Under the pieces are notes generated by a model. It was not told where the DNA came from, made no database searches, and was given only the letters and a program-made list of their open reading frames with translations. From an uncultured Pseudomonadota bacterium (lineage in GTDB: Bacteria; BMS3Abin14), in NCBI GenBank assembly GCA_964454175.1, contig CAYVSA010000012.1, positions 3,208 through 32,137 on the forward strand: DNA of 28,930 nucleotides, written 5' to 3'. Position 1 is the stretch's first letter, and each line of letters begins with the position of its first letter. Shown one piece after another: positions 1 through 28,930 of this stretch. A program made the translations under genes and the position numbers.

Positions 1-2
1 AG

Positions 3-71
3 TACAGATCCATTTTCGGGTACAAGTGCGCTCGGGGCAACTGTTATTACCCGGAAATTCAGGAAAGATAG
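3..71 (+). CDS. 3' end of a gene truncated by the window edge; probable U32-family (Fe-S hydroxylase-type) protein
   Basis: Frame from 3 reads YRSIFGYKCARGNCYYPEIQER-TAG(69-71). The C-x4-CYY tail and the position directly before a U32-like gene suggest the first member of a U32 pair. Only 22 codons are visible. Confidence 0.45.
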   Translation, partial: YRSIFGYKCARGNCYYPEIQER

Positions 72-83
72 TTCTCAGAGAAC

Positions 84-139
84 TGGATATTAGACCCTGG
101 ACGTCGGTCGTCGGGCATTGGATCATGGAGATTGGACGA
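84..139 (+). repeat. Degenerate tandem heptamer array (TGGAnnn)
   Basis: tggatat tagaccc tggacgt cggtcgt cgggcat tggatca tggagat tggacga: eight 7-mers in register. Confidence 0.8.
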
Positions 140-162
140 GACGAACAAATGGACTGACCAGT

Positions 163-969
163 ATGCGAAAAAGGATACTCAACATCCATAATAACAAAAT
201 GCCCACTGAAGACAGATGGGACGGGTTTCGTCTGGGTTCTGAAACATGCCCTCTCCTCCTGCCCGGGAAAGACCAGATACAGAGGGTAGCCGAGATGTTT
301 CCTCCCGACAAACTGAGCCTGGTGACGCCGCTGAGCGGACAGAGGGACCTTGATCTTGTTCTGTCAACGGCAGAGCTTGCCCTATCTCTCGGGTTTTCCG
401 AACTTGTAGTAAACGACTGGGGTGTTCTGCGCGAATTTTCCGGTGAAGGCAGAGGGAAACTCACCGCCGGCCGCCTGCTCATGAGGTTCAGGCGGGGTCC
501 TGGTCAGACTGATCCATGGGAAGATATGGATCTGAAATCGAGGAAATATTTTGCCTGGGGGCCCCTGTTTGACAGCGCATTATTGTCGTTTCTCAGAGGA
601 CTTGGGATCAGCCGGCTGGAGCTGGATCCGCCCCGTCACTGGCAGGATCTACCCGATTCGTCAGGGTTTGATCTTTCCTTTCATGGGGAGTTTCGACTGG
701 TATCCACAGCGGCGGTTTGTCCATGGCGGGAAGAAGATACACACGAGAGACCTGAAACCTTAGGGAACTGTCACAAGTGTCTTGATACCGGGCCAGTGTT
801 CCTGGATTCAGGACAGCTTGACAGGCCCCTGCTTCAGTGGGGGCGCTCCATCCTCGAAGATGCGGCAGCGGACTGGTCGGATAAGGCCCTGACGCCTGAA
901 GTCGACCGTATAATTTTTGAGGGAGAGCCTCTGTCTGGCATGGTTTCTGCTAATAACTCTAGTTGGTAG
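163..969 (+). CDS. U32-family-like partner protein (UbiV-like small subunit)
   Basis: Motifs RLGSETC, LSLVTP, ELVVNDWGVL, AGRLL and late Cys cluster (CPW..CHKC) resemble U32-family barrels. Start moved to ATG 163 because the track start at 118 lies inside the heptamer repeat. Confidence 0.65.
   Translation: MRKRILNIHNNKMPTEDRWDGFRLGSETCPLLLPGKDQIQRVAEMFPPDKLSLVTPLSGQRDLDLVLSTAELALSLGFSELVVNDWGVLREFSGEGRGKLTAGRLLMRFRRGPGQTDPWEDMDLKSRKYFAWGPLFDSALLSFLRGLGISRLELDPPRHWQDLPDSSGFDLSFHGEFRLVSTAAVCPWREEDTHERPETLGNCHKCLDTGPVFLDSGQLDRPLLQWGRSILEDAAADWSDKALTPEVDRIIFEGEPLSGMVSANNSSW
936..951 (+). promoter_or_regulatory. Putative sigma54 (-24/-12) promoter
   Basis: TGGCATGGTTTCTGCT has exact GG-N10-GC spacing and lies about 130 nt upstream of the AAA gene start. 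A sigma54 activator is encoded in the cluster. Confidence 0.6.
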
Positions 970-1009
970 TATTTACTCATCATACACTTCGCATCACGAT
1001 CCGGGGTTT

Positions 1010-1065
1010 TGGATCTTGGACTCTGGATCAATGCACCTGGGTCATGGGTCATGGGTCCTGGGACC
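1010..1065 (+). repeat. Degenerate tandem heptamer array (TGGRnnn)
   Basis: tggatct tggactc tggatca atgcacc tgggtca tgggtca tgggtcc tgggacc. Confidence 0.8.
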
Positions 1066-1083
1066 GAGCCACAGGGAGAAAAC

Positions 1084-1965
1084 ATGCATCGAAAACTCAA
1101 CCGCATCTACTATGAAGTCAAGGAGCCTGAGGTCACCTGGGACGACATCGGGGGTCTTGATGAAGTTAAGAAAAATGTCCAGGAGATGATCAGCCTTCCC
1201 CTGAAAAAAGGCGAGATCATGGAGAAACACGGCCTGACGATCCCGGCTGGTGTCCTGATATGGGGTCCGCTGGGTATTGGCATAACGATGCTTGCCGAGG
1301 CCGCGGCAACCGACGCCGGCGTGAGCTATGTCTACATATCAGGACAGGAGATGCTGGGAAAGCCCGAGCAGATCAAGAACGCGTTTCACGACGCAAGGCA
1401 CGAAGCTCCATGTGTACTTTACATATCCGACACCGAGTGGCTCGCCCCCAGGGCAGGGTCTGATTACTCATGGGGTGATGGCAACATGAGAGGAGTTCCT
1501 CCCACTTTTGCGGATAAGGAACTGACGGAGGTATTCATACGGGAAATAGACGCTATTCAGGACAGGAAGGACATAATGCTGGTGGGTTCAGCGTACAGGA
1601 TAGACGTCGTCGACCAGGCTATAATCAAGGAGAAAAAGAGGTTCAACCGAAAGATCTTCGTTCCCCCAACAAGCACTGCGGACAGGGTGGGTATGCTCCG
1701 GATATATGTTGATCGAATTCCTACACTGGATGGTAAGCTGAACCTGGAAGAGCTTGCCGCGATGACTGAAGGCTTCGTAGGCTGGGATATCGAGAACCTT
1801 TGTAAAAGAGCTGTTCTGAAGGCCGTAGATCGAAATTCCGACAGGGTTCAGAGGGAAGATTTCGTGCAGTCCGTCGCCGAAGTGGAGCCCTGGATTCTGC
1901 CGGATATGGCACAGAAATACCAGGAGATATACCGTAATGACTGCCCCCACCACTATGCTTTCTGA
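1084..1965 (+). CDS. CDC48/FtsH-type AAA+ domain protein with degenerate Walker motifs
   Basis: VTWDDIGGLDEVK, GVLIWGP, APCVLYI, RFNRKIFVP and TEGFVGWDIENLCKRA are classic AAA scaffold motifs. Walker A is GPLGIGIT (Lys lost). RBS AGGGAGA precedes ATG 1084. Confidence 0.85.
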   Translation: MHRKLNRIYYEVKEPEVTWDDIGGLDEVKKNVQEMISLPLKKGEIMEKHGLTIPAGVLIWGPLGIGITMLAEAAATDAGVSYVYISGQEMLGKPEQIKNAFHDARHEAPCVLYISDTEWLAPRAGSDYSWGDGNMRGVPPTFADKELTEVFIREIDAIQDRKDIMLVGSAYRIDVVDQAIIKEKKRFNRKIFVPPTSTADRVGMLRIYVDRIPTLDGKLNLEELAAMTEGFVGWDIENLCKRAVLKAVDRNSDRVQREDFVQSVAEVEPWILPDMAQKYQEIYRNDCPHHYAF

Positions 1966-2401
1966 ACCGGATCTGCAGCTTATCCTCTCTTTCCACGGGC
2001 ACTACTGCCCCATGGTGCTCATGGGTGCGAGACAGGCCCGGACAGCGGTGAAGGGTTTTGAATTATTGTCGGGGCACTCGGGCCGCGCTTACTCCTTTTA
2101 CAGGGGATATGGATGTGCCCTTGATGGTATCCAGATTTTTAGCGGGTGCACGCTGGGAAATGGCAATTTGACACTGCTGAGGGGAAAGGATTTCTCGCTG
2201 ATTTTCACCTATGAGGGTCTGGACTCTGCTTTCATAGTGAAGCCCCGGGAGGATCTGCTGGTTGAGATCCGAACAAGGTCGAACTCTTCTCTTAATTCTC
2301 CCCTGTCTGAAAGGATCCTGAAGGGAGCTGACGGCGATCTCTTTTCTCTGGATGAGGTTGAGGGAACGGGAGTTATCACCCTTTTCCCGGAGGACGGATG
2401 A
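1955..2401 (+). CDS. FmdE (formylmethanofuran dehydrogenase subunit E)-family protein
   Basis: FHGHYCP...G and CALDGIQIFSGCTLGNGNL are the FmdE signature motifs. Start 1955 preferred over 1937. Confidence 0.85.
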   Translation: MLSEPDLQLILSFHGHYCPMVLMGARQARTAVKGFELLSGHSGRAYSFYRGYGCALDGIQIFSGCTLGNGNLTLLRGKDFSLIFTYEGLDSAFIVKPREDLLVEIRTRSNSSLNSPLSERILKGADGDLFSLDEVEGTGVITLFPEDG

Positions 2402-3351
2402 CCGGCTACCTGGCTGAAGGAATATCGTTATTCGCCAGCGAGCTATGGCTGATGGTGCCCGCCCTGGCAATAGGCGTGGGTGTCGGAGCCTTTATAAAAA
2501 CCTTCCAGTGGGACCTTAAACTCAGGGCACATATGGCCGATAAGGGCAGCTCTACAATTCCCCTGGCCGTTTTTCTTGGACTGTTCAGCCCCCTTTGTGC
2601 CTGCGGCGTGCTGCCGGTGGTAATACCCCTTGCTGTTTCGGGAGTTCCGCTGCCCCCTCTTCTGGCCCTCCTGGCCACATCACCACTTATGAGCCCGGAT
2701 GCCTTCTCAATCACATGGGCGGGGCTTGGACCCACTATGGCCTGGACCAAACTGATCGCCGCGGCGGGTGTGGGAACAATGGTGGGCACTGTAACTTATC
2801 TCCTTGAAAAACGTAATATTTTTTCAGATGAACCGGTGAAAATTAAGCCCGTACACGGTGCTGACGGGAGGGTGGGCACCGCCCTTGAGATCGCCTGTGA
2901 AAATGATATCACCATTCCGAGCATGGTTGTCCAACCAAGGGACAACAGGTTTTTGTTCTTCCTCGATCGTGGAAAAGACCTGCTCCTGTTCATGGGCAAG
3001 TTCCTCGTCATGGCAATCTTCTTGCAGGTGCTGATGGAGATGTTCCTCCCGATGGACGCTGTGCGGTTCCTCGCGGGTAAAGCCGACACGAGTTCCCTGC
3101 TCTGGGCAGCCATTCTCGGCACGCCCCTTCCTGCACACCAGGTTCCCGTCGTGCCGGTTCTCAAGGGCCTGCTGGACCTGGGAATGGACAGGGGGGCAGC
3201 GGTAACCTTTCTTGTGGCCGGTCCTGTTACGAGCCTGCCTGCCCTGGTGGTCCTGTGGAAGATGTTCCACAGGAGGGTTTTCTTCGTATACCTCTCCCTG
3301 TGCCTGGCAGGGGCGGTATTTGCAGGAGCTCTTTACAGGGCATTCATCTGA
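2398..3351 (+). CDS. DUF318/ArsP-like permease
   Basis: Multiple hydrophobic segments with SPLCACGVLP, LLATSPLMSP and GAAVTFLVAGPVTSLP. ATGA overlap with the upstream gene. Confidence 0.85.
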   Translation: MTGYLAEGISLFASELWLMVPALAIGVGVGAFIKTFQWDLKLRAHMADKGSSTIPLAVFLGLFSPLCACGVLPVVIPLAVSGVPLPPLLALLATSPLMSPDAFSITWAGLGPTMAWTKLIAAAGVGTMVGTVTYLLEKRNIFSDEPVKIKPVHGADGRVGTALEIACENDITIPSMVVQPRDNRFLFFLDRGKDLLLFMGKFLVMAIFLQVLMEMFLPMDAVRFLAGKADTSSLLWAAILGTPLPAHQVPVVPVLKGLLDLGMDRGAAVTFLVAGPVTSLPALVVLWKMFHRRVFFVYLSLCLAGAVFAGALYRAFI

Positions 3352-3357
3352 GAGGAT

Positions 3358-3398
3358 ATTCTGACAATTGTGAGTCTCGCAGGCAGGATTCTGTCAAT
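3358..3398. promoter_or_regulatory. Direct repeat ATTCTG(A/T)CAAT x2, candidate regulator boxes
   Basis: attctgacaat (3358-3368) and attctgtcaat (3388-3398), 30 bp apart in the intergenic region. Confidence 0.4.
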
Positions 3399-3481
3399 AC
3401 CGTATTTTAAATATATGCGTTTTTCTGGTAAGTTGTGGGTGGGTTTACTGTGGTTATTATTTAGATCCTAGGAGGTTGATT

Positions 3482-4939
3482 ATGATTTGCGGGGCGAGGT
3501 CCAAAGTTATTTGCCTGGCTGTTTTCACCTTGCTGTTTTTTCCCATCAACGGTTTTTCTCTGAACTTTACAGACATCACTGATGTCGCCGGTGTCGGGGA
3601 GCGCGGACACGGAAAGGGTGTGGCCTTTGCCGACTTTGATGGTGACGGCGACCTGGACCTTTATGTATCGAACAAGGGGGGAGAGAATGCCCTTTTCAGG
3701 AACGATGGAAAAGGCGTGTTCGAAAATGTATCGGAAACAGCCGGAGACGGGCTCGCTGATTCGGGATTTTCAATGGGATCCGTTTTCAGTGATTTCGACA
3801 ACGACGGTGACCAGGACCTTTATATAGTGAAGGGCGGCCGCTATGAACTGGAGGCAAACAGACTCCTCCTCAACGATGGCGGTAAATTTGTTGACATCAC
3901 CAGGCGTTCGGGAACCGGCTCCAAGGATTTTACATATGCTGCAGCCTTTGCAGATATAGATAACGATGGATATCTGGATCTGTATCTTGCCAACTACGGT
4001 GTCGGTGCAAGAAACACTCTCTATAGAAATAACGGGGACCTCACATTTACGGATGTAACCGATAAAGCTGGTGTAGGTGACCGCAGCTGGAGCTGGAGCG
4101 CTGTGTTCGGTGATGTTAACGGTGACGGTTTTCAGGACCTTTATGTGGTCAACGGGCGCTATCCTGCGGGTGAGCCCAACCGGCTGTACGTCAATAATGG
4201 CGACGGCACTTTTCACGACGCTTCCGTGCAGGCTGGTGTGAATGATGGTAATTGGGGCCTGGGCGCAGCTTTTGCCGATGTGGACAACGATGGGGACTTT
4301 GATCTGTTTGTTTCAAACTACGTGGGCCCCAATAAAATCTTTATCAACGACGGTGCCGGGATCTTCACAGACAACTCGGAAGGATCAGGCCTTGCTGATA
4401 ATGGTTGGGGCAAAGGGCCATCTTTCGGAGATGTAGACCATGACGGTGACCTGGATCTGTATGAAGGCGATTGCAAACTGGCCAATAAGCTCTACCTGAA
4501 CGATGGTACGGGAAGGTTCAAAGACGTGGCGGACAGTATCCCCGTTCTCAAGAACGAGACAGTCAGGACCAAGGGCACGGCATTCGCGGATATTGATGAT
4601 GACGGTGATCTTGACCTTTACGTCGTAAACTGGGGGGTTTCCAACAGGCTTTACAGGAACGAACAGAACGATAAGAAGTTCATCAAGGTGCGAATTTCCG
4701 GGACTGTCAGCAACGCCGATGCCGTGGGCGCCAGGGTCTCGGTATTCAAGGGCAAAGATCTTGTTGGCCTCCAGGAAGTGAGGACCATGACCGGGTTCTG
4801 TTCACAGCAGCCCACGGAGCTTCACTTCGGGCTTCCCGCTCGAGGTGTCTATACTATTAAAGTTAATTTTCCAAGCGGCATAATATACGAAGGGAGCGTG
4901 TCTTCCGGAGAGACAGTCAGGATCATTGAGGGAAGCTAG
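3482..4939 (+). CDS. Exported FG-GAP/VCBS beta-propeller with C-terminal ASPIC/UnbV domain (CRTAC1-like)
   Basis: Signal peptide; seven D-x-D/N-x-D-G-x-x-D-L repeats; C-terminal SNADAVGARV...SQQPTELHFGL. GGAGG at 3471-3475 is correctly spaced to ATG 3482. Confidence 0.92.
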   Translation: MICGARSKVICLAVFTLLFFPINGFSLNFTDITDVAGVGERGHGKGVAFADFDGDGDLDLYVSNKGGENALFRNDGKGVFENVSETAGDGLADSGFSMGSVFSDFDNDGDQDLYIVKGGRYELEANRLLLNDGGKFVDITRRSGTGSKDFTYAAAFADIDNDGYLDLYLANYGVGARNTLYRNNGDLTFTDVTDKAGVGDRSWSWSAVFGDVNGDGFQDLYVVNGRYPAGEPNRLYVNNGDGTFHDASVQAGVNDGNWGLGAAFADVDNDGDFDLFVSNYVGPNKIFINDGAGIFTDNSEGSGLADNGWGKGPSFGDVDHDGDLDLYEGDCKLANKLYLNDGTGRFKDVADSIPVLKNETVRTKGTAFADIDDDGDLDLYVVNWGVSNRLYRNEQNDKKFIKVRISGTVSNADAVGARVSVFKGKDLVGLQEVRTMTGFCSQQPTELHFGLPARGVYTIKVNFPSGIIYEGSVSSGETVRIIEGS

Positions 4940-4963
4940 TGTAATTAGTTGAAAGTTAAAAGT

Positions 4964-5001
4964 CCTTCGACTCTGCTCAGGACCGTGAGTCTGTCGAACG
5001 G
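4964..5001. repeat. REP-like imperfect palindrome
   Basis: ccTTCGACtctgCTCAggaccgTGAGtctGTCGAAcgg: TTCGAC/GTCGAA and CTCA/TGAG arms. Single copy in this window. Confidence 0.5.
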
Positions 5002-5066
5002 TTGAGGGCTGCAGGCGGAAATGATCTGGAAGACCCGCAGCCTGACTATATATCAACTATCCTGCG

Positions 5067-5092
5067 AGGGGCTGAATGGCAGCCCCTTTTTT
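5067..5092 (+). terminator. Rho-independent terminator
   Basis: AGGGGCTG-aatgg-CAGCCCCT running into a T-tract (5087-5092). Confidence 0.75.
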
Positions 5093-5132
5093 CAAATGGT
5101 CACCGGACGTAACTTTAAACTGATGCGAGACA

Positions 5133-6212
5133 ATGAAAAAGCCTTTGTATATCACCTTGTGCAAACATATCTTTGTCCTGTCAACAGCGCTCATCCTGGT
5201 GTCTGTATACGGCTGTGCTGCGCAGAAGACAGTCAAAAAAACCGGATTGGTCACAATCGAGGGGGAGACTCGCTACAACGGCGAAATTCTGCCTGGAGCG
5301 AAAATTGTCGCTTTCAAAGGCAGCCCTCTGGGCGATTTCGTCGAAGCCGATACGGGGCCTGAAGGCGGCTTTATACTCGAACTGGAGAAAGGTTCCTATT
5401 TCATTACGGGGAAAGGCACTGATCCCTCAGATGGCAGGCCTCTGGCAGCTTACTGGGTCGGCAACCCTCTCAATCTATACGGTGCATTTACCGGTAAATT
5501 CATATTACCCTTCGTTCTGGAGACCGATCCGGCTGAGCTGACAGCAGGTGAGGGCATCAGGGGGCACATCCTCAGCCGCGAAAGGCCGGTTGCCGGGGCA
5601 GTTGTTTTTGCCTATCTGGATCTTTCCTCAGAGCTTCACGGTCCTCCATATTCTATTAGTTCCACCTCGGATGAGGATGGCGAGTTCAGCCTCGCGACCA
5701 TGCCGGGCACCTACTTTCTCACAGCACGTAAGCGTCTTGACGGTGTCTCCCGGCAGGGGCCGCTCCTCAAGGGTGACCTGGCAGGCTACTACCCTCACAA
5801 CCCGGTCACCTTGAGGGAAGGTCGGGGACTCTTGCTGGATATTGCCCTCGTAAAGGTCAACCGCCCACGGGGGGAGGGGTCCCTTTCACCTGGCCAGGCG
5901 ATCGTCCTGGAGGGCACTGTGACAGACGAAACGGGTAACCCCGCAAAGGGTGTCAGAGCATATCTTTACAGTACCTCCGATATGATAGGGAGGCCGGCTT
6001 TCATCTCTTCCCTGACAGATGAAAGTGGTCAATACAGGTTGGAAGCTTCCGGCGTTGGAACGTATTATCTTGCTGCGCGCTCCCACATAGGCGGCCCTCC
6101 GGAACCTGGTCAGATGATGGGTTTTTACCAGGGCAGCGATGACCATTCGGTCATTCTGCGATGGGGCAGCCATCTGACCGGGCTTGACATGAAGATCCTC
6201 AAGGTATGGTGA
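5133..6212 (+). CDS. Lipoprotein with repeated carboxypeptidase-regulatory-like beta-sandwich domains (paralog 1)
   Basis: Lipobox VYGC; repeats of type S..TD..G.Y.L....G.YYL.AR...GPP; ends KVW. Confidence 0.8.
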   Translation: MKKPLYITLCKHIFVLSTALILVSVYGCAAQKTVKKTGLVTIEGETRYNGEILPGAKIVAFKGSPLGDFVEADTGPEGGFILELEKGSYFITGKGTDPSDGRPLAAYWVGNPLNLYGAFTGKFILPFVLETDPAELTAGEGIRGHILSRERPVAGAVVFAYLDLSSELHGPPYSISSTSDEDGEFSLATMPGTYFLTARKRLDGVSRQGPLLKGDLAGYYPHNPVTLREGRGLLLDIALVKVNRPRGEGSLSPGQAIVLEGTVTDETGNPAKGVRAYLYSTSDMIGRPAFISSLTDESGQYRLEASGVGTYYLAARSHIGGPPEPGQMMGFYQGSDDHSVILRWGSHLTGLDMKILKVW

Positions 6213-8071
6213 GACTGCTTCTCCTCCTGGCTTTCCTGATGCCTGCATGTGCGGGTCTACCCGTATTGTCCAAGGGCAGCGTTGCTCCTCTGCCCGGAAA
6301 AATAAACGGCAATCTGCAGGTTGCCGGGAAAGTACTCATCCGGGGTACCGTCAGGGTTTCCCCCGGCGCTGAACTCACATTGGCTCCCGGCACAGTAGTC
6401 CTTTTTGAGCCGCGTGACGAGGACGGTGACGGGATCTCCGACACCAGACTCGTGGTTGAAGGGACTATTACCGCCAGAGGTACTCCGCCACTGCCCGTAA
6501 TATTTACGAGCGCAAGTACTGACCCATCTCCCGGCGACTGGCTGGAGATCAGGGTCGACAGGAGCAGCGGCAACGTGTTTGAACACTGTATAGTCGAGTT
6601 CTCCCGGTATGGCCTGCACTCTCACTTCAGCTCCGGTGTTGTCGCTGACAGCATCTTCAGGCGTAATATCGATGGTACCCGTTTCGGAAGGTCCCGCTTT
6701 GTGGTCAGGAACAACCGGTTTGAGGACAACATAGGCAAAGGGATCAATCTGCGCCAATCCCCGGTTTATTTGTACGAAAATTTGATATCGGGCAACAGAC
6801 ACGGCCTCTTCCTGTTTGAAGGGGGCAGCGGTACCGTGTTGGACGGGAACGTTTTTACAGGCAACTCGGCGAGTGATGTTCGCTTGGGTGATTTTTTCAC
6901 GGGCGAGCTGCCCAGATTCGGGCGAAATGCAAAAAATGACGGAAGCGCCCTGCTTTTTGATGGACCCGAAGCGATCTTGAAGGAACTCCCAGACCTGAGC
7001 GAGACCATGCAGTTTTCAGGGCACGCAGGCCCAAGGGTACTCGACGTTTCCCTGGTAAAATTCTGGGAGACTTCTGCAGGTGGGTTTATTGATGCTGCCC
7101 CATTTTCCATGCCCGGCGGGCGAATTGGAGCGGCCACCTGGAACGGAGAGATCCTGCAGATCTCGGGGCAAAACGGTTCGGTTCTCAGAAGGACAGTAAT
7201 TGGTGATGTTGTGGATGCGACACCGGTAGTCTTTGATGAATGGGTCTTTTTTCCTGCCTGGGACCTCAGGGTAAGAAGGGTAGATCTTGATTCAGGCAAG
7301 GTGGATGGTGAGCAAGATTGGCCGCGATCTCCCGCCGACGATCACAGGCAGGGTGATCCTGTCCTGGCGCGGTCAGGATTTGATGGTGCAAGTATCCTGT
7401 TCGGCCTCTGGGACGGTGAGGCCGCTGCCCTGGATCCTGTGAAAATGGTCTGGAAATGGCGCACGCAGCTCGACGGGCCAACAAGGACCGGGGTAGTTTT
7501 TGATGGAGCGAATTTCTGGTTGGGTACGGACGAAGGAACAGTGTATGCGTTAAATCAAAGAGGCGATATTTTCAGAGAAGTGTCCCTGGGGAGCCGGGTC
7601 CGGGCAAAACCTTCCGTACTGGGCAAGGATGACCTTGTTTTTTCAATCTGGGATGGAAGGGTAATTAGGCTCCGAGCCGGTCAGGTCCTCTGGGAAAAGA
7701 AACTCCTGGGAAAAGGAACCTACGCCGGTCCGGTTTCAGGAATTTCTCCTGTAGGCGCGATCGCTGCAGCTGACGGTTCAGGAAATCTCTATCTCTTTGA
7801 TAATGACGGTGTCCTGCTGTGGCGCGTGGGCCTCGGATCTGCTGTTCATACACTATCTATGGCAGATAATATCCTGTGGGCCGGAACACAGAAGGGAGAC
7901 CTTTACGCTGTCAAATCGTCCACGGGCAGGGTGCTGGGCAATCTGCATACGGGAGGCGCGATCCACGGCAGGCCCCTGCACGAATCAGGTACCATGATCT
8001 TCGGGTCGAGGGACGGTTTCCTCAGGGCATTTACAGAGACGGTTACGGAGGCTCCATGGGAATGGAAGTGA
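6206..8071 (+). CDS. Exported right-handed beta-helix (NosD-like) fused to PQQ-like/BamB-type beta-propeller
   Basis: N-terminal Asn/Gly-rich beta-helix turns (NNRFEDNIGKGI, ENLISGNRHGL); C-terminal Trp-docking propeller repeats (GNLYLFDNDGVLLW, IFGSRDGFLRAF). Confidence 0.8.
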   Translation: MVRLLLLLAFLMPACAGLPVLSKGSVAPLPGKINGNLQVAGKVLIRGTVRVSPGAELTLAPGTVVLFEPRDEDGDGISDTRLVVEGTITARGTPPLPVIFTSASTDPSPGDWLEIRVDRSSGNVFEHCIVEFSRYGLHSHFSSGVVADSIFRRNIDGTRFGRSRFVVRNNRFEDNIGKGINLRQSPVYLYENLISGNRHGLFLFEGGSGTVLDGNVFTGNSASDVRLGDFFTGELPRFGRNAKNDGSALLFDGPEAILKELPDLSETMQFSGHAGPRVLDVSLVKFWETSAGGFIDAAPFSMPGGRIGAATWNGEILQISGQNGSVLRRTVIGDVVDATPVVFDEWVFFPAWDLRVRRVDLDSGKVDGEQDWPRSPADDHRQGDPVLARSGFDGASILFGLWDGEAAALDPVKMVWKWRTQLDGPTRTGVVFDGANFWLGTDEGTVYALNQRGDIFREVSLGSRVRAKPSVLGKDDLVFSIWDGRVIRLRAGQVLWEKKLLGKGTYAGPVSGISPVGAIAAADGSGNLYLFDNDGVLLWRVGLGSAVHTLSMADNILWAGTQKGDLYAVKSSTGRVLGNLHTGGAIHGRPLHESGTMIFGSRDGFLRAFTETVTEAPWEWK

Positions 8072-10473
8072 AGGAAAACCGTAACCTTGTCTTCTCAGCC
8101 TTTTTGATGGGCATGGGCGCCATCATCTTCGAGCTGGCCCTCACCAGGATCTTTTCAGTCGTAATGTGGTATCACTTTGCATCCCTTTCAATAGCCCTGG
8201 CGTTATTTGGATTTACTTTCGGGGGAGTGATCGTCTTCCTGAGGCCGTCTCTGGTCCCCGCGGAGAAGCTGACCGGACGCCTCAGTGTCTTTGCACTGGT
8301 CTTTGCCGCCGGCTCAGTTCTTCCATTCCTCTTCCTCTGGTGGGCTAATTCGAGACCTGAACTGCTCTTTCCTGTGATCAGTTTTTTTCACCAACCTTAT
8401 TTTCAGCCCTTCAGGCAGGTTCCTCCGGGTCCCGATGCTTCCATGCTGCTGATCCTTTTTCTGATCTACTCTGTTATTTCTTTGCCCTTTACGGCCGCTG
8501 GCGTTTTTTTTGCGGGACTTTTCATGAGGGCGCCCTCGAAGAAGATAGGCTTGCTATACGGTTCAGATCTTGCGGGAGCGTCCCTGGGTTGCCTTCTGCT
8601 CATTCCGGGCCTTGACCTTGCGGGAGCGCCCTCACTCCTCCTGGCGGCAAGTGCCTTGACCATCATGTCAGCGGCTGTGCTCACCGTCCGCCGATGGAGG
8701 GCACTGCCGGCTGGCCTTGCCCTGCTTCTCCTGGTGGGAGCGATCGTTAACGGCCCGGGAGACACTCTTGCGGGCATCAGGTTTGCCCGAGGCCAGTTCG
8801 AGCCGGAAATAAGCTTTTCCAGGTGGAACGCCATTTCTAGGGTCGTTGTGTACCCTTTAAATACCTGGGAGGCCAGGCAGGCGTGGGGGATAAGCAGAAG
8901 GTACACGGGCCCTATTCCGGAGAACATGGCGATGCTGGTAGATGATGCCGGGTATACACCTATCATTGCCAATCCCGCTGGGGTTGCCTCACCCGAATGG
9001 GCACCCTACCACATCATATCCATGCCCTATATTATCAGGCATGGAGCCAGTGTTGCCATCATCGGACCGGGCGGCGGCCGGGATATCCTGGCTGCGCTGG
9101 GTAACCTGGCAGCGGAGGTTACTGCGGTGGAACTGAACCCCCTCATTGTTGAGGCTGTCGAGGAGCGTTTCAGAGGTTTTTCAGGAGGACCTTATTCTCT
9201 GCCGGGAGTGCGCACGATAATAGGCGAGGGGCGTACTGAACTGGCGAAGATGCACAGGTCCTTTGACATTTTACAGACATCATCCGTGTTTGGTGAGACA
9301 TCTCCTGCGGCAGGTGCTTTCAGCCTCAGTGCGAACTTCCTTTACACAAGAGAAGCGTTTTCAGAGTACTGGGACCTGTTGTCCGATGACGGAATTCTGT
9401 CATTTTCAAGGGCGGTTTTTGGGCGCAGGGCATTGAGATTGACTGTTCTTGCGAGAGACCTTGTCCTGAACAGAGGCGCCGCCTCTCCCGAGCAGAGCAT
9501 AGCGGTTTTCCGGGAGAGGGGCCTTGCAACAGTCCTTATTTCGAGAAGGGCGTTTTCGGCAGATGAGCTCGGATCGCTTTCTGACTTTGCCGCAAGCCGG
9601 GGTTTCAGGGTCGAGGCTTTCCCGGGCGTGGAAACTGGCAGCGCCTTTGAAAAAGTTATAAGGGGCGAGGATGTCACGAGGGGCCGCTTTGACCTGTCCC
9701 CGCCCACTGACGACAGGCCGTTTTTCTATAATAACGTTCCAACTTCTCGTTTTTTAAATATTTTCTTTAAACCTACAGAGGCTGGGGAGAGGCATATAAT
9801 CATACTCAGGACCCTGGCACTGATCATGCTCGTCCTTGTGATCACCCTGATAATTGTTGGTTTTATTGCTCTGCCTGGAACCGAAAACCCCCTGTCGCCG
9901 GCCTCTGTGGCAAGATCATCAGCATATTTTATCGGTATCGGTCTGGGCTATATGCTTTTCGAACTGACGATGATGAACCGGCTGACACTTTTCCTCGGCA
10001 GTCCTGTATATTCCCTGTCAGTAGTGCTGGTGATCCTGCTTCTGACATCTGGTGCAGGCAGTATTATCAGCAGCAGATGGGATGTCAGTAGGGCAAAAAA
10101 CTGCACACTGCTTGCGGTGGCATTGATCTTGCTCTTGCTCATAGTGTGGTTCACCGCCGGTCTGCTGCGCACGGCCCTCGGTGTCGGCCTGCCGGTCCGG
10201 GTTGCCCTCACAGGCCTGTTGATAGGCCCGCCCGGTTTTATAATGGGTATGTTCATGCCGCTGGGACTTAGAGCGCTCAAAAAATCAGCTCCCGGCATCG
10301 TTCCCTGGGCATGGGCGCTTAACGGCGCGGCATCCGTGGCGGGTTCCCTCGGTACCCTTATAATCGCTATGAACTTCGGGTATTCAAGGGCCTTTGCAGT
10401 ATGTGTAGCTTCCTACATGTTGACCCTGCCGTTTCTCAGTTCTCTGTCCGGGAACGGCATGAAAAGGTCATAG
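8062..10473 (+). CDS. Polytopic membrane protein with spermidine-synthase-like class I SAM-binding domain
   Basis: ELALTRIFSV, LYGSDLAGASLG, IIGPGGGRDI, VTAVELNPLIV, LYTREAF, PTDDRPFF, WAWALNGAASVAGS. Start at 8056, 8062 or 8068 (GGAGG 8047-8051); the track's 7876 extension overlaps the previous gene. Confidence 0.85.
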   Translation: MEVKENRNLVFSAFLMGMGAIIFELALTRIFSVVMWYHFASLSIALALFGFTFGGVIVFLRPSLVPAEKLTGRLSVFALVFAAGSVLPFLFLWWANSRPELLFPVISFFHQPYFQPFRQVPPGPDASMLLILFLIYSVISLPFTAAGVFFAGLFMRAPSKKIGLLYGSDLAGASLGCLLLIPGLDLAGAPSLLLAASALTIMSAAVLTVRRWRALPAGLALLLLVGAIVNGPGDTLAGIRFARGQFEPEISFSRWNAISRVVVYPLNTWEARQAWGISRRYTGPIPENMAMLVDDAGYTPIIANPAGVASPEWAPYHIISMPYIIRHGASVAIIGPGGGRDILAALGNLAAEVTAVELNPLIVEAVEERFRGFSGGPYSLPGVRTIIGEGRTELAKMHRSFDILQTSSVFGETSPAAGAFSLSANFLYTREAFSEYWDLLSDDGILSFSRAVFGRRALRLTVLARDLVLNRGAASPEQSIAVFRERGLATVLISRRAFSADELGSLSDFAASRGFRVEAFPGVETGSAFEKVIRGEDVTRGRFDLSPPTDDRPFFYNNVPTSRFLNIFFKPTEAGERHIIILRTLALIMLVLVITLIIVGFIALPGTENPLSPASVARSSAYFIGIGLGYMLFELTMMNRLTLFLGSPVYSLSVVLVILLLTSGAGSIISSRWDVSRAKNCTLLAVALILLLLIVWFTAGLLRTALGVGLPVRVALTGLLIGPPGFIMGMFMPLGLRALKKSAPGIVPWAWALNGAASVAGSLGTLIIAMNFGYSRAFAVCVASYMLTLPFLSSLSGNGMKRS

Positions 10474-10480
10474 ACGAGCG

Positions 10481-10490
10481 AAAGGAGGTG
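10481..10490 (+). promoter_or_regulatory. Very strong Shine-Dalgarno for the small peptide
   Basis: AAAGGAGGTG, 5 nt before ATG 10496. Confidence 0.85.
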
Positions 10491-10495
10491 GCCAG

Positions 10496-10558
10496 ATGAA
10501 AAAGGTCAGATACATCAAGCCACGAGTTGTGGGCAGGTGCAGCGTACATCCGTGCTAA
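10496..10558 (+). CDS. 20-aa small peptide MKKVRYIKPRVVGRCSVHPC; candidate RiPP/cofactor precursor
   Basis: Translated by hand. Full-consensus RBS, ATG-AAA-AAG start, TAA stop, fills the intergenic gap and is followed by a perfect hairpin. Precursor role is inference. Confidence 0.85.
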   Translation: MKKVRYIKPRVVGRCSVHPC

Positions 10559-10559
10559 T

Positions 10560-10591
10560 GGGGAGGGCTGGGGTTTTCCCCAGCCCTCTTC
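10560..10591 (+). other. Strong stem-loop without U-tract directly after the peptide gene
   Basis: GAGGGCTGGGG-tttt-CCCCAGCCCTC, perfect 11 bp (10563-10588), extendable by two G-U and one G-C pair. Confidence 0.8.
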
Positions 10592-10618
10592 AGCTACCAG
10601 AAAGGTTATGGATCACTG

Positions 10619-11668
10619 ATGCGATTTTCCTTTCATATACCTCTAACCCTTCTACTTGCGCTGCTGCCCTCGATTTCGTGGGGCCGGGATATCGGCGTTG
10701 CAGGGTCGACGACCTACATGGGAGAAGCGGTGAGTGGCGTCTACATAGAAGCGTTCACCGAAAGGCCAGAGACCGGCAGTTCTCCAGCGGGCTCCACAAG
10801 CAGCTCTGAAAACGGAGAGTTCACCCTTTATCTGCCCCGCGGAAAGTATTTCATAACAGCCCGCAAGCGGCCCGGGATAGGTACTTCAGCCGGGATGCTC
10901 TACGGTACGTCCGGGGACCAGCCTGTTACCGTGGACAAGACTGTAGTGACTATTTCCCCAATATCCCTGACCGACAGGGGGAGTGTCGGGAAGGGGCCCG
11001 ATTCCGGCCCTGAGGTTACGGGAAAAGTATATTTCGAGAAACGGCCCATTTCAGGAGCGTTTATCTACCTGTATCCTGAAGGCCGCAGGCGCGGCCCGGG
11101 CTATATTTCGAGGGTTCGTTCCGGTGAAGGCGGGCGCTTCACCCTCAGATCTTCCTCCGGGACCTACAATATCACCTCGAGGTTCGGTCCGCGGAGCGAG
11201 GGCCTTGGTTCAGTGAGGGGCGGAGACCTTGTGGGGGAGTCAGCAAACAATCCAGTCAGAGTCGAGGATGGCTCTTTTGACGCGGGAGTGATCGAACTCC
11301 ATAGAGCGGATCCCGGGCTCCTGGCTTCCGATGCATGGGCATCAAGAGAATCCGGCCTTGAGGCCTCAGGAGTTGTAAAGGATGAAGACGGCCGGCCAGT
11401 GAAAGGTATTTATGCGTTTTTGTACAGGGACTACAGGATGGTGGGCAAGCCTGATGCCATATCAGCTCCAACAGGGGAGGATGGTCATTTCCTGGTAACA
11501 GCACCGGGGCCAGGAGCGTATTACCTGGGTGTCAGGAGTAATTATGGCGGCCCGGTGGAGCCGGGTGAGCTTGTGGGTGTCTACGAAAAAAGCGGCAGCA
11601 GGCAGGTAACCCTCGACCCGGGTGAGAACCCGGCATCCTACGAGATTGTCGTAAAGGAAGTCTGGTGA
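10619..11668 (+). CDS. Exported carboxypeptidase-regulatory-like repeat protein (paralog 2)
   Basis: Signal peptide; three repeats (GKYFITARK, GTYNITSR, GAYYLGVR..YGGP); ends EVW. Confidence 0.8.
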   Translation: MRFSFHIPLTLLLALLPSISWGRDIGVAGSTTYMGEAVSGVYIEAFTERPETGSSPAGSTSSSENGEFTLYLPRGKYFITARKRPGIGTSAGMLYGTSGDQPVTVDKTVVTISPISLTDRGSVGKGPDSGPEVTGKVYFEKRPISGAFIYLYPEGRRRGPGYISRVRSGEGGRFTLRSSSGTYNITSRFGPRSEGLGSVRGGDLVGESANNPVRVEDGSFDAGVIELHRADPGLLASDAWASRESGLEASGVVKDEDGRPVKGIYAFLYRDYRMVGKPDAISAPTGEDGHFLVTAPGPGAYYLGVRSNYGGPVEPGELVGVYEKSGSRQVTLDPGENPASYEIVVKEVW

Positions 11669-12732
11669 ACTGTTTAGTTCCAAGGACGATGGGGAGTTTG
11701 TTCATTGCGGCAGTACTGACCCTTGCAGGCGCCTCATGGGCCGGTGCTGAGGATTCAGGTGTCTACGGCAGGGCCGCCTGGCGAGGGGAACTGGTTGAGG
11801 GCATAGTGGTGTACGCCTACAGGGACGGCAGCAGTGATTTTCTCTCGGGCGAGGTCGCCTCATCGATCCCGACCGGGACCGATGGTACCTACCGTCTGCC
11901 CCTCCCTCCAGGTCGATACACACTCATTGCAAGGAGTCGGAACGGCTCTTCGGGTGGGAGACCGACTGCTGGAGGGTACTATTGTTACTACAGCGGCAGC
12001 CCGGTGATAATCAGGGATGGGTCGTGGGAGCCGGTAGGGTTCAACCTCGTTCAATACACTCCCGAGTCCAGATCGAAGGGTCAGAGATCGTCTCTGGAGG
12101 GGACAGTCACTTACCGCGATGACCCGTTAGAGCGCCTTTACCTGTACGTATACAGGGACTGGTCACAGGACTTCCGGGGACCTGCCATGGGGACTTATCC
12201 CGTTGGGTCAGGGGGACGGTTCAAGATAAGTTTGCCTGCCGGAAAGTATTTTATCATAGCGCGCAAGCGGATCAGGGGGGGCATGTACGGCCCCCTGGAG
12301 ATCGGGGACTATTTCAACTACTACCCATCAAATCCCGTTATCCTGGGTGAAAAGGAAAAAGTCCGAATGGAGCTCGAGACCGTTACGAGGCTCAGCCAGC
12401 TCGAGGGCGGCAAAGCAGCTCTCCAGTCGATAAAGGGTAACATTATCGGTCCAGCAGGTGAACCGGTCGAAGGTGTGCGGGTCTTTGCCTACCGTCCTGA
12501 GAAGACCTCGGGCCGGCCCCTGTATTTTTCAGCCCCAAGCGATGCCGGGGGCAGATTCTACCTGTCCATACCCGAACCCGGCGAATTCTCCCTCGTTGCC
12601 AGGGAAAAGTTCGGTGGGCCGGCGGGGAGCGGCGAATTAAGCGGCACCTACCTCGATGGTGCCCCGGTAACAGTGAATGAACCAGGGTCGCTGGCAGTTG
12701 CTGTGACGATCACAGTCGGGAGGAAGAAGTGA
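11665..12732 (+). CDS. Exported carboxypeptidase-regulatory-like repeat protein (paralog 3)
   Basis: GTGA overlap; signal peptide ASWA-GAE; PTGTDGTYRLPLPPGRY, GKYFIIARKR, REKFGGP. Confidence 0.8.
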   Translation: MNCLVPRTMGSLFIAAVLTLAGASWAGAEDSGVYGRAAWRGELVEGIVVYAYRDGSSDFLSGEVASSIPTGTDGTYRLPLPPGRYTLIARSRNGSSGGRPTAGGYYCYYSGSPVIIRDGSWEPVGFNLVQYTPESRSKGQRSSLEGTVTYRDDPLERLYLYVYRDWSQDFRGPAMGTYPVGSGGRFKISLPAGKYFIIARKRIRGGMYGPLEIGDYFNYYPSNPVILGEKEKVRMELETVTRLSQLEGGKAALQSIKGNIIGPAGEPVEGVRVFAYRPEKTSGRPLYFSAPSDAGGRFYLSIPEPGEFSLVAREKFGGPAGSGELSGTYLDGAPVTVNEPGSLAVAVTITVGRKK

Positions 12733-14147
12733 GAGCTCGATCCCTGATCTCAGCAGTTATCCTGGCAGCAATTTTCGTCATGACGGCGGGCAGTTATGCC
12801 CTGGCTGAAAGGGCAACAGTCATCCCGGCCAGGATCACAGGAACCACCCGCCTGGTAGGTGAGCTGGTTCTGGAAGGCATAGTTGTCGTTGAAAAAACCG
12901 CGGTCCTCATCATCGCTGCCGGCAGCGAAATAGCGGTCAGACCATCCGGTGCAATGACTGTTATTGGAAAGTTTGAAGTTGCAGGAAGTTCAAGTGCTCC
13001 TGTATCCATCGCGCCTTCAGAAGGGGAAAAGTGGGAGGGAATCACCTTCACTGCAGGGGCATCAGGGACTTTTTCAAACGCACGTATTTCAGGCGCAGAC
13101 TCGGCTTTGCTGCTTGTAGCTTCGGAAGTGTTAATAACGGATAGTTTTTTCAATAACAATAAAAAGGGACTTTTCCTCTCCAGGGAGTCCTCCACAAAGG
13201 TTGTTAATTCAAGGTTTGAGTCAAATGAGGTTGGTATCGCCGCCGAGATGAGATCCCGGTCCCAGATATCCATGTGCTACTTTAAGGAAAATAAGATAGG
13301 CATCGGGGTGTCTTCCGGGGCATTACCGAAGATCACGGGGAACCGCTTTGAAAACAACCAGGCTGCCATAAAGATCCACCAGCGCTATAAGGAGACAGTC
13401 ACCGGCAACATCTTCGTGAAGAACGGTGTGGGTGTTTCCCTTTATCAGAACGGACCGGACACTGTGCTGGAGAAGAATCTTTTTATCGACAGCGTCAAAT
13501 CAGCTGTTGTTGCCGAGTTTTTCTCCTCCCCGCAAATAGTAAATAACAGGATCACGGGGGGACGCTTCGGGATATATGCATCACAGTTCTCATCACCTGC
13601 CGTTGTGAGTAACTCAATTACTGGATCAAAAGGAGCTCTGCACCTGAATAAAAAGAGCATGGCAGTGATCAAACGCAATGTAATTGCCGGGTCCGAGGTG
13701 GGCGTTTTCTGTGATTTCTCATCCTACCCGATGCTGAGGAATAATTATTTTGACAACAACAAGCTGCACCTCAAGCTTGGCCGATTCCAGTCATCCCACT
13801 GGGAGAAGGAGGCTGGCTCCGGCAAGCTCACATTGGCTAACGCCTCCAGGATGAACAGCAGGAATCCAAGGCTTGCAGGAGACACCGTTATTATCCCCGA
13901 CGCTGTCGATGCCGCGTGGAACTGGTGGGATAACCGAACCGGATCCGAGATGGATGAAGCTGGGGCAGATGAAAATATCAGCAGCCTGTTTGATGGCTAT
14001 GACCTGCCGGAAGTGACCTACGAAGGATTTGGCGGCACCAGTTACAGGCTCGACAAGATCACCTACCTGCCGCGTCTGACTGAGGCTCCTGACAAGGTTG
14101 GGATCAGGGGCTGGAACGGGAATGAGGATGAATTGGAAGTACCCTGA
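12729..14147 (+). CDS. Exported right-handed parallel beta-helix protein (NosD-like)
   Basis: GTGA overlap; signal peptide; many roughly 22-aa N.F..N..GI repeats; C-terminal DAAWNWWD. Confidence 0.85.
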   Translation: MRARSLISAVILAAIFVMTAGSYALAERATVIPARITGTTRLVGELVLEGIVVVEKTAVLIIAAGSEIAVRPSGAMTVIGKFEVAGSSSAPVSIAPSEGEKWEGITFTAGASGTFSNARISGADSALLLVASEVLITDSFFNNNKKGLFLSRESSTKVVNSRFESNEVGIAAEMRSRSQISMCYFKENKIGIGVSSGALPKITGNRFENNQAAIKIHQRYKETVTGNIFVKNGVGVSLYQNGPDTVLEKNLFIDSVKSAVVAEFFSSPQIVNNRITGGRFGIYASQFSSPAVVSNSITGSKGALHLNKKSMAVIKRNVIAGSEVGVFCDFSSYPMLRNNYFDNNKLHLKLGRFQSSHWEKEAGSGKLTLANASRMNSRNPRLAGDTVIIPDAVDAAWNWWDNRTGSEMDEAGADENISSLFDGYDLPEVTYEGFGGTSYRLDKITYLPRLTEAPDKVGIRGWNGNEDELEVP

Positions 14148-15180
14148 GGTGGCGGCTCACATATTATTGCTTCTCCTTCTCATGGCTCAGGAAGGCCAGG
14201 CAGGCACTTTGAGCGGCAGAATCGTTGCCGGAAAAGAGCCGGTGAAAGGCGGAGTCGTGAACGTTTATTCAGACGCTGATATCAAGGGAAGTCCGATCGA
14301 AGTTTCAGCTCCCACAGGATCCGACGGCCTTTACACACTGACACTTGCTTCGGGCCGTTATGTGCTGACGGCTTCTGCCGGAGAGTCCTGGTCATACTGC
14401 GGTCAGAACCCGGTGACAGTGGGTAAGGGGGAGACCTGGATAGGTTTTGATCTAATGCAATGGAAGGAGCCCGATTACGAAAAAACAGGGGGCGAGCTGA
14501 GCGATGGCCAGTTGCGGGGACATGTAACATTCAGGGGTGAGTCAACTCCCGGAGTGACTATTTACCTGTACCTGGATCCGGAGGAAAACTTCCGGGGGCC
14601 GGGTTTCATCCGTTCGGTCCCTACCGGTAATGATGGCACTTTCACCCTGGATCTGGTCCCCGAAGGAAAATATTTTGTGCTCGCCCGCCGGAGAAAATCT
14701 GGGAATTTTGTTGGACCCGTAGAAAAAGGTGATCTTTATTCCTACTATCGGTATAACCCTGTAGAAGTAGCTGGCGGGTCAGCTACAGTAATCAGCATTC
14801 CACTCCAGGAAAAGAAAAAAGACAACGATATCCACAAGTTCGGTCTCATGGGTGAGGAAGCAGGGTTCACCGGTGTATTAAGGGATGGGTCAGGATCGCC
14901 GATGGATGGCCTGCACGTGTTTGCCTATAGAGAGCCGGTGATGGGGCACCACAGGCCCGCGGCAATATCGTCCACTTCAGGCAAGGATGGCAGGTATGTG
15001 ATCTTTCTACCGTCCGGGGGGAAATATTATATCGGTGCACGGAGAGGATTCGGTGATTCTCCGGGACCAGGAGAATATTTCGGCTACTACGATGGTGATC
15101 CGGAGCATTCCGTAACTTTTGACAGCGGTGAATTCAGAAACGGTGTGGACATGGCGGTGAAGAAGGTTCTCGAACCGTGA
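14128..15180 (+). CDS. Exported carboxypeptidase-regulatory-like repeat protein (paralog 4)
   Basis: Signal peptide GQA-GT; SAPTGSDGLY, FRGPG, GKYFVLARRR, GKYYIGARRGFG. Start uncertain (14122, 14128 or 14149). Confidence 0.8.
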   Translation: MNWKYPEVAAHILLLLLLMAQEGQAGTLSGRIVAGKEPVKGGVVNVYSDADIKGSPIEVSAPTGSDGLYTLTLASGRYVLTASAGESWSYCGQNPVTVGKGETWIGFDLMQWKEPDYEKTGGELSDGQLRGHVTFRGESTPGVTIYLYLDPEENFRGPGFIRSVPTGNDGTFTLDLVPEGKYFVLARRRKSGNFVGPVEKGDLYSYYRYNPVEVAGGSATVISIPLQEKKKDNDIHKFGLMGEEAGFTGVLRDGSGSPMDGLHVFAYREPVMGHHRPAAISSTSGKDGRYVIFLPSGGKYYIGARRGFGDSPGPGEYFGYYDGDPEHSVTFDSGEFRNGVDMAVKKVLEP

Positions 15181-16067
15181 GCCGGACAGATATTTTCAGT
15201 ATATTGTTGATCATCATGGCTGTTCTGCTCGTGCCGAGTCAGGCTATCCCGGCGTCGCAAGCAAGGGTCATCAAGGTGATAAGCGAAAATACCGTGTGGT
15301 CGGGTGAGGTCCTCCCTGATGGGATCGTTATAGTCAGGAAGGGTGCAGTCCTGACTATTTCTCCGGGAACTGCAGTGCGTTTCAGGAGGGTGGACTGGGA
15401 TGATGATGGTATAGGTGACGCCGAACTCAGGGTCGAGGGTGAAATTCGTATCCTTGGAACCGAAGAGGATCCGGTTCTGTTCACCTCAGCCATGGAGGCT
15501 CCCGCAGTGGCTGACTGGAAGTACCTTATGATCAACCATGCGGACGGTGCCCTGGTCCAGAATGCGGTTTTTGAGTACGCTTTCAGCGGCATCCAGGTGC
15601 ATCACACAAGGGGGACTTTCAGACAGATCGTTTCCCGCTTCAATGCAGATGGATTCAGGTTCTCGACCGCACCTGTACTTCTGGAAAAATCACTGCTGCT
15701 TTGTAACAATTACGGATTGAGGTTCGAGGAGCGGGGAGCTGGTGCTATCATCAGGGACAATGTCATATCGAAAAACAGGGTCGGCATATTTGCAGTTGTA
15801 AAGTCCAGGGGTCTTACAATATTCTCCGGCAACAACGTCGAAAAGAACAGTTCGTACAATTTTAAAATGGGGGAGGAGCAGACCGAGGATGTTCCGATGC
15901 AGGGAAACTGGTGGGGTACTGTCGATACAGACAGGATCAGGGAGTCATTCTTTGACAGCAGGATGGAACCGGCATTAGGTTCCGTGATCTTTGAACCAGG
16001 ACTCACCGAAAGGTCCCTTACAGCGGGTCCAGGCGGCAATACATTCGAAAGGTGGCAATGCCCATGA
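15177..16067 (+). CDS. Exported beta-helix protein, paralog of the N-terminal half of 6206-8071
   Basis: LTISPGTAVRF..DWDDDGIGDAELRVEG...PVLFTSA...DW aligns with LTLAPGTVVLF..DEDGDGISDTRLVVEG...PVIFTSA...DW; GNWWG near the end. Confidence 0.85.
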   Translation: MSRTDIFSILLIIMAVLLVPSQAIPASQARVIKVISENTVWSGEVLPDGIVIVRKGAVLTISPGTAVRFRRVDWDDDGIGDAELRVEGEIRILGTEEDPVLFTSAMEAPAVADWKYLMINHADGALVQNAVFEYAFSGIQVHHTRGTFRQIVSRFNADGFRFSTAPVLLEKSLLLCNNYGLRFEERGAGAIIRDNVISKNRVGIFAVVKSRGLTIFSGNNVEKNSSYNFKMGEEQTEDVPMQGNWWGTVDTDRIRESFFDSRMEPALGSVIFEPGLTERSLTAGPGGNTFERWQCP

Positions 16068-16675
16068 CCGGAAACAGGTTTTTTTCAATGATCGTGGTTC
16101 TTTCTGTGGTTTTTTTACTTATGAGTCCCGCGCTCCCAGCCCAAGCCTGTGTTGGCCGGAAACTTGTTCTTGGCGCCGTGGACGACCCGGGCAACAGTAT
16201 TGTTGCAAGGATCCTGTCTATATTGGTAAACGAGAGAACCGGTACCACTGTGGAGATAAAGTTCTTTTCCGATGAAGCAAAGCTCTATGAGATGGTCCGT
16301 AAGGACAAGGTGGACCTGTTCGTAGGTTACGTGGAAACTTTCGCAGGCCGGTTGGATGGAACGGCCGATGGTCTTAGTATGCAGGCAAAATTCAGCCTGG
16401 TTAAAAAGAGGTTCGCCGAAGAGGAGAATCTTGTGTGGCTCAAGCCTATGGGGTTCACGGGGCACTCAGCACAGGGAAATTCCCTCGGCTGGGCATCAAC
16501 TGTAGTAAGGAAGGAAACTCTGAAAAAGTTTCCAGCCCTTCCAAGGCTTATTGAAAAAATAGGAACCAGGATCGTTCTTGATGACGACCTGATGGCGTCT
16601 CTGGTTAATAAAATACCAGCCTCCAAGCCGGCCAGGGTTGCCCGTGATTTCCTTAAGGAGAAGAAGCTCATATGA
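16064..16675 (+). CDS. Short OpuAC/glycine-betaine-binding-like exported protein
   Basis: Signal peptide AQA-CVG; KVDLFVGY, NLVWLKPMGF, VVRKETLKKFPAL, PARVARDFLKEKKLI. ATGA overlap favours 16064. Confidence 0.7.
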   Translation: MTGNRFFSMIVVLSVVFLLMSPALPAQACVGRKLVLGAVDDPGNSIVARILSILVNERTGTTVEIKFFSDEAKLYEMVRKDKVDLFVGYVETFAGRLDGTADGLSMQAKFSLVKKRFAEEENLVWLKPMGFTGHSAQGNSLGWASTVVRKETLKKFPALPRLIEKIGTRIVLDDDLMASLVNKIPASKPARVARDFLKEKKLI

Positions 16676-17610
16676 GCTGCCTTAAAGGGGGCATTACCAG
16701 ACGAATGTTCCTGAAGGGCTCTGCGGCTTCTCTGGCTCTGGCAGGCTCTTCCCTTCCGCCCTTTGCGGCGCTTGGCCGCTCCAGCGTACTGAAACCGGAT
16801 CCGGTTCTGTCACTGACGGAAAACGGTGACTACATTAAGGCTACTTTTGAGGCAGTGGAGAACCTTGGAGGTATGACTTCCTTTGTACCGAGGGATTCCG
16901 AGGTGCTGATCAAGCCCAATATAGGCTGGGACAGGACAGTTCAGCAGGGGGCCAACACACATCCGCTGGTTGTTAAAGCTGTGATCGTGATGTGCCTGGA
17001 AGCCGGTGCACGAAGGGTGATCGTTGTTGACAGGACCTGTAACGATGCAAGGCGAAGCTATAATAACAGTGGTATAGCCGGGATGGTAAACGCACTGGGA
17101 GATCGCAGGGTCAGGCTTGATTTTGTAAGGCCAGGTCTTTTTAAAAAAACCCCCTTTCCCGACGGCAAAACACTAAGAGAGTGGCCCCTCTACGAACCAG
17201 CAGTTAACGCAGACGTCCTCATAAATATCCCCGTGGCAAAGCACCACAGCATAAGTAAATTGACACTATCCATGAAGAACCTCATGGGTCTCCTCGGTGG
17301 GAACAGGGGGGTATTTCACTCAGGTATCGGTCAGAAACTTGCTGACCTGACCTCTGCTCTTAAACCCGACCTTCACATACTTGATGCTACCAGGATACTA
17401 CTTCGAAACGGCCCTTCAGGGGGCAGGCTGGAGGACGTGAAGGTGCTCAACCGTATAGCGGCAAGTCCCGATCCGGTTCTGCTGGATGCCTATGGTACGA
17501 CCCTTTTCGGCCTTTCGCCGTCTGACATCCCTTCAGTCAGTGCCGGGTTCAGGCACGGTCTCGGCGAGATGGACCTTGCCAGGGCCAGGGTCCTCGGAGG
17601 GGCAGTTTGA
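16672..17610 (+). CDS. Tat-exported DUF362 protein
   Basis: ITRRMFLK twin-arginine signal; VLIKPNIGWDR, NTHP, INIPVAKHH, LTLSMKNLMG, DPVLLDAY. Confidence 0.9.
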   Translation: MSCLKGGITRRMFLKGSAASLALAGSSLPPFAALGRSSVLKPDPVLSLTENGDYIKATFEAVENLGGMTSFVPRDSEVLIKPNIGWDRTVQQGANTHPLVVKAVIVMCLEAGARRVIVVDRTCNDARRSYNNSGIAGMVNALGDRRVRLDFVRPGLFKKTPFPDGKTLREWPLYEPAVNADVLINIPVAKHHSISKLTLSMKNLMGLLGGNRGVFHSGIGQKLADLTSALKPDLHILDATRILLRNGPSGGRLEDVKVLNRIAASPDPVLLDAYGTTLFGLSPSDIPSVSAGFRHGLGEMDLARARVLGGAV

Positions 17611-19136
17611 GAAGATACAGGGTCATTTCCCAGTGGGTTTTCGGCCTGTTCTTTCTTTTCCTTTTCTTTTCCACGCGCTATACGGGCCAGGAGGTTATCC
17701 CGTGGCCCGTTAATGCGTTCTTCCGAATTGATCCTCTAACAGCTTTGAGTTCCATGACAGCTTCCAGAAAGCTGCTCACCTTTTTCTGGCCCCTGCTATT
17801 ACTGGTCCCGGTAACATTCCTGTTCGGCAGGCTTTTTTGCGGGTGGATCTGTCCCATGGGCGGATGCCTCGACCTGTTCGGACGTTACAGCAGGGCCAGG
17901 GCACCGGCACCGGAGGGTCCTTTTTACAGGACAAAGGAGTTGGTGCTCGTAGTTCTGCTGGCCTCTTCTGTCTTCACGTTGGATATGGCCGGGATTTTCG
18001 ACCCCCTCTCTATTCTAATACGGAGCCTTGCTATGGGGATCGTGCCTCCACTTGAAAGAGCGGCAACGGTATTTTTCGACACAGCATACAGAATGGGAGA
18101 TCCGGTCCGTTCAGTAACAGAACCCCTTTACGGTTTTTTACACGACAGAATACTTTCTTTTTCTCCTCCGGTGTTCAGGCAGGTCCCCTTGTTTCTCACG
18201 CTGTTTATCGGGATCATCGTACTGGAGCTCTATGAAAGGCGTTTCTGGTGCCGCAACCTCTGTCCCCTGGGCGCACTGCATGGCTGGATCTCATTTCTGT
18301 CGCCCCTGGGCCTGAAGGTCAAGTCCGACCCCTGTTCAGGATGCTCTGACTGCAGCAAAGTATGCAGGATGGGAGCTCTGGATATGGGTTCAAAGGCGAC
18401 GATACGTACAGCTGACTGCACCTTATGCTACGACTGCGTAGATGAATGTCCCGAGAAGGCAATATCATTGGGGACAGAACAGGCCGATACTGTGTCAGCG
18501 GTGTCGGCTTTTTCCCTCTCCAGGCGCCAATTTGTAACAAGTGCTGCCACAGGAGTTCTGCTTCCCCTGGCCCTTGGTCCGGGAGTCAGAGCAGATAAAC
18601 TCGGTCAGTATGTCATCAGACCGCCGGGAGCGGCACCAGAAAATGAATTTCTGTCCCTGTGCTTAAGGTGCGGAGAGTGCATGCGTGTCTGCCTGACAAA
18701 CGGGCTTCAACCAACCCTGATGGAAGCAGGCCTTGAAGGGATGTGGAGCCCCAGATTGGTGTCCAGGACAGGATACTGTGAGTACTCGTGTACCCTCTGC
18801 GGCCAGGTGTGCCCGACAAACGCAATTGAAAACCTCGATCCGGTAAGCAAGCGGGATGTTCGTATCGGTCTGGGGGTCATAAACAAGAACACCTGCATAC
18901 CCTTCGTCAAGCCGGAAGAGTGCATCGTATGTGAGGAGCACTGCCCCACGCCGCAGAAGGCCATAGTCTTCGACAGGGCTTTCGTCCAGGGTCCGGAGGG
19001 CACCGCCGAGGTCAAGCAGCCGAGAGTCATAGAAAAGCTCTGCATCGGCTGCGGGATCTGCGAGTACAAGTGTCCCGTGGAGGGCGAGGCCGCTATCAGG
19101 GTTATCAGGAGCGGGGAAGATCGAGCCGTGGTGTAG
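17607..19136 (+). CDS. Membrane polyferredoxin (NapH-like plus NapG/MauM-like fusion)
   Basis: TTGA overlap; GRLFCGWICPMG, RFWCRNLCPLG, IRPPGA, CLRCGECMRVC, CEYSCTLCGQVCP, CIVCEEHCP, CIGCGICEYKCP. Confidence 0.92.
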   Translation: MRRYRVISQWVFGLFFLFLFFSTRYTGQEVIPWPVNAFFRIDPLTALSSMTASRKLLTFFWPLLLLVPVTFLFGRLFCGWICPMGGCLDLFGRYSRARAPAPEGPFYRTKELVLVVLLASSVFTLDMAGIFDPLSILIRSLAMGIVPPLERAATVFFDTAYRMGDPVRSVTEPLYGFLHDRILSFSPPVFRQVPLFLTLFIGIIVLELYERRFWCRNLCPLGALHGWISFLSPLGLKVKSDPCSGCSDCSKVCRMGALDMGSKATIRTADCTLCYDCVDECPEKAISLGTEQADTVSAVSAFSLSRRQFVTSAATGVLLPLALGPGVRADKLGQYVIRPPGAAPENEFLSLCLRCGECMRVCLTNGLQPTLMEAGLEGMWSPRLVSRTGYCEYSCTLCGQVCPTNAIENLDPVSKRDVRIGLGVINKNTCIPFVKPEECIVCEEHCPTPQKAIVFDRAFVQGPEGTAEVKQPRVIEKLCIGCGICEYKCPVEGEAAIRVIRSGEDRAVV

Positions 19137-19139
19137 TTC

Positions 19140-19232
19140 GGTCCCAGGACCCATGGCCCATGAACAATTGCCAATAATCCAATATCCAGATCGATGGTTG
19201 ACCTTGGACCTTGGACGTTGGACATTGGACCG
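19140..19232. repeat. Two heptamer arrays in inverted orientation (nnnnCCA then TGGAnnn)
   Basis: ggtccca ggaccca tggccca tgaacaa ttgccaa taatcca atatcca ... ttgacct tggacct tggacgt tggacat tggaccg. Confidence 0.8.
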
Positions 19233-19348
19233 ACTTGCCCCCCCCCGACCCGATAAAAACCTGCCACCCCTGATCCCTTGATATATCTGTAACTATATGT
19301 GAAATACTTATGTATTAGTTCCGGAGGCAGTTGTGGCGGCCTTCATTC

Positions 19349-19392
19349 TGACAGAAAACTGACACTTACCCTGAGGTGACAGAAAATTAACA
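19349..19392. promoter_or_regulatory. Tandem 16-bp boxes TGACAGAAAAYTRACA, candidate regulator-binding sites
   Basis: tgacagaaaactgaca (19349-19364) and tgacagaaaattaaca (19377-19392), 14/16 identical, 28 bp apart. Confidence 0.55.
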
Positions 19393-19442
19393 TCTCTCGA
19401 AAAAGCAAGGTTCTAAAGGGGCTTGGCTCATCCAGATTTACC

Positions 19443-20660
19443 ATGGTGCTCCTACTTGCGCTCGCGTTCTTTTCCGCGATCGGAACTATCATACCCCAGG
19501 GCATGTCAGAGGGCGAATACAACCTCCTCATGGGCAGCAACCTCGCGCGTCTTGTACGTTCCCTGCACCTTGCAGACCTCTTCCACGCTCCGTGGTACCG
19601 ATTTATCCTCGCGAGCCTGATGGTCAATATGCTTGTCTGCATAGTGCTGAGACTCCCTTCAATATTATCCTCCCTGAGCGGTAAAAAGGCACTCATGAAA
19701 AAACCGGTTCTGGAAACGGATGACTCCTCCGAACAGCGGGACCGGATCGCCGATGTCTTGAGGAGGATGGGATTCAAAGAGAGGAGGAGAGGGGCAGTCA
19801 GTGTATTTTCCACGGGAGCAACGGGGTATATTTGCACAGTAATCAGCCACCTGAGCCTCCTCGTGATCATTGGTTTTTCCTTTGCCGGTTCCACCATGGG
19901 ATTCGTCGGGACGCAAAGGGTCTATGTCGGTCAGAGCACTGAAACGTACTACAACTGGAAAGAGCGTTCCGATAAACCTCTTCCCTTTGAACTGTATGTG
20001 GAAGACTTCAATATCACGCCCCATCCGACAGGCGTGAAAATGGGGGTCCTGGAGAAAAATACGGGGCGTAAGGGAAAAGAGATCACCACCCACGTTGGCG
20101 GTACTTTCAGGGTTCCAGGAGTCCACGGGAAGGTAACTGTGACTTCTTTTGATACAGAGAAGAAGACTTACAAGGCGCTCTGGCAAAGCCCCGGCGGTGA
20201 AAGTGTTTCATTTGGTACGGGTGACGAGATCGGTTCATCAGGGGTTACTCTTGTTGTTACGGCATACGCATACTTCCCTGAAAAGGCAGTCGTCGCAACT
20301 ACCGTTCTCAGGGAGGGCAGCAAGGTTCTGAATAGAGGAGACATAGCCCCGAATCAACCGCTGAATTACGAGGGTCTCTTCATCTACCTCACCGATTATG
20401 GCAAGGACAGGTTCGGTTTCCCCTTCGTGGGATATCAGATCGTCAGGGACCCGGGGCGAACAGGTGTATGGACGGGATGCATACTTTTTCTGATATCCGT
20501 AACTGGTGCCATTTTCCTCAGATACAGGTGCGCTGTGCTCAGATCCGATAGCGGGCGTTTATTCGTCCACATTTCAGGGATGAGCAAGAGTGTTGACCCG
20601 GGAGAAGATCTGGCAGCTCTTTTCAGAGACGCCATCGGATATGAGGATCCGTCCCAATGA
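19443..20660 (+). CDS. resB: Cytochrome c biogenesis protein ResB/Ccs1
   Basis: SAIGTIIPQ, DLFHAPWY, NMLVC, HLSLLVI, NQPLNYEG and QIVRDPG are ResB hallmarks. The true start may be upstream (see findings). Confidence 0.85.
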   Translation: MVLLLALAFFSAIGTIIPQGMSEGEYNLLMGSNLARLVRSLHLADLFHAPWYRFILASLMVNMLVCIVLRLPSILSSLSGKKALMKKPVLETDDSSEQRDRIADVLRRMGFKERRRGAVSVFSTGATGYICTVISHLSLLVIIGFSFAGSTMGFVGTQRVYVGQSTETYYNWKERSDKPLPFELYVEDFNITPHPTGVKMGVLEKNTGRKGKEITTHVGGTFRVPGVHGKVTVTSFDTEKKTYKALWQSPGGESVSFGTGDEIGSSGVTLVVTAYAYFPEKAVVATTVLREGSKVLNRGDIAPNQPLNYEGLFIYLTDYGKDRFGFPFVGYQIVRDPGRTGVWTGCILFLISVTGAIFLRYRCAVLRSDSGRLFVHISGMSKSVDPGEDLAALFRDAIGYEDPSQ

Positions 20661-22222
20661 AATTAAACTGGACGAACAAGATAATGCTCTATTCTACGGT
20701 ACTGATCGCTCTTGCAGTCCTCATGACAACCTACATTACATACAGGACGGCAGCGGGTCTCTGGGAAAAGGAGTTTCTGGAAAGGAACGCCGCCTACGCG
20801 AAGTACACATCCCTGGATGTTCTCAGGATATTCGGGAGCAATTTCGATGGTGTAGAAAATGAAGCTCTCGCGGGCGAGATCAGTAATTTGACGGATTTTA
20901 ACAGCGATCTGCAAGGTGTCATGATCCTGACTCAGAGCGGCCGGGTCCTCTTCAAAACCCTTTCAGAGAATATCATGGATTCTCTGGACAGGACCTGGCC
21001 GGACGGACTGCCATCGGCAGTGAGGAAGGTAGTGAGGACGGGCCAACCCGTGACGATGAAAGGACGGTCCGGCGATCACCAGACACTTGACGTCCTGTCC
21101 CCTGTTTCGGGGCAGGGAGGTACGAGGCCGGTTGCTGTCCGGTATATTTTTTCCTACGAATCCCTTGATGTGAAGACCGCCGGTCTCATACGAAGGGCTG
21201 TTGCAGGTGCAGGCGCGCTCCTGGCTGTAACTCTTCTCCTGTCAACCCTGCTCTCCCGGCGTCTCGTCAGGCCGGTAAGGGCCCTTTCCCTCGGAGCTGC
21301 CAGGATAGCTGCCGGTGACGGGGACCACAGGATCGGAGTGGATACTGGAGACGAGCTTGAAAGCCTGGCCGATGAGTTCAACAGCATGGTGGATGCTCTT
21401 AAAGACCAGCAGGGGGACCTGGAAACCGCCAATCTGGAACTGGAAAAAGCCAACCGCCACCTGGTGGGCCTTCAGGATCAACTCCTGCGTTCAGAGCGCC
21501 TTGCGGCTCTTGGCCAGCTGTCGGCTGGAGTGTCCCACGAGCTTGACAACCCTGTGGGCGTCATACTTGGTTACGCCGAGCTGCTGGAGGAGGAGCTAAG
21601 AGACAGTACTGCACCCAAAGAATACGCAGCTGCAATACTTGCCGAGGCCAAGCGCTGCAAGAGAATAATTGCAGGTCTTCTGGACTTCTCGCGGCCCACT
21701 CGGGGAGAGTTGCAGCGGATCGATCTCAGGTTGATGATATCCGACTTCCTGGATCAACTCGGGTCCCAGAGAGCTTTTCGAAATATAAATATTGATTTTG
21801 CCTCCGAGGAGGATTGCTGTCTGGTGGAAGCGGATCCCGATTCTCTTCGGCAGATCTTTCTGAACCTTTCTCTGAACTCCGCACAGGCTATGGGGGAGGC
21901 TGGTTCTATCTCACTGGTGATTCGTCCTGAGGGGAATGGAAGCGCGCATGGGTTCCTCATATCTTTCGCCGACACAGGTCCTGGCGTTCCGGATGAACTT
22001 GTGTGCAGGATCTTCGATCCATTCTTCAGCACGAAAAGAAGAGGTGAAGGCACAGGGCTTGGACTGGCAATTTGCCGCAAGCTGGTAGAAGAGGCAGGCG
22101 GCTGGATAGAAGTTCGACCTGCACGAGGTGAAGGCGGAACTTTCCTGGTCTGGCTGCCGTCGGTTCCTCTGGAGAGTTCCGATCAACAGCCGGGAACCCT
22201 GAAACAGACGGGTAGTGAATAA
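20657..22222 (+). CDS. Membrane sensor histidine kinase (HAMP, NtrB-like)
   Basis: Two TM segments, HAMP (GDELESLADEFNSM), H-box GVSHELDNP, N-box QIFLNLSLNS, DTGPG, FDPFFSTK, GTGLGL. Confidence 0.95.
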   Translation: MKLNWTNKIMLYSTVLIALAVLMTTYITYRTAAGLWEKEFLERNAAYAKYTSLDVLRIFGSNFDGVENEALAGEISNLTDFNSDLQGVMILTQSGRVLFKTLSENIMDSLDRTWPDGLPSAVRKVVRTGQPVTMKGRSGDHQTLDVLSPVSGQGGTRPVAVRYIFSYESLDVKTAGLIRRAVAGAGALLAVTLLLSTLLSRRLVRPVRALSLGAARIAAGDGDHRIGVDTGDELESLADEFNSMVDALKDQQGDLETANLELEKANRHLVGLQDQLLRSERLAALGQLSAGVSHELDNPVGVILGYAELLEEELRDSTAPKEYAAAILAEAKRCKRIIAGLLDFSRPTRGELQRIDLRLMISDFLDQLGSQRAFRNINIDFASEEDCCLVEADPDSLRQIFLNLSLNSAQAMGEAGSISLVIRPEGNGSAHGFLISFADTGPGVPDELVCRIFDPFFSTKRRGEGTGLGLAICRKLVEEAGGWIEVRPARGEGGTFLVWLPSVPLESSDQQPGTLKQTGSE

Positions 22223-22234
22223 GGGAGTTGGAAA

Positions 22235-23590
22235 ATGGGCAAAAAGATCCTTATTGTTGATGATGAACCCGGGATGAGGGGACTGCTTGACCGGGTCATG
22301 GAAAAGGAGGGTCACTTCTCATCATCTGTTGATGGCGCGGCCGAAGCACTTCGATTGATCCAGGAGGAAGAGTGGCACCTGGTTATCACGGACATCGACA
22401 TGCCAGGTATGGATGGCATCGAGCTTCTAAAGCGCATCCGATCAATTTCTTCGGATCTGCCCGTGGTAGTCATAACGGCCTACGCTACTGTGGAAAGTGC
22501 TGTGGAAGCGATGAAACTCGGTGCCGAGGATTATGTCACCAAACCATTTCAGACCGATGAGCTTAAAATAGTGGTGTCCAGGGTATTTGAGAGGGTGAGG
22601 ATACTTTCTGAAAAGAACATGCTCCTTGACCAGATAAGCAGCCATTATGATCTTAAGGGGATAGTCTGTGATTCGAGGTCAATGAAGGATGTCCTGGACC
22701 TGGCCCTGAGCGTGGCCTCCTCGAATGCGAGTGTGCTCCTCGAAGGTGAGAGCGGGACGGGCAAGGAGCTTCTGGCAAGGGCCATTCATGAGAACAGTAC
22801 CAGGTCCGACAAACCTTTCGTTGTTGTAAACTGCGGCGCCCTGGCCGAGGGAGTCCTTGAAAGCGAGCTTTTCGGACACGAGAAAGGAGCATTTTCCGGC
22901 GCAATTGCCACCAAGAAGGGGAGGTTCGAACTGGCAGATAAAGGGACCCTTTTCATCGATGAGGTCGGTGAATTAAACCCCGGCGCCCAGGTAAAGCTCC
23001 TTCGCTTCCTCCAGGAGAGCGAGTTTGAAAGAGTTGGAGGGACCAGGGTGTTAAAGAGCGATGCCAGGATCATCACTGCAACCAACCGTAATTTGCGGGA
23101 CCTTTTAAAGGTGGGTAGTTTCCGGGAGGATCTGTTCTACCGTCTTAATGTGGTTAATGTCAGGGTCCCTTCCCTCAGAAACCGCAGGGAGGACATAAAG
23201 CCCCTTGCCCAGCATTTTCTGAAGAAATACTCCCTGGAGATGAATAAACGCCTCGAGGGGGTCTCCCCGGAGGTGCTGGTGGCCCTGGAGGCGTACGACT
23301 GGGAGGGTAATGTCAGGGAACTGGAAAACGTAATTGAGCGTGCTGTTGTGCTGTGTAAGAGGGACCAGATCACCATGATAGACCTTCCCGAAGAACTCAG
23401 GGGACTGCAGGCGGATGAGGCTGCCTCCTCCGGCGAGAGGACCCTGCCTGACATGATGGAGGCGATCGAAAGACAGATCCTTGTCAGGACGCTGGCCGAA
23501 AACAGCGGCAGCCAGACGAAAACAGCAGCGGAACTGGGTCTGAAGAGGACTACTTTACGCTACAAGATGGCTAAATACGGGATCCTGTGA
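22235..23590 (+). CDS. Sigma54-dependent response regulator (NtrC/AtoC family)
   Basis: Receiver (ILIVDDE, TDIDMPGMDG, KPF); GESGTGKE, ESELFGHEKGAFSGA, LFIDEVGE, FREDLFYRLNV, WEGNVRELEN; Fis-type HTH. Confidence 0.97.
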   Translation: MGKKILIVDDEPGMRGLLDRVMEKEGHFSSSVDGAAEALRLIQEEEWHLVITDIDMPGMDGIELLKRIRSISSDLPVVVITAYATVESAVEAMKLGAEDYVTKPFQTDELKIVVSRVFERVRILSEKNMLLDQISSHYDLKGIVCDSRSMKDVLDLALSVASSNASVLLEGESGTGKELLARAIHENSTRSDKPFVVVNCGALAEGVLESELFGHEKGAFSGAIATKKGRFELADKGTLFIDEVGELNPGAQVKLLRFLQESEFERVGGTRVLKSDARIITATNRNLRDLLKVGSFREDLFYRLNVVNVRVPSLRNRREDIKPLAQHFLKKYSLEMNKRLEGVSPEVLVALEAYDWEGNVRELENVIERAVVLCKRDQITMIDLPEELRGLQADEAASSGERTLPDMMEAIERQILVRTLAENSGSQTKTAAELGLKRTTLRYKMAKYGIL

Positions 23591-23605
23591 GAATCCGGTC
23601 TCATC

Positions 23606-23621
23606 TGGTACAGACATTGCT
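23606..23621 (+). promoter_or_regulatory. Putative sigma54 (-24/-12) promoter
   Basis: TGGTACAGACATTGCT, one mismatch from TGGCAC-N5-TTGCW, 16 nt after the activator's stop codon. Confidence 0.7.
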
Positions 23622-23634
23622 TGTTACCGGTCCG

Positions 23635-24633
23635 ATGAGAGTTGAAGCCGCGGTCCTGTTTGTCATCATCGCCTTCGTCATGATGGGATCGAGCGGCTGC
23701 TCCGGTTCCTTCAGTGGAACCGTCCTGGCTGCCGCACCTGTGGGGAAAAGTCCCGGAGCTGACGACTGGGAGAAGGCCGTCCCCCTCGATCTCGAAGTGA
23801 TGAGGGGTTACATACACCAGTCCCCGGAGGTGGTTCTTTTAGACAGCGGAACAAGTCACAGGTCAACTGCTGAATGTCACCATGGCGCCGAAAGATCACG
23901 TCCAGTTCTGGTGAGGCTGATGGCTCTTTACACTCCAGAGGATCTTTACATTAAGGCGCGCTGGGTGGATATGACTCCAGACAGAGGTCCTGAAGTGATC
24001 AGCCGCGGAGTTGAAGAAACCTCCGCCCCGGTAAGCGATGACGGTCTGGCCCTGATATGGGGTCTTTCCGGAGACAGATCATTTAACTGCGCCTCAGCCT
24101 GCCATACAAGGGATTCCGGGATTTTTGATGGCGGTACGCGAAGACGGATGGAGATGACTTTCTCAGGCGAAGGGGCCCTCGATCTTTGGAGATTCAGGTC
24201 CGGACTTGCTTTGGAGTCGGGACTTGCTGACGATATGTTTGTGGACGGGAATGGTAAAAAAGGGGACAGGGAACAGATCACGTCTGTCAGGGCCGGGCTG
24301 ACCCCGGGGGAGGTGACAGATGTTAAAGATGTGGAAACTGATACACCCTATACAGCCTATATTTCACCGAAGGGCGCACAGGCAGATGTGTCTGTCACCG
24401 CAAGCTGGGATCATGGTGTCTGGAACGTTGTTTTCAGAAGGCGACTGGATTCGGCAGACGTAAGGGACAGGCGCTTTTTCGTAAATGGCAGGTATCCCTT
24501 CGGGGTAGCGGTCTTCGACGGTACTGTAACAGAGCATCACGTTGCCGATGCCGGGTTAGAGCTGGTCCTTGCCGAACCCGCTGACAACGAACAGGAAGGA
24601 AAGGGATTGATCAATGAGCCGCTGGATTTCTAG
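23635..24633 (+). CDS. Exported ethylbenzene-dehydrogenase-gamma/DOMON-like heme protein with CX3CH
   Basis: ALYTPEDLYIKARWVD, DGLALIW, CASACH, LDLWRF, WDHGVWNVVFRRRL, YPFGVAVFDG..EHH. Hydrophobic signal with possible lipobox SSGC. Start 23635 or GTG 23587. Confidence 0.75.
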   Translation: MRVEAAVLFVIIAFVMMGSSGCSGSFSGTVLAAAPVGKSPGADDWEKAVPLDLEVMRGYIHQSPEVVLLDSGTSHRSTAECHHGAERSRPVLVRLMALYTPEDLYIKARWVDMTPDRGPEVISRGVEETSAPVSDDGLALIWGLSGDRSFNCASACHTRDSGIFDGGTRRRMEMTFSGEGALDLWRFRSGLALESGLADDMFVDGNGKKGDREQITSVRAGLTPGEVTDVKDVETDTPYTAYISPKGAQADVSVTASWDHGVWNVVFRRRLDSADVRDRRFFVNGRYPFGVAVFDGTVTEHHVADAGLELVLAEPADNEQEGKGLINEPLDF

Positions 24634-25372
24634 ATTGTTTCTGTGCGGGATGATCGCAGGTCTGGCAGGAGTTCTATACAGTGCCTGTAATTTTGCCGGA
24701 AGTTCCGGAAAGGGTTCGAACGGAGTGGTCTCAGGGTCTGTTACTGTGCCCCTGGAGGGCGCCCGCATCTATATCTATCAGGAGGGAGATGACATTTACA
24801 GCGCGGCGAATGTCATCTCCGCCCCTACGGGTCCCGATGGGGCCTACTCTGTTTCACTGGGCCCCGGAAAATATGTTGCTGTTGCGAGAATGAGAATTTC
24901 CGGAGATGTTACCGGACCGGTTAAAATTGGAGATTTTCACAGCGAGCCTGTTTCGTTCGAGGTGGCTGGGGGTGAGACGAAAGTCCTTGATGTCGGGGCA
25001 TCGGTCAAATCGGGCAACAGCAAAAAGTTCCCTTCTACCGCGGTAAAGGGGGATACAGGGATTTCCGGACACATCCTGGACGCGGATGGAAAGCCGGCAG
25101 CCGGGCTTCGTGTTAATGTTTACGATCATATTCAAATGTCCGAGCGGCCCAAGTATGTCAGCGAGCGCACCGGCCCTGACGGCAGATACAGGGTTTTTCT
25201 AAAAAGGGGCGGTACCTATTATGTCGCTGCCAGGGATAGATTTGGCGGTCCGCCACAGCTTGGGGACCTTTACGGCCGTTACGACGAGGGTACCATCGAT
25301 CCTTCAGGAGTCGTGGTTCGTAAAGGAGAGGTCCTCAGGGACATCGATGTAACGGTTCATAAGGTCTGGTAA
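24614..25372 (+). CDS. Carboxypeptidase-regulatory-like repeat lipoprotein (paralog 5)
   Basis: Possible lipobox YSAC; SAPTGPDGAY, GKYVAVAR, GGTYYVAARDRFGGPP; ends KVW. Confidence 0.8.
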   Translation: MSRWISRLFLCGMIAGLAGVLYSACNFAGSSGKGSNGVVSGSVTVPLEGARIYIYQEGDDIYSAANVISAPTGPDGAYSVSLGPGKYVAVARMRISGDVTGPVKIGDFHSEPVSFEVAGGETKVLDVGASVKSGNSKKFPSTAVKGDTGISGHILDADGKPAAGLRVNVYDHIQMSERPKYVSERTGPDGRYRVFLKRGGTYYVAARDRFGGPPQLGDLYGRYDEGTIDPSGVVVRKGEVLRDIDVTVHKVW

Positions 25373-26259
25373 TGCGCTATTTAACTTTTTCACTGTTAAC
25401 GGTTCTTTTTGTTGGATGCGGTTTGTCGGAACTGGATGTGGCGGATCATGTGGAAAAGGCCAGGGCAGGAGATAAAGGAGCGGTCAGAGCCCTTGTGAGG
25501 GACCTGGGCGCCGGGGAAAGGGACACATTTATAGCATCTTATAAAGCCCTGATAGAACTTGGATCCTTTGCCCGGCCCTTCCTTATGCAGGGATTGTCTT
25601 CAGAGGACCCGGACATTTTCGAAGGGTGCGCCACCGCCCTGGGTAATATCGGCAGCAGGGAGGCAGTGCCTGTTCTCATTGATATGCTGGGTAATAAAAA
25701 GCCGAGACTGTATGCGGCCGCGTGGGCCCTGGGTGAAATTGGCGATGAATCAGCGATCCTGCCTCTGGTCGGTGTACTGAATAGCGGGAACCAGTCCCTG
25801 CGGAAAGCGGCGGTAAGGGCCCTGATCAAGATCGGGCCTGTGGTGGAAAAGGACGTGAATAAACTGCTCAGTTCTGCCGATCCCATTGCCCAAAGAGCCG
25901 CAATAAGGGTTGTTGGGGAGATCAGGGGAAAAAGAAGCGTCTCCGATCTCTTGAGCATCAAGGGAGTGAACCGGGATGCTGCTGTCTGGGCCATGGGGAG
26001 GACAGGTGACGGCAGGGTGCTCGGCTCTGTTTTAGCTGCGCTCGCTGATGAGAACTGGATGGTTCGCAGGGAGGCTGCAGAGGCCCTGGGAAGCCTTGAG
26101 GACTCCAGAGCTGAACCAGCCCTGACAGGTGCCCTTGACGACGGTGAGACCGTGGTAAGAGAGTGGGCCGCCAGGTCCCTGGAGACCGTTTCCGGTAAAC
26201 AGGTACTGTATCTTGACGAAACCGGGGAGATGGTGCCCCCCTACAACCTGTACAGATAA
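25372..26259 (+). CDS. HEAT/PBS-lyase repeat lipoprotein
   Basis: Lipobox LFVGC; repeats AAAWALGEIGD, VRREAAEALGSL, VREWAARSL. TAATG coupling. Confidence 0.9.
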   Translation: MRYLTFSLLTVLFVGCGLSELDVADHVEKARAGDKGAVRALVRDLGAGERDTFIASYKALIELGSFARPFLMQGLSSEDPDIFEGCATALGNIGSREAVPVLIDMLGNKKPRLYAAAWALGEIGDESAILPLVGVLNSGNQSLRKAAVRALIKIGPVVEKDVNKLLSSADPIAQRAAIRVVGEIRGKRSVSDLLSIKGVNRDAAVWAMGRTGDGRVLGSVLAALADENWMVRREAAEALGSLEDSRAEPALTGALDDGETVVREWAARSLETVSGKQVLYLDETGEMVPPYNLYR

Positions 26260-26262
26260 GAA

Positions 26263-26370
26263 ATGTCGAGATGGAGGAAGTCATTGCTATCCTGTATGCA
26301 GTATTTTCGGTCCAGATCTGATGCGGATATCCCCAGGCTCTATCCTTTCATCGGGTCAGGCGGGTTGTGA
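26263..26370 (+). CDS. 35-aa small ORF MSRWRKSLLSCMQYFRSRSDADIPRLYPFIGSGGL
   Basis: Translated by hand. Starts 3 nt after the HEAT stop and ends in a GTGA overlap with the next gene. Alternative TTG start at 26284 after GGAGG. Confidence 0.55.
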   Translation: MSRWRKSLLSCMQYFRSRSDADIPRLYPFIGSGGL

Positions 26371-27935
26371 CCATGACTGTGAAAAGAGGGATTGCTCCAC
26401 TCTTTCTCAGGAACGGGGTCTTCTGGGCTGCTCTGAGGACAGGGGCCCTGATTTCCCTTGTGTTGGTTTTACGGGTGTCCTGGGGAATGTGGGGCATCGA
26501 GGGTGTGTCTGCTGTTGATCCCCTCATGTACACAAATGTGGGTAACTCCCTGTTCTGGGTCGTTTTGATGATGGGTCTTATCCTCCTCGTTCCTCTGACG
26601 GGAAGGTTGTGGTGTGGAGTATGCCCCCTGGGATATGTCAACGAGCTGGTCTCGCGCTGGGGCCTTTCGAAAACGCTGCCGCGTTTTTTGAGGAATTCTT
26701 TTGTGCCGGCGCTGATGCTGCTTGCTGTAGTGTTGATGATCGGTATCTTCAGAATACACCACTTCCCGGGTGCCACGGCCATTCTCCTTGTAGTCTGGGT
26801 CGGTCTGGCCCTTGTACTTGGACTCGTTTTCCGGGGAAGGTCGATATGCTCAGGCTTCTGTCCTGTAGGCAGCGTCCTTGGCATGTATGCGGGGCTTGCC
26901 CTGCCGCAGATGGCTGCAGCTGACACGGATAAATGCACCCAGTGCCGGACCAGGGAGTGCCGCAGCGGTGTTCAAGCCTGGAACCAGATGGGTGTGGGCC
27001 GTCTGCGATGGAAATACCGGATTCGCAGGCACGCATGCCCAGTGGATATCAACGTCTGGGAAAAAAACAGCAGGCGGAACTGTCTCATGTGTTTTAACTG
27101 CATGAGGATCTGCCCAGTGAATAATGTGCGGCTGGGACTCAGGAATCCCGTTGTACCTTTGTGGGAGGAAGGTTACAGGCGCTTTAGTGAAGTCATCGTG
27201 GGCTCAGTGCTTCTGGGCTTTCTGATGCTGAGTTATTTAAGGTTCTGGCCTGGCCTTACGGAAATAGTAGCGGTGGGCCCCCTGTTTGTGTCCGGCGCAT
27301 GGGGTGTGTCCTGGGGCCGCTTTGCCTATCTGGTGTGGGCGGGGCTTTTGCTTCCGTTTTTGATCGTTTTCCTGCCGTCCCTCTATATATGGACGACTGA
27401 TATGATCTCGTTGCCTCCAGAGGCTGCTGTACCGGATACCGGACCAGTGGGCAGAGGCATGGGCAGGAGAGTGATCCTTCCCCTCAGGGTGTGGCTGGAA
27501 CCTGCCGCCGGCGAGCAGCTGCGGTTGGGAGATCCTGGACTGCCCCCTGAATATGATCCGGGTTCCCTCAGGGGTCTCGCGTCGTCCTTCCTGCCCGCAC
27601 TCATTCCGGTCTTTCTTGGAGGGCATCTGGTTCTTGCACTCGTGAAGCTTAACTCCAAGTTTCCCTATTTCCTTCTCGGTCTCAGGGACCCTTCGGGAGT
27701 CAGGACCTACATGGCCATCGAGGAGCTCGGCGTAGTTTCCAGACCTGATGTTCTACTGCCCATGGGAACCCTGAAGTGGGCTCTGGTCTTTGTTATGGGA
27801 GGGTCCATTATCCTTTCAGGTTATGCTGCAGTGAGGATATCCAGGGAAAAAGCGGTGTCCTGTGTCCCGTATTTCCTTCAGATACTGATAGTGGGAACGA
27901 TTCTGGCCGGGGGTTTGAAAAAGTGGCTCTTCTGA
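26367..27935 (+). CDS. Polytopic membrane 4Fe-4S protein (NapH/CcoG/RdxA-like)
   Basis: GRLWCGVCPLG, RSICSGFCPVG, CTQCRTREC..ACP, CLMCFNCMRICP; many TM helices. Confidence 0.9.
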   Translation: MTMTVKRGIAPLFLRNGVFWAALRTGALISLVLVLRVSWGMWGIEGVSAVDPLMYTNVGNSLFWVVLMMGLILLVPLTGRLWCGVCPLGYVNELVSRWGLSKTLPRFLRNSFVPALMLLAVVLMIGIFRIHHFPGATAILLVVWVGLALVLGLVFRGRSICSGFCPVGSVLGMYAGLALPQMAAADTDKCTQCRTRECRSGVQAWNQMGVGRLRWKYRIRRHACPVDINVWEKNSRRNCLMCFNCMRICPVNNVRLGLRNPVVPLWEEGYRRFSEVIVGSVLLGFLMLSYLRFWPGLTEIVAVGPLFVSGAWGVSWGRFAYLVWAGLLLPFLIVFLPSLYIWTTDMISLPPEAAVPDTGPVGRGMGRRVILPLRVWLEPAAGEQLRLGDPGLPPEYDPGSLRGLASSFLPALIPVFLGGHLVLALVKLNSKFPYFLLGLRDPSGVRTYMAIEELGVVSRPDVLLPMGTLKWALVFVMGGSIILSGYAAVRISREKAVSCVPYFLQILIVGTILAGGLKKWLF

Positions 27936-27937
27936 GG

Positions 27938-28429
27938 ATGATTATTATGGTCACTGCAATTCTGGCCGTGGGGACCCAGGGCGCGGTTGCCCACTCAGGC
28001 AAGGTCATTCCCCTGTGCACCCGGCAGTCCGCCTCCGGCACCCTTGTGGCCCATCTTGTTTCCGCTTTCATAGGAGAACAGATGGGCAGGGATGTGAAGG
28101 TAATAGTGGTTGCAGGCACCCGTGGGTGCTATGCGGAAATGGAAGAGGGAAATGCTCCTATTTCAGTAATTGCTTCAGAAGGATATGAAAAGAGCGACTC
28201 TGTAAAAAAAATTGGGCTCGACCTTGAGACCCCCATAGGCAGCTACTGTATTCTGATGGGCAGTAAGGCTGTCCGGCAGCTTGCCTTCAGTCTGGTGCCA
28301 ATGTACCTGGAACGACTTTCAAAAACCGTTGGATCACTCCCTCTGGCCGAAGCCCTTGAGAGGGTTCGTGCGGGCCGGGGTCCGCGCAGGGTCGCCCTCA
28401 AGGTGCTCAGGGAGGCGGACCTGATATGA
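27938..28429 (+). CDS. Exported protein, divergent paralog of 16064-16675
   Basis: Signal peptide AVA-HSGK; LVAHLVSAFIGEQMG vs IVARILSILVNERTG; PRRVALKVLREADLI vs PARVARDFLKEKKLI. Start 27923 or 27938 rather than 27776. Confidence 0.7.
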   Translation: MIIMVTAILAVGTQGAVAHSGKVIPLCTRQSASGTLVAHLVSAFIGEQMGRDVKVIVVAGTRGCYAEMEEGNAPISVIASEGYEKSDSVKKIGLDLETPIGSYCILMGSKAVRQLAFSLVPMYLERLSKTVGSLPLAEALERVRAGRGPRRVALKVLREADLI

Positions 28430-28452
28430 TCCATCATAAAGTGGAGCTGACT

Positions 28453-28930
28453 ATGAACCCCAGGATCCCTGGATATGCTGCTGCGTCTATTCTGCTTGTT
28501 TCACTTTTATTGCCGTTGATTTCATGCTCGAAGGGCCCGTCTGGTACTTCCGGGGAGAAGGCGGTCGACAAAAGGCAGGTGCTCCGCATCGGTTACATGG
28601 TCTGTGACAGCCTGGAGGATTCGAAGAAGCGCTTCGAACCCCTGAACAGGTACCTTGAAGAGGTGCTGGGAGTCAGGATCGAGGCGGTTTACCTCAACAC
28701 ATTCGACGTGCCGGAGGCCTTTGAAAAGAAAGAACTGGACATTACACACACCAACTCTCTCCTCTATGTTGTAATGCACGAAAAAGGGTTGATTCCCCTC
28801 GCGGGAGAAAAGAGAGGGAACCTGGGAATGAACTCGGCCGGGGGGATAGCGGTCCGTGCTGACAGCTCAATCAAAACGCTCCAGGACCTCAAGGGAAAGA
28901 GGATGATATTCGGGCCGATGATGGCTCCTA
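28453..28930 (+). CDS. PhnD/SsuA-like solute-binding lipoprotein (runs off the window end)
   Basis: Hand translation: MNPRIPGYAAASILLVSLLLPLISCSKG...VLRIGYMVCDSLEDSKKRFEPLNRYLEEVLG...GIAVRADSSIKTLQDLKGKRMIFGP. Lipobox LISC; in-frame ATG also at 28426. Missing from the ORF track. Confidence 0.88.
   Translation, partial: MNPRIPGYAAASILLVSLLLPLISCSKGPSGTSGEKAVDKRQVLRIGYMVCDSLEDSKKRFEPLNRYLEEVLGVRIEAVYLNTFDVPEAFEKKELDITHTNSLLYVVMHEKGLIPLAGEKRGNLGMNSAGGIAVRADSSIKTLQDLKGKRMIFGPMMAP

Follow-up and report, generated by a model that had tools for sequence, protein, structure and literature searches.

A conserved gene for a 20-residue peptide, proposed as a precursor for the GeoRSP radical SAM system

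The pathways to PQQ and mycofactocin each combine a short precursor peptide with a PqqD-family chaperone and a radical SAM (rSAM) enzyme that carries a SPASM domain (PqqA, PqqD and PqqE in the former; MftA, MftB and MftC in the latter). MftA is very short and has a functional extreme C-terminus, Val-Tyr, and the product of the mycofactocin pathway is a cofactor, not an antibiotic. The gene for the PQQ precursor is present in multiple copies in some genomes. For a third system, GeoRSP, the NCBIfam catalogue names the enzymes only; the peptide, its dispersed gene copies and the frame of YedE, desulfurase and carrier genes described below are additions. In the library searched, there was no paper on GeoRSP and no substrate or product for it. 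Papers on rSAM enzymes, PqqD, YedE and selenium contained nothing on the GeoRSP system, and PMC10288494 makes no mention of Geobacter or selenium.

The short open reading frame (sORF) considered here lies in a 28,930-nucleotide stretch of DNA from an uncultured Pseudomonadota bacterium (contig C12, positions 3208–32137), which is referred to as the window. As read from the sequence and its translation, the sORF occupies positions 10496–10558 on the forward strand and consists of 20 codons, from the ATG at 10496 to a TAA stop at 10556–10558, encoding MKKVRYIKPRVVGRCSVHPC. A consensus Shine–Dalgarno sequence, AAAGGAGGTG, is located at 10481–10490 (forward strand), 5 nt 5' of the ATG. Both elements had been picked out in an earlier note, made from the letters alone, and both were confirmed. 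The peptide contains no Asp or Glu and ends in Pro-Cys. We propose, from the sequence, that M1–G13 would constitute a leader, with the motif Y6-x-x-P9-x-V11 and the sole Tyr of the peptide, and that R14–C20 would form the core; the boundary was placed by the conserved Gly.

An ORF of 20 codons is by itself within chance expectation, and it is conservation that lifts the sORF above it. Eight orthologous loci were collected by way of the upstream membrane protein, not the peptide, and the same sORF was present at the same place in all eight, together with the block GCACGAAAGGAGGT at the Shine–Dalgarno site. In this comparison, the variable columns were distributed 7/7/14 over the three codon positions, and the pairwise codon differences comprised 196 synonymous versus 152 non-synonymous changes, where 23% synonymous would be expected from random changes. 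A motif scan extended the family to at least 123 copies in at least 120 loci. The sORF is thus a real gene, not a chance ORF, and is widely conserved; two of the checks that the earlier note had proposed, a conserved sORF at related loci and conservation at the codon level (mainly synonymous change), both turned out positive.

Among the matches listed, every peptide is 17–23 residues long, ends in VHPC or IHPC followed by a stop, and has a start codon 2–5 residues before the Tyr. Of 133 family copies, 126 have a Shine–Dalgarno-like word in the 20 nt upstream. Neither the start-codon spacing, the length nor the Shine–Dalgarno word was imposed by the search pattern. To our knowledge, peptides of 17–23 residues are among the shortest RiPP-type precursors. 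In the 133-copy logo, Asp and Glu are absent from the top residues at positions −8, −7, −6 and −4 to −1, and Asp occurs only at −5 (8/133). The window copy is unusual for its family, having Arg at −7 (3/133 copies) and Cys at −6 (1/133 copies). This genome carries two peptide copies, the second of which, on contig C85, is canonical; the window copy, with its atypical core, could be a diverging paralogue of it. The peptide gave no match to Pfam or NCBIfam models at E values up to 10, four exact 20-residue peptide sequences were absent from 15 billion predicted proteins, and VHPC motifs appeared in the literature in unrelated uses only. Among sequencing runs, no RNA dataset with the sequence was listed, and one DNA metagenome run contained a fraction of 0.21 of the sequence words searched.

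Just past the end of the window, on the same contig (C12:33351–38127), lies a cassette encoding YedE, a PqqD-family chaperone, a GeoRSP rSAM/SPASM enzyme, a SPASM-only protein, a cysteine desulfurase and a Se/S carrier. The rSAM/SPASM gene (C12:34737–35762) is 21 kb downstream of the sORF; its product contains CNFGCQHC and the SPASM cysteines and matches TIGR04303 over positions 1–325 of 325 with 412.5 bits (cut-off 400). The PqqD gene is located directly upstream of it, and its protein has TIGR04302 as the best family match (79.1 bits, below the cut-off of 100; Pfam PqqD, 56.6 bits). The SPASM-only protein, encoded directly after the rSAM gene, lacks CxxxCxxC but has seven C-terminal cysteines in its SPASM region; its best match is to TIGR04304, in the C-terminal half only, with 80.9 bits (below the cut-off of 300). 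YedE scores 368 bits (cut-off 200), the cysteine desulfurase matches TIGR01977 with 400 bits (cut-off 377), and the Se/S carrier matches PF11823 (Se_S_carrier). By sequence, this enzyme set is assigned to the GeoRSP system (TIGR04302/TIGR04303/TIGR04304): the TIGR04303 match exceeds its cut-off, the three genes follow one another directly in the order usual for the system, and GeoRSP models are the best matches of the other two proteins. The 21 kb between sORF and enzymes, and the scores of the PqqD and SPASM-only proteins below the NCBIfam cut-offs, weigh against the explanation that we favor below.

In other lineages, the peptide is found inside the cassette itself. The order YedE–PqqD–rSAM–peptide–SPASM–cysteine desulfurase was present in 16 of the 128 loci found with the peptide pattern, among the matches listed. 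When loci were instead fetched by the rSAM protein alone, the peptide was located between the two SPASM genes in 13 of 28; these embedded copies include sequence variants outside the peptide search pattern, and the C-terminal His, Pro and Cys are kept in all 13. YedE and the PqqD-family chaperone are always part of the cassette, and the cysteine desulfurase and Se/S carrier often are.

The co-occurrence of peptide and enzyme was tabulated as both/peptide only/enzyme only/neither, giving 41/2/1/77 for 121 Geobacterales genomes and 10/0/2/49 for 61 relatives; because kin are not independent, these tables overstate the support. GeoRSP is present in 42 of the 121 sampled Geobacterales, and 43 of the 121 carry one to six peptide copies; the system occurs also in Nitrospirota-type and other anaerobes. 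Geobacter hydrogenophilus DSM 13691, a cultured carrier, has three copies. Relaxed peptide patterns were applied to the three enzyme-positive, peptide-negative relatives, with the 49 negatives left out. Among the exceptions to the co-occurrence, which count against the explanation favored below, G001, which is 100% complete, has the full cassette, and no peptide was found in it with three patterns, nor any small Y..P ORF around the cassette. In G012 (78% complete) and G113, the enzyme is present with no match to the peptide pattern. The additional hits in G001 and G012 were rejected: the strict pattern with three mismatches gave one match, which was spurious, and a loose P...HPC-stop pattern gave three, all ending in TGG. 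Conversely, the peptide occurs without the enzyme in G119 (1.7 Mb) and G128 (2.6 Mb).

The resemblance to mycofactocin lies in a very short precursor whose extreme C-terminus would be the functional part, a PqqD-family chaperone and an rSAM/SPASM enzyme. The GeoRSP enzyme, however, scores 166.6 bits against MftC, far below the cut-off of 265; the cassette has no equivalents of MftD, MftE and MftF, but contains a second, SPASM-only protein and a S/Se supply module; and the peptide ends in Val-His-Pro-Cys and matches no MftA model in NCBIfam. Similarly, the short precursor, PqqD chaperone and rSAM/SPASM enzyme are shared with PQQ, whereas the core lacks the Glu and Tyr of PqqA, no PqqA model of Pfam or NCBIfam matched at E values up to 10, and no PqqB, PqqC or PqqF turned up in the cassette. 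Compared to lasso peptides, the core has no acidic acceptor (Asp or Glu) for a macrolactam ring, and the cassette has neither a macrolactam synthetase nor a leader protease, the tailoring enzyme being an rSAM protein. The nearest solved structures to the GeoRSP enzyme are SkfB (6efn, E = 5.5e-22), SuiB and PqqE (6c8v, E = 2.2e-11), and the curated families close to it include AhbD, MftC and NirJ. These closest relatives act on peptides or cofactors, which we count in favor of a peptide substrate. Given the invariant Cys of the peptide, a Cys-to-carbon thioether would be the simplest chemistry to expect. Unlike sactipeptides and ranthipeptides, however, the GeoRSP precursor is only 17–23 residues long, with a single conserved Cys as its last residue, and the system has a separate PqqD protein and a S/Se supply module.

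Taken as a short, coding-conserved ORF with translation signals that is coupled to a tailoring enzyme and a recognition element, the sORF would be classed as a RiPP-type precursor gene. The most probable explanation, in which we have considerable confidence, is that this gene, though unannotated, is translated and encodes one of the genome's two precursor (substrate) peptides of GeoRSP. In PMC13381572, the motif [Y/W]xxPx[L/V/I/F/A] is described as recognized by lasso and discrete RREs, and both the leader of this peptide (Y-x-x-P-x-V) and that of the family (Y-x-x-P-x-[V/I/L]) fit it. The Lys/Arg-rich N-terminus with Y-x-K-P-x-V-V-G may serve as a leader bound by the PqqD-family chaperone (an RRE), which would pass the [S/T][S/A]-x-V-H-P-C tail at the C-terminus on to the rSAM/SPASM enzyme and its SPASM-only partner. 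The YedE transporter, cysteine desulfurase and Se/S carrier would probably supply sulfur or selenium, either for this reaction or for the peptide's Cys. No leader peptidase or exporter for the peptide was identified. A RiPP-type precursor with a PqqD/RRE-binding Y-x-x-P-x-hydrophobic leader and a short core ending in His-Pro-Cys had already been put forward in the earlier note, which listed among the grounds against it an extended locus with no RRE or modifying enzyme, together with an unmodified peptide by MS; genes for both proteins are present 21 kb downstream on the contig, and the same-contig PqqD and rSAM/SPASM proteins, the cassette-embedded homologues and the near-perfect co-occurrence support it.

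We considered the possibility that the peptide, although translated and part of the system, is not modified by the rSAM enzyme and acts instead as a small carrier or chaperone. Its His-Pro-Cys would then hold either a persulfide or perselenide received from the desulfurase or else a soft metal, on behalf of the exported neighbors. The strict retention of these three extreme C-terminal residues in the embedded copies, the constant presence of YedE and frequent presence of cysteine desulfurase and Se/S carrier, the use of selenium by this genome (SelD, 342 bits, with an in-frame TGA) and the metal and redox proteins that adjoin peptide copies all agree with such a role. However, an RRE-type leader motif together with an ever-present PqqD chaperone is what marks the delivery of a substrate to an rSAM enzyme, and precursors are typically encoded where the embedded copies lie, between the genes for the rSAM and SPASM proteins. 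We therefore regard a carrier as unlikely, though it partly overlaps with the substrate reading, since a carrier step could precede modification.

The sORF and the cassette form the two ends of one array of 33 co-directional genes, which is collinear in three related genomes (G004, G005 and G011); the distance from peptide to rSAM gene is 21–23 kb in four genomes. Upstream of the sORF, the gene at 8056–10473 (forward strand) encodes a polytopic membrane protein that has a spermidine-synthase-like domain at its center and orthologues 54–57% identical in eight genomes. The N-termini of these orthologues make 8056 its likely start, rather than the longest-ORF start at 7876. A profile search of solved chains matched positions 327–450 to spermidine synthase 1INL (E = 3.3e-5), while no Pfam or NCBIfam family matched the protein. 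An in-frame TGA in the G005 orthologue was rejected as a Sec codon, as it is upstream of the conserved start. Downstream, with its start 60 nt after the sORF stop, is a gene for an exported CarboxypepD_reg (transthyretin-like) protein (10619–11668, forward strand), which opens a series of paralogues in the array. Of 132 oriented peptide instances, 52 have this family nearby (39 proteins within 400 nt). The proteins have signal-peptide-like N-termini and few Cys or His residues; there are no conserved Cys/His sites in the downstream proteins, where the conserved columns are only Gly, Tyr, Asp and Pro. Many other peptide copies directly follow genes for giant multihaem cytochromes, and the genes 3' of the peptide differ between copies. 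A link to a pair of U32 proteins, to which the earlier note had also looked, has no support: one U32-family gene straddles the window start, and nothing ties U32 to the peptide.

The array also contains two sigma-54-type elements on the forward strand. The first, TGGCAT-N5-TTGCT with one mismatch, is at 10118–10133, where it overlaps the 3' end of the gene for the membrane protein, 378 nt upstream of the sORF start. An element is found at −367 to −378 in nine of nine loci of this family, with 12 of 16 columns invariant versus a mean of 4.6, and the flanks are unconserved. From its sequence, it may serve as a promoter. Outside the window's family, such an element is present within 500 nt upstream of the peptide in only 4 of 103 other loci; the element is lineage-specific. 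The second, TGGTAC-N5-TTGCT at 23606–23621, stands at the head of the genes leading into the GeoRSP cassette, which itself lies beyond the window end; such a site occupies the equivalent position in G004, G005 and G011. Between the two elements, a sensor histidine kinase and a sigma-54-dependent response regulator, the latter a sigma-54 activator, are encoded at 20657–23590 (forward strand) within the co-directional array, again collinear in these three genomes.

A GC-rich hairpin (10559–10592, forward strand) begins at the base after the sORF stop. According to RNAfold, it has 15 pairs, including two G-U pairs, and a TTTT loop; the 11-bp hairpin reported in the earlier note is its perfect core. 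The intergenic fold at this site has z = −2.6. There is no T-tract after the hairpin and a terminator scan of 9800–11200 returned no sites, and it is therefore not a canonical intrinsic terminator. Across the orthologous loci, the position of the hairpin is kept while its sequence differs. In the family, a hairpin is present within 60 nt downstream in 107 of 125 copies versus 69 of 125 upstream control stretches, and a hairpin followed by a T-run in 54 of 125 versus 9 in controls.

The hairpin raises the question of a regulatory leader peptide, in which translation of the sORF, together with the hairpin, would tune how strongly the CarboxypepD_reg genes downstream are transcribed or translated. 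This would account for the hairpin abutting the stop codon, its recurrence after most family copies, frequently with a T-run, and the next gene only 60 nt away. It does not readily account for a conservation of amino acids that spans phyla and includes the last three residues, for the embedding of the peptide in the enzyme cassette (16 loci among the matches listed, and 13 loci), or for the near-perfect co-occurrence with one enzyme family; the genes that follow the peptide also vary between copies. Moreover, highly expressed precursor genes commonly carry a strong 3' hairpin. A regulatory role is thus very improbable. Weaker still, to the point of being negligible, is the notion that there is no 20-residue gene, only an RNA element crossed by a chance ORF, or else a selenoprotein gene read through with the hairpin as SECIS: the organism decodes Sec and 91 of 133 copies end in TGA with a hairpin after it, but the window copy stops at TAA (on which ground Sec read-through of the sORF was rejected), 42 of 133 copies stop at TAA or TAG, the frame past the stop is not conserved, variation is spread over the codon positions as in a coding region, and an Rfam search of 10300–10750 brought up no more than three sRNA matches, all below threshold (the best at 20 bits versus a gathering score of 45).

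Returning to the peptide as a GeoRSP substrate, its product would be a small modified peptide or peptide-derived molecule, used with the exported and redox proteins beside the scattered gene copies. The placement of copies beside cytochromes and exported proteins fits the view that the product would be a cofactor or metal ligand rather than an antibiotic. More tentatively, and with the odds rather against so specific a proposal, the 17–23-residue peptide might be the precursor of a previously unknown S- or Se-bearing, peptide-derived redox cofactor or metal ligand. Gene copies would then sit beside giant multihaem cytochromes and beside exported proteins of the beta-helix and transthyretin-like kinds to match supply to demand.

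Gene callers miss genes as short as this one, as illustrated by the four exact sequences absent from predicted proteins. A conserved gene for a peptide of 17–23 residues gives the catalogued but orphan GeoRSP enzymes a concrete candidate substrate, and the system can now be tested. GeoRSP is common in the metal-reducing Geobacterales, and its cassette is framed by a putative Se/S importer, a desulfurase and a Se/S carrier. A new cofactor or ligand in this setting would be relevant to extracellular electron transfer and to the biology of selenium or sulfur; and if the reading as a S/Se cofactor holds, it would be a new small-molecule part of the extracytoplasmic electron-transfer or metal-handling machinery in Geobacter-type and related anaerobes.

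The earlier note had claimed a ribosome-binding site, a 20-codon ORF and an 11-bp hairpin after its stop, all of which were borne out when the sequence was read, translated and folded. The Shine–Dalgarno sequence AAAGGAGGTG (10481–10490, plus strand) lies five bases before the ATG at 10496, and the 20 codons of the sORF read MKKVRYIKPRVVGRCSVHPC on the same strand, up to a TAA at 10556–10558. A GC-rich hairpin starts at the base after the stop and extends to 10592, with 15 pairs, including two G–U pairs, and a TTTT loop; the 11-bp perfect core lies within this stem. There is no T-tract after the hairpin, a terminator scan of 9800–11200 was empty, and no Rfam family reached threshold in the sORF region. 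The only other ORF overlapping the stretch (10537–10809) is in a different frame and overlaps the 5' end of the real gene that follows.

Orthologous loci were retrieved through the large membrane protein encoded upstream, independently of the peptide sequence. Orthologues of this protein (54–57% identity) were found in eight genomes of the same family, and at all eight loci a 20-codon ORF lies 11 nt past the membrane-protein gene. Its consensus, M/V-[KR]-K-x-R-Y-[IV]-[RK]-P-x-x-V-G-[ST]-S-S-V-H-P-C-stop, is preceded by the block GCACGAAAGGAGGT, and it is followed in 8/8 cases by a GC hairpin with a stem sequence unlike that in the window. Over the nine sequences, variable columns numbered 7, 7 and 14 at codon positions 1, 2 and 3, respectively. 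Pairwise codon differences, counted with the stop codon and with TAA versus TGA scored as synonymous, were 196 synonymous versus 152 non-synonymous, while random single-base changes are expected to be 23% synonymous. The codon-level comparison proposed in the earlier note thus returned a coding pattern, and, judged from the 8/8 conservation, the codon-position bias and the synonymous excess, the sORF is protein-coding and evolves under purifying selection.

The upstream protein is a polytopic membrane protein with a longest ORF at 7876–10473 (865 aa); its start is probably at 8056, giving 805 aa. No Pfam or NCBIfam model describes the family. A profile search matched the region between membrane segments to the core of spermidine synthase (1INL, E 3.3e-5), and the C-terminal motif of the protein, PWAWAxNGAASV, does not vary among 9 sequences. 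Among the matches listed in the pattern scan described below, five other loci have, ≈1.2 kb ahead of the peptide, a gene for a protein recognised as a membrane/spermidine-synthase fusion. At a Desulfuromonadaceae locus (L045, 5572–6633), an IS200-like transposase gene lies between such a fused gene and the peptide gene.

The degenerate DNA pattern Y-[hydrophobic]-x-P-x-Φ-Φ-G-x3-Φ-H-P-C-stop was run against prokaryote genomes, one for each species, and yielded at least 120 loci with at least 123 copies. A search for a Y..P...HPC-stop sORF recovers a conserved family, at homologues of the flanking genes, as the earlier note had proposed, and elsewhere. By record title, carriers among the matches listed are Desulfuromonadales, Geobacteraceae, Nitrospirae/Thermodesulfovibrionia, unclassified “Deltaproteobacteria” and a few others. 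The Tyr, Pro, Gly and His-Pro-Cys residues were imposed by the pattern and therefore do not count as findings. Other features were examined in 133 copies, comprising the matches listed, the window copy, a second copy from the same genome and the eight orthologous loci (L002–L009), with two loci each entered twice (L007/L107 and L008/L110). In this set the start codon lies 2–5 residues ahead of the Tyr and is followed by Lys/Arg, the length is 17–23 aa, and 126/133 copies have a Shine–Dalgarno-like word within 20 nt upstream, none of which was imposed by the pattern. The stop is TGA in 91 copies, TAA in 36 and TAG in 6. For the 125 family copies with enough flank, a hairpin occurs within 60 nt downstream in 107, compared to 69 upstream control stretches; a hairpin followed by a T-run in 54, compared to 9; and the median folding energy is −25.6 compared to −13.5 kcal/mol. 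The window copy is atypical: Arg at position −7, counted from the C-terminus, is found in 3/133 copies of this set and the second Cys, at −6, in 1/133, where the eight orthologous peptides have [ST]-S.

A set free of pattern bias was obtained by fetching 28 loci through the radical SAM protein of the GeoRSP cassette (≥50% identity). In 13 of these, a small ORF directly follows the radical SAM gene, within the cassette order given below, and all 13 peptides keep Y-x-x-P, Gly and [VI]-H-P-C-stop. They include variants outside the search pattern, ending in YMKPRITGSSNVHPC, YQKPRVVGSSNVHPC, YIKPSITGQSSVHPC, YVKPRVTGQSSVHPC, YVKPRIAGTSSVHPC and YIQPKIVGSSSIHPC.

We clustered neighbouring proteins around 132 oriented copies of the family. 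In that set, exported CarboxypepD_reg proteins occur near the peptide at 52 loci (39 proteins within 400 nt), giant multihaem cytochromes lie directly upstream at 38 loci, plus 9 for a second cytochrome cluster, and the window's membrane protein family is upstream at 11. A SPASM/radical SAM cluster lies within a few hundred bases at 16 of these loci, with cysteine desulfurase nearby at 11, YedE at 10 and PqqD at 5; the NCBIfam name of these enzymes is the GeoRSP system. When the six cassette proteins of the window's genome were mapped onto all loci, 16 of the 128 pattern-derived loci displayed a single invariant order on one strand: YedE, PqqD, radical SAM, peptide, SPASM-only, cysteine desulfurase.

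Peptide and enzyme also occur together across genomes. In a sample of 61 relatives, made up of the window's genome, 15 from its own family and 45 from other families, both were present in 10, the peptide only in 0, the enzyme only in 2 and neither in 49; among 121 Geobacterales genomes, the corresponding numbers were 41, 2, 1 and 77, counts that are not probabilities, because kin are not independent. The strict pattern matched nine relatives, all with the radical SAM protein at ≥323 bits. Three more relatives have this protein: G022, a more distant genome from another family (420 bits), encodes the diverged peptides YFSPKIVASSYIHPC and YMKPAIIKTSYIHPC, both without the Gly, and relaxed patterns, run solely on these three genomes, detected no peptide in the enzyme-only G001 (100% complete) and G012 (78% complete). 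Three G022 loci (L167, L168 and L175) carry Gly-less variants, including YFSPKIVASSYIHPC and MKIKYMKPAIIKTSYIHPC. In Geobacterales, a looser pattern matched 43 genomes with 1–6 copies each, its reversed control matched 0/121, and TIGR04303 scored above cut-off in 42/121. The peptide-only genomes there are small assemblies of unstated completeness (G119, 1.7 Mb; G128, 2.6 Mb), and the enzyme-only genome is G113. Presence within the order is patchy, and peptide and enzyme track each other. The peptide gene is thus coupled to the GeoRSP enzymes. In several complete Geobacterales genomes, peptide copies flank the radical SAM gene within about 10–30 kb; G072 has copies at 331748, 350365, 351572 and 371585 and the radical SAM gene at 341833.

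The window's genome carries the GeoRSP cassette on the same contig and strand, just beyond the window end (C12:33351–38127). The cassette encodes a putative selenium transporter of the YedE family (TIGR04112, 368 bits; cut-off 200), a PqqD-family chaperone (TIGR04302, 79 bits, cut-off 100; Pfam PqqD, 57 bits), a radical SAM/SPASM protein (TIGR04303, 412.5 bits; cut-off 400) with CNFGCQHC and eight further C-terminal Cys, a SPASM-only partner (TIGR04304, 81 bits; cut-off 300) without CxxxCxxC but with seven Cys in the SPASM region, a cysteine desulfurase family protein (TIGR01977, 400 bits, cut-off 377; selenocysteine-lyase model, 296 bits, cut-off 525) and a Se/S carrier (PF11823, 62 bits). 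From the first window gene to the carrier, 33 co-directional genes (C12:3208–38127) are collinear, gene for gene, with G004, G005 and G011 (31–80% protein identity), and the peptide-to-radical SAM distance is 21–23 kb on one contig in four genomes. Besides the cassette at its end, the array encodes a 283-aa protein of unknown kind, an AAA ATPase, FmdE, an ArsP-like permease, an FG-GAP protein, several CarboxypepD_reg and NosD-like beta-helix proteins, binding proteins of OpuAC-like and phosphonate type, DUF362, polyferredoxins, a ResB-like protein, a kinase and sigma-54 regulator, an EB_dh haem protein and a HEAT-repeat protein. The permease (2398–3351) shows weak kinship, far under cut-offs, to the SO_0444 Cu/Zn efflux (95 bits) and SaoE efflux (92) families, which passages of a 2026 review (PMC13188914) tie to selenoprotein-associated metal or metalloid handling. 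Of a “U32 pair” suggested earlier, one Peptidase_U32 gene was found (L164 2131–3300 continuing into window 1–117; weakly UbiU/TrhP-like); the second member was unconfirmed, because the next ORF (118–969) has no family match. SelD (342 bits, C134:180–1109) has one in-frame TGA and is presumably a selenocysteine form, so that the organism uses selenium and decodes Sec. A second, canonical peptide copy, MKKRYIKPKVVGTSSVHPC (C85, L165 4639–4695, minus strand), has its own Shine–Dalgarno sequence and a terminator-like 3' hairpin with a T-run; it follows the gene of a 780-aa Big_1/invasin-like protein with a lipoyl-like C-terminus, and its upstream region is AT-rich.

The 3' end of the membrane-protein gene contains a sigma-54-type element, TGGCAT-N5-TTGCT (10118–10133), placed 378 nt ahead of the sORF; this element recurs at −367 to −378 in 9/9 family loci. 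Twelve of its 16 columns are invariant, against a mean of 4.6 over the coding part, where only 12/833 windows reach 12; the flanks are unconserved. A second element, TGGTAC-N5-TTGCT (23606–23621), kept in G004, G005 and G011, directly follows the sigma-54 response-regulator gene and heads the series of genes leading up to the cassette; the annotated GTG start (23587) of the next gene may be wrong, since it overlaps this element. The kinase and sigma-54 activator genes lie between the two elements, an arrangement suggesting joint sigma-54 control of peptide and enzymes. Outside the window's family, such a site was found in only 4/103 loci among the matches listed.

Passages of PMC13381572 state that discrete lasso RREs recognise a [Y/W]xxPx[L/V/I/F/A] motif and that a second RiPP family depends on YxxP for RRE binding; the RRE-type leader motif pointed out in the earlier note is present in the peptide and matches it. 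In the most likely mechanism, the PqqD protein would bind M1–G13, the radical SAM/SPASM enzyme and SPASM-only partner would act on the C-terminal tail, and YedE, desulfurase and carrier would supply sulfur or selenium. The best-scoring characterised families for the radical SAM enzyme are AhbD (171 bits), MftC (167) and NirJ (162), of which AhbD and MftC are oxidative decarboxylases, MftC working on a C-terminal residue. Among solved structures, the closest are those of SkfB, which forms Cys-to-carbon thioethers, and of SuiB and PqqE. From these scores and structures, the two simplest predictions are that the terminal Cys would become linked by a thioether to a residue upstream of it, or that it would undergo oxidative decarboxylation accompanied by cyclisation; in either case S or Se might also be added. 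The copies beside cytochromes and exported proteins fit a product used by those proteins, and a secreted antibiotic fits less well. That the peptide is instead a carrier or chaperone, itself unmodified, overlaps in part with the mechanism above, and we give it only a slim chance. A regulatory leader peptide is unlikely, because the amino-acid sequence is conserved across phyla, copies are embedded in the cassette, and the peptide co-occurs with the GeoRSP enzyme. Sec read-through or a chance ORF is contradicted by the TAA stop and the codon pattern.

The GeoRSP enzymes are already catalogued in NCBIfam, and a literature search of main texts turned up no work about them as a system. For the peptide, Pfam-A and NCBIfam 20.0 gave no match at E up to 10, and four exact 20-aa sequences, two of them from a cultured Geobacter, were absent among 15 billion predicted proteins, a collection that may exclude very short products. 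The system would belong to a known kind, peptide maturation by a radical SAM/SPASM enzyme plus an RRE; what sets it apart is how short the proposed precursor is, its invariant His-Pro-Cys end, the dispersal of the gene in multiple copies and the framing by genes for sulfur/selenium supply.
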